Both the position numbers and the translations under genes were made by a program. This document shows, in pieces, positions 1-28,035 of a stretch of DNA of 28,035 nt. The notes beneath the pieces were generated by a model, which saw only the letters and a program-made list of their open reading frames with translations, did no database searches and was not told where the DNA came from. Numbering within the stretch: the first letter of the stretch is position 1; every line of letters begins with the position of its first letter. Location: positions 1-28,035 of the forward strand of contig JASHUL010000082.1 of the NCBI GenBank assembly GCA_030039995.1, read 5' to 3'. Origin of the DNA: Thermoplasmata archaeon. Lineage in GTDB: Archaea > Thermoplasmatota > Thermoplasmata > Lutacidiplasmatales > UBA184.

Positions 1-30
1 GCCTTGTTGCGCCCTATCGCAGGGCACAAC

Positions 31-945
31 TCATGGCCCGTCCCGGCCAACGCGGGGGCGTGTAGTCACGGCTTCGGAGTTCTGCTCGAGGTATCGTCGA
101 AGGAACCATCGTACGAATACCGTCTCATCCTTTCGGACCTGCGACTGCTCAAGCGCTCGGTAGTACCCTGCCCGGCGTGTGTATGGGATGTCGATCATCG
201 GGTACCGCTTTCGATACAGGACAAAGTTCATCGCAATTCGGGTGACTCTTCCGTTGCCATCACCGAACGGGTGAATGGTCACCAGCTTGAGGTGAACCAG
301 CGCTGCGAGAGCGACGGGGTGCAGGTTCTTCCAGGCCACCTTCATCCAATCGAAGAAGTCCTGCAGCAGGAAGTCCAGCTCGACAGGCGCTGGGGGCACG
401 AAATGGCTGCCGGCGATCTTCACGCCGTAGTTCCGGATCTTGCCGGCGAGGTGGGGCTTTGTTGCTCGGAACAACGCCAGATGCCAAGCGAGTAGAGTCT
501 CGAGCGAGAGCTCTGGGGTTTGACGAAGCGCCTCGAGGAACACGCTTTGATGTGCCAACGTCTCCTGAACATCGGAAAGCGGTCGATTGGTGGGGGTGAC
601 CCCGTCTACAAGCAGGAGGGCGGTCTCTCGGAACGTGAGGCTTGATCCTTCGATCCGGTTGCTGTCGTAGGTAAATCTCGTCGCGAAGGTCTCGAGCTCC
701 TTATCTCGAATCGACTTGGGCATCTTGCGAAGATTCCCGAGGTAGCGCTGACGCGACTTCGCCAGCGCGGGCTCGAATTGCTTGGAGAAGAGCGCTTGCC
801 GAAGCGCTACTTTGAGAGGGCCGACGTCTTTCGGCACAGACGTGCCAAGATATTTTTCGATCTTGCGAACTCGACCGTCCTCCCGATACGATTGTGTCAG
901 GTAATAGTAGGTCCTCTCACCTCTACGGCGAGCCTGTATCTCCAT
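31..945 (-). CDS. Fic-domain protein (class II, with N-terminal inhibitory helix) carrying an extra N-terminal beta-rich basic domain; 304 aa
   Basis: Canonical Fic motif HPFGDGNGRVTR and inhibitory motif SNRIEG ((S/T)xxxE(G/N)). Start moved from 987 to ATG 945 (MEIQARRRG...), which lies 25 nt downstream of a TAAATA box. Confidence 0.92.
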   Translation of the reverse strand: MEIQARRRGERTYYYLTQSYREDGRVRKIEKYLGTSVPKDVGPLKVALRQALFSKQFEPALAKSRQRYLGNLRKMPKSIRDKELETFATRFTYDSNRIEGSSLTFRETALLLVDGVTPTNRPLSDVQETLAHQSVFLEALRQTPELSLETLLAWHLALFRATKPHLAGKIRNYGVKIAGSHFVPPAPVELDFLLQDFFDWMKVAWKNLHPVALAALVHLKLVTIHPFGDGNGRVTRIAMNFVLYRKRYPMIDIPYTRRAGYYRALEQSQVRKDETVFVRWFLRRYLEQNSEAVTTRPRVGRDGP

Positions 946-950
946 CGCAA

Positions 951-1003
951 TTGCCCCTACAAAGTAGAAATATTTAGCGGCTTCCAATAAAATGTAGGGG
1001 CAA
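951..1003. promoter_or_regulatory. 11-bp perfect inverted repeat bracketing the fic promoter
   Basis: TTGCCCCTACA (951-961) and TGTAGGGGCAA (993-1003) flank an AT-rich 31-bp spacer that contains TAAATA on the minus strand (976-971). Confidence 0.6.
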
Positions 1004-1258
1004 GATACCGCTGACTCGGTGCCGCACTACGGAGGCGGCGAGAACGCGTCGACGTGACGTCGCCGGGAGGAGATTCTCGTGACGCACGAACCGGGTTCCC
1101 CGTAGGCGGCACGGGGACCCCTGTGGCCGGAGCGCACACTGTCCCGACGTAGGCTGGCGACCCCGTCTGAGCGGCGTGGTCCGAGGGGGACGTCGAACCC
1201 GCCGTTCCGGGGCTGCGTGCAACCTGTGTTGCGCCCCGTGCTGGCGATAGCGGCGCTC

Positions 1259-1882
1259 CTACGAGGGCCGCGGCGGCTTGCGGGCGATCACCACGTCCAT
1301 GGCTTTCCGATGCGGAATGCCGCCCGAATGGGAAATGAATTCGCCCTGTCCCGCATCGAGGATCTCCCAGTCCCAGTAGTAGCCGAGTAGTTCTCCTGAG
1401 CGGAACGGCGACGCGAACGGATTCGTCGTCTGAGGCGGGATGTAAGGTTTCGGGACGTCGGCGTTCATCGCGTTGATCCCGCCCGGCTTGGTACTCGCTT
1501 TGAAGTGTTCGAACCGGGCCTTCCGAAGCCGACGAGGGATGTTATTCAGCGCGCCCGAGGAAAAGACCACATCCGCAGGCCGCGCTAGTCGGTAGGTCCG
1601 GATGTCTCCGACCAGAAATCGGGCGCTGACCCCGAGGCGCGACGCGCGTTGCTTCGCCTTTCGTATTCCTACGCTCGATATGTCGACGCCCAAGACCCGG
1701 TAGCCTCGACGGGCGAAGTAGATCGGGTCACGGCCCTCGCCGCAGCCGAGGTCGACCAAACTCCGGGGCAATCGTAGAGGGGAACGGGCGATGCGAGCGA
1801 CCTCGCGTGCTAGAGCGGTTGGTCTGCTGCCCCAGTACAACCCGGGTCGAGCGTAGCGCTCGTCGTAAATCGCGTTTTTCAA
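1259..1882 (-). CDS. Class I SAM-dependent methyltransferase (TehB-like); 207 aa
   Basis: Motif I LVDLGCGEG followed by VLGVDISSVGI. TTG start preceded by GGAGGGT. Confidence 0.88.
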   Translation of the reverse strand: MKNAIYDERYARPGLYWGSRPTALAREVARIARSPLRLPRSLVDLGCGEGRDPIYFARRGYRVLGVDISSVGIRKAKQRASRLGVSARFLVGDIRTYRLARPADVVFSSGALNNIPRRLRKARFEHFKASTKPGGINAMNADVPKPYIPPQTTNPFASPFRSGELLGYYWDWEILDAGQGEFISHSGGIPHRKAMDVVIARKPPRPS

Positions 1883-1944
1883 CGCTAGTGACCCTCCCTA
1901 TCGGCGATAGACCTTCTTGCGGTAGTTCACACGCTCGACCATAA

Positions 1945-2409
1945 TCACCTGCTCGGACCCTCGACGTTGGTGTAAAGCTCGAGAACATTATTGTCGGGGT
2001 CGCACCACGCGTGCGAGACATAGTAGCTCCTCTTGGGGGCGCCGGCAAACCCGTCGATACGCTGCCGGTCCAATCCATAGAACGGCTTGAACCGCTTTTT
2101 CCGCAGCTCCCGCTCGAGTCCGGCCAAAGCCCTGACACTTGGCACCGCGAATCCGATATGGTCGGACACCCAATCCGCACCACTCTTTGTCGGTATTCTT
2201 GGCGCCTTCCGGACAGCCCGCCTCGGCCTCTCCTCGGTGAGCCAGATTCGCGTACGCCCTTTGCGATATCCCACCCAAAGGCTGGTCGTATGGGGAATCC
2301 GGCGAAACCCCAGGGTTGAAAGGAAGGCATCGTAGAATTTCTGGGATCGCTCCAGATCGGACACTTCCAGACTAACATGCCCGAGGTGGACGCGCGCCGA
2401 ATTGCTCAT
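1945..2409 (-). CDS. VOC (glyoxalase/bleomycin-resistance) family protein; 154 aa
   Basis: HLGHVSLEVSDLERSQKFY, DHIGFAV and DPDNNVLEL. TTAAGT box 23 nt upstream of the ATG. Confidence 0.9.
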   Translation of the reverse strand: MSNSARVHLGHVSLEVSDLERSQKFYDAFLSTLGFRRIPHTTSLWVGYRKGRTRIWLTEERPRRAVRKAPRIPTKSGADWVSDHIGFAVPSVRALAGLERELRKKRFKPFYGLDRQRIDGFAGAPKRSYYVSHAWCDPDNNVLELYTNVEGPSR

Positions 2410-2588
2410 GCCGGGCCCGAGTTGGGTACCGCACTTAACTCATGCCGAGCGCCAACCCTCCCGGCGGGAAGGACTCTGCGCCATCCCTCCCTCCGCTGAA
2501 ATGAGCTGGGACGGGAGCCTTATCGCGCCAATGGGTAGGGAGCTCGTAAGGCCCCGAATTGATCGAGGGCGAACGCGGTAGGCTCGAT

Positions 2589-2602
2589 CGAAAGTTGATA
2601 GG
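2589..2602 (+). promoter_or_regulatory. Archaeal BRE-TATA promoter element
   Basis: CGAAAGTTGATAGG (purine-rich BRE plus TTGATA) upstream of the ATG at 2641. An identical copy lies on the minus strand at 5067-5080. Confidence 0.6.
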
Positions 2603-2640
2603 TCTAAGCTGGGCTCGCCATTAGCTTCTGAAGTGGACGA

Positions 2641-3234
2641 ATGACATCGAGCTACGACCGGATCTCGCCCGCGCCCGCGCGACGATCCGGCGCTGCCCCA
2701 TTATCGATCGCGCTTGGTGTCATCCTCGGAGTCACGATCGTCGCGTCGAATGCTTTCTTTGCCCCGGTCCCGTGCACTCCTGCCGGTGAGGCTCAACTCG
2801 TCGGTCACCCAACGTGTCCGGTTCCACCCCCTCCCTCACCTACCACGCTACTTGCCGCCGGGACGATTTTCTCAGTGCCCGCGGCACAGTTCACGTCCTT
2901 CGAGTTCCAGCCCAGCGACGCTTCGATGGCCGTGCTGAACGGCACGTTTACTACTTCGGCGGGTGGGATGGTTCTCGTGATGACTCCGGCTGAGTATACT
3001 AACTTGAGTCGGGCGCCCGCCACATTTGCTTGCGTGGATTCGGGTGAGTGCTTTACCACCGGCGACACTACCGCCGCGCGGGTCGCCTTCACGCTGCCAC
3101 TCTACCAAGCGACGTACGCCGCCGGCGAGGCGGCGCCGTGGTTTTTGGTCATGCAGAACCCCAACACCGCGTCGGCCAGCAACATCACCTGGACGACCAG
3201 CCTGGTAGCGACGTACGTCGACATTGAACTTTGA
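2641..3234 (+). CDS. Hypothetical membrane-anchored or secreted beta-rich protein; 197 aa
   Basis: N-terminal hydrophobic helix LSIALGVILGVTIVASNAFF, Pro-rich linker, then beta-strand-like segments. Promoter element upstream. Confidence 0.7.
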   Translation: MTSSYDRISPAPARRSGAAPLSIALGVILGVTIVASNAFFAPVPCTPAGEAQLVGHPTCPVPPPPSPTTLLAAGTIFSVPAAQFTSFEFQPSDASMAVLNGTFTTSAGGMVLVMTPAEYTNLSRAPATFACVDSGECFTTGDTTAARVAFTLPLYQATYAAGEAAPWFLVMQNPNTASASNITWTTSLVATYVDIEL

Positions 3235-3342
3235 AACGCCTGAATTCACCACGTGCAACCTTTGTTGCAACTCGGGGCTCCGCTGCGGCACGCTCAACAA
3301 CGTCAGACCGGAGCTTTCTATCTCCAACCGATGCAGGCCACG

Positions 3343-3558
3343 ATGCCAGACGCGGAGGGGCGTTGCCCGAAGTGCGGCGGGCCGACCGAACTAGGCACCT
3401 TGGGCACGATGTCCTACCTGGGAGGAACGCAGTGGTACCGGGAGCGGTCAGCCCTCGCGCTCGGCGGGGAGACGATCGTCAGCAAACCCCTCGGGGGCAT
3501 GACGTGGCTGGACGGCCATCGTTGCCCTGGTTGTCGATTACTGGTGCTCACTTACTGA
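3343..3558 (+). CDS. Small zinc-binding protein (PF20097/DUF6487-like); about 71 aa
   Basis: CPKCGG near the N-terminus and GHRCPGCRLLVLTY at the C-terminus. Start moved to ATG 3343; ATG 3331 is also possible. Confidence 0.7.
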   Translation: MPDAEGRCPKCGGPTELGTLGTMSYLGGTQWYRERSALALGGETIVSKPLGGMTWLDGHRCPGCRLLVLTY

Positions 3559-3682
3559 TCACTCCGTTCCCGAACGACCGGGTTTCGGACGAACCGGCGA
3601 GAGATGCAACGGTGGTTGCAGCTGGCCGACGGAGGGTTCCTGGATTGTAGCCTAGCCCGCTGCTCCTTCCAGGAAGAACGGG

Positions 3683-5044
3683 TCAGCTGCCCGGAGATCT
3701 CTTCGCTCGTATCAACCAGACGACCACAGCAAGACCCACGGCGCACGCCGCCCCGATCGCGATGTATTCGGTCTCTCCGGCGAGGTCGAGCACGGGCGAC
3801 GTCGCTGGGCCCGACGACGGTTGTTCCAGAGCGGACGGGACAATCGTCACGGCCCCGCCGTCATTCTGCGTGAGAACGGCAACGTAGAAGCAGGAGGCGT
3901 TGGCATCGAACAACATCGACGCGGGAAAGCCCCCCGCCGACAGGACAGCGGTGACCGTGTTTGTGCTGCCGGAAATGACCGTCACCGTCCGTGGCTCCCC
4001 GCTGGTGACCGCTACGTCCCCAGTAACCGTGTCAACGGCGACGTTGAATGTGAAGTCACCCACGTGCATCTCTGCTACGACTGCGTCGTTCTCCGTTGAG
4101 ACCACGGTTACGTTTCCGAAATAGTTCGAGATGTAGAGGTCCCGGTTGAGGGGGTCGTAGGCCATCGCCTGGGGCACGGGTGGAATCGGGGTCGAGGAGA
4201 GAACGGTGTAATTCGCGCCAGAAATGACTTGCAGCAGGGAGGCCGAGTTCGGTTGCCCCAGGTCCGCGACGGCGACGTCGACATCTCTGCTAATCGGGTC
4301 GTAGGCGAGGGCGGTTGGGATTCCACCCAACGGAACGGTCGCGAGGACGTTGTTGGACGAACCCGAGACCACCGTGAGGAACTGGGCGGTAGCGTTGCCG
4401 AAGTAGAGGTCCCCGTTCGCCGGATCGAGTAACATATCGCCGGTCGGTCCGGCCGAATAAGGTAGGGTCTGGGTGATGGTCTTCGAAGAATCGGAGATGA
4501 CGAAGATACTGTTGGCCACCTCGCTTCCGGCGTAGACGAATCCGTTCGACGCGTCCGCGAGGAGGTCCCATACCTGTCCGCCGACTTGGACGCTTCCGGT
4601 GTTTGTATCCGTGGCGCCCGAGATGATGCTGACGTCGGAGGTGTTGCCGCTGGTCCCGTAGGTTCCTACGTAGGCGTCGCCACTTCTCGAATCGTACGCT
4701 ATGGAATCCGGGTAGCCTGGAGCTGAGGCCGTTGCTATCGTTCGGTTGGTGCTCGTTGAGATCACGCTCACGTTGTTAGAATTCATGTTCGCGACGAACA
4801 GAGTCCCGCCGGACGCGTCGAGGGCCAGTGCGTACGGCTGCGAGCCCACGGAGATATTGGAAAGGACAGCGGGCTCGACCGCCTCCGTGGTGTTTGCCCG
4901 TGTTGAACTTGAGTAAGTGCTCGTACCAGTGAGAACCAGCGCGCTTGCGAGAAGACACGCGAGAAGCGGGGAAACGTGAATTCCGGCCACCGACCGGCCC
5001 GCGGAAGTCGAATCGCGCTTCCTGAAACGGCGAAGTCCTCTCAC
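3683..5044 (-). CDS. YncE/YVTN-type beta-propeller surface protein with signal peptide and C-terminal membrane anchor; about 453 aa
   Basis: Repeated blades (PYALALDASGGTLFVAN, PDSIAYDSRSGDAYV, PQAMAYDPLNRDLYISN) and C-terminal TM IAIGAACAVGLAVVVWLIRAKR. Start moved to GTG 5044, about 25 nt downstream of the TATA element at 5075-5070. Confidence 0.85.
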   Translation of the reverse strand: MRGLRRFRKRDSTSAGRSVAGIHVSPLLACLLASALVLTGTSTYSSSTRANTTEAVEPAVLSNISVGSQPYALALDASGGTLFVANMNSNNVSVISTSTNRTIATASAPGYPDSIAYDSRSGDAYVGTYGTSGNTSDVSIISGATDTNTGSVQVGGQVWDLLADASNGFVYAGSEVANSIFVISDSSKTITQTLPYSAGPTGDMLLDPANGDLYFGNATAQFLTVVSGSSNNVLATVPLGGIPTALAYDPISRDVDVAVADLGQPNSASLLQVISGANYTVLSSTPIPPVPQAMAYDPLNRDLYISNYFGNVTVVSTENDAVVAEMHVGDFTFNVAVDTVTGDVAVTSGEPRTVTVISGSTNTVTAVLSAGGFPASMLFDANASCFYVAVLTQNDGGAVTIVPSALEQPSSGPATSPVLDLAGETEYIAIGAACAVGLAVVVWLIRAKRSPGS

Positions 5045-5066
5045 CAGCGGGCTAACGAAAACCTTG

Positions 5067-5080
5067 CCTATCAACTTTCG
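5067..5080 (-). promoter_or_regulatory. Archaeal BRE-TATA promoter element
   Basis: Reverse complement is CGAAAGTTGATAGG, identical to 2589-2602. It is positioned for a leaderless transcript starting near GTG 5044. Confidence 0.6.
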
Positions 5081-5749
5081 GCGATTCGCCGGTCGCATTC
5101 TCGACCGGGGTCCCCCGGAGCCTAGAAGGGTCGTCGGTCCCCGGGACCGATCCACTCTCGCACTCGGCAGGGAGACAATCGCCAGCAAGGCCTCCGGTGG
5201 GATGGCAACGCTGGAGGAACCTACTAGTCCTCGGAACCGTCTACTCCTGGAATCCATGAGGTCACTTCCACCCTGAGAAGTCTCGCGTGGACCCGACCGC
5301 CAATTGCCGCGGGGTATCTGGTGCAGGCAGTTTCGTCCAAGATAGGAACGGGCCCCGATTGACTGTGGCCACTGCCGCACGGGCGGGGTGCCCTTTACCC
5401 GAGTTCTGTGGTTTGGGGAGCGCGGAACAGTTCCCATCGGTCTGCTTCACTCAAGGTTCGAGTTCCTCAGCCAGATTTGGTCCCGTGAATCTTTTCGGAT
5501 CACCTCGAATACGATGTCATCTGAAAATGGGTCGTCGTGGATGTTCGGCGAGCGAGGAGAGCGGTACGAGGACCGAGCGGATGGGCCCGTCACTCGGCGT
5601 TCAGCGAGAAGCGAATCCTCTGAGGGTGTATTGGTGGTTGCACTCAGATCAAGACTCGGCGAGGGGGACCTCGGCGACGCTGTTAGGGGACGTCCCCCTC
5701 TTCGAATTCGGTGACGTAGGGGCCGATCGGCAGTTCCGGCCCCGACGTT

Positions 5750-7672
5750 CTACGCTAGGTTCGAGTTCTGCAGCAATACCCGGTACCGTGGGTCTCTTCG
5801 GACCCCCTCGAACACGGGATCATACCGTAACGTATGGAACATGATGGTGTGCGTCTCCTTGGCCTTGTTCAAGCATCGAATCGCGTCGTCCACGTCTCCT
5901 ATCGCACCGTAGAGCCACGCGCAAGAGAACGAGTCGAACTCGGGCTGCGGGAGCGATTCATCCGCACGAAGAATCGCGCGACACCGTTCCTTCTCACCGG
6001 AGAATGCGTAGTACTCTGCCCGGAGCGCCTTCTTGGTATCGGGATCCGTCGCGTGGTCTTCCCGCCAACGGATTTCCTCGAGCAATGGTTCGTACTCCCG
6101 TCGAAAGCGGTGGAAGTTGGCCAAGTCGTGATGGAATTCCCGTCCCTCGGGTTGCAGCTCGCCTAGCTTCTGAATCCGGGCGAGAGCCTCGTCGTACTTC
6201 CCGAGCCACCCGAGCAGTAGAGCATGGTGGGAGAGGTTGAACGGCGAAAGGGGGTCAGAAGCTTCGGCCAGAGCCCACTCGGCTTCCGCCTCGTTAATAC
6301 GAGCCTGCCAGGAAAGCAACTCCGCGTACCAGTGATGCGCCTGCGAGTAACTGGGGTTGAGGGACACAGCCCGACGAAACTCCCTCTCCGCTCCCTCAAA
6401 GTCGTAGGCTCGCCAAAGAATTCCTCCCACCGAGGCATGCGCTTCCGCGAGGTTGGGGTCCAGTTCTACGGCTCGCAGTGCCAACTCCCGACCGGTCGCG
6501 TCGGCCGCTTCCCTGGAGATTCCGAAGGAAGACGGCCCATGCAACACGATCAGGTCCGACAGACCGGAGACCGCCGCGGCATTCTTGGGATCCAACGAAA
6601 TTGCGAGGTCGAACTGCTCTTTTGCCGCCTGGTACGAGCTTTCGCTCTGCTGATGCAGCAACGCTCGCCCTTTTAGATAGGCGAGATAGGAGTCTGACCG
6701 CGTTACGGGTTTCGACTCGAGTCGAGCCTGCTCGGTCGGTCCCAGTTTGACTTTCAGGCCGTCGGCTACCTGCCGCGCGATCTCGGCCTGCACGGCAAAC
6801 ACATCGTCGAGTTCCCGGTCATACGTAGTCGCCCAGAGGTGTCGGTCCGAGCGGGCGTCGATGAGTTGTGCGGTCACTCTGAGACGATTACCGGCCTTCC
6901 GGACGCTGCCCTCCAGGATCGATGTGACGCCCAATTCGGTGCCAATTTGAGACACCGACTTGGGTGTCGCCTTGTAGAGCATCACCGACGTCCGAGAGAT
7001 GACACGGAGCTCTTGTATCTGGGACAGCACCGAGATCAACTCCTCCGTGAGACCGTCCGCGAAGTACTCGTCCTTCGGGTCGGGACTTATGTTGGTGAAC
7101 GGAAGGACCGCGATACCGGCTGGCGTCGGAGTGGCCGCGGCTGACTCGCGCGCGTTCCACGGCAGCACCACTCGGTAGACGTCGATCGGAACCGCTACGC
7201 CCTTGAGAAGGGCCGAGGGGAGCTTCTCGAGCCTGTCGGGGATCTTGTTCCGGACCTGCTCCTGGACGGCCGCCGAGATGCAGATACCCCCCGGTTCGGC
7301 GAGAGGCTCGATCCGGGCGGCGACGTTGACCGCATCTCCGAGGATGTCGCTTCCCTGAGCCACCACGTCGCCGAGGTGAACCCCGATTCGGATCCGGATC
7401 GGAGCGGAATCTCCCTCCGCGTTCCGCTCATGGATCCGCCGCTGGATGTTCACCGCACATTGGGTCGCCTTGAGGGCGCTGTCAAATTCGACCAGGATCC
7501 CGTCTCCCGTCGATTTGATCTCGCGACCCTGATGGATCGCGAGGAGCGGACGGACGAGTTCCTGTTGCCGACGGAGTAGTTCGAGACTCGCGCTCTCGTC
7601 GCCCTGGGTCGAGGCCGTGAAACCGACCGTGTCGGTGAACATGATCGCGGACAGCCGACGGGCCGACGTCAC
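5750..7672 (-). CDS. Class III adenylate/guanylate cyclase + TolB-like domain + TPR repeats; 640 aa
   Basis: MFTDTVGFT, EIKSTGDG and DILGDAVNVAARIE (catalytic and ATP-specifying residues). TolB-like segment IAVLPFTNISPDPKDEYFADGLTEELI. TPR-like helices (DPNLAEAHAS, NPSYSQAHHWYA). TTAATC box about 22 nt upstream of the GTG. Confidence 0.92.
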   Translation of the reverse strand: MTSARRLSAIMFTDTVGFTASTQGDESASLELLRRQQELVRPLLAIHQGREIKSTGDGILVEFDSALKATQCAVNIQRRIHERNAEGDSAPIRIRIGVHLGDVVAQGSDILGDAVNVAARIEPLAEPGGICISAAVQEQVRNKIPDRLEKLPSALLKGVAVPIDVYRVVLPWNARESAAATPTPAGIAVLPFTNISPDPKDEYFADGLTEELISVLSQIQELRVISRTSVMLYKATPKSVSQIGTELGVTSILEGSVRKAGNRLRVTAQLIDARSDRHLWATTYDRELDDVFAVQAEIARQVADGLKVKLGPTEQARLESKPVTRSDSYLAYLKGRALLHQQSESSYQAAKEQFDLAISLDPKNAAAVSGLSDLIVLHGPSSFGISREAADATGRELALRAVELDPNLAEAHASVGGILWRAYDFEGAEREFRRAVSLNPSYSQAHHWYAELLSWQARINEAEAEWALAEASDPLSPFNLSHHALLLGWLGKYDEALARIQKLGELQPEGREFHHDLANFHRFRREYEPLLEEIRWREDHATDPDTKKALRAEYYAFSGEKERCRAILRADESLPQPEFDSFSCAWLYGAIGDVDDAIRCLNKAKETHTIMFHTLRYDPVFEGVRRDPRYRVLLQNSNLA

Positions 7673-7885
7673 GGCCCGAAACCGCCTTCCGTTAGATTAA
7701 GCCCCGCCTCTTCGACCGCACCGGGAGCCGCATGCTCGAGGGCAGTCGCTGAGGGCTCGCGAGTTTCGCGTATCTGCACGGTGGGCTGGGTCCCAGGTCG
7801 CTGGAAGATTCCTCGATAGAGCGGACCGCTATTCAGGGGGAATGCGTGCAGCGAGTCTTGCACTCGTCGCGCAGCTAAGTGGTCG

Positions 7886-9451
7886 CTAGTTTCCCGACAG
7901 TGCGACCAGGTCGGGGACGAGATTCGCAACGTTCGGCGTTCCCCAGCCGGTCGCACCGTCCCAGCCGGGACCTGCATTGTACCCGACGTTGTCAGGGGAC
8001 CCGGCCACGGTGTTGTTTCCGATCGTGATGTCGTGAAAGTCCCGGTGATAGAGCCAGGGAGAATTCCCGATTTCGTACAGCGCCGGATTGATGAAGCCGA
8101 TAGTTCCTCGGTGCTCGATGGCAGCGAGCTGATCCGCCAGGGCCGCGATCCCCGCCCAGCACGGCGATCCTTGGCTGGTTCCAAAGGCATCGTAAAGTCC
8201 TGGACCGGCCCCGCCTAGGCTCCAATAGATGAAGACGCCGCCATCTCCGGCGGCATTGAACGAAACGTCCGGCGTCGTTCGCGCCGTGAGGCCCAACCCG
8301 CGCTGGTAGGACGGCACTCCAAAGAAGGCGCTCGGGGCGCCTCCGGACGCCACGTCGAAGGCGGGTTCGTTCCACACCTGTTCATCGCCGTAGCCGACCG
8401 GTGTGCACCTTGCGGTTGCGGTCGGGGACGCGGTGTTCAACTGACAGGAGGGGGTATTCAGGAAGTTCACCAATCCTGTGCTGCAGGTCCGACTCGCGCC
8501 GCACGACGGTATCGAGCCGAAATAGTAGGGAAAACCCATGGTGCCCCCTACCGCCGTGACCCACGGCGAAGACGCCGGGTACAGCGGGTTGGACGTAGTG
8601 TAGCCGAAAGGGGAGTTGTCGGCCCCCCAATCTCCCGAGCCGGCGAAGACGGTCGTCCCTTCCCGAGCTGCCAACTCGTACGCGGCCTCGCCCGTGGCCA
8701 GGGTCTCGCGAACATAGGCCGGGCTGCACACGCCATTGGGAGTATCGGTGAGCAAGAAGCAGGTGCCCTGGATCATATCGGGCTCGAAGTCGCCGAAACT
8801 CTGAGACACGATGCTGTGTGGGAACATGACGACGGCGCCGAGGGCAGCCTGCTCCAACGAGAGGTCGTCGTCCGACCGAGCAACAAACAGGACGATGTGG
8901 GCCCCGGGCGCCATGGCATGAGCCCATTGAGTGTCCTGATCGATCTCCGACGTCGAGCCGACTTGGATTGGATCCGAGGAATTGAAAACAGGGCATACGC
9001 CCCCCTCGCAAACGATCTGGATCGTCGTTCGTGGAAGGTGGAAGGCGGCGTCGAACGCGTTCAAGTCAGCCTGAACCGTCGGGCTTCCGAACGGGTCGAC
9101 GATGACGATCGTCTGACCGGTTCCGTCGAGATAGTTCGGGAAGTTGTAGGCCGTCCGGAGATCCTGCGGCGTGTAGCAGAGCACGTTGTAGGGGTTTGTC
9201 AGAGATGCGGCAGTGAGATTGGCAAACTCCCCCACGTTGCAATAGGGACTCGGCTGGCCGTTAGCGAGACCCTTTTCGACGAACATCGTCGCGAGCGGTG
9301 CGGACGGGCTCGTCCCCGTCGCGGTCGTAGTTGCAACCGACGTCGCGCCCGTGGCGTCGGGAAAAATGGGGAGGCTACTCAGTATCAAGATCACAAGAAC
9401 GGCGATCGGAATTCCGACGGCGCAATGCCCGCCCTGGATTGGAGCGCCCAT
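7886..9451 (-). CDS. Secreted S53 (sedolisin/kumamolisin-like) serine-carboxyl peptidase; 521 aa
   Basis: EIDQD (catalytic Glu and Asp), SGDWG (oxyanion Asp), GTSQGSP (nucleophile Ser), DITIGNN and GWDGATGWGTPN (Ca-site region). N-terminal signal or TM helix. Confidence 0.92.
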   Translation of the reverse strand: MGAPIQGGHCAVGIPIAVLVILILSSLPIFPDATGATSVATTTATGTSPSAPLATMFVEKGLANGQPSPYCNVGEFANLTAASLTNPYNVLCYTPQDLRTAYNFPNYLDGTGQTIVIVDPFGSPTVQADLNAFDAAFHLPRTTIQIVCEGGVCPVFNSSDPIQVGSTSEIDQDTQWAHAMAPGAHIVLFVARSDDDLSLEQAALGAVVMFPHSIVSQSFGDFEPDMIQGTCFLLTDTPNGVCSPAYVRETLATGEAAYELAAREGTTVFAGSGDWGADNSPFGYTTSNPLYPASSPWVTAVGGTMGFPYYFGSIPSCGASRTCSTGLVNFLNTPSCQLNTASPTATARCTPVGYGDEQVWNEPAFDVASGGAPSAFFGVPSYQRGLGLTARTTPDVSFNAAGDGGVFIYWSLGGAGPGLYDAFGTSQGSPCWAGIAALADQLAAIEHRGTIGFINPALYEIGNSPWLYHRDFHDITIGNNTVAGSPDNVGYNAGPGWDGATGWGTPNVANLVPDLVALSGN

Positions 9452-9769
9452 CGGGAACGCGCGACCACATCGGTCTACAGGTAGTTAATACGGGAGTTCC
9501 CGAAAATCGGGCGGCCTAAGTGTCCGGCGCGTGACGAGTCCGGAACGGGGACCGAGTGCATGGGCCCCTCACCCGGCGTCGGGCCAGAGGTCAGCGCCCA
9601 GCGGCCGTGTGCAACGGTGCTTGCACCGGGCTCCGAGCGGCGGGGAGCGGGCCGACTCTACATCCGCGTTCAGAGTGAGCGAACGACGTGCGTTCTTGCG
9701 CGACGCTGCGCCGAACGAAACCTCGGAGGGACACAGAGTTGAAGTACCGGGGCTCGCTGGCGGTCGCCA

Positions 9770-10522
9770 GTGGGAGCGCCGACGTCCTCAGCGACTTGGC
9801 CGATGAGTGCGAGTCCCGGGGCCGTCCGGGCCGGAGGCTCGCCCGACGAGCGGTCCGGAGCCTCTCGAATAAAGTGGGGTGCCCTCCTCGGAATCTTGGG
9901 CCTGCTCCTCGCGGTCGTCGGGGTGATGATCGTCATCCTCGACGTCGGACTCGGGGTTACAAACATCACCGCCTCTGGCTATGTCTCTCTCCTACACACG
10001 ATCCTTCTCGGCGTGGTGCTCGTGGTGGTCGGCGTGTTTCTCGCTTTCCTCTCGTTCATCCTCTACACCGCGGGATTCGCGAGCCTCCGAAGGGCGGATG
10101 GGCGCTTTCGCACCCCGATGGTGTTGTGCGTTATCGGGATTCTAGGGATCGCCCTCATCGGTGGATTCGTCATCATCTACGCGGCATCGATCAACTCGGC
10201 CATCAACTGCCCTTCGTCCGACAGCACGTGCCAGAACAATGCCACTTCGCTGACGCACGGCGAAGTCGGGATCGGCTACATCGGCGGTCTGTTCGGGTTC
10301 ATCGGGCTGATCGGCGCGATCCTCGGCTTGTACCGATTCGGGTCGAAATACTCGAGCTCCATCACCAAAGTCGGGGCCATATTGTACATCATCCCGATCG
10401 TCAGCGTGCTCGCGCCGATCCTGGTTTTCGTCGGAGCTCACCAGGTACAGAAGAAGCTCAGCGAGCCCGTCATGGCCACACCGGGCGTCGCGCCGAACTT
10501 TCCGGTACCCCCTCCGCCGTAG
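9770..10522 (+). CDS. DUF973-like multi-pass membrane protein; up to 250 aa
   Basis: About 5 hydrophobic helices and a C-terminal GLYRFGSKYSSSITKVGAILYIIPIVSVLAPILVFVG segment resembling archaeal DUF973 proteins. Start is GTG 9770 or ATG 9803. Confidence 0.75.
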   Translation: MGAPTSSATWPMSASPGAVRAGGSPDERSGASRIKWGALLGILGLLLAVVGVMIVILDVGLGVTNITASGYVSLLHTILLGVVLVVVGVFLAFLSFILYTAGFASLRRADGRFRTPMVLCVIGILGIALIGGFVIIYAASINSAINCPSSDSTCQNNATSLTHGEVGIGYIGGLFGFIGLIGAILGLYRFGSKYSSSITKVGAILYIIPIVSVLAPILVFVGAHQVQKKLSEPVMATPGVAPNFPVPPPP

Positions 10523-10710
10523 CGTCGTAATGGCTTGACCCCCCCGCCCTTTGGGGCCTGAGTGCGATGCGGACGAGGCGCACTTGGTAGTTGGAGCCGA
10601 AAAGAAGCGCGCCGGAGCCGATTGCCAAGTCTCATGTCGGTTCGGATCACCGCCGGTAGGCACGGAGGCGCGCAACTCTAGGATAAGTAGCGACGGACCG
10701 TCGGCGCGCT

Positions 10711-11550
10711 GTGAATTCGGACATTGAGCGGCGGTACGTCCTCGACGGCGGGTCGCCCGAGGTCGAACGACTGCGAATTCAATCGCTCGCCTTGGAACCC
10801 CATGCGGAGTCGTTGCTCGACGAGGCCGGTCTCTCCGAGGGGGCGAGCGCCCTCGACTTGGCGTGCGGCCCCGTCGGTCTTCTCCGTCCACTCTCCGTTC
10901 GTGTGGGACCGAAGGGGCGAGTGGTGGGCCTCGACCTCGACCCTGCGGAGGTTTCGGCGGCCCAGGACCATGTGCGGAGTCTGGGTCTGTCCAACGTCAC
11001 CGTCGTTCAGGGCGACGCGTTCCACACTGGATTCGAGGCCGACTCCTTTGACGTGGTTCACGCCCGGTTTCTCATCGCGCCGGTCGGCCGGGCCCACGAC
11101 CTCCTGACCGAAACGGTCCGAGTCACCAAGCCGGGAGGGCTCATTGTCATGGAGGAACCCGACTCGAGCGCGTGGAATTGCTATCCACCGTCGGCGGGCT
11201 TCGCACGGCTGAAAGAAGTGATCCGCGAGTGCTTTCGACTGGGCGGCAGTAGTTTCGACGCGGGCCCGGGCCTGTTCGCCCTTCTTCGCGCCGGCGGCCT
11301 GGACCAGGTCCGCACTCGCGGCGTCGCCATTCCGCTCTACGATAGCCATCCGTTCATGCGATCTACGGTGCAGTTCGCGGCGTCCCTCCGGCGACGGATC
11401 CTCGAGAATCGACTCATGACCGAGACGGAACTGGAGCTCGCGGTGGCGGACGTGGAGAAGGCGGTGATTCGCCCCGAGACCTGGATGCTTTCGTTCCTCG
11501 TGATCCAAGCTTGGGGACGAAAGCCCAAGTCCGCGCCGGCGGCGCGCTAG
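10711..11550 (+). CDS. Class I SAM-dependent methyltransferase; 279 aa
   Basis: ALDLACGPVG, VVGLDLDP, DSFDVVHARF and KPGGLIVMEE. ATAAGTA box 21 nt upstream of the GTG. Confidence 0.9.
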   Translation: MNSDIERRYVLDGGSPEVERLRIQSLALEPHAESLLDEAGLSEGASALDLACGPVGLLRPLSVRVGPKGRVVGLDLDPAEVSAAQDHVRSLGLSNVTVVQGDAFHTGFEADSFDVVHARFLIAPVGRAHDLLTETVRVTKPGGLIVMEEPDSSAWNCYPPSAGFARLKEVIRECFRLGGSSFDAGPGLFALLRAGGLDQVRTRGVAIPLYDSHPFMRSTVQFAASLRRRILENRLMTETELELAVADVEKAVIRPETWMLSFLVIQAWGRKPKSAPAAR

Positions 11551-11658
11551 GTCGTAGTTGCCGTTCGACCCGGCACAGCGCCAGGGAGGAAGGCCTCCGG
11601 CTGAGCTTGTTGGTTCGGGACTCGGAGGTGTCAGTCCTCAGCCACCCGCAGATCGCAG

Positions 11659-12018
11659 CTAGGCGCTCTCGACCACGCCCTGGACGACTCCGCCCGGAGC
11701 GACGAAGACGGCGTAGTGCCCCATGTTCGGGATGGCGGTCTTTGGGACTACGACCTTCGCCCCCGCGGTCTCGGCGTCTCGTAGGGTCTTCGAGATGTCC
11801 TTGACTTCGATGTACGATAGGGAACCGGGAGCCTCGACGTCCTGAGGCGCGCGCAGCGCACCGGTCGGGAGTCCGGGAGAAGTGGTCAACCAGTAACCCC
11901 CGCCGGCGTCGTCGAATCTCCAACCGAACACGCGTTCGTAGAATCGGATGCTCTGGGCAGGGTCCTTCGAGATCAACTCCACGTGGCTGACGGCTCCGGG
12001 CGTCGGTCGGTTCGCCAT
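11659..12018 (-). CDS. VOC family protein; about 119 aa
   Basis: VSHVELISKDPAQSIRFYERVFGW, YIEVKDI, GAKVVVPKTAIPNMGHYAVF. Start is ATG 12018 or GTG 12039. Confidence 0.9.
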   Translation of the reverse strand: MANRPTPGAVSHVELISKDPAQSIRFYERVFGWRFDDAGGGYWLTTSPGLPTGALRAPQDVEAPGSLSYIEVKDISKTLRDAETAGAKVVVPKTAIPNMGHYAVFVAPGGVVQGVVESA

Positions 12019-12136
12019 GGTTGCATTTCCCCGAGCCACTAGGGCTCAAACGACTCCATCCGAGTCGCGGTTCAAATACGGCCCAGGGTACGGAAAGTAA
12101 GCGTGCCTTTTCATGCGGTCGGTCGGTGAAGTGGGC

Positions 12137-12619
12137 ATGGAACCCGAGGTCCTCCCCACCGTCATGTGGAAGACCTGCCCGATTCGGGCGAGCCTCGGGG
12201 TGCTCGGCCGCCGCTGGTCCCTTCTGATCCTGCGGGATGTCTCCTTTTTTCGCAAGGTTCGATTCAGCGACATGCTCCGTACGAACCCTGGATTGAGTCC
12301 ACGGCTCCTATCGGTTCGGCTCCGGGAGCTCCAACGGGAGGGCCTGATCGAACGGGTGGCGAGTCCGACGGACTCTCGTCTCGTGTGGTACGATATCACC
12401 GAGAAGGGCCGCGACGTCGTTCCCATCCTCTCGGCATTCATCCAGTACGGTAGCAAGCACCGCGCGAAGGAGGTCTTCCCGGATCGGCGCCCGCGGGAGT
12501 TCGGGACTCTGTTCCCCGGTGCGGGAGAGTACATGCTCGGCCCGTTCTTCGACTACGCTCGCTCGTCTCGGACCCGAGCCAGTGCCGCGCCCTCGTCGCC
12601 CGAGAGGCGGTCGAAGTGA
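12137..12619 (+). CDS. HxlR/DUF24 winged-helix transcriptional regulator; about 160 aa
   Basis: TCPIRASLGVLGRRWSLLILRD, RFSDMLRTNPGLSPRLLSVRLRELQREGLIER, YDITEKGRD. GGTGA precedes ATG 12137; ATG 12113 is an alternative. Confidence 0.92.
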   Translation: MEPEVLPTVMWKTCPIRASLGVLGRRWSLLILRDVSFFRKVRFSDMLRTNPGLSPRLLSVRLRELQREGLIERVASPTDSRLVWYDITEKGRDVVPILSAFIQYGSKHRAKEVFPDRRPREFGTLFPGAGEYMLGPFFDYARSSRTRASAAPSSPERRSK

Positions 12620-13050
12620 TCCACTTCACGGTCGAGCGCGTGGTCCGTGTTTCGCCCGAGACGCTCTACGACTGGATGAGTGACTACTCGGATCGGGACT
12701 ACACGGGGCCGAACTGGTCTCCGAAAGAGGGGGTGCGGCGCGCGGTTTCAGAGCAAGACGCTCAACACGCGGTCTTCACCGACTATTACGGCAGGACGGC
12801 GCTGAACTATCGCGCGACCAAACAGCCGCCGTTTGGAGTCGAGGCCGAAGGGTTCGGGAACAACATGAACGCGCACGTTAGTCTCAAGATCTCCCCGACG
12901 ACCGACGGCGCGAGATTGGTGGTTGACTTCCGTTTCGACCCTCAGGGCGCGGCGAAGCTGTTCGCCGGACTGATGAGCGGGACTATCGTGCGGGCAACGA
13001 CTCGGCAAGTCGACAGCTTTCTCTCGGATCTCTCGACCGCTCCGACCTGA
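12616..13050 (+). CDS. SRPBCC/START-like ligand-binding protein; 144 aa
   Basis: FTVERVVRVSPETLYDWMSDY at the N-terminus, PTTDGARLVVDFRF, and a C-terminal helix. GTGA start/stop overlap with the HxlR gene. Confidence 0.78.
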   Translation: MIHFTVERVVRVSPETLYDWMSDYSDRDYTGPNWSPKEGVRRAVSEQDAQHAVFTDYYGRTALNYRATKQPPFGVEAEGFGNNMNAHVSLKISPTTDGARLVVDFRFDPQGAAKLFAGLMSGTIVRATTRQVDSFLSDLSTAPT

Positions 13051-13285
13051 ACGTCCCGGGACACGTGAGCTCCCGGAGCTACGGATCGGTCCACGCACCG
13101 GTGACGGGGGATACCCTACCATGGGCTGATTTCGAAGCCGAGTTGGCACGACTCCACGTAGTTTCTCCGCGGGACGGGCTTTCCACAGAAAATTGGCCTT
13201 CCCGTCGTTTCGGGGGGCGTTTACTCGCCCGACCGTAGATTTCACCGCTCGCACGACTTTTAGAGGTCGGATGTATCCGACCACC

Positions 13286-15244
13286 GTGGCGACCGGGCGC
13301 CGCCTCGCGGCGGTGATGTTTACCGACACCGTAGGGTTCACCGCCTCGACGCAGGCGAACGAGGGGCGCACGCTCGACCTGCTCCGCCAGCAATCGGAGT
13401 TGTTGCGTCCGCTCCTGACGCTCCATCAAGGCCGAGAGATCAAGTCCACCGGTGACGGGTTCCTGGTCGAATTCGACAGTGCGCTCAAGGCGGTCCGATG
13501 CGCCGTGAACATCCAGCGCAGCATCTACGAGAGGAATTCCGAAGCGCCTCAGAGCACCATTCGGATCCGCATCGGGGTCCACTTGGGCGATGTGGTCCAG
13601 AACGGCTCCGATATCCTCGGGGACGCCGTGAACATCGCGGCCCGCATCGAGCCGCTCGCGAACCCCGGCGGAGTGTGCGTCTCGGGAGCCGTCTACGAAC
13701 AGGTTCGCACCAAAGTCACGGAGAAGTTCGAAAAGCTGGAGGCGAGGGCCCTGAAAGGCGTCGAGCTGCCGATGGATGTCTATCGTGTCGTCCCCTCCTG
13801 GGAGGAGAACGGCGGGAAGGACGGAGGGGGCTTCCCCCACTCCCTCGACAAGGCGCGGGTCGCCGTGCTCCCCTTCGATAACATCAGCCCGAACCCCGAA
13901 GACGAGTACTTCGCGGACGGATTGACGGAGGAGCTGATCTCGAACCTCTCCCTGGTTCCCGGTCTGAAGGTCATCGCTCGGACGTCGATCCTCGGCTACA
14001 AGAAGGGCGAGAAGTCGGTCGCCGCGATCGGAAAGGAACTCGACGTCGGCACGGTGGTCGAGGGCAGTGTCCGTCGCGCGATGAACAAGATTCGGGTCAC
14101 CGTCCAGGTGATCGACGTCGCCACCGAGGAGCACCTTTGGTCGGCCAAGTACGACGACGATCTCGCCGACATCTTCGCGGTCCAGAGCGATATCGCCAAC
14201 AAGGTGGCGACCTCACTTCCGGGCGATCTACTGAAGCCGCAAGCTCCGGTCCCCGAAGTCGAACGCCCCAAGGAGACCGAGGCGTATCTTTCGTACCTTC
14301 AGGGCCAGGCGCTCATCTGGAAGCGGGACGAGGCCCCGCTGCGGAAATCCCTCGAGCACTTTCAGAAGGCGATCGAGAGCGACCCGACCTTTGCCCGAGC
14401 GTATGCCGGGATGGCTCGGGTGTACATCAACCTGGGCGTCGAGGGATACCTCAGCTGGGGCGGTTCGATCGAGATGGGGCAGGCGGCCGCCGAGCGAGCG
14501 GTCCGCCTGGACCCCGACCTGGCCGAGGCGCATGCGACCTTGGGAGAGATCGCCTTCATGGCGGACGATGCCGCGGAAACCTTGGACCGAGAGCTCCGAC
14601 GGGCCCTGGAGCTCAATCCGAACCTCACGCATGCCCACAGCATCCTGGGCGCGCTGGCAGGGTCTTTCGGAATCCTGGAGCCGTACCTCCTCGAAAACGA
14701 GGAGGCGTATCGATTGGACCCGCTCTCGCCCCCGATGATCCGGCGCCAGGGCGAGGCGCTGTTCAATTCGGGGCGTTACGAGGAGGCCGCGGCTCACTGG
14801 AAGGCGAATCTCGGAAACGACCCGATCGACGCCTATCGTGGCTTGGCGGAACTTCACATGCTCCGGGGCGAATACGACCAGGCGGACGCGATGGTGCGCG
14901 AGCTGGAGCGGCTCGCGCCGAGTAGCGACGGCGCCTTGCTGTCCCGGGGGTACCTCGCCGCACTGAGCGGGGACCGCGACACGGCCCTCCGCATGATCGA
15001 TCGGATCGCGGAGTTGTTCAAGAAGGGGTCTTCCCGTCAGTCGTCGATCGGGTACATTTACTACGCGCTGGGGGACACGGATCGGTTTTTCGAGTACATG
15101 ATGGCCGCGGCGAAGAACCACACCCTTCAGGCGGTGCGCGTCCGCCTCTGCCCGCTGTACGCGGCAGCCCGGAGAGACCCCCGGTTCGTGATGATGATCA
15201 TTCAGGCCGGTCGCCCCATGCAGGCCTCCAAAGCGCATAACTAG
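13286..15244 (+). CDS. Class III adenylate/guanylate cyclase + TolB-like domain + TPR repeats (paralog 2); about 652 aa
   Basis: MFTDTVGFT, EIKSTGDG, DILGDAVNIAARIE and VAVLPFDNISPNPEDEYFADGLTEELI, then TPR-like helices. Start moved to GTG 13286, 22 nt after TTTTAG and collinear with the N-terminus of paralog 1; ATG 13271 is possible. Confidence 0.92.
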   Translation: MATGRRLAAVMFTDTVGFTASTQANEGRTLDLLRQQSELLRPLLTLHQGREIKSTGDGFLVEFDSALKAVRCAVNIQRSIYERNSEAPQSTIRIRIGVHLGDVVQNGSDILGDAVNIAARIEPLANPGGVCVSGAVYEQVRTKVTEKFEKLEARALKGVELPMDVYRVVPSWEENGGKDGGGFPHSLDKARVAVLPFDNISPNPEDEYFADGLTEELISNLSLVPGLKVIARTSILGYKKGEKSVAAIGKELDVGTVVEGSVRRAMNKIRVTVQVIDVATEEHLWSAKYDDDLADIFAVQSDIANKVATSLPGDLLKPQAPVPEVERPKETEAYLSYLQGQALIWKRDEAPLRKSLEHFQKAIESDPTFARAYAGMARVYINLGVEGYLSWGGSIEMGQAAAERAVRLDPDLAEAHATLGEIAFMADDAAETLDRELRRALELNPNLTHAHSILGALAGSFGILEPYLLENEEAYRLDPLSPPMIRRQGEALFNSGRYEEAAAHWKANLGNDPIDAYRGLAELHMLRGEYDQADAMVRELERLAPSSDGALLSRGYLAALSGDRDTALRMIDRIAELFKKGSSRQSSIGYIYYALGDTDRFFEYMMAAAKNHTLQAVRVRLCPLYAAARRDPRFVMMIIQAGRPMQASKAHN

Positions 15245-15544
15245 ACCCTTCCGGGGGGCCCGGGCTGCTTCCTCGACCGAGGAATCCGTAGCTCCATGGC
15301 GGACGGACGGATGAGGGACCTTGACGCCCGGCGGGATTATCCTCGAGACCATTCACAGCTGCGATGACTGTGGCAACGCCCCCCCGAAACCGCGGTGGGA
15401 GCCGATTCCGATTCGCCGGGGATTCAGGGTGGGCTGCCACGCTCTCGGGAGAGCCATCCGGACCGGTTTCGGATACCGAACTGTTTAGATACTGCTACTT
15501 CGGCTCTACTACGCCGGCATCGGGCCGAGCGGCCCGTCCGGCAA

Positions 15545-17848
15545 ATGAACGGTCACCGGTACCCCGCAGGATTTCTGCTCAGCGTCGGTGTCGGTGGTCT
15601 CTTGATCCTCGGGTCCGTCGTACTCCTGCCCGCACTCGCGCTGTGGGAGCCGGGGGTTGGAGCTTCGACCTCACCCGCCGGCCCGGGTCTCACTCCTTTT
15701 GTTTCCGAAGGAGGGAACACCGCAACGGCGTGCAGTGACGTCACTACGTGCACGACCGCGTCGATCACCGATGTCGATGCGGGGGACACGTTGGTCGTCG
15801 AAGTCACGGAGTTCACCACGTCACGAGGGGACCCTTCGGCGGTCGAAGCGGTCACCGCGGGAGGTTACCGGGCGCTCAGCTTGGTCGGAACCACGACCTG
15901 CGTCGCGGGCAGTGGTCACGGAGTCTCGGCGGTCTACGGTCTCACGGATGTCAGCGCCCAGAGTTCCGTGAAGATCGTGGTCAACTATTCGACCGCGTCG
16001 TACTACACGGTCCACGCGTTGGACGTCGAAGGCGTGGCGGCTTCTCCGTTCGAAACTGCGGGAACCGGGGTCTGTTCCGCCGAAGCGGCGACGACCGGAA
16101 CCGCCTCCGTTACCACGTCGGTCCCCGACGACCTGGTCATACTCGCGATGGAGGTACGGGCCTCCACGACCCTCGCCGCGACCGGGGGCGACGCTCTGGT
16201 GAACGATGCCGCCACGACGGGCGCCGACCTCGACTCGGGGGGGATGCTGGAGGAGATCGACGGCGGCACGGGCCCGATCTCGCTCTCCGCGACCTTCGCG
16301 GACGCCTCTTGGGCCGCGATCGCGGTCGCCCTGAAGTCCTCGCCGTTGGTGTCCGGGACGGTCACCCCCTCGGTCTCGGGGATCGACGCCGGACAGACGG
16401 TCGAGCTCTCGACCTCCGCGGCGACGGGGGGCACCACCCCGTACACCTACCATTGGCACGTGGCCACGTCGGTCTCCACCTGCGATTCCGGGGCGTTGAT
16501 CTCCGGGGCCACGGGCCCGTCGTACACGACCCCCGCGCTGGCCGTCGGCACTCACTACTACTGCGTTTGGACCTCCGACAGCAGCACTCCGACCGCCGAG
16601 GTCGTCTACTCGAACGTGGCCACGGTCACGGTCGCGGCGTCGCTGTCCGTGGCCATCGACCCGAACTCACCCACGATCCCCAGCGGACAGTCGGTGCTCT
16701 TGACCGCGGAGCCGTCCGGCGGAACGGGCGCGGACAGCTACACCTGGTACCCCGGACTCGTCTGTTCGGGAACCGCTCTCGCCACGACCCAGGGATACAC
16801 CACCCCCGACCTTTCCGCCGGCGCCTCGTACTGCGTCGCCGCGACGGACAGCTCGCTCGTTCCCGAGACCGCGACGGCCACGGCCAACGTCACCGTACAG
16901 GGCCCCCCGCTGAACGTGACGGTCGATCCCGTCGCCCCGTCGATCGATACGGGCCAGGCGATCGAACTGCACGCCGAACCGACCGGCGGGACGGGACCGT
17001 ACACCTACGACTGGTACGCGGGATCGACCTGCACGGGCACGGTGATCGCCACGACCCAGAACTTCACCACTCCGACGCTCTCGGCCAATTCGACGTACTG
17101 CGTCGAGGTGACGGACAGCGAGTCTACGCCCGCGACCGCCAACGCCTCCGTCTCGGTGACGGTGAGCGCATCCCCGCTGACCGTCGAGATCACCCCCGCT
17201 GCCCCCACCATCGGGTACGACCAAGCGGTGCTGTTGACGGCCCAGCCTTCCGGCGGCACGGGGCCCGACACCCTGGAGTGGTACGCCGGGTCGACCTGTT
17301 CGGGCACCCCGTTGGCGTCGACCCAGACCTACACGACCCCGGACCTCACATCGAACTCGACGTTCTGTGTGACGGCGATGGACAGCGCGTACGTTCCGGC
17401 CAGCGCGAGCGCGATGGCCGTCGTGACCGTCACTCCCGCCGCGAGCCCGGGCTCCGGGTCCGGGACGGGCTCCGGGCCGAGTTCGGGTTCGGGCGCGGGA
17501 GCCGGCGCTTCCCACGGGAGCGGTCTACCGTCCTACGTCTACCCGGTCGCGGGTCTGTTGGCGGCCATTGTTGCGGCGGCGCTGCTGTTGGCGCTGTTGG
17601 TTCGGCGGCGGCGGAAGGTCACCTTCACCGAAGCCGGCCTTCCTCCGGGGACCCGGTGGTCCGTCACGTTCGACGGTCAGGCGAAGGTGTCCTCGACCCC
17701 CAGCATCGTCTTTGACGGCGCGAAGGGAAACCGCCCGTACACGGTGGGCAAAGTGAGCGGATACGTGCCCTCCCCGGCCTCGGGGCAGATGAAGGTCGGT
17801 GGAGACCCCAACGAACAGAAGGTCACGTTCACGGCCCTGACCCCCTAG
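15545..17848 (+). CDS. Large surface protein: signal peptide, N-terminal beta domain, four Ig-like repeats, G/S linker, TM helix, thermopsin-type C-terminal domain; about 767 aa
   Basis: Signal-like FLLSVGVGGLLILGSVVLLPALAL. Repeats of the form P-x-I-x-x-G-Q-x-V-x-L...GGTG...W...C...YTTP-x-L...YCV...D. TM PVAGLLAAIVAAALLLALLV then RRRRK then VTFTEAGLPPGTRWSVTFDG. Start moved to ATG 15545. Confidence 0.85.
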   Translation: MNGHRYPAGFLLSVGVGGLLILGSVVLLPALALWEPGVGASTSPAGPGLTPFVSEGGNTATACSDVTTCTTASITDVDAGDTLVVEVTEFTTSRGDPSAVEAVTAGGYRALSLVGTTTCVAGSGHGVSAVYGLTDVSAQSSVKIVVNYSTASYYTVHALDVEGVAASPFETAGTGVCSAEAATTGTASVTTSVPDDLVILAMEVRASTTLAATGGDALVNDAATTGADLDSGGMLEEIDGGTGPISLSATFADASWAAIAVALKSSPLVSGTVTPSVSGIDAGQTVELSTSAATGGTTPYTYHWHVATSVSTCDSGALISGATGPSYTTPALAVGTHYYCVWTSDSSTPTAEVVYSNVATVTVAASLSVAIDPNSPTIPSGQSVLLTAEPSGGTGADSYTWYPGLVCSGTALATTQGYTTPDLSAGASYCVAATDSSLVPETATATANVTVQGPPLNVTVDPVAPSIDTGQAIELHAEPTGGTGPYTYDWYAGSTCTGTVIATTQNFTTPTLSANSTYCVEVTDSESTPATANASVSVTVSASPLTVEITPAAPTIGYDQAVLLTAQPSGGTGPDTLEWYAGSTCSGTPLASTQTYTTPDLTSNSTFCVTAMDSAYVPASASAMAVVTVTPAASPGSGSGTGSGPSSGSGAGAGASHGSGLPSYVYPVAGLLAAIVAAALLLALLVRRRRKVTFTEAGLPPGTRWSVTFDGQAKVSSTPSIVFDGAKGNRPYTVGKVSGYVPSPASGQMKVGGDPNEQKVTFTALTP
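16343..17440 (+). repeat. Four tandem Ig-like coding repeats (units begin at about 16343, 16640, 16904, 17171; period about 264-297 nt)
   Basis: Shared peptides GGTTPYTYHW / GGTGADSYTW / GGTGPYTYDW / GGTGPDTLEW and YYCVWTSDS / SYCVAATDS / TYCVEVTDS / TFCVTAMDS. Confidence 0.85.
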
Positions 17849-17933
17849 CTCGATCCCTCGAGCGTCGATCGGTCGTCGACCGAGCGCGGCGTCCCGCCCG
17901 AACTTCTTGGAACCGGTCCGGCGAAGTTGCCTC

Positions 17934-18338
17934 CTAGTAGGATGGTCGGGTGGCCGCGTAGACGATGATGACGATCCCGATGAGCAGCAGGATCACCCCG
18001 ATGGCCGCGATCCCACCGCTCGGGTCGGACTGCGGCACGCAACTGGGGATCTGAGCGCAGGTCTGGTTGTAGGACGAGACCCCGGAGGAGATCACCGCCG
18101 CCCCGATCAGGGCGACGATCCCGATCAGGAGAAGGGGGATCCCAACGCGGTAGTATAACCCGGGAGCGTAGGAGTTCGCCGGCGTCTCGACCGGCAAATC
18201 GAGAGGCTGGTACTCGAGCGGGGGCGCTGCCGGCGGGGGGGCGATCTCCAGCTGGTGCGAACACCATTGGCAGGTCCTGGCGCCAGGGGGGTTCGGTCCG
18301 CCGCACCGAGCGCAGTCCACGTTGACCCTAGTCCGCAA
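17934..18338 (-). CDS. Zinc-ribbon protein with two C-terminal TM helices; up to 134 aa
   Basis: CARC-x10-CQWC, Pro-rich linker, then helices VGIPLLLIGIVALIGAAVI and GIAAIGVILLLIGIVIIVYA. Start uncertain (TTG 18338 or GTG 18320). Confidence 0.78.
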   Translation of the reverse strand: MRTRVNVDCARCGGPNPPGARTCQWCSHQLEIAPPPAAPPLEYQPLDLPVETPANSYAPGLYYRVGIPLLLIGIVALIGAAVISSGVSSYNQTCAQIPSCVPQSDPSGGIAAIGVILLLIGIVIIVYAATRPSY

Positions 18339-18440
18339 CCTCCTTCCGGTCCATTAGTTCGACGGAGTCCCCGCCGCGGCCGCGAACTCCGTCCTCCCGA
18401 CGGCCGACCGTGGATCGCGGTGAAGGCGCCGAGGGGCGGC

Positions 18441-18587
18441 TCAGAACCCGATCGCGATCAAGATCAGCAGGACGATGATGGCGATCAATCCGGCTCTCAC
18501 CCAGTGAAAGGTCATCGTCGTCTGTTGGTCGATTCTTCGCAACAGTTCGTTCGGGTCGGTCGTCGTGAAGTTCGGGGTCGTCGCCAT
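18441..18587 (-). CDS. Small single-pass (tail-anchored-like) membrane protein; 48 aa; absent from the ORF track
   Basis: Hand translation MATTPNFTTTDPNELLRRIDQQTTMTFHWVRAGLIAIIVLLILIAIGF*. GAGGTG lies 6 nt upstream of the ATG. The ORF fills an intergenic gap on the same strand as its neighbours. Confidence 0.68.
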   Translation of the reverse strand: MATTPNFTTTDPNELLRRIDQQTTMTFHWVRAGLIAIIVLLILIAIGF

Positions 18588-18692
18588 GCGGTACACCTCG
18601 CCGGCCCCGAGTGCCTGGACGAGGATGAGTTCTCCGAAGACGTCAGGAATCTTGACGGATGGGACGGGCCCATCGGTACGCGTCGACAGGAC

Positions 18693-19001
18693 TCACGCGG
18701 TGCGCCGGTCCGAGGGACGGGAGTTGTCGGTGTGGGAGCGATCGAACCGAGCCTTCAGGAAGAGGATCGTCAGCGCGAGGACGAACGTCACCGAATTGGC
18801 GGCCACGACCGGCACCGAGCTGGTCAGGACGCCGTACCCGACCCATCCGACCAGCCCGACCGAAAAGACCGAGAAAGTGACGAAGGAGATGTCGCGCGCG
18901 TCCTTGAGTCGCCAGACTCGGATCACCTGCGGAACGAACGCCGCCGTAGTGAGTGCCGCCGACACCGAACCGACCAGGGTGATCGCCCATGTTGCGTCCA
19001 T
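18693..19001 (-). CDS. SemiSWEET (PQ-loop/MtN3) sugar transporter; 102 aa
   Basis: LTTAAFVPQVIRVWRLKDARDIS, GWVGYG and PVVAANSVT; three TM helices. Start moved to ATG 19001, preceded by GGAG. Confidence 0.92.
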   Translation of the reverse strand: MDATWAITLVGSVSAALTTAAFVPQVIRVWRLKDARDISFVTFSVFSVGLVGWVGYGVLTSSVPVVAANSVTFVLALTILFLKARFDRSHTDNSRPSDRRTA

Positions 19002-19234
19002 CGGGCTCCACCGTGGGGCACGGTCGGATGAAGTCGTCGGGCCTGTCCGGACCAAGGTGGCGGAGCCGTGGGCCGGCGAACCGGCCGAGGGCCGGGAGCG
19101 CGTGCTTTGTCTTTCGCGATGTGGGAGGTCACGCGAGTCCCGGCGGGAGCTCCCTCGTTTTCCGGCCGAACCGAGGGTGTTTCAGGATCCGTCGGGCCCC
19201 GTTAAGAAACTCGAGCCTCTGGGTTGCTTCTGCG

Positions 19235-19447
19235 ATGCGCTACGAGGAGTTTCGTACGGCGATCCGCGAATATCTGACGTCACACCCCCACGGCGCGACG
19301 TGGACGGAGCTCCGGTCCGAGCTGGGAATGACGTATCGGATACCTTGCCCCACGTGGGTGGCCCGGCTGGAGCACGAGATCGGTCTCCTCCGGACTGGTG
19401 GGCCTCGGGGGAAGGTCTGGACGGTCCGAAAGCGACGATCGAGGTAG
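19235..19447 (+). CDS. Small basic winged-helix-like hypothetical protein; 70 aa
   Basis: MRYEEFRTAIREYLTSHPHGATWTELRSELG...GKVWTV, a helix-helix-helix-wing pattern. TTAAGA box 27 nt upstream of ATG 19235. Confidence 0.65.
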   Translation: MRYEEFRTAIREYLTSHPHGATWTELRSELGMTYRIPCPTWVARLEHEIGLLRTGGPRGKVWTVRKRRSR

Positions 19448-19451
19448 GACC

Positions 19452-20702
19452 CTGACGCCCGAAGCGATCCACATCTCGATCGGGCAGGTCCGCCGGCTTT
19501 CGATTGCGAAACAACACCTCGCGGGGCCGAGGCCCGCCCGTCCGGACCGGAAATCGATGCTGGACGTGGTTCGGGACACCGGGTACATCCAGTGGGATCC
19601 GGTCAACGTTGTCGCGCCGGCACACGAGCTCGCGTTCTGGAGTCGGCTGGGCGACTATCGCCACGCGGACCTGGAGCGCCTCATCTGGAAAGAGCGGAAA
19701 CTGTTCCAGGGCTGGGGGCATGCGGCGTCGCTGTTGCTGACGGAGGATTATCCTCTCCACTACTCACTGATGCGTCGGTATCCCGACTGCCTTTCCGACT
19801 CCTGGGGGAATTGGAAACGGCACGCGAAAGCGTGGCTCCCGAGGCACCGCGCACTTCGCCGGGCGATCCTGAGAGAGCTCGGAAAGGGGCCGCGGACCGT
19901 CAGTCAGTTCCCCCGTCACGCGAAGACACGGCGACGCGGCGACGCCTGGAGCTCGTGGAGCGACGTCTCCGCGATGCTGTTTCATCTCTGGATGGCCGGG
20001 GACGTGATGATCTCGGGCCACGAGGGCCGGGCGAACCTGTGGGCGCGGACGGAGGCGTTCCTGCCCACGTGGGCGAAACGGGAAACGCTGCCCGCCGACG
20101 AGGTCGAGCGTGCGCTCGCCCAACGGGCGCTGCGGGCGCTGGGCGTGGCCTCCGCACGGGAGATCAACGTAAGCTTCCCGAACGGACACTACCTGAATCT
20201 GAAGGCGAATCTCGCGAAACTCGTCAAAGACTCGGTCGTCATCCCCGTACGGATCGAGGGGCTGAATTCGAAAGAGACGCGCTACGTCCATCGGGACGAC
20301 GTCTCCCGCCTCGAGTCGCTCTCGGGCGACGGGGAGGAGCCGCGGACGACGATCCTGTCCCCCTTCGACAACTTGATCTGTCTGCGGGCCCGGGTCCACG
20401 AGCTCTTCGACTTCGAATTCTCGCACGAGAACTACGTGCCGCGGGAGAAACGCAAGTACGGGGTGTACGTGATGCCCCTCTTGCGGGGCGACCGATTCGT
20501 GGGTCGGATCGCTCCCCGGATGGACCGGGAGCACCGACGGTTGATCGTCGAGAGCTTCCACACCGAGGGATCCGGACCGGTCGACCCCGGGGCGGCCGTC
20601 GACGTGGCGGATCAGATCCGGGGGTTGGGCCAGTTCCTTGGGGCGGACGAGGTGGTCTACCCGAACAAGTTGCCGAAAGGCTGGCGTCGGGCGCTGAACT
20701 AG
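19452..20702 (+). CDS. YcaQ/AlkZ-family (HTH_42) crosslink-repair DNA glycosylase-like protein; about 416 aa
   Basis: QxD motif in GYIQWDPVNVV, LSPFDNLI, and ELFDFEFSHENYVPREKRKYGVYVMPLLRGDRFVGR. Start uncertain: CTG 19452 after GAGGT, or GTG 19398 overlapping the upstream gene. Confidence 0.88.
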   Translation: MTPEAIHISIGQVRRLSIAKQHLAGPRPARPDRKSMLDVVRDTGYIQWDPVNVVAPAHELAFWSRLGDYRHADLERLIWKERKLFQGWGHAASLLLTEDYPLHYSLMRRYPDCLSDSWGNWKRHAKAWLPRHRALRRAILRELGKGPRTVSQFPRHAKTRRRGDAWSSWSDVSAMLFHLWMAGDVMISGHEGRANLWARTEAFLPTWAKRETLPADEVERALAQRALRALGVASAREINVSFPNGHYLNLKANLAKLVKDSVVIPVRIEGLNSKETRYVHRDDVSRLESLSGDGEEPRTTILSPFDNLICLRARVHELFDFEFSHENYVPREKRKYGVYVMPLLRGDRFVGRIAPRMDREHRRLIVESFHTEGSGPVDPGAAVDVADQIRGLGQFLGADEVVYPNKLPKGWRRALN

Positions 20703-20789
20703 CGGCCCGATGGGAGCGACCTCGAGCCCGACCCGGGTCGGGGCCGCTGGGCCCACATATACCGCCGGGTCGTACCCCCCCACGCCTCG

Positions 20790-21626
20790 ATGCCGTGGAA
20801 ATACACCGATGACTACTACCGGGAATACACCCGGACCACCTGGAACGACAGTGCGGAAGCGTACCTCGGGCTGTTGACCCGCTTCGAACCGTTTCGCGCG
20901 AAGGTCGTGGAGCGGCTCGCCGCGCGCCCCGGCGAACGGGTGCTCGACCTCGGTACCGGGCCCGGCGAGCCCGCGATGACCCTCGCCGTCCAGGTCGGGT
21001 CCCAGGGACACGTGACCGGGGTGGACCTCTCGGAGAAGATGATCGAGATCGCGCGGAAGGTCGCGAACTCTCGACGGCTCCGTAACGTCGACTTCCAAGT
21101 GATGGATTGTTCCTCCCTCACGCTGGCCGATGCGTCGTTCCACGCCGCGACGTGCTGCTTCGGGTTTCAGATCTTCACCGACCCCGAGAAGGCCGCGCGG
21201 GAAACGTACCGCGTGCTGAAACCCGGGGGACGGGTCTCGGTCTGCGTGTGGAGCACGGGCGACAAGGTCCCGTTCCTGCACGCGATCATCGAGCCGATGC
21301 TCGAGCACGCGGAACCCGACGAGACGGGGTATCTGCCTACGCCGTACGAGACCGGCGGCCCCGGCGAGATGGTCGCGTTCCTCGGAGCGGCGGGGTTCCG
21401 CGGCGGGACGGAGCATCATCTGGTGCAGACCCTGCGTTACGACTCCCCGGACGACTACCTCCAGTCGATCCTCCAGGGAACTCCGATCGGTCACTCGCTC
21501 TCGGAGGAGGACCCGAAGACCCAGCAGGAGATCCTCCAGAAGACCCGCTCGAACCTGACCCGCTGGACGACGTCGAGCGGAGTCGGTCTTCCGGCGGAAT
21601 GCGTGGTCGTGACCGCGGTCAAATAG
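20790..21626 (+). CDS. Class I SAM-dependent methyltransferase (UbiE-like fold); 278 aa
   Basis: VLDLGTGPG, VTGVDLSEKMI, ASFHAATCCFG and VLKPGGRV. CATATA box 28 nt upstream. Confidence 0.9.
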   Translation: MPWKYTDDYYREYTRTTWNDSAEAYLGLLTRFEPFRAKVVERLAARPGERVLDLGTGPGEPAMTLAVQVGSQGHVTGVDLSEKMIEIARKVANSRRLRNVDFQVMDCSSLTLADASFHAATCCFGFQIFTDPEKAARETYRVLKPGGRVSVCVWSTGDKVPFLHAIIEPMLEHAEPDETGYLPTPYETGGPGEMVAFLGAAGFRGGTEHHLVQTLRYDSPDDYLQSILQGTPIGHSLSEEDPKTQQEILQKTRSNLTRWTTSSGVGLPAECVVVTAVK

Positions 21627-21709
21627 GCCGCGGACCACCTCGAAACCCCCAAACCATTAAGCCCCCGAGCGACCCATTTTTTCGTCTGGGGAGCGGCTTC
21701 GCCCCTGGT

Positions 21710-23263
21710 ATGTCCAACGATTCCGACGCGGCGCGCATTTGGCGCGACCGCGAGCAGCGAAGGGCGGTCGAGCGGGCCCGGATCGATGAAGAGCGGACCG
21801 ACCGTCGTCGAGAGCTCGGGCGGCTCGGTGGCAACCCCGACGGGCTGCCTCCTTCCCCCGAAGACCCGGGACCCCCATCCGCTCGGACCTCGAGTTCGGC
21901 GCGACCGTCCGGCGCCGTGACCTCCTCGTCCGGCGCGGTACCCGAGGGAGCCCATCGCGGCGGCGCTCCGCGGGAAATCGGGGGAGCGCTCCGACCCCCG
22001 TCGCTGCAGGAGTTCCTTCAGACCAATCCGATGGAGCGGTTCAACATCCTCGCGCTCAACGCTCAACGGTTTCCGGAACTGCTCGAGGCGGCCCGGGGGG
22101 ACGCGCTCCTCCTCGCCGCGATCGCGCGCCAGACCGAGGCGCTGATGGCACGGGTGAAGGAGGAGGTGGACGACCCGCTCAGCGCCGGAGCGTTCCTTCG
22201 CGACCAAGTGTATCGCTGGTATCGGGACAGCCCCGGCGAGGACGACTGGTCGGAGCGAATGTCCGACTGTTGGGCCGGACTGTTCGCCGACTCCCGGGTG
22301 AGTGGAGGCCGTCTGCAGCCCTGGCTCAATCTCCGACTCGGAGCCCTCCATGCGCAGGCCTCCCGATCGGGGTCGCTCGGGGGTCGGATGCGAGACAGCC
22401 TGCGGCGGAAGCGCCCCGCGGAGGTGGCCGTCGGCCGATCGACGATCCAGCAGATCCGCGCGGAAGTCGCCCAGGCGATCCTGGACGACCTGACCCGCCG
22501 CCGTCGGGATCCGGAGGGGCCGGTGCCGCTGGTCCACCTCAGCGAGCTCGCGATCCGTCGTCAGGTCGCGACGATCAACGACGTGCTCGCGCAGCTCTTC
22601 AACGGCCCCGAGACCGGGCCGTTCATCGTCCTCCACCCGAACCGGTACCCCGAGTGCGACGAAGTGCAGATCCGACCGCCGGTCGGGAACGTCATGGGAG
22701 CCGCCCTCGCCTACAGCCTCTCCACGGGGCGTTCGAGCCGGAAGCCCGTCGGTCGGACCCGCGGCCCCGCCGAGGCGGGAGTCCCCGCCGCGGGGGAGAG
22801 CCCGGACGACCCCGGCACGGACGACTCCGAGGAGCTCGACTCCTCGACGATCTGGGAGGCGGACCGTGTCGATGCCTCCGTGTGGCGTCGCGTGATCAAG
22901 GAACGCAAGCGCGAGCGCCACCGACTCGACACTCCCCCCAAGGACTGCCACGGTCGTAGCGCCTACGGGCCGCTGCGAACCCTCGTCCTCGAGGACACCG
23001 AGTTCCGCCAGTCGTTCCTTGCGGTGAAATGGCGGGGTCGTCCGGCGGGCCTCCCTCTGCTGTGCGCGCTCCTGCAGAAAGGGACGCTCGCGCCCGAGGT
23101 GGCGACGGACCACGAATACCTCGAAGCCGAGCTCGGCGACCTCGCGAAGGGCGACCCGCAGTGGCATCCGCCCGACCACACCTGGGCGATCGGCGAGTGG
23201 ACGGTCGCCCGCGAAGGCTCTCACGGCGAGGGGTTCCGTTTCACGGCCCAGCGACGCACGTAG
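21710..23263 (+). CDS. Hypothetical protein; 517 aa
   Basis: Long ORF with GC-biased third positions and a protein-like composition from MSNDSDAARIW onward. AAACCATTAAG promoter-like element at 21651-21661. The track's extension to 21107 overlaps the methyltransferase and was trimmed. Confidence 0.75.
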   Translation: MSNDSDAARIWRDREQRRAVERARIDEERTDRRRELGRLGGNPDGLPPSPEDPGPPSARTSSSARPSGAVTSSSGAVPEGAHRGGAPREIGGALRPPSLQEFLQTNPMERFNILALNAQRFPELLEAARGDALLLAAIARQTEALMARVKEEVDDPLSAGAFLRDQVYRWYRDSPGEDDWSERMSDCWAGLFADSRVSGGRLQPWLNLRLGALHAQASRSGSLGGRMRDSLRRKRPAEVAVGRSTIQQIRAEVAQAILDDLTRRRRDPEGPVPLVHLSELAIRRQVATINDVLAQLFNGPETGPFIVLHPNRYPECDEVQIRPPVGNVMGAALAYSLSTGRSSRKPVGRTRGPAEAGVPAAGESPDDPGTDDSEELDSSTIWEADRVDASVWRRVIKERKRERHRLDTPPKDCHGRSAYGPLRTLVLEDTEFRQSFLAVKWRGRPAGLPLLCALLQKGTLAPEVATDHEYLEAELGDLAKGDPQWHPPDHTWAIGEWTVAREGSHGEGFRFTAQRRT

Positions 23264-23296
23264 CCGCTCCCGAGGAGCGGCCCGGCGGCGAGCCGA

Positions 23297-24235
23297 CTAC
23301 GACCCTTCGTCCTCGCCGGGAAAACGATGGGCGAGGACGCCGAGCTGGTGGATCAGGGTCCGGTACTCCTCGAACGGGTACTCGGGCTCCCACCCGCCGA
23401 CCGGGATCCGCGAACGACGGGCGATCCGCACTCCCGCGGAGCCGGGAACCAGTTGGAGACCGCTGAAGAACCACTGCGGGGGCGCGATGCGGGAGCCGCG
23501 CATCCCCTTCGCGCTCTCGAGCAGGCGGAGCGTGTGCGGGAAGTAGGCGGAGAGGATCCGCGACCCGACCGCCTCCCGGATACCGGACTGCCAGCTCGCC
23601 GGCGGGCTCGGCGGCACGAGGAGGCGGGCGAGGGTCCCCGGCGGGCACTGGTCGAACTTCGTGACCACGAACAGGGGATAGAGGTCCTGCGGCTTCCGCT
23701 GACGGCCTAGCGACAGGTAGCGGCTCAACAGCCCGAGCGTCGCCGCGAGGCGTCGGTCCGAGACGTCCAGGGGTCGGGAGTTCGTCGCGGGGTCGATCGG
23801 GCGCAGCCGCGACGCGTCGATGAGCGGGAGCACGACGGGGCTCTCGAAGAGGCGACGGGTCGACAGCTCGAGGATCGCGTCGTGCTGGGCGAGCTCCGCC
23901 ACGGACTCGGCCGAGATGCCCCCGAACTGGAGGCGAAACGAGGCGAAGCCGCCGCTGTGGTGGACCGCCGCGCCCGTCAGCCGAGGGAACGTACCGGTCC
24001 GGAAGGCGAAGACAAAGGAGAGCGGGTGGGTGTCCCAGTCGGCGTCCCACTCGGGGAACCGACCGGCCACCAGTTCTCCGTAGATCCCTTCCAGCTGTCG
24101 GATCGTCTCCCGGTCGGCGGAGAAACGGAACTTGTCTCCCTCCTCCGTGCCCAGGCGAAGCTGGGCCGCGTAAAGGAGACCGACGAACGTCGTGAGGCCG
24201 GACCCTCGGTCGCCGACGACCACCGCGGATCCCAA
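23297..24235 (-). CDS. TRAFAC-type GTPase paralog, predicted inactive (pseudo-GTPase); 312 aa
   Basis: Collinear with the 25137-26162 GTPase, but P-loop is GDRGSGLT, G2 region RFPEWD, G3 GISAE; G4 TKFD is retained. TTG start preceded by GGAGGT. Confidence 0.82.
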   Translation of the reverse strand: MGSAVVVGDRGSGLTTFVGLLYAAQLRLGTEEGDKFRFSADRETIRQLEGIYGELVAGRFPEWDADWDTHPLSFVFAFRTGTFPRLTGAAVHHSGGFASFRLQFGGISAESVAELAQHDAILELSTRRLFESPVVLPLIDASRLRPIDPATNSRPLDVSDRRLAATLGLLSRYLSLGRQRKPQDLYPLFVVTKFDQCPPGTLARLLVPPSPPASWQSGIREAVGSRILSAYFPHTLRLLESAKGMRGSRIAPPQWFFSGLQLVPGSAGVRIARRSRIPVGGWEPEYPFEEYRTLIHQLGVLAHRFPGEDEGS

Positions 24236-24275
24236 GGTCCGACCTCCGAAGGAAGGGGTTCTCGCACCCGTCGCG

Positions 24276-25088
24276 TCACGCGGACGCGAACGCCTCCGCG
24301 ATGCGGCTGTAGACCAGGTTCTTCCCCTTGGCCGGCGGGAGCGTCGGCTGGTCGATGCTCGCGTCCAGCAGCGTCCACGAGCCGTCCGCGCGCACGCCGC
24401 GCGAAGAGATCGCGAGGCGGAAGTGATTCATCGCGCTCAGGGTCGGGGCGTCGCTGATCGCGGGCAGGAGTCCGATCTCCTCCCCGGCGTAGAGCAGCTC
24501 CACCAGTCGATAGAGGAGCTCGTTGCGGTACTGGTTCGTGCTGCCGCGGCAGAGGATCAGGGTGCGTCCCTGCTGGTCCGACAGGAACCGGCTCGCCAAC
24601 GTGTCGACGGCGGCCTTGGTGATCAGCCGGTGGATACCGGTCCCTCGCGGCTCGAGGACGTCCCCGAACGGGCGGACCGGCACGGAGATCGGGTCGATCT
24701 TGCCGGTGGCCTTCGGGAACTTCTTGTCGAAGTCGAGCGTCGCCGACTCCACGTCGACGAACCGAAGCCGACCGTTCCGCATCGCGTCGAAGGGGATCAC
24801 CACCGTGTGGTTCGCGATCGTCGGCCGGTTGTACTCGTCCGCGACCCCCCGGCCGAGGATCGAGAGGAGCACCTCCCGATTCGCCGGGGCCGGGTGGATC
24901 ATGCGGGCGTCGATCACCGTGCCGCCGCCCGCCGTCTTCTCGACCCGCACCGGCGTGAAGTGGTTCTCGAGGTACCGCATGTAGAGCGGGCCGTTCAGCC
25001 CGCGGGACTCCGCCTTGATCCCGTACCCCTTCTCGTGGCTCGCGCCGTAGATCCAGTGCTCCAGCGGGAGCACCGTCTCGTCATTCAT
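24276..25088 (-). CDS. GTPase-associated protein (GAP1-N2-like; possibly DENN-like); 270 aa
   Basis: HWIYGASHEKGYGIKAESRGL and DEYNRPTIANHTVVI resemble my recollection of the GAP1-N-type signature (Y-G...G-Y-G-x-x-A-x-S; D-x-x-x-R...H). It lies between two GTPases and has a strong GGAGGTG Shine-Dalgarno. Confidence 0.65.
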   Translation of the reverse strand: MNDETVLPLEHWIYGASHEKGYGIKAESRGLNGPLYMRYLENHFTPVRVEKTAGGGTVIDARMIHPAPANREVLLSILGRGVADEYNRPTIANHTVVIPFDAMRNGRLRFVDVESATLDFDKKFPKATGKIDPISVPVRPFGDVLEPRGTGIHRLITKAAVDTLASRFLSDQQGRTLILCRGSTNQYRNELLYRLVELLYAGEEIGLLPAISDAPTLSAMNHFRLAISSRGVRADGSWTLLDASIDQPTLPPAKGKNLVYSRIAEAFASA

Positions 25089-25136
25089 CGTGGTCGCACC
25101 TCCCCTCCGTGAGCTCGGTTCGCGCTCGCCCCTTCG

Positions 25137-26162
25137 TTAGGCCGTCGCGGTGGCGGGCGCCGCCGGGGTCTGGAGCGTCGTCTGCTCCACGATCTCGTCG
25201 GGCACCTTGTTCGCGACGTCGCGGAAGTGCTCGATGAACGCGACGTAGTCGTCGTAGGAGAAGTCCGGCTCCGCTCCGCCCTCGGCCGAGAAGCCCTTGC
25301 GGACGATGCGCGGCACCCCGATCGGCTGCATGCCGGCTTCCGCGGTCTCCGTCCGGACCCAGCTGAAGAAGTACGCCGCCTGGTCGAAGTTGACCCCGGC
25401 GACCTTGCCTCCGCGGATCTGCGAGAGCGTCTGGGGCATGAAGACGCGGAGCAGCGCCTCGGCGTACTCCTTGCGCTTGCGCTTTTGCTTGCCGTCCGGG
25501 ACCCCGCGGTGCAGCCCGAGCTTCACCAGGACCTCGTCCCGGATGGAATCGAACTTCGACAGCACGATCGCCGGGTAGATCACCGGGTTGCCGACGCTGA
25601 GCCCCTGCGCCTTCATCCGCGAGAACTCCTGCTTCTTGTACGTCTGGAGCGAGACGAGGAGCGAGGCGACCTCGCTGTCGTACTTCAGCATCTGGCGGAA
25701 GACCGGGGAGTCGATCTCGGTCGTCATCTTGCTGCAGTCGACCAGCGTGACGACGACGTGGCTCTTCAGGAGCTGCTGGATGATCGGACTCGCGGCGACG
25801 CCGGTCTCGATGAACTCCTGGACATCCTCGCCCGAGACATCGAACGCGGCGAACGAGAGCTTGGCGAACGGATTCACCCAGTTCTTGTCCTTCAGGGACG
25901 CCGGGAGCCGGCCCGCCAGGGGCTTTCGGTATCCGAAGACGAAACCGATCTCCGTCATCTCGTCCTTGAGCGTGGCCCCGGGGAATCGGGCGTCCTTCAT
26001 CCCCTCGTAGACCTGGCTCATCAGACGCAACGACTGGAGCGGGGCGTGGAATCGAAACGAATCCGACACCCGAGTTCCGTACTTCACCTGGGCCGCGTAG
26101 AGCAGCCCGAGGAAGGTCGTCTTTCCGCACGCACGGTCACCCAAAATCGCCGCTGGACACAT
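25137..26162 (-). CDS. TRAFAC-type P-loop GTPase (double-GTPase-system-like), predicted active; 341 aa
   Basis: G1 GDRACGKT, G2 Thr in RFPGAT, G3 DVSGE, G4 SKFD. AAGGAG precedes the ATG. Confidence 0.88.
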   Translation of the reverse strand: MCPAAILGDRACGKTTFLGLLYAAQVKYGTRVSDSFRFHAPLQSLRLMSQVYEGMKDARFPGATLKDEMTEIGFVFGYRKPLAGRLPASLKDKNWVNPFAKLSFAAFDVSGEDVQEFIETGVAASPIIQQLLKSHVVVTLVDCSKMTTEIDSPVFRQMLKYDSEVASLLVSLQTYKKQEFSRMKAQGLSVGNPVIYPAIVLSKFDSIRDEVLVKLGLHRGVPDGKQKRKRKEYAEALLRVFMPQTLSQIRGGKVAGVNFDQAAYFFSWVRTETAEAGMQPIGVPRIVRKGFSAEGGAEPDFSYDDYVAFIEHFRDVANKVPDEIVEQTTLQTPAAPATATA

Positions 26163-26186
26163 GGTTCTCTCTCTCCTTGTTGCGTC

Positions 26187-27167
26187 CTACGAGGGCCAAG
26201 AGTCGCTCGACCGCTCTTGTGCGGGGTCGCCCCAGGGCGACGTGCGCGAAGGGGACGAACACTCGCCCCCCGTAGGACCGTGAAGGAAGGCGAACGGGGA
26301 CTCCGCCCCGACGAGAGACTCCTCGGACCCGAGCGGTTGGTCAAAGACCGCGCCCGAACGGGAGGTGTCGGGCTCGTCGCTCGAGCGCCGGCTCGTCTGT
26401 TGGATCTCCCCACCGAGGATGCGGAGCACGCGCTCCGTCCGGGCCAGCCGCGCGTCGAGGGCGCTCAGCTGCGCGCTCAAGGTGTCGAGGGACTCGTCGG
26501 CCTCCGGGTCCGGTTCTCCCCGAGGGGTGGCGGGGGCCATCGGAGGCGGAACGATCCGGTGCAGCTCGGTGATCGTGAGGGTCCGGATGGCGAGCCCCAC
26601 CCCGACAAGGTCCGGAGCCGCCGACGCCTGGACCTCGGCCGCGAGCCGGTCCCAGTCGGGTTCTCCGGAGTCGGTGTTGATGCGCGCGAGCACGGAAGGG
26701 ATCGCTCCCTCCAGCGTTCGAGCGACGAGCGCTCGGACCTCCTCCTCGGACTTTCCGAGAAGATTCTCCGACGCCATCGAAAGGAAGTTCGGCATCGCGG
26801 GGACCTTGGCCTGCGCCTGAGCGCGGACCTCCCAGCCCGACGCCCGGTTCCCCTCGAGCGCATGCATCGACCGGACGGTCACGTCGACCACGACGGGCGC
26901 GAGCGAGAGATAGCCCACCCCGCGGTCCCAGGGGGCGACGAGCACCCGACCGCCGACCACGATCTTCGGCCGGCGGACCGTGACGTCGAACGGCATCACG
27001 GTCGGGTCGGGAGCGGACCGGGGGGCCTTCCGCCCGAACAGCACGAGCGCCCGGTTGGGGGGGACCTGTACGCTGCACCGAGTGTAGGCGACCCAGAATC
27101 CTCCTGCGATCGCGGCCGCGATGCCGCCGGCCTCGGCGAGCTGCCAGGCTAGATCGATGAACGCCAC
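26187..27167 (-). CDS. Flotillin-like SPFH-domain membrane protein with a shortened coiled-coil tail; about 326 aa
   Basis: N-terminal TM, then VPPNRALVLFGR, KIVVGG, ASENLLGKSEEEVRALVARTLEG and AAEVQASAAPDLVGVGLAIRTLTITEL, all matching flotillin SPFH patterns. Start moved to GTG 27167. Confidence 0.85.
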   Translation of the reverse strand: MAFIDLAWQLAEAGGIAAAIAGGFWVAYTRCSVQVPPNRALVLFGRKAPRSAPDPTVMPFDVTVRRPKIVVGGRVLVAPWDRGVGYLSLAPVVVDVTVRSMHALEGNRASGWEVRAQAQAKVPAMPNFLSMASENLLGKSEEEVRALVARTLEGAIPSVLARINTDSGEPDWDRLAAEVQASAAPDLVGVGLAIRTLTITELHRIVPPPMAPATPRGEPDPEADESLDTLSAQLSALDARLARTERVLRILGGEIQQTSRRSSDEPDTSRSGAVFDQPLGSEESLVGAESPFAFLHGPTGGECSSPSRTSPWGDPAQERSSDSWPS

Positions 27168-27337
27168 ATTCTGCCTTGCCACACCCCGGAAGGGACGCCG
27201 TGCGCGGCAAGCGCGCGGCGCTCCTGGTGCCAACGGTCGACCCGGGCGGCGTTAGCAGACGCGGTCTCTTGGTCCGAAAAAAGTCCGAAGTGGAAGAGGC
27301 CGGGTCCGACAGAGTCCCCGCTCATTGGGCCCGTCAT
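27149..27337 (-). CDS. Possible small leader protein of the flotillin-GTPase operon; 62 aa
   Basis: MTGPMSGDSVGPGLFHFGLFSDQETASANAARVDRWHQERRALAAHGVPSGVWQGRMWRSSI*. Purine-rich GGAGGGAAG upstream, a TATTTAT box at about 27418-27412, and a 19-nt overlap with the flotillin start. Confidence 0.35.
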   Translation of the reverse strand: MTGPMSGDSVGPGLFHFGLFSDQETASANAARVDRWHQERRALAAHGVPSGVWQGRMWRSSI

Positions 27338-27696
27338 TCCCGTTCTTCCCTCCTCGGTCGGCTCCCCCTGCGCGGGGGAGCCCGATGCGTTTGATACACA
27401 TTGATGGGGATAAATACCCACCCACCGGTCGAGCGACTCTCCTCGATTTCCACACCGTACCGAGCGCAAATTTTGCCCCGGATTCTCCTCGAAAAGCGAC
27501 GTGAATCCCAAACCCGTCACCACAGTGGGAATACTCCTCCGACGGAGAATCTCTGGTGCCCTTTGCCCCGACCCGCGGCTTGCGTTCCGCGCGACGGCTT
27601 CGCGCTCGCGGGCGGTCGGTGTACTCCCCGGATGCGCACCGATGTTTCGTGATTGGCCCAACTTCGTTTAGTATCCCACGCCGACTGCACGGAGAC

Positions 27697-27975
27697 ATGA
27701 TACTGCCGGGGCTCGTCTCGATCGCGTTCTATCGGCGGCGTCCGAGTGCGCTCCAGATCGGTCTGGGGCTCGTGTTCACCGTCGTGGTCTCCGGACTGCT
27801 CGGGTACGTCCAGGACGCCGGTACTTCTCGAGTCTGGGAGAATGTCACGGTCGCGATCGTGGGAGGCGTCCTTCTCTACGTCGTCGTTCTTCTCGTCCTT
27901 GTCTACTGGTACCTTCCCCGGCGCGCGAAGGCCCGGGAGCCCCCGGCCCCCGCGCCCTCGACGCCGCCGCACTGA
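27697..27975 (+). CDS. Small two-TM membrane protein; 92 aa
   Basis: Helices LQIGLGLVFTVVVSGLLGYV and VTVAIVGGVLLYVVVLLVLVYWYL, then a basic Pro-rich tail. GGAG precedes ATG 27697 and a TTTAGTA box lies about 25 nt upstream. Confidence 0.72.
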   Translation: MILPGLVSIAFYRRRPSALQIGLGLVFTVVVSGLLGYVQDAGTSRVWENVTVAIVGGVLLYVVVLLVLVYWYLPRRAKAREPPAPAPSTPPH

Positions 27976-28035
27976 GACCGTATCAGGGGAAGCGCTCTCA
28001 ACGGAGGCCGCCTACGCCCGCTCAGGTTGGCGGAA

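What the first reader, a model, noticed from the sequence alone, without database searches (positions are those of the whole stretch)
23297..24235. Pseudo-GTPase: full-length paralog with G1, G2 and G3 all degenerate but G4 kept
Seen, active copy versus this copy: GDRACGKT vs GDRGSGLT (P-loop Lys to Leu), RFPGAT vs RFPEWD (switch-I Thr lost), DVSGE vs GISAE (Walker B Asp and Gly lost), SKFD vs TKFD (kept). Non-catalytic segments stay strongly conserved: GLLYAAQ is identical, and GT..D.FRF, YFFSW/WFFSG and GGAEPDFSYDDY/GGWEPEYPFEEY match. The frame is intact with its own Shine-Dalgarno. Inferred: selection preserves the fold and probably a dimer interface rather than catalysis, giving an active/inactive heterodimer.
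Basis: partly seen in the sequence, partly recalled or inferred. Interest (0 to 1): 0.72.

Follow-up and report, generated by a model that had tools for sequence, protein, structure and literature searches.

The report
Conserved dead twin of archaeal GTPase
A Thermoplasmata archaeon keeps, under clear purifying selection, a catalytically crippled copy of a neighbouring GTPase that is predicted to bind the live copy, so the pair looks like a one-live, one-dead switch inside an untested archaeal variant of the 'double-GTPase/GAP1' gene systems.

Summary
Window 23297-24235 (-) encodes a 312-aa full-length paralog (B) of the GTPase at 25137-26162 (A): 28% identity, E 1e-34. In B the P-loop Lys is Leu, the switch-I Thr and the DxxG motif are gone, and TKFD is kept.

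B is not decaying.
- In 119 orthologs (down to 49% identity) position 14 is Leu 116 times, Gln 3 times, never Lys.
- G4 (T-K-x-D) and the G5 Ser are invariant. Their codons vary synonymously.
- dN/dS in close pairs is 0.04-0.17.

B folds as a G domain (pLDDT 86.7; YcjX Z 13.9). A complex model supports A:B binding: ipSAE 0.81, best control 0.00. That mark was reached by 58 of 80 solved complexes and 2 of 110 mismatched pairs. The predicted interface is asymmetric, and each face is conserved only in the paralog that uses it.

The family is a distant branch of the DO-GTPases of Kaur et al. 2020. The gene between A and B is GAP1-like by fold. The set flotillin-like, A, GAP1-like, B plus a convergent orphan gene recurs in about 40 Thermoplasmata species, but its distribution is patchy (43 of 301 genomes).

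This scan found the same system before on other DNA. I class it as a new variant of a known kind. Its biological role is unknown.

The parts
23297..24235 (-). B: 312-aa pseudo-GTPase paralog. G1 is GDRGSGLTT (Leu14 codon at 24194-24196). The G3 position reads GGISAE (about 23909-23926). G4 TKFD is at about 23651-23662. G5 is FFS.
   Evidence: sequence; orthologs; fold; selection
24276..25088 (-). C: 270-aa protein between the two GTPases. It is GAP1-like (N2 plus M) with a longin/DENN-like fold. Its median identity over about 40 species is 74%.
   Evidence: Pfam HMMs themselves gave nothing.
25137..26162 (-). A: 341-aa active GTPase (GDRACGKT, switch-I Thr, DVSGE with the Walker-B Glu, SKFD). 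Median identity over about 40 species is 93%.
26187..27233 (-). Flotillin/SPFH-like protein at the head of the gene row. The start codon is uncertain. There is a hydrophobic N-terminal segment.
   Evidence: NCBIfam FloT 3.3e-11, far below its cut-off; co-located in 34 loci; Band_7 in L046
21710..23263 (+). D: convergent 517-aa orphan protein, always next to B. The likely start is the ATG at 21710. The N-terminus is low-complexity.
   Evidence: conserved at 47-76%; no family or solved relative found

Best explanation
B is a selected, catalytically dead GTPase paralog (a pseudo-GTPase). It serves as the non-hydrolysing subunit of an A:B heterodimer.

Shown here: B has a G-domain fold and lacks the P-loop Lys, the switch-I Thr and the Walker-B Asp/Gly. 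These losses are fixed across its orthologs, and the gene is under purifying selection.

Predicted here: B docks with its beta2/alpha-helical edge (residues 25-57, 75-77, 94-99) and a B-specific RR..GGW hairpin (273-282). These sit on the helical back side of A (148-174, 235-255, including a conserved RGGK loop) and on the end of A's switch-II helix (118-121).

Inferred: B keeps G4 and G5 intact, so it may still hold a guanine nucleotide without turning it over. The dimer is regulated by the GAP1-like, DENN-like protein C encoded between the two genes. It works at the membrane with the flotillin-like protein and the orphan protein D. The whole is a stripped-down archaeal variant of the DO-GTPase/GAP1 'GTPase-centric' systems. 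Whether it serves defence or a cellular membrane task is open.
For: Orthologs:
- 120 relatives were listed down to 49% identity, all Thermoplasmata MAGs where named.
- Leu14 is present in 116 of 119, Gln in 3, Lys in none.
- T192, K193, D195 and S258 are present in 119 of 119.
- Leu14 is coded by CTC, CTG and CTT, and Arg273 by all four CGN codons.

Selection: NG86 omega for B is 0.04-0.17 in pairs with dN below 0.15. In the same pairs A is 0.01-0.03 and C is 0.03-0.10. For window against L004, B has dN 0.088, dS 0.58, omega 0.15.

Fold: the AF2 model has pLDDT 86.7 and pTM 0.88. VIA-align gives YcjX Z 13.9 (261 aligned) and Rag-like GTPases Z 12-13. AFDB matches include DO-GTPase1/2 entries at TM 0.5-0.6.

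Family link: 45 of 65 family members hit Pfam DO-GTPase2 (best 9.5e-9) and 33 hit DO-GTPase1.

Complex: ipSAE was 0.84, 0.81 and 0.80, against a best control of 0.00. The mark was reached by 58 of 80 solved and 2 of 110 mismatched pairs. The runs share at least 88% of contacts and partner pLDDT is at least 80. My own alignments were used.

Interface conservation: B's contact residues have entropy 0.85 against 1.43 for the rest (Mann-Whitney p 0.001). A's contact face is 0.79 times the A mean, while the equivalent face of B is 1.59 times the B mean. B's contact face is 0.63 times the B mean, while the equivalent face of A is 1.15 times the A mean.

Gene linkage: the set A, C, B and convergent D recurs in about 40 species loci, with the flotillin-like gene found in 34 of them. 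It also recurs in other gene orders in more distant lineages.

C is GAP1-like by fold: TM 0.6-0.7 to bacterial GAP1-N2/M clusters and feature scores of 0.93-0.96.
Against: - There is no biochemical evidence. Inactivity and binding are both inferred from sequence and models.
- The P-loop backbone (GxxGxG-L-T-T), G4 and G5 are intact, so nucleotide binding or even slow turnover is not excluded.
- The complex score is a model's confidence. It was obtained with unpaired alignments of my own, and A:A and B:B were not run for comparison.
- Neither A (21.7 bits) nor B (11.3 bits) reaches the Pfam DO-GTPase2 cut-off of 27. C has no Pfam GAP1 hit.
- Distribution is patchy, even within one genus (13 of 33 genomes at least 80% complete). 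That fits an accessory module and leaves the role open.
Confidence: 0.72

Rival explanations
1. B is a decaying duplicate, a pseudogene in the making, with no function of its own.
For: Three of the five G motifs are degenerate. B evolves faster than A: median identity is 51% against 93% over the same loci.
Against: The frame is intact in 119 orthologs. The 'degenerate' residues themselves are invariant (Leu14, G105, G106, D64, W67), and synonymous codons turn over at fixed residues. Omega is 0.04-0.17 in close pairs.
Confidence: 0.02
2. B is still an NTPase. It would use non-canonical residues in place of the P-loop Lys and Walker-B Asp, so it is not a pseudo-enzyme.
For: The P-loop glycines, T15, T16, G4 (TKxD) and G5 (S258) are invariant, which suggests a preserved nucleotide pocket. 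Some sister lineages of B keep GKT while lacking DxxG.
Against: No B-specific invariant Lys or Arg could be assigned to the pocket from sequence. The B-specific invariant R273/R274 lie in the predicted contact with A, not near the P-loop. Switch-I Thr, Walker-B Asp and the family's signature Glu-bearing DxxGE are all missing.
Confidence: 0.08
3. B does not pair with A. It is a stand-alone scaffold that binds C, D or the flotillin-like protein, and the predicted A:B interface is a modelling artefact of paralogy.
For: Structure predictors tend to pair paralogs. Only one complex job could be run, with unpaired alignments. B's gene is next to C and D, not next to A, in this clade.
Against: The three controls scored 0.00. 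The predicted faces show side-specific conservation that a paralog artefact would not predict. In other lineages the B-type gene lies directly beside A (L003, L045, L046, L050).
Confidence: 0.12
4. On the biological role: the module is an anti-virus conflict system of the kind Kaur et al. proposed, and B acts as a sensor or decoy subunit rather than as part of a housekeeping membrane switch.
For: The family link to DO-GTPase/GAP1 systems holds. Distribution within the class and within one genus is patchy. The genomic flanks differ between clades.
Against: No effector-like or hypervariable domain was found in the five genes. There are no PADLOC hits. A is 93% identical across species whose other module proteins are about 50% identical, with omega 0.01-0.03, which is unlike arms-race genes. 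One distant locus lies among FtsZ, Spt5 and L11 core genes.
Confidence: 0.3

Closest known systems
DO-GTPase (double-GTPase) / GAP1 'GTPase-centric' systems, GAP1-N2 type (Kaur, Burroughs, Iyer, Aravind 2020, eLife, PMC7159879; Pfam PF19975, PF19993, PF20013, PF20014)
   Same: A has the TRAFAC GTPase with a Glu in Walker B (DxxGE). There are two paralogous GTPase genes per locus, predicted to act as a dimer. A GAP1-like gene lies downstream of a GTPase. A membrane link exists.
   Different: - A and B fall below the Pfam cut-offs, and C has no Pfam hit.
- There are no zinc ribbons or TM segments on the GTPases.
- GAP1 is cut down to about 270 aa, without the C domain or any fused effector.
- There is no FNIII or GASH partner. 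Instead there are a flotillin-like protein and an orphan 517-aa protein.
- The second GTPase is a fixed pseudo-GTPase. The parts of the paper I read and searched do not mention this.
- The hosts are Thermoplasmata archaea.
YcjX stress GTPase (PDB 6nz4/6nz5)
   Same: It is the best solved structural match to the B model: Z 13.9, 261 residues aligned, rmsd 4.4. It is also the Foldseek top hit. Both are an enlarged G domain with helical insertions.
   Different: Sequence identity is 10-11%. YcjX is an active GTPase of about 460 aa. No paired dead paralog is known to me (my own knowledge).
Eukaryotic pseudo-GTPases and live/dead G-domain pairs (CENP-M, p190RhoGAP pG domains, Rnd proteins; SMG9-SMG8)
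   Same: A G-domain fold is kept while the G motifs are lost, and the protein is used as a binding module. These are the examples listed in PMC10211241. SMG8-SMG9 appears among the Foldseek hits.
   Different: There is no sequence relationship. All examples in that review are eukaryotic. Here the dead copy is a separate gene beside its live paralog in an archaeal operon.
Rag GTPase heterodimer with the FLCN-FNIP (longin-DENN) regulator
   Same: Rag-like G domains are among the best structural matches to B (Z 12-13). C shows weak TagF, C9orf72-SMCR8, FLCN-FNIP and Lst4-longin matches. Both are a two-GTPase unit with a DENN-type regulator on a membrane scaffold.
   Different: This is an analogy only. 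Rag pairs dimerise through C-terminal roadblock domains and both subunits cycle nucleotide (my own knowledge). The matches for C are weak (TM at most 0.45).

Membership tests
TRAFAC-class P-loop GTPase fold | G-domain alpha/beta fold | tested here: met
   The AF2 model has pLDDT 86.7. VIA-align gives YcjX Z 13.9, LokiRagO Z 13.0, RagD Z 12.3. Foldseek PDB hits at E below 1e-3 are almost all GTPase domains (YcjX, G-alpha, atlastin, RNF112, septin, SMG9).
Active GTPase | G1 GxxxxGK[ST], switch-I Thr, G3 DxxG | tested here: not met
   B has GDRGSGLTT, RFPEWD and GGISAE. The same holds in 119 orthologs, with Lys14 in none. A meets all three.
Pseudo-GTPase (G-domain fold with G motifs lost, kept by selection) | G fold, missing catalytic motifs, and conservation | tested here: met
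   fold; motifs; omega 0.04-0.17 and synonymous codon turnover.
Pseudo-GTPase | No GTP hydrolysis; nucleotide binding class | not testable with these tools
   This needs purified protein. Intact G4 and G5 hint at retained guanine binding.
DO-GTPase (Pfam PF19993 / PF19975) | Score at or above the Pfam gathering cut-off (27 bits) | tested here: not met
   B scores 11.3 bits (E 0.28) and A scores 21.7 bits (E 1.8e-4), both for PF19993. Relatives link the family to it: 45 of 65 members hit PF19993 (best 9.5e-9) and 33 hit PF19975. AFDB fold hits are named DO-GTPase1/2.
DO-GTPase | Conserved Glu in Walker B (DxxGE) | tested here: met
   This is met by A and all A-type relatives (D108, G111, E112 invariant). 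B has lost the Asp and Gly but usually keeps the Glu position (GGISAE).
DO-GTPase/GAP1 GTPase-centric system | Two paralogous GTPase genes in one neighbourhood | tested here: met
   The own genome holds exactly A and B.
DO-GTPase/GAP1 GTPase-centric system | GAP1 protein encoded next to the GTPase | tested here: inconclusive
   C matches bacterial GAP1-N2/M clusters by fold (TM 0.58-0.70) and by language-model features (0.90-0.96). No Pfam GAP1 model is hit by any of 38 orthologs. C lacks GAP1-C.
DO-GTPase/GAP1 GTPase-centric system | Variable effector components; FNIII (N2 type) or GASH (N1 type) partner | tested here: not met
   There are no Pfam or PADLOC hits in D, the flotillin-like protein, C, A or B. 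D is conserved (47-76% identity), not hypervariable.

The most novel reading that the evidence does not exclude
The five genes form a membrane-bound cellular switch rather than an immune system. A is an extremely constrained live GTPase. B is a nucleotide-holding but non-hydrolysing twin that docks on A's back side and touches its switch-II helix, perhaps through the B-specific invariant Arg pair. C is a minimal longin/DENN-type regulator. All sit on a flotillin platform. This would be an archaeal counterpart in logic to Rag-heterodimer/FLCN-FNIP signalling, and a prokaryotic example of a selected pseudo-GTPase (the pseudo-GTPase examples in the one review I checked are all eukaryotic).
Probability: 0.25. 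Interest if true: 0.8.

Novelty: new variant of a known kind. Interest (0 to 1): 0.55.

Why it matters
The pseudo-GTPase examples listed in the review I read (PMC10211241) are all eukaryotic. Here a dead G domain is a separate, strongly selected gene beside its live paralog in a compact archaeal operon, with a small DENN-like partner. That is a simple system in which to ask what a dead GTPase subunit does for a live one.

It also refines the computational DO-GTPase model. 'Two paralogs, hence a dimer' becomes 'one live and one dead subunit with a directional interface'. The predicted contact residues give concrete points to mutate.

Tried and rejected
- Pfam, NCBIfam and PADLOC scans of B, C and D gave nothing at the usual thresholds.
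- The atlas feature search of D gave no usable hit. The PDB profile search of D gave only a chance-level hit.
- The search for related loci with the broad family alignment failed for lack of a conserved stretch. It worked with the B-clade alignment.
- Pooling all pairs with NG86 dS between 0.2 and 1 gave an inflated median omega of 0.47 for B. I reject that figure. In these GC-rich genes synonymous sites saturate, so dS is underestimated in divergent pairs. Only close pairs are quoted.
- The flank comparison was noisy because of spurious high-GC ORFs. It shows at least three different flank contexts but does not settle mobility.
- A head-to-tail alternating A-B polymer was considered. I think it unlikely, because the B face that would have to receive the next subunit is the least conserved part of B.
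- An AU test did not reject a single origin of all degenerate copies (p 0.084). The number of independent inactivations therefore stays open.
- Cluster look-ups gave almost no organism names for distant relatives.
- Whether the second GTPase of bacterial DO-GTPase systems is also degenerate was not tested.

Full report
**Observation.** On the minus strand the window carries four consecutive genes:
- a flotillin-like gene (26187-27233)
- A (25137-26162, 341 aa)
- C (24276-25088, 270 aa)
- B (23297-24235, 312 aa)

B starts at TTG with GGAGG 7 nt upstream. Its orthologs start at the same residue with ATG or GTG. BLASTP of A against B gives 28% identity over the full length, E 1e-34.

**Is B decaying or selected?** A search of 5.8 billion proteins found 180 relatives of B, of which the best 120 were listed. 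These reach down to 49% identity and are all Thermoplasmata MAGs where a name exists. In 119 full-length orthologs:
- position 14 is Leu 116 times, Gln 3 times and never Lys
- the two glycines that replace the Walker-B position are kept
- T192, K193, D195 (G4) and S258 (G5) are invariant

At the DNA level, over 40 loci, Leu14 is coded by CTC, CTG and CTT, and the invariant Arg273 by all four CGN codons. Synonymous change has therefore accumulated while the residues stayed fixed.

Nei-Gojobori omega in close pairs is 0.04-0.17 for B. In the same pairs it is 0.03-0.10 for C and 0.01-0.03 for A. For window against L004, B has dN 0.088, dS 0.58 and omega 0.15. A pooled figure over divergent pairs was inflated by synonymous saturation and is not used.

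**Fold and family.**
- AlphaFold2 with a 65-row alignment gives a confident G-domain model (pLDDT 86.7, pTM 0.88).
- The best solved match is YcjX (Z 13.9, 261 residues). Rag-like GTPases, Arl and SR-beta follow.
- Foldseek against the PDB agrees, at low TM.
- In AlphaFold DB the nearest named clusters are DO-GTPase1/2 proteins (TM 0.5-0.6).
- By sequence, A scores 21.7 bits and B 11.3 bits on Pfam DO-GTPase2, both under the 27-bit cut-off.
- However, 45 of 65 family members hit DO-GTPase2 (best 9.5e-9) and 33 hit DO-GTPase1.

Kaur et al. 2020 (PMC7159879) define DO-GTPases as TRAFAC GTPases with a Glu in Walker B. These often occur as two paralogs thought to dimerise, with a GAP1 protein encoded downstream. 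A has exactly that DxxGE. The DO-GTPase overview section I read in full does not say that one copy is inactive, and a term search of the whole paper for 'inactive' and 'catalytically', of which 12 of 20 places were shown, turned up no such statement.

**The neighbours.** C has no Pfam hit in any of 38 orthologs. Its language-model features (0.90-0.96) and its predicted fold (pLDDT 67; TM 0.58-0.70) match bacterial GAP1-N2/GAP1-M clusters. Its weak PDB matches are TagF, C9orf72-SMCR8, FLCN-FNIP and the Lst4 longin domain, that is, DENN-type modules.

In 41 loci from species-representative genomes, A, C, B and a convergent orphan gene D recur wherever the fetched DNA reaches them, and the flotillin-like gene was found in 34 loci. 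In the window D runs from 21710 to 23263 (+) and is 517 aa.

Median identity to the window's proteins over these loci is 93% for A, 74% for C, 51% for B, 52% for D and 45% for the flotillin-like protein. More distant lineages keep the same parts in other orders:
- B-A-C with convergent D in L045. There B keeps GKT but lacks DxxG.
- B-A with convergent D, then Band_7 and a second A-C pair, in L046.
- A-C-B in L049, where G1 has Ala.
- A-B in L050.

D has no detectable family.

**History of the dead copy.** Among 89 representatives, A-type proteins keep all motifs. Degenerate paralogs always lack DxxG, while the P-loop position varies (K, L, R, T, S, G, A, Q). Most keep the G4 KxD. The tree scatters degenerate copies over several clades. 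An AU test does not reject a single origin (p 0.084). A live/dead pair is thus an old and general trait of this archaeal branch, and G3 loss appears to precede G1 loss.

**Does B bind A?** One controlled complex prediction was run.
- The scores were ipSAE 0.84, 0.81 and 0.80, against a best control of 0.00.
- The mark was reached by 58 of 80 solved complexes and 2 of 110 mismatched pairs.
- The runs share at least 88% of contacts and partner pLDDT is at least 80.
- My own alignments were used, so the calibration holds only roughly.

I know of no solved structure of a DO-GTPase pair, which makes a pass from memory unlikely. The interface is directional. B contributes the end of helix 1, strand beta2 (the FRF segment), the following helix (25-57), the strand edges 75-77 and 94-99, and the hairpin 273-282. 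A contributes 118-121 (the end of the switch-II helix), 148-174, 214-216 and 235-255, including a conserved RGGK loop.

Conservation matches this direction:
- B's contact face has 0.63 times B's mean entropy.
- A's contact face has 0.79 times A's mean entropy.
- The equivalent face of B is its least conserved part (1.59 times the mean).
- The equivalent face of A is about average (1.15 times the mean).

B's contact residues are more conserved than the rest (Mann-Whitney p 0.001). This argues for a defined heterodimer and against an alternating polymer. It remains a prediction.

**Distribution and role.** The window's own genome is a 65%-complete MAG and holds only A and B. Among 301 Thermoplasmata-class genomes at least 80% complete, 43 carry the family. 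Within the window's genus, 13 of 33 do. Flanking genes differ between clades.

That patchiness fits an accessory module, as Kaur et al. proposed for conflict systems. Other points do not fit an arms-race system: no effector or hypervariable part was found, PADLOC is silent, and A is under extreme constraint. I leave the biological role open. My estimates are about 0.3 for defence and about 0.25 for the most novel reading, a cellular membrane switch.

**Verdict.** B is a fixed, selected pseudo-GTPase that is predicted to pair with its live paralog. The system is a stripped-down archaeal variant of the DO-GTPase/GAP1 kind, not a new category.

The scan has reported the same system before on other DNA. 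Those notes agree with this report. I reached the DO-GTPase and GAP1 links before reading them. The PDB fold search of C was prompted by one of them.

Noticed in passing
window 25137-26162 (-) and loci L001-L044: A is 91-96% identical across most species loci, where B, D and the flotillin-like protein are about 50%. In several close pairs its synonymous distance is also lower than B's (for example 0.29 against 0.71, and 0.35 against 0.65). That hints at codon bias or high expression.
   Followed up: partly
window 21710-23263 (+): This is a convergent 517-aa orphan gene (D), always beside B. It has a low-complexity charged and Pro/Ser-rich N-terminus and many invariant Trp, Arg and Pro residues. 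No family, atlas or PDB relative was found.
   Followed up: partly
L046:5873-13116: One metagenomic contig holds a B-type gene (GLTT) directly upstream of an A copy with convergent D. A Band_7 gene follows, then a second A copy with a C gene but no second B within the fetched DNA.
   Followed up: no
L045:2712-9892: In a more distant Thermoplasmatota contig the B-A-C module lies a few genes from two FtsZ genes, Spt5 and ribosomal protein L11, which is a core-gene neighbourhood.
   Followed up: no
G286:C28:171955-172878: A same-family genome has four family matches. One B-like copy is interrupted by a TAG, so it may be a broken extra copy.
   Followed up: no
window 20790-21626 (+): This UbiE/MenG-type SAM methyltransferase also hits the PADLOC model mad2 (2e-26). 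The hit is probably to the generic methyltransferase fold rather than a defence link.
   Followed up: no
window 19398-20702 (+): This 434-aa ORF has no NCBIfam or PADLOC hit. It was not examined further.
   Followed up: no

What the first reader, a model, noticed from the sequence alone, without database searches (positions are those of the whole stretch)
24276..25088. Protein between the GTPases may be a minimal prokaryotic DENN-like GTPase regulator
Seen: an N-terminal alpha/beta region with YG...GYG..A.S and DEYNRPTIANH, then a second region FLSDQQGRTLILC...NELLYRLVELLY...AP...HFRLAIS. Known: GAP1-N domains accompany double-GTPase systems (Kaur, Burroughs, Iyer and Aravind 2020, eLife), and eukaryotic DENN modules (longin-like uDENN plus cDENN core) act as Rab GEFs or, in FLCN-FNIP, as a Rag GAP. 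Inferred by eye only: the second region follows the cDENN order (strand, helix ending LL.LLY, then a hydrophobic strand), suggesting a compact uDENN+cDENN protein.
Basis: inference. Interest (0 to 1): 0.75.

Follow-up and report, generated by a model that had tools for sequence, protein, structure and literature searches.

The report
Archaeal minimal GAP1 with DENN-like fold
A small protein encoded between a working GTPase and a dead copy of it in a Thermoplasmata archaeon is a cut-down relative of the bacterial "GAP1" partner of double-GTPase systems. It is predicted to fold like the longin-plus-DENN modules that switch small GTPases in eukaryotes, which gives a simple, testable prokaryotic model of that kind of regulator.

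Summary
Window 24276-25088 (minus strand) is a real 270-aa gene with every quoted motif, lying between an intact GTPase (25137-26162) and a paralogous pseudo-GTPase (23297-24235).

The function is not tested.
- **DENN-like fold:** an AlphaFold model (pLDDT 73.7, pTM 0.79) gives 28 DENN proteins among the 30 best Swiss-Prot Foldseek matches. TagF, C9orf72 and DENND1B top the PDB list.
- **GAP1 relationship:** the closest structures (TM 0.60-0.68) are the N-terminal GAP1-N2 + GAP1-M region of bacterial GAP1 proteins. A profile-profile comparison with bona fide Thermoplasmata GAP1-N2 proteins gives 97.4% probability (E 9.5e-12).
- **What it lacks:** it has no GAP1-C, no dDENN, and no Pfam match.

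Its family-wide conserved Asp84/Arg88/His94 lie in the longin strand 4-5 loop. FLCN and SMCR8 carry their catalytic arginine in that loop, so I favour a GTPase-activating role; this is inferred.

The three genes always co-occur (33 of 33 genomes), but the system is patchy (11 of 28 genomes of the genus).

This scan reached similar readings before on other DNA (e1-720960, e1-2792462 and others). I found no published statement linking GAP1 to DENN.

The parts
24276..25088 (-). The finding: a 270-aa stand-alone GAP1-like protein with a longin + DENN-core architecture (stop codon included)
   Evidence: ORF and motifs; 213 homologs; AF2 model pLDDT 73.7, pTM 0.79; fold matches; hhalign to GAP1-N2 proteins at 97.4%
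24669..25088 (-). Longin-like (uDENN-like) half, residues 1 to about 140: strands 6-15, about 21-28 (poorly modelled), 61-67, 72-80, 91-99; helices 34-40, 100-104, 110-123
   Evidence: DSSP of the model; Lokiarchaeal Roadblock-Longin 8yqg Z 6.1 over 112 residues, VAMP7 longin Z 5.7, Lst4 longin Z 5.0. Residues 17-56 have pLDDT below 50
24807..24839 (-). DEYNRPTIANH motif in the loop between longin strands 4 and 5. D84, R88 and H94 are conserved across the whole family and align with the invariant D79/R83/H90 of GAP1-N2 proteins. R88 is the candidate arginine finger
   Evidence: Translation; conservation; hhalign alignment; the SMCR8 R147 / FLCN R164 arginine finger lies in the longin betaL4-betaL5 loop (bioRxiv 10.1101/2020.04.16.045708). 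The equivalence rests on model topology only
24279..24644 (-). DENN-core-like alpha/beta half, residues about 149-270 (helices 158-170, 185-200, 217-222, 257-268; strands 175-179, 225-228, 238-242); holds the conserved R188, P215 and W238
   Evidence: FLCN C-terminal domain 3v42 Z 5.4 over 114 residues and 6nzd_H Z 5.4 over 109. It also matches RecA-like helicase lobes at Z 6-7, so this half alone is a generic fold. The DENN assignment rests on the co-linear two-domain matches
25137..26162 (-). GTPase A: active paralog, 341 aa, a divergent DO-GTPase. Motifs: G1 GDRACGKT, switch-I Thr, G3 DVSGE, G4 SKFD
   Evidence: Pfam DO-GTPase2 E 1.8e-4, 21.7 bits, below the 27-bit cut-off; ESM Atlas neighbours are DO-GTPase2 clusters; motifs intact in all loci; AF2 model pLDDT 77.5 gives generic TRAFAC GTPase matches; 91-96% identical within the genus
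23297..24235 (-). GTPase B: pseudo-GTPase paralog, 312 aa
   Evidence: 28% identical to A. G3 and the switch-I Thr are lost in every locus examined; the P-loop Lys is lost only in this genus; G4 TKFD is kept
26187..27233 (-). Flotillin/SPFH-like protein heading the operon (true start uncertain). Linked to the system only within this genus
   Evidence: NCBIfam FloT E 3.3e-11, far below that model's cut-off; adjacent in L016 and L017; not found with this query in the other families' loci
21710..23263 (+). Convergent orphan gene ('CONV', 517 aa from ATG 21710): a candidate fourth component
   Evidence: Stays next to the system even where the gene order changes, at 35-57% identity in two to three families. 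No Pfam hit and no Atlas hit. Start checked

Best explanation
The gene encodes a stand-alone, truncated member of the GAP1 (GTPase-associated protein 1, N2 type) lineage. GAP1 is the dedicated partner of 'double-GTPase' (DO-GTPase) switches. The protein's two domains correspond to GAP1-N2 and GAP1-M, and together they adopt the longin + DENN-core architecture of eukaryotic DENN, folliculin and C9orf72 modules, without the helical dDENN domain. I propose that it docks on the active GTPase A, probably as part of an A:B (active:pseudo-GTPase) pair, and controls its nucleotide cycle. The most likely role is GTPase activation, using the conserved Arg88 (with Asp84 and His94) in the longin strand 4-5 loop as an arginine finger, as FLCN Arg164 and SMCR8 Arg147 do. 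Output would go through the conserved orphan neighbour and, in this genus, a flotillin-like membrane scaffold. Shown: gene reality, conservation, strict linkage to the two GTPases, homology to GAP1-N2 proteins, and DENN-like predicted fold. Inferred: physical binding, GAP chemistry, and the biological role (conflict/defence or membrane stress).
For: Fold: Foldseek against PDB gives TagF 1.3e-5, C9orf72 7.6e-5 and DENND1B 3e-3, with FLCN/FNIP2 and Lst4 also in the top 15. In Swiss-Prot models, 28 of 30 hits are DENN proteins at E 7.6e-6 to 2.8e-3. VIA-align gives TagF Z 7.8 over 217 residues, DENND1B 6.9 over 222 and DENND1A 6.6 over 225. GAP1 link: AFDB clusters match the first ~260 residues of large GAP1-N / DO-GTPase2 proteins at E 4e-10 to 1e-7. 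The Atlas gives TM 0.60-0.68 over 223-255 residues to GAP1-N2+GAP1-M(+GAP1-C) clusters. hhalign of 42 family representatives against 6 Thermoplasmata GAP1-N2 proteins gives 97.4%, E 9.5e-12 over 232 columns; the negative control against the GTPase alignment gives 0.18%. Those six proteins sit directly downstream of DO-GTPase genes that pass the Pfam cut-offs. Linkage: the triad is conserved through three different gene orders. All 33 of the 301 class genomes that carry this gene also carry GTPase A. Five same-genus genomes without this gene also lack the GTPase. Relatives are fused to other NTPases and to TIR. Catalytic hint: D84/R88/H94 are conserved family-wide and align with the GAP1-N2 invariants. 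R88 lies between model strands 72-80 and 91-99, the loop that carries the arginine finger in SMCR8 and FLCN.
Against: No sequence method links the family to DENN, TagF or any Pfam model: hmmscan finds nothing at E<=10, none of 74 family members hits GAP1-N2, and an hmmsearch of PDB sequences finds nothing. TM-scores to DENN proteins are below 0.5, and Z 6-8 is within the range the tool calls 'middling'. The C-terminal half alone matches generic RecA-like lobes equally well. Residues 17-56 of the longin half are poorly modelled. The 'GP motif' proposed to mark GAP-type longins is not conserved family-wide: G33-P34 is conserved only in this genus. Eukaryotic longin GAPs work as heterodimers of two longin-DENN proteins, whereas only one such gene is present here. 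The equivalence of R88 to the FLCN/SMCR8 arginine is topological, not a residue-level superposition.
Confidence: 0.6

Rival explanations
1. Non-catalytic coupler. As Kaur et al. proposed for GAP1, the protein only reads the conformational state of the GTPase pair and passes it to a sensor or effector (here the orphan CONV protein or the flotillin). It accelerates neither hydrolysis nor exchange. The conserved D84/R88/H94 patch is then a binding surface.
For: Kaur et al. 2020 describe GAP1 as the constant 'third component' that coordinates sensing with the switch. Relatives are fused to TIR, AAA+ and HerA-like modules, which is typical of adaptor use. TagF, the best solved structural match, is described as a post-translational regulator of type VI secretion, and no GTPase substrate was noted for it in what I read.
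Against: This protein lacks GAP1-C, the part Kaur et al. suggest recruits effectors. What remains is exactly the part with the invariant Arg in the arginine-finger loop.
Confidence: 0.25
2. Exchange factor. It acts like DENND1 on Rab35, prising GDP out of GTPase A mainly through the DENN-core half.
For: The co-linear full-length matches are to the DENND1A/B GEF domains solved with Rab35. Most Swiss-Prot hits are DENND-type GEFs. R188 in the core half is conserved.
Against: The strongest conservation is in the longin loop, not the core. dDENN is absent. Nothing indicates that these GTPases need a GEF.
Confidence: 0.1
3. Look-alike only. The longin + Rossmann-like arrangement arose independently of eukaryotic DENN, and the protein is a TagF-like scaffold or repressor of a membrane complex with no direct action on the GTPases.
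For: There is no sequence-level link to DENN. TM to DENN proteins is below 0.5. A 2026 paper treats the DENN fold as common across the tree of life (PMC13392464).
Against: Strict co-occurrence and adjacency with the GTPases through gene-order changes. DENN-family proteins dominate three independent structure libraries.
Confidence: 0.05

Closest known systems
GAP1 (GTPase-associated protein 1, GAP1-N2 type) of DO-GTPase 'GTPase-centric' systems (Kaur, Burroughs, Iyer, Aravind 2020, eLife, PMC7159879; Pfam PF20013 GAP1-N2, PF20014 GAP1-M, PF20052 GAP1-C)
   Same: Encoded next to paralogous DO-GTPase-like genes. Homologous over about 230 residues by profile-profile comparison. Same predicted fold as GAP1-N2+GAP1-M (TM 0.60-0.68). 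Shares the h-h-YG...GY...S and D-x3-R-x5-H motifs.
   Different: 270 aa against 530-1100 aa: no GAP1-C and no fused effector or transmembrane segment. No Pfam model detects it. The partner GTPases have no zinc ribbons or transmembrane helices, and one is a conserved pseudo-GTPase. There is no FNIII-repeat component; instead there is an orphan 517-aa neighbour and, in this genus, a flotillin. The paper mentions only 'a few archaea'.
Eukaryotic DENN modules: DENND1A/B (Rab35 GEF; PDB 3tw8, 6ekk), DENND2, DENND10, C9orf72-SMCR8, FLCN-FNIP
   Same: Longin-type N-terminal domain followed co-linearly by an alpha/beta core. Genetic partnership with a small GTPase. Conserved arginine in the longin strand 4-5 loop, as in FLCN and SMCR8.
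   Different: No dDENN. No sequence similarity detectable by HMMER. A single gene rather than a heterodimer of two DENN-like proteins. The partner is a DO-GTPase-like pair, not Rab, Arf or Rag. No GP motif family-wide.
TagF (type VI secretion post-translational regulator; PDB 9t0n, 6iz8, 2qnu)
   Same: Best solved structural match over both domains: Foldseek 1.3e-5; Z 7.8 over 217 residues at rmsd 5.0. It is a prokaryotic protein of similar size.
   Different: No Pfam family, and so no TagF model, matches this protein even at E<=10, and none of the neighbouring genes scanned matched a secretion-system family. No GTPase partner was noted for TagF in what I read.
Asgard DENN-domain proteins in operons with a Rab-like GTPase and a LAMTOR1-like Roadblock protein (Liu et al., bioRxiv 10.1101/2020.10.19.343400)
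   Same: An archaeal DENN-type protein genetically linked to a small GTPase.
   Different: Those were identified as DENN-domain proteins in that study and lie in Asgard archaea. This one is in Thermoplasmata, is detectable only by structure, and belongs to the GAP1 / DO-GTPase lineage.

Membership tests
DENN module (uDENN/longin + cDENN + dDENN) | N-terminal longin-type alpha/beta domain | tested here: met
   Model strands and helices follow the order beta-beta-alpha-beta-beta-beta-alpha. Longin matches at Z 5.0-6.1 over 90-112 residues. The strand 2 region has low confidence.
DENN module (uDENN/longin + cDENN + dDENN) | Central alpha/beta DENN core following the longin domain co-linearly | tested here: met
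   DENND1B Z 6.9 over 222 residues, DENND1A Z 6.6 over 225, DENND10 Z 6.4 over 214, FLCN C-terminal domain Z 5.4. 28 of 30 Swiss-Prot hits are DENN proteins. Scores are moderate and TM is below 0.5.
DENN module (uDENN/longin + cDENN + dDENN) | C-terminal all-helical dDENN domain | tested here: not met
   The protein ends at residue 270, with a single helix (257-268) after the core.
DENN module (uDENN/longin + cDENN + dDENN) | Sequence match to DENN-family profiles | tested here: not met
   No Pfam family at E<=10. None among 42 + 32 relatives. A profile search of PDB sequences found no DENN, FLCN or TagF chain. HHpred was not available.
DENN module (uDENN/longin + cDENN + dDENN) | GEF or GAP activity on a small GTPase | not testable with these tools
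   Needs biochemistry. The complex prediction gave no verdict.
GAP1 of DO-GTPase systems | GAP1-N (N1 or N2) domain recognised by its Pfam model | tested here: not met
   No hit in the protein, in the genome, in 74 relatives, or at any of this family's loci in 301 genomes. The Atlas annotates 16% of the nearest cluster with PF20013.
GAP1 of DO-GTPase systems | Homology to GAP1-N2 proteins by a more sensitive method | tested here: met
   hhalign 97.4%, E 9.5e-12 over 232 columns; control 0.18%. The GAP1-N2 set is anchored by a member above the Pfam cut-off and by adjacent DO-GTPases.
GAP1 of DO-GTPase systems | GAP1-M domain | tested here: inconclusive
   Structural and hhalign alignments run through the region where GAP1-M lies, but PF20014 gives no hit.
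GAP1 of DO-GTPase systems | GAP1-C domain and linked variable effector | tested here: not met
   The protein is only 270 aa. There is no FNIII, GASH or known effector domain in the operon.
GAP1 of DO-GTPase systems | Encoded beside DO-GTPase gene(s), often a paralogous pair | tested here: met
   Flanked by two paralogs. Conserved across families. Co-occurrence in 33 of 33 genomes.
DO-GTPase (neighbouring GTPase A) | Pfam PF19993 / PF19975 above the gathering score | tested here: not met
   21.7 and 16.3 bits against a 27-bit cut-off. Atlas neighbours are DO-GTPase2 clusters.
DO-GTPase (neighbouring GTPase A) | TRAFAC GTPase with a conserved Glu in Walker B | tested here: met
   D108, G111 and E112 (DVSGE) are invariant in 20 orthologs. 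The predicted fold is that of a GTPase.
Longin-type GAPs (FLCN, SMCR8, NPRL2) | Catalytic arginine in the longin betaL4-betaL5 loop | tested here: inconclusive
   The conserved R88 lies between model strands 72-80 and 91-99, the same loop by topology. No residue-level superposition was available.
Longin-type GAPs (FLCN, SMCR8, NPRL2) | GP motif before longin strand 2 (PMC12290439) | tested here: not met
   G33-P34 is conserved only within the genus and is lost in distant members. The family-wide motif there is G21-Y22.

The most novel reading that the evidence does not exclude
The GAP1-N + GAP1-M module of prokaryotic double-GTPase systems is a true homolog of the eukaryotic longin-DENN module and shares its arginine-finger loop. 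On this reading the DENN-type GTPase regulator, paired with a GTPase and pseudo-GTPase dimer, arose in prokaryotic (largely conflict-type) systems and is not a eukaryotic or Asgard invention. This 270-aa archaeal protein would then be close to the minimal functional form.
Probability: 0.3. Interest if true: 0.8.

Novelty: new variant of a known kind. Interest (0 to 1): 0.6.

Why it matters
DENN, folliculin and C9orf72 modules control Rab, Rag and Arf GTPases and are disease genes. Zhang et al. 2012 knew the DENN core only within the eukaryotic DENN module, and it was later reported in Asgard archaea. If GAP1 proteins are their prokaryotic relatives, two consequences follow. First, DO-GTPase systems have been predicted by comparative genomics but I found no experimental study of them; they would gain a concrete biochemical hypothesis, an arginine-finger GAP acting on an active/pseudo-GTPase pair. 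Second, a 270-aa soluble archaeal protein with two small partners would be a far simpler system than the eukaryotic complexes for studying how a longin-DENN module acts on a GTPase. The R88, D84 and H94 mutants give an immediate test.

Tried and rejected
- **Complex prediction** of GTPase A with this protein, using my own alignments: score 0.07 against a mark of 0.32, so no verdict; it counts neither for nor against binding.
- **Family libraries:** Pfam, NCBIfam and PADLOC gave nothing for the protein. PF20013 and PF20014 gave nothing in the genome. A profile search of PDB sequences gave only chance hits.
- **Mobile elements:** tblastn against plasmids and phages found no match, so there is no sign of carriage on known mobile elements.
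- **Rag-like idea:** I asked whether GTPases A and B are Rag-like, with C-terminal roadblock domains. The model of A shows a GTPase domain with a long helical insert and a small C-terminal beta-alpha unit, and only generic matches (atlastin, GBP1, MglA, Gtr1 at E about 1e-4 to 1e-3). Not supported.
- **GTPase fusion idea:** the fused relative P0146 has a HerA/DUF87-like N-terminal half, not a GTPase A-like one.
- **CONV relative:** the convergent 504-aa gene in locus L023 shows no BLASTP similarity to CONV.
- **CONV fold or family:** no Pfam hit and no Atlas hit.
- **GP motif** of GAP-type longins: not conserved family-wide.

Full report
**Observation**

Window 24276-25088 holds a 270-aa ORF on the minus strand that starts with ATG. 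DEYNRPTIANH is residues 84-94. The window has 57-72% G+C, so long spurious ORFs are common, but this one is real. It has 213 homologs at E<=0.001. The 120 listed are 69-96% identical, and every one that carries a name is called 'hypothetical protein' of a Thermoplasmata archaeon.

**Operon**

The gene sits in a tight minus-strand operon with 24-48 bp gaps between genes:
- A flotillin/SPFH-like gene at 26187-27233 (NCBIfam FloT 3.3e-11).
- GTPase A at 25137-26162.
- The finding itself.
- GTPase B at 23297-24235.

A and B are paralogs, 28% identical at E 1e-34. A keeps G1 (GDRACGKT), the switch-I Thr, G3 (DVSGE) and G4 (SKFD) in every locus I examined. B has lost G3 and the switch-I Thr everywhere, and the P-loop Lys in this genus only. 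B is therefore a conserved pseudo-GTPase. A convergent orphan gene at 21710-23263 ('CONV', 517 aa) ends 33 bp from GTPase B.

**Fold**

An AlphaFold2 model built on 32 homologs has mean pLDDT 73.7 and pTM 0.79, with residues 17-56 poorly defined. The independent ESMFold2 runs of the complex job gave pLDDT 83-85 for this chain. The structure searches gave these results:
- **Foldseek against the PDB.** The top matches are TagF (1.3e-5), C9orf72 (7.6e-5), DENND1B with Rab35 (3e-3), then more TagF, FNIP2 in the FLCN complexes and the Lst4 longin domain.
- **Foldseek against Swiss-Prot models.** 28 of the 30 best hits are DENN proteins: DENND2A-D, MTMR5/13, DENND1A-C, DENND3, SCD1, Crag, DENND10, DENND11, AVL9 and C9orf72, at E 7.6e-6 to 2.8e-3. 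The other two are the N-terminal 256 residues of mycobacterial SaeB.
- **VIA-align.** Co-linear two-domain alignments to TagF (Z 7.8, 217 residues), DENND1B (6.9, 222), DENND1A (6.6, 225) and DENND10 (6.4, 214).
- **Separate domains.** Residues 3-141 match longin domains (Lokiarchaeal Roadblock-Longin Z 6.1, VAMP7 5.7). Residues 149-270 match the folliculin C-terminal domain (Z 5.4).

These Z values are in the range the tool calls middling. The C-terminal half alone matches RecA-like helicase lobes as well as it matches DENN. The weight therefore lies in the co-linear two-domain matches and in the dominance of one protein family across three libraries. There is no dDENN: the chain ends after one helix beyond the core.

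**Family**

The closest structures are not eukaryotic.
- AFDB clusters matched the first ~260 residues of large bacterial proteins named 'GTPase-associated protein 1 N-terminal domain-containing' or 'Double-GTPase 2 domain-containing', at E 4e-10 to 1e-7.
- The ESM Atlas shape search gave TM 0.60-0.68 over 223-255 residues to clusters that carry PF20013 GAP1-N2, PF20014 GAP1-M and sometimes PF20052 GAP1-C or PF20012 GAP1-N1.
- HMMER does not see this relationship. There is no Pfam hit at E<=10, none in 74 relatives, and PF20013 and PF20014 are silent in the genome.

To test the link by sequence, I searched 301 genomes of the class with PF20013. It found 530-560-aa proteins in another family of the class, f20, and never at this family's loci. 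In the loci I scanned, those proteins lie directly downstream of transmembrane DO-GTPases that pass the Pfam cut-offs, and one of them passes the GAP1-N2 cut-off.

A profile of 42 representatives of our family (A4, mean identity 25%) aligned to the first 300 residues of six of those proteins (A5). The result was hhalign probability 97.4%, E 9.5e-12, over 232 columns. A control against the GTPase alignment gave 0.18%. Two motif pairs line up:
- LEHWIYG...GYG..AES with DQ.LYGW...GYQ.I..S.
- D84, R88 and H94 with the invariant D79, R83 and H90 of the GAP1-N2 set.

The protein is thus a remote, truncated GAP1 consisting of the N2 and M parts only. GTPase A is likewise a divergent DO-GTPase. Its Pfam score for DO-GTPase2 is 21.7 bits against a 27-bit cut-off. 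Its Atlas neighbours are DO-GTPase2 clusters. It has the Walker-B glutamate that Kaur et al. give as the family's mark. Its model is a TRAFAC GTPase with only generic solved relatives.

**Distribution and linkage**

A whole-library profile search found only 66 clusters at 50% identity. Some are fused to AAA+ ATPases, HerA/DUF87-like ATPases or a TIR domain.

Among 301 genomes of the class, 33 carry the gene. That includes 11 of 28 genomes of the same genus, and 17 same-genus genomes that are at least 90% complete lack it. All 33 also carry GTPase A. Of the two extra GTPase-only genomes, one is a contig-end case and the other a weak partial hit. Five same-genus genomes without the gene also lack the GTPase.

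The triad survives three gene orders: A-D-B in this genus, B-A-D in families f27 and f29, and D-A-B elsewhere. CONV stays convergent next to it in two to three families, while the flotillin is linked only in this genus.

Within the genus, conservation differs sharply between components: GTPase A 91-96%, this protein 70-78%, GTPase B 46-57%, CONV 51-57% and flotillin 44-51% identity.

An AlkZ-like gene lies near CONV both here and in a locus of another family. There are no plasmid or phage matches. The picture is of an accessory, frequently lost module rather than an obviously mobile one.

**Mechanism**

Binding to the GTPases is inferred from strict linkage and from the family's fusions. It is not shown, because the complex prediction gave no verdict.

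The most conserved patch of the whole family, shared with GAP1-N2 proteins, is D84-E85-x2-R88-x5-H94, in the loop between model strands 72-80 and 91-99. These are longin strands 4 and 5. In SMCR8 the catalytic Arg147, equivalent to FLCN Arg164, lies in the betaL4-betaL5 loop of the longin domain (bioRxiv 10.1101/2020.04.16.045708).

I therefore favour a GAP mechanism in which R88 is inserted into the active site of GTPase A. The pseudo-GTPase B would serve as a dimer partner. The rivals are a pure adaptor role, which is the original proposal for GAP1, and a DENND1-like GEF role.

Against a close parallel with FLCN and SMCR8:
- The GP motif of GAP-type longins (PMC12290439) is not conserved family-wide.
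- Only one longin-DENN gene is present, not two.

**Literature**

- Kaur et al. 2020 defined DO-GTPase and GAP1, noted 'a few archaea' including a Thermoplasmata species, and never mention DENN or longin.
- Zhang et al. 2012 knew the DENN and dDENN domains only within the eukaryotic DENN module.
- Liu et al. reported DENN proteins in Asgard archaea.
- A 2026 paper remarks in passing that DENN-fold proteins occur in Bacteria and Archaea and did not pursue them.
- A 2026 preprint from the Aravind group mentions unpublished observations of profilin-longin-like domains with GTPases in conflict systems.
- I found no paper that links GAP1 to DENN.

**Earlier notes of this scan**

Follow-up notes on other genomes reached much the same reading. 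For the same operon type in other Thermoplasmata see e1-720960 and e1-2792462. For GAP1 proteins elsewhere see e1-1170973, e1-2154119, e1-2284620, e1-722247 and e1-2171128. I looked these up only after my own analysis. They agree with it and did not change it.

**Verdict**

This is a new, minimal archaeal variant of a known but untested kind of system (DO-GTPase/GAP1). It carries a structurally supported link to eukaryotic DENN modules that I did not find in the literature, and a specific arginine-finger hypothesis that can be tested.

Noticed in passing
window 21710-23263 (+): Orphan 517-aa gene convergent on the operon. It stays next to the system in other families even after the GTPase order changed (35-57% identity). 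It has no Pfam or Atlas match and a low-complexity, Arg/Ser-rich N-terminal region. It is a possible fourth component, either sensor or effector.
   Followed up: partly
window 25137-26162 (-) versus 23297-24235 (-): Conservation is very uneven inside one operon. The active GTPase is 91-96% identical across species of the genus and 67-69% identical in another family. Its pseudo-GTPase paralog is only 46-57% and about 30-35% identical over the same distances.
   Followed up: partly
P0164 / L022:884-2239; P0130, P0132, P0157; P0146 / L023:6001-7785: Distant relatives of the 270-aa protein are fused to a TIR domain, to AAA+ ATPases (one also with DUF835), or to a HerA/DUF87-like ATPase. In L023 the fusion follows a DO-GTPase2-like gene, and a Roadblock/LC7 gene and a GvpD-like ATPase lie just upstream on the other strand.
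   Followed up: partly
window 5750-7672 (-) and 13193-15244 (+): Two proteins in the same window each combine an adenylate/guanylate cyclase catalytic domain with TPR repeats.
   Followed up: no
window 19398-20702 (+) and 20790-21626 (+): An AlkZ-like DNA glycosylase and a UbiE/COQ5-type methyltransferase lie just upstream of CONV. An AlkZ-like gene (L019) or a methyltransferase-like gene (L009) is again near CONV in other families, which suggests old synteny rather than recent insertion.
   Followed up: partly
Swiss-Prot A0QNH5 (M. smegmatis SaeB), residues 3-256: The N-terminal region of the 'putative ESX-1 scaffolding and assembly protein SaeB' matches the model (Foldseek 2.3e-5). A named mycobacterial protein may therefore begin with the same GAP1/DENN-like module. 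I found no paper on it in the library.
   Followed up: no
G266:C10:3406-4200 and G266:C21:13982-14770: One genome of the same genus carries two copies of the whole system, at 71% and 63% identity to this protein.
   Followed up: no

What the first reader, a model, noticed from the sequence alone, without database searches (positions are those of the whole stretch)
24276..25088. Protein between the GTPases may be a minimal prokaryotic DENN-like GTPase regulator
Seen: an N-terminal alpha/beta region with YG...GYG..A.S and DEYNRPTIANH, then a second region FLSDQQGRTLILC...NELLYRLVELLY...AP...HFRLAIS. Known: GAP1-N domains accompany double-GTPase systems (Kaur, Burroughs, Iyer and Aravind 2020, eLife), and eukaryotic DENN modules (longin-like uDENN plus cDENN core) act as Rab GEFs or, in FLCN-FNIP, as a Rag GAP. 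Inferred by eye only: the second region follows the cDENN order (strand, helix ending LL.LLY, then a hydrophobic strand), suggesting a compact uDENN+cDENN protein.
Basis: inference. Interest (0 to 1): 0.75.

Follow-up and report, generated by a model that had tools for sequence, protein, structure and literature searches.

The report
Archaeal DENN-like partner of paired GTPases
A small archaeal protein encoded between two GTPase genes is a divergent "GAP1" protein whose predicted structure has the longin-plus-DENN shape of eukaryotic GTPase regulators, suggesting that this regulator–GTPase pairing also exists in prokaryotic accessory systems.

Summary
More than 200 homologues were found, mostly in Thermoplasmata MAGs.

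It lies in a four-gene minus-strand cluster: an SPFH/flotillin-like protein, an active DO-GTPase, this protein, then a paralogous GTPase that has lost its P-loop lysine.

No Pfam, NCBIfam or PADLOC model hits it directly. Three results still place it as a compact, divergent GAP1 (N2-type) protein of the DO-GTPase systems of Kaur et al. 2020:
- A profile-profile comparison links it to GAP1-N2 proteins (hhalign 96.5 %, E 8e-10).
- A DO-GTPase gene lies immediately upstream in all 11 loci examined.
- Homologues of that GTPase carry PF19993.

Its AlphaFold2 model is confident (pLDDT 92.5). The only full-length matches are DENN-module proteins: TagF, DENND1A/B and DENND10. The N-terminal half matches longin domains. 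There is no dDENN domain.

A model of a protein that passes the Pfam GAP1-N2 cut-off gives the same hits, so GAP1 N2+M appears to be a longin + cDENN module. I found no paper that says this.

GAP or GEF activity is inferred, not shown. The module is accessory: 24 of 80 genomes in the genus and 12 of 401 in the phylum carry it.

The parts
24276..25088 (-). P0001, 270 aa: compact GAP1 (N2-type)-like protein with a predicted longin + cDENN-like fold (the finding itself).
   Evidence: ORF and motifs. GC3 0.94. AF2 pLDDT 92.5. Foldseek and VIA-align hits to TagF, DENND1A/B and DENND10. hhalign to GAP1-N2 proteins, E 7.9e-10.
24669..25088 (-). Longin-like (uDENN / GAP1-N2) domain, residues 1-140. 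Order of elements: beta-beta-alpha-beta-beta-beta-alpha-alpha. It holds the family's most conserved residues: G21, Y22, P46, D84, R88, H94.
24807..24839 (-). Motif DEYNRPTIANH (D84-H94) in the loop before the last longin strand. D, R and H are conserved across the P0001 family and across Pfam-type GAP1-N2 proteins. R88 is a candidate arginine finger.
   Evidence: Translation. Near-invariant D84, R88 and H94. H invariant, and D and R at least 90 % conserved, in the merged alignment with GAP1-N2 proteins. The functional role is inference only.
24279..24668 (-). cDENN-like alpha/beta domain (GAP1-M region), residues 141-270. Alternating beta-alpha units with conserved R188, P215 and W238. No dDENN domain follows.
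25137..26162 (-). GTPase A, 341 aa: catalytically intact DO-GTPase. Motifs G8xxxxG13K14T, T64, D108xxG111E112, K203xD205.
   Evidence: Weak direct Pfam hits: DO-GTPase2 at 1.8e-4 and 21.7 bits, against a cut-off of 27. Homologues down to 35 % identity carry a precomputed PF19993 annotation. Atlas nearest clusters are DO-GTPase2. Invariant motifs.
23297..24235 (-). GTPase B, 312 aa: paralogue of A (~28 % identity) with a degenerate P-loop (GDRGSGLT) and Walker B (FGGISAE). It keeps TKFD. Probably a pseudo-GTPase partner.
   Evidence: Translation. Paralogy. The P-loop of the second paralogue is also degenerate in other lineages: GLT, GKR, PAFS, GTA, GRT.
26187..27233 (-). SPFH/flotillin-like membrane protein, 348 aa. 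It has an N-terminal hydrophobic segment and ends 24 nt upstream of GTPase A, so it is probably co-transcribed.
   Evidence: NCBIfam FloT local match at 3.3e-11, far below the equivalog cut-off. No Pfam hit. A 51 %-identical gene sits in the same position in a congeneric genome.

Best explanation
P0001 is the GAP1-type partner protein of a DO-GTPase module, of the GTPase-centric 'conflict' class described by Kaur, Burroughs, Iyer and Aravind (2020). Here it is reduced to its two core domains.

Those domains fold as a longin (uDENN-like) domain followed by a cDENN-like alpha/beta domain, so the protein is a DENN-module look-alike without dDENN.

I propose that it binds the active GTPase A, probably as part of an A/B heterodimer with the pseudo-GTPase B. 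Binding would be through the conserved patch at one end of the longin sheet: G21-Y22 in the beta1-beta2 loop, D84/E85/R88 in the beta4-beta5 loop, and H94. There it would set or read the nucleotide state of the switch.

A GAP-like role with R88 as arginine finger is slightly favoured over a GEF role. The reason is that conservation is concentrated in the longin domain, in a pattern that recalls the 'GP motif + arginine finger' of the FLCN, SMCR8 and NPRL2 longin GAPs.

The output is probably membrane-proximal, given the co-transcribed SPFH/flotillin-like gene. The patchy distribution and the fusions of this domain to TIR, HerA and AAA+ modules point to an accessory defence or stress module rather than housekeeping trafficking.

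Shown: the gene, its conservation, the gene order, the GAP1 and DO-GTPase relationships, and the predicted fold. Inferred: physical binding, GAP versus GEF, and the biological role.
For: - GAP1 membership: hhalign of the family profile against eight ~560-aa Thermoplasmata proteins gives 96.5 %, E 7.9e-10 over 190 columns. One of those proteins passes the Pfam GAP1-N2 gathering score (25 against 24 bits). They sit behind a TM-GTPase gene. GAP1-N2 is the top, though weak, Pfam family for 4 of 150 close relatives. The Atlas neighbours are GAP1-N2/M/N1 clusters.
- Context: a GTPase A homologue lies immediately upstream of the DENN-like gene in the window, in 7 Thermoplasmatota genomes and in 3 fused forms.
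- GTPase A is a DO-GTPase with an intact P-loop, switch-I Thr, DxxGE and xKxD. GTPase B is degenerate.
- Conserved residues cluster in the longin loops.
- Accessory character: 12 of 401 phylum genomes and 24 of 80 genus genomes carry it. Fusions to TIR, HerA and AAA+ exist. One relative sits beside mobile-element genes.
Against: - P0001 itself matches no Pfam, NCBIfam or PADLOC model, and no PDB sequence.
- The C-terminal half on its own matches RecA-like domains as well as it matches folliculin's DENN domain.
- The best structural match, TagF, works without any GTPase: it binds Hcp. A DENN-like fold therefore does not imply GEF or GAP activity.
- R88 is kept in versions fused to ATPases and TIR, so its role may be structural or more general.
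- The GAP1-C domain, and the FNIII and effector components typical of GAP1-N2 systems, are missing from this operon.
- The second model's alignment included P0001-family sequences, so it is not fully independent.
Confidence: 0.6

Rival explanations
1. P0001 is a nucleotide-independent adaptor, sensor or brake. It has the DENN-like shape but, like TagF in type VI secretion or as Kaur et al. proposed for GAP1, it only tethers the GTPase switch to a sensed ligand or to an output such as the SPFH protein. It would not catalyse exchange or hydrolysis.
For: - TagF is the top structural match. It acts by protein-protein binding with no GTPase involved.
- Kaur et al. describe GAP1 as the third component that coordinates sensing with the switch and recruits effectors.
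- The domain is fused to TIR, HerA and AAA+ modules, as expected of an adaptor.
Against: - An invariant Gly and near-invariant Asp, Arg and His in adjacent longin loops is more conservation than a plain tether usually needs.
- The gene is strictly adjacent to a catalytically intact GTPase in every locus examined.
Confidence: 0.25
2. P0001 is a classical DENN-type exchange factor. Its cDENN half grips the switch regions of GTPase A and expels GDP, as DENND1B does for Rab35.
For: Full-length structural alignment to the DENND1A and DENND1B GEF domains solved with Rab35.
Against: - Conservation is concentrated in the longin half, not the cDENN half.
- The partner is a ~340-aa DO-GTPase, not a Rab.
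- There is no dDENN domain.
- No sequence similarity to Pfam DENN or uDENN.
Confidence: 0.12
3. The cluster is a housekeeping membrane-organisation system (flotillin scaffold + GTPase pair + DENN-like regulator), an archaeal analogue of trafficking control rather than a conflict or defence module.
For: - An SPFH/flotillin-like gene is co-oriented 24 nt upstream and is conserved in a congener.
- SPFH-like proteins lie near the module in two other lineages.
- There is no recognisable toxin or effector in the operon, and no PADLOC hit.
- Sequence identity among Thermoplasmata copies is high, 70-96 %.
Against: - It is present in only 24 of 80 genomes of its own genus (13 of 30 high-quality ones) and 12 of 401 in the phylum.
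- Gene order is shuffled between lineages.
- The domain is fused to TIR, HerA and AAA+.
- One relative sits next to Cas4-like, primase-polymerase and ArdC genes.
Confidence: 0.2
4. The DENN resemblance is a coincidence: two very common folds (a profilin/longin-like alpha+beta domain and a Rossmann/RecA-like alpha/beta domain) happen to lie in the same order, with no evolutionary or functional link to DENN modules.
For: - Sequence identity in the structural alignments is 8-14 %.
- The C-terminal half matches helicase RecA-like domains equally well.
- There is no profile-level link to Pfam DENN families.
Against: - Of 48,161 representative chains, the only ones aligned over both domains are DENN-module proteins.
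- Foldseek gives probability 1.00 for TagF and DENND1A/B.
- The same hit list appears for a second, divergent family member.
- The genomic partner is a GTPase, as for DENN modules.
Confidence: 0.15

Closest known systems
GAP1 (GTPase-associated protein 1), N2 type, of the DO-GTPase conflict systems (Kaur, Burroughs, Iyer, Aravind 2020, eLife; Pfam PF20013 GAP1-N2, PF20014 GAP1-M)
   Same: - Encoded directly downstream of a DO-GTPase, often with a second paralogous GTPase.
- Shares the N-terminal motifs (aromatic-G ... G-Y/H ... P ... D-x-x-G-R ... H).
- Profile-profile E 7.9e-10 to GAP1-N2-bearing proteins.
- Membrane-proximal context.
   Different: - Only ~270 aa, covering the N2 and M regions. 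It has no GAP1-C domain and no fused effector or TM segment.
- No FNIII-repeat gene in the operon.
- It fails the Pfam GAP1-N2 model.
- It is archaeal (Thermoplasmatota) rather than from the bacterial phyla listed in the paper.
- The paper does not describe GAP1 as longin- or DENN-like.
Eukaryotic DENN modules, e.g. DENND1A/DENND1B (Rab35 GEFs; PDB 6EKK, 3TW8) and DENND10
   Different: - No dDENN domain.
- No detectable sequence similarity.
- The partner is a large TRAFAC DO-GTPase with a DxxGE Walker B, not a Rab.
- Conservation is centred on the longin half.
Longin-domain GAP complexes FLCN-FNIP2, C9orf72-SMCR8 and GATOR1 (NPRL2/3)
   Same: - A conserved Gly-aromatic lies at the loop entering the second strand, with a conserved Arg in a neighbouring loop. 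This resembles the 'GP motif + arginine finger' described in PMC12290439.
- It acts with a pair of GTPases, one of which differs in activity.
   Different: - A single polypeptide, not a heterodimer of two longin-DENN proteins.
- Equivalence of R88 to the catalytic arginine has not been tested by superposition.
- The motif is G-Y, not G-P.
TagF (type VI secretion accessory protein; PDB 9T0N, 6IZ8, 2QNU)
   Different: - TagF belongs to T6SS loci of diderm bacteria and binds Hcp and Fha, with no GTPase partner.
- There are no T6SS genes here.
- No sequence similarity.
Asgard archaeal Roadblock - Rab-like GTPase - DENN operon, and Asgard longin proteins (Liu et al. 2020 preprint/2021; PDB 8YQG)
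   Different: - The Asgard proteins are detectable with eukaryotic DENN profiles and pair with Rab/Rag-like small GTPases.
- This one is in Thermoplasmatota, pairs with DO-GTPases and is related to bacterial GAP1.

Membership tests
GAP1 (N2 type), Kaur et al. 2020 / Pfam PF20013 | Scores above the Pfam GAP1-N2 gathering threshold | tested here: not met
   No hit for P0001 even at E<=10. No PF20013 match in its genome. Only 4 of 150 close relatives give weak hits, best E 0.014.
GAP1 (N2 type), Kaur et al. 2020 / Pfam PF20013 | Homology to GAP1-N2-bearing proteins at profile level, with the shared N-terminal motifs | tested here: met
   hhalign A1 against A3: 96.5 %, E 7.9e-10, 190 columns, P0001 residues 5-203. 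One A3 member passes the Pfam cut-off. G22 and H90 are invariant, and P46, D79 and R83 at least 90 % conserved, in the merged alignment.
GAP1 (N2 type), Kaur et al. 2020 / Pfam PF20013 | Gene lies immediately downstream of (or is fused to) a DO-GTPase gene | tested here: met
   True in the window, in 7 Thermoplasmatota loci and in 3 loci with fused forms.
GAP1 (N2 type), Kaur et al. 2020 / Pfam PF20013 | Three-domain N-M-C architecture, often with C-terminal effector or TM extensions | tested here: not met
   The protein has 270 residues in two domains and ends after one helix beyond the alpha/beta domain. The ~560-aa GAP1-N2 relatives have a long helical C-terminal region that P0001 lacks.
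GAP1 (N2 type), Kaur et al. 2020 / Pfam PF20013 | Companion FNIII/beta-sandwich-repeat protein and variable effector genes | tested here: inconclusive
   None in the operon. An Ig-like repeat protein lies 5.4 kb away on the other strand (15395-17848). In relatives L016 and L017, Ig/cadherin/PKD-repeat proteins are directly upstream on the same strand, and in L015 an FGE-sulfatase-domain protein is adjacent.
DENN module (uDENN/longin + cDENN + dDENN; Pfam PF03456, PF02141, PF03455) | N-terminal longin (uDENN) fold | tested here: met
   [not shown]
DENN module (uDENN/longin + cDENN + dDENN; Pfam PF03456, PF02141, PF03455) | Central alpha/beta cDENN domain directly after the longin domain, in the same relative arrangement | tested here: met
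   [not shown]
DENN module (uDENN/longin + cDENN + dDENN; Pfam PF03456, PF02141, PF03455) | C-terminal all-helical dDENN domain | tested here: not met
   Only one helix (residues 257-268) follows the alpha/beta domain.
DENN module (uDENN/longin + cDENN + dDENN; Pfam PF03456, PF02141, PF03455) | Sequence-profile match to uDENN or DENN families | tested here: not met
   hmmscan against Pfam gives no family for P0001 at E<=10, for 38 diverse relatives at E<=0.01, or for 150 close relatives at E<=1 apart from weak GAP1-N2 hits. HHpred-type profile-profile comparison against DENN profiles was not available.
DENN module (uDENN/longin + cDENN + dDENN; Pfam PF03456, PF02141, PF03455) | GEF or GAP activity on a cognate small GTPase | not testable with these tools
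   Needs biochemistry.
DO-GTPase (Pfam PF19993/PF19975), for the flanking genes | TRAFAC GTPase with a Walker B glutamate (DxxGE), often as two paralogous copies | tested here: met
   GTPase A has G8xxxxGK14T, T64, D108-V-S-G-E112 and K203-F-D205, invariant in 24 homologues. Its own Pfam score of 21.7 is below the cut-off of 27, but homologues from 93 % down to 35 % identity carry PF19993. A paralogue, GTPase B, is present.
TagF (T6SS accessory protein) | Encoded in a type VI secretion locus and acting on Hcp or Fha | tested here: not met
   Archaeal genome. The neighbours are GTPases, an SPFH-like protein, a glycosylase and a methyltransferase. The resemblance is in fold only.

The most novel reading that the evidence does not exclude
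The N2+M core of GAP1, and therefore the constant third component of the widespread bacterial and archaeal DO-GTPase conflict systems, is a true prokaryotic homologue of the longin-cDENN module. On this reading the DENN-GTPase partnership arose in prokaryotic conflict or membrane-stress systems, outside and before the Asgard/eukaryote lineage, and GAP1 acts on its GTPase through a longin-face arginine as FLCN, SMCR8 and NPRL2 do. TagF would be a GTPase-less offshoot of the same prokaryotic radiation.
Probability: 0.3. Interest if true: 0.85.

Novelty: new variant of a known kind. Interest (0 to 1): 0.66.

Why it matters
DENN modules were long treated as eukaryote-specific GTPase regulators. 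In 2020 they were reported as otherwise known only from Asgard archaea. A 2026 paper noted DENN-like folds in bacteria and archaea but set them aside.

Here a DENN-shaped protein sits in a conserved operon with its probable GTPase partner in a non-Asgard archaeon. It also proves to belong to the GAP1 family, which accompanies DO-GTPases across many bacterial phyla.

If the link holds, three things follow:
- It gives a structural and mechanistic hypothesis for GAP1, a family so far defined only by sequence.
- It offers a small, soluble, three-protein system for studying how a longin-DENN module handles a GTPase pair in which one member is inactive, an arrangement that recalls Rag heterodimers.
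- It widens the search for the origin of eukaryotic GTPase regulators beyond the Asgard lineage.

Tried and rejected
- Direct family scans of P0001 gave nothing: Pfam at E<=10, NCBIfam, PADLOC.
- phmmer and profile hmmsearch against all PDB sequences gave only noise. The GTPase A profile against PDB also gave nothing.
- A PF20013 search of the window's own genome found no match.
- A second word-indexed search with the family profile returned only close relatives and did not reach annotated GAP1 proteins.
- Complex prediction of GTPase A + GTPase B + P0001 + GTP gave score 0.00 against a mark of 0.32. The verdict was 'no answer' and the controls were not run, so this is neither support for binding nor evidence against it.
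- BLASTP found no similarity between the window's SPFH-like protein and the SPFH-like/Zn-ribbon proteins near the module in L015 and L016. Those two are homologous to each other.
- Context look-ups for P0165 (TIR fusion), P0146 and P0141 returned contigs too short, or without DNA, to be informative.
- I considered and rejected three ideas:
  - The ORF is a high-GC artefact. GC3 is 0.94 and there are hundreds of homologues.
  - It belongs to a T6SS. There are no such genes and the organism is an archaeon.
  - The C-terminal domain is an active P-loop NTPase. It has no Walker motifs, and the loop after strand 175-179 reads RGSTNQ.

Full report
**Observation.** Window 24276-25088 on the minus strand is an ATG-initiated ORF of 270 codons. 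GC by codon position is 0.64/0.47/0.94, the clearest coding signature among all overlapping frames in this 66-70 % GC region. A word-indexed search finds 213 proteins at E<=1e-3; the best 120 are 70-96 % identical, and where named they come from Thermoplasmata MAGs. An exhaustive phmmer search of 1.8 billion cluster representatives finds 58 clusters, down to 22 % identity. The gene is real and conserved. The genome is a 65 %-complete Thermoplasmatota MAG.

**Surroundings.** Four co-oriented minus-strand genes are packed with 24-48 nt gaps.
- 27233-26187 encodes a protein with an N-terminal hydrophobic segment and a local match to the SPFH part of flotillin FloT (3.3e-11, far below the equivalog cut-off).
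- 26162-25137 encodes GTPase A.
- 25088-24276 encodes P0001.
- 24235-23297 encodes GTPase B.

GTPase A has G8xxxxGK14T, a switch-I Thr64, D108xxGE112 and K203xD205. These are invariant or, for the two Thr, at least 90 % conserved in 24 homologues. Its own Pfam hit to DO-GTPase2 is sub-threshold (21.7 against 27 bits). However, homologues from 93 % down to 35 % identity carry a precomputed PF19993 annotation, and its nearest Atlas clusters are DO-GTPase2. The Walker-B glutamate is the hallmark Kaur et al. give for DO-GTPases.

GTPase B is a ~28 % identical paralogue that reads GDRGSGLT and FGGISAE but keeps TKFD. The second paralogue also has a broken P-loop in other lineages: GKR, PAFS, GTA, GRT. 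Downstream genes are convergent and unrelated: an unknown 520-aa protein, a methyltransferase and an AlkZ-like glycosylase.

**What P0001 is by sequence.** It hits no Pfam, NCBIfam or PADLOC model and no PDB sequence. Two weak leads pointed to GAP1. The protein-language-model Atlas put it next to clusters carrying GAP1-N2, GAP1-M and GAP1-N1. GAP1-N2 was also the most frequent, though weak (best E 0.014), Pfam family among 150 close relatives.

To test this I searched 401 Thermoplasmatota genomes with PF20013. That search found a separate ~560-aa family. One member passes the Pfam gathering score, and the others score 16-21 bits, one of them to GAP1-N1 instead. Their gene follows a gene for a TM-anchored GTPase, which is the arrangement Kaur et al. 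describe. Profile-profile comparison of the P0001 family (A1, 38 diverse sequences) with this family (A3) gives probability 96.5 %, E 7.9e-10 over 190 columns, covering P0001 residues 5-203. In the merged alignment the Gly of G-Y and the His of N-H are invariant, and P46, D79 and R83 (L021 numbering; P0001 P46, D84 and R88) are at least 90 % conserved. P0001 is therefore a divergent GAP1 of the N2 type that has only the N and M regions.

**Conserved context.** The family HMM finds the gene in 12 of 401 genomes of the phylum and in 24 of 80 other genomes of its own genus, or 13 of 30 high-quality genomes counting the window's own. It is an accessory gene.

In seven genomes fetched with flanks, a GTPase A homologue is always immediately upstream. 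A second paralogue is usually present, but the order varies: A-D-B in this genus, and A-B-D or B-A-D elsewhere.

More distant homologues are fused to AAA+ (C-terminal), to HerA/DUF87 (N-terminal) or to TIR (N-terminal). In the three fused loci that I could read, a GTPase A homologue still sits directly upstream. One of these loci adjoins SNase, Cas4-like, primase-polymerase and ArdC-N genes, which suggests a mobile element. The core is thus a DO-GTPase plus GAP1-like dyad with lineage-specific additions, as Kaur et al. describe for their GTPase-centric systems.

**Fold.** AlphaFold2 with alignment A1 gives mean pLDDT 92.5 and pTM 0.91. Residues ~4-140 form beta-beta-alpha-beta-beta-beta-alpha-alpha. 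Residues ~147-268 form alternating beta-alpha units ending in one helix.

Foldseek against the PDB returns four hits at E<=1e-3: TagF 9T0N (1.2e-6), DENND1B 3TW8_C (1.2e-4) and DENND1A 6EKK chains A and B (3.2e-4, 4.3e-4). C9orf72, FNIP2, P. aeruginosa TagF, SEAC/Npr and Lst4 longins and a Lokiarchaeal Roadblock-Longin protein follow.

The scores are moderate, and the C-terminal half alone is not diagnostic. The case rests on colinearity, on the agreement of two methods, and on the absence of any other two-domain match. There is no dDENN domain.

**Literature.** Kaur et al. 2020 define DO-GTPases and GAP1 but never mention longin or DENN. No other paper in the library discusses GAP1-N1 or GAP1-N2. 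Zhang et al. 2012 derive longin domains from prokaryotic MglB/Roadblock and treat DENN and dDENN as confined to the DENN module. Liu et al. 2020 report DENN proteins in Asgard operons as the first outside eukaryotes. A 2026 paper notes DENND10-like folds in bacteria and archaea and does not pursue them. A 2026 preprint from the Aravind group says that profilin-longin-like domains often accompany GTPases in anti-selfish-element systems, citing unpublished observations. The 2025 TagF preprint calls TagF's C-terminal domain unlike any characterised protein and shows that TagF binds Hcp; no GTPase is involved. Within the literature I could search, the GAP1-DENN connection appears unreported.

**Mechanism (inference).** The family's strongest conservation lies in the longin half: G21-Y22 at the entry to the second strand, P46, D84/E85/R88 in the loop before the last strand, and H94. 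R188, P215 and W238 are conserved in the second domain.

In a longin sheet the beta1-beta2 and beta4-beta5 hairpin loops lie at the same end, so these residues should form one patch. I argue this from topology and did not measure it on coordinates. The pattern recalls the 'GP motif' at the loop before strand 2 plus the neighbouring arginine finger of FLCN, SMCR8 and NPRL2.

I therefore favour a model in which P0001 docks by this patch on GTPase A, probably within an A/B heterodimer whose B subunit is catalytically dead, and controls hydrolysis. I hold exchange-factor and pure-adaptor roles as live alternatives. TagF shows that the fold can work without a GTPase, and R88 is retained in the ATPase- and TIR-fused forms.

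The SPFH-like gene, the patchy distribution and the TIR/HerA/AAA+ fusions suggest an accessory membrane-proximal defence or stress module.

**Verdict.** The by-eye DENN inference is supported at the level of predicted fold. This is a new variant of a known kind of system. The added value is a structural hypothesis for the whole GAP1 family and a possible prokaryotic root for DENN-GTPase pairing. Catalytic function remains to be shown.

Noticed in passing
window 23297-24235 (-); L014-L019: The second GTPase paralogue has lost its P-loop lysine and Walker-B aspartate here (GDRGSGLT, FGGISAE). Its P-loop is degenerate in different ways in other lineages (GKR, PAFS, GTA, GRT) and intact in some (GKT). 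This suggests a recurrent active/pseudo-GTPase heterodimer.
   Followed up: partly
window 26187-27233 (-); L015:10105-11571 (+); L016:8261-9775 (-): An SPFH/flotillin-like membrane protein is probably co-transcribed with the module. In two other lineages, ~500-aa proteins lie next to the module; both end in a zinc ribbon and the L015 one has a weak Band_7 hit. They are homologous to each other (6e-33) but not BLAST-similar to the window's protein.
   Followed up: partly
window 13193-15244 (+); L056:5291-7234 (-): An adenylate/guanylate-cyclase + TPR protein lies 9 kb from the module in the window. A 40 %-identical homologue (E 4e-144) lies about 1 kb from a GTPase/DENN-like-AAA+ module in another MAG. 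This could be synteny or a functional link to nucleotide signalling.
   Followed up: partly
P0129, P0132, P0156 (AAA+); P0145, P0151 (HerA/DUF87); P0165 (TIR): The DENN-like/GAP1 domain occurs fused to AAA+, HerA-type ATPase and TIR domains. Where contigs allow, a DO-GTPase gene is still directly upstream.
   Followed up: partly
L021-L033, L041-L052 (Thermoplasmatota family f4 genomes): A separate ~560-aa GAP1-N2 family is present in 9 of 33 genomes of one family. It follows a ~560-aa TM-anchored GTPase gene and precedes ~475-aa and ~800-aa genes of unknown function. This looks like a fuller archaeal DO-GTPase/GAP1 system.
   Followed up: partly
L058:8602-13877: A DENN-like-AAA+ module sits beside SNase, Cas4-like PD-(D/E)XK, NrS1-1-type primase-polymerase and ArdC-N genes, which suggests an integrated mobile element.
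   Followed up: no
L057:2659-4564 (-): A Roadblock/LC7 protein and a GvpD-like P-loop ATPase are encoded divergently, right next to a DO-GTPase + HerA-DENN-like pair. That puts a second longin-superfamily protein in the same neighbourhood.
   Followed up: no
L015:3245-5761 (+); L016:14-4495 (+); L017:172-5289 (+); window 15395-17848 (+): Relatives have an FGE-sulfatase-domain protein (L015) or large Ig/cadherin/PKD/PG-binding repeat proteins (L016, L017) adjacent to the module. These recall the FGS effectors and FNIII-repeat components of GAP1-N2 systems. In the window an Ig_7-repeat protein lies 5.4 kb away on the other strand.
   Followed up: no
window 19398-21626 (+) and 21701-23263 (+): An AlkZ-like DNA glycosylase, a class-I methyltransferase and a 520-aa protein with no family hit run convergently towards the module's 3' end. 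The strand of the 21.5-23.3 kb stretch is ambiguous by codon-position GC alone.
   Followed up: no
   Followed up: yes
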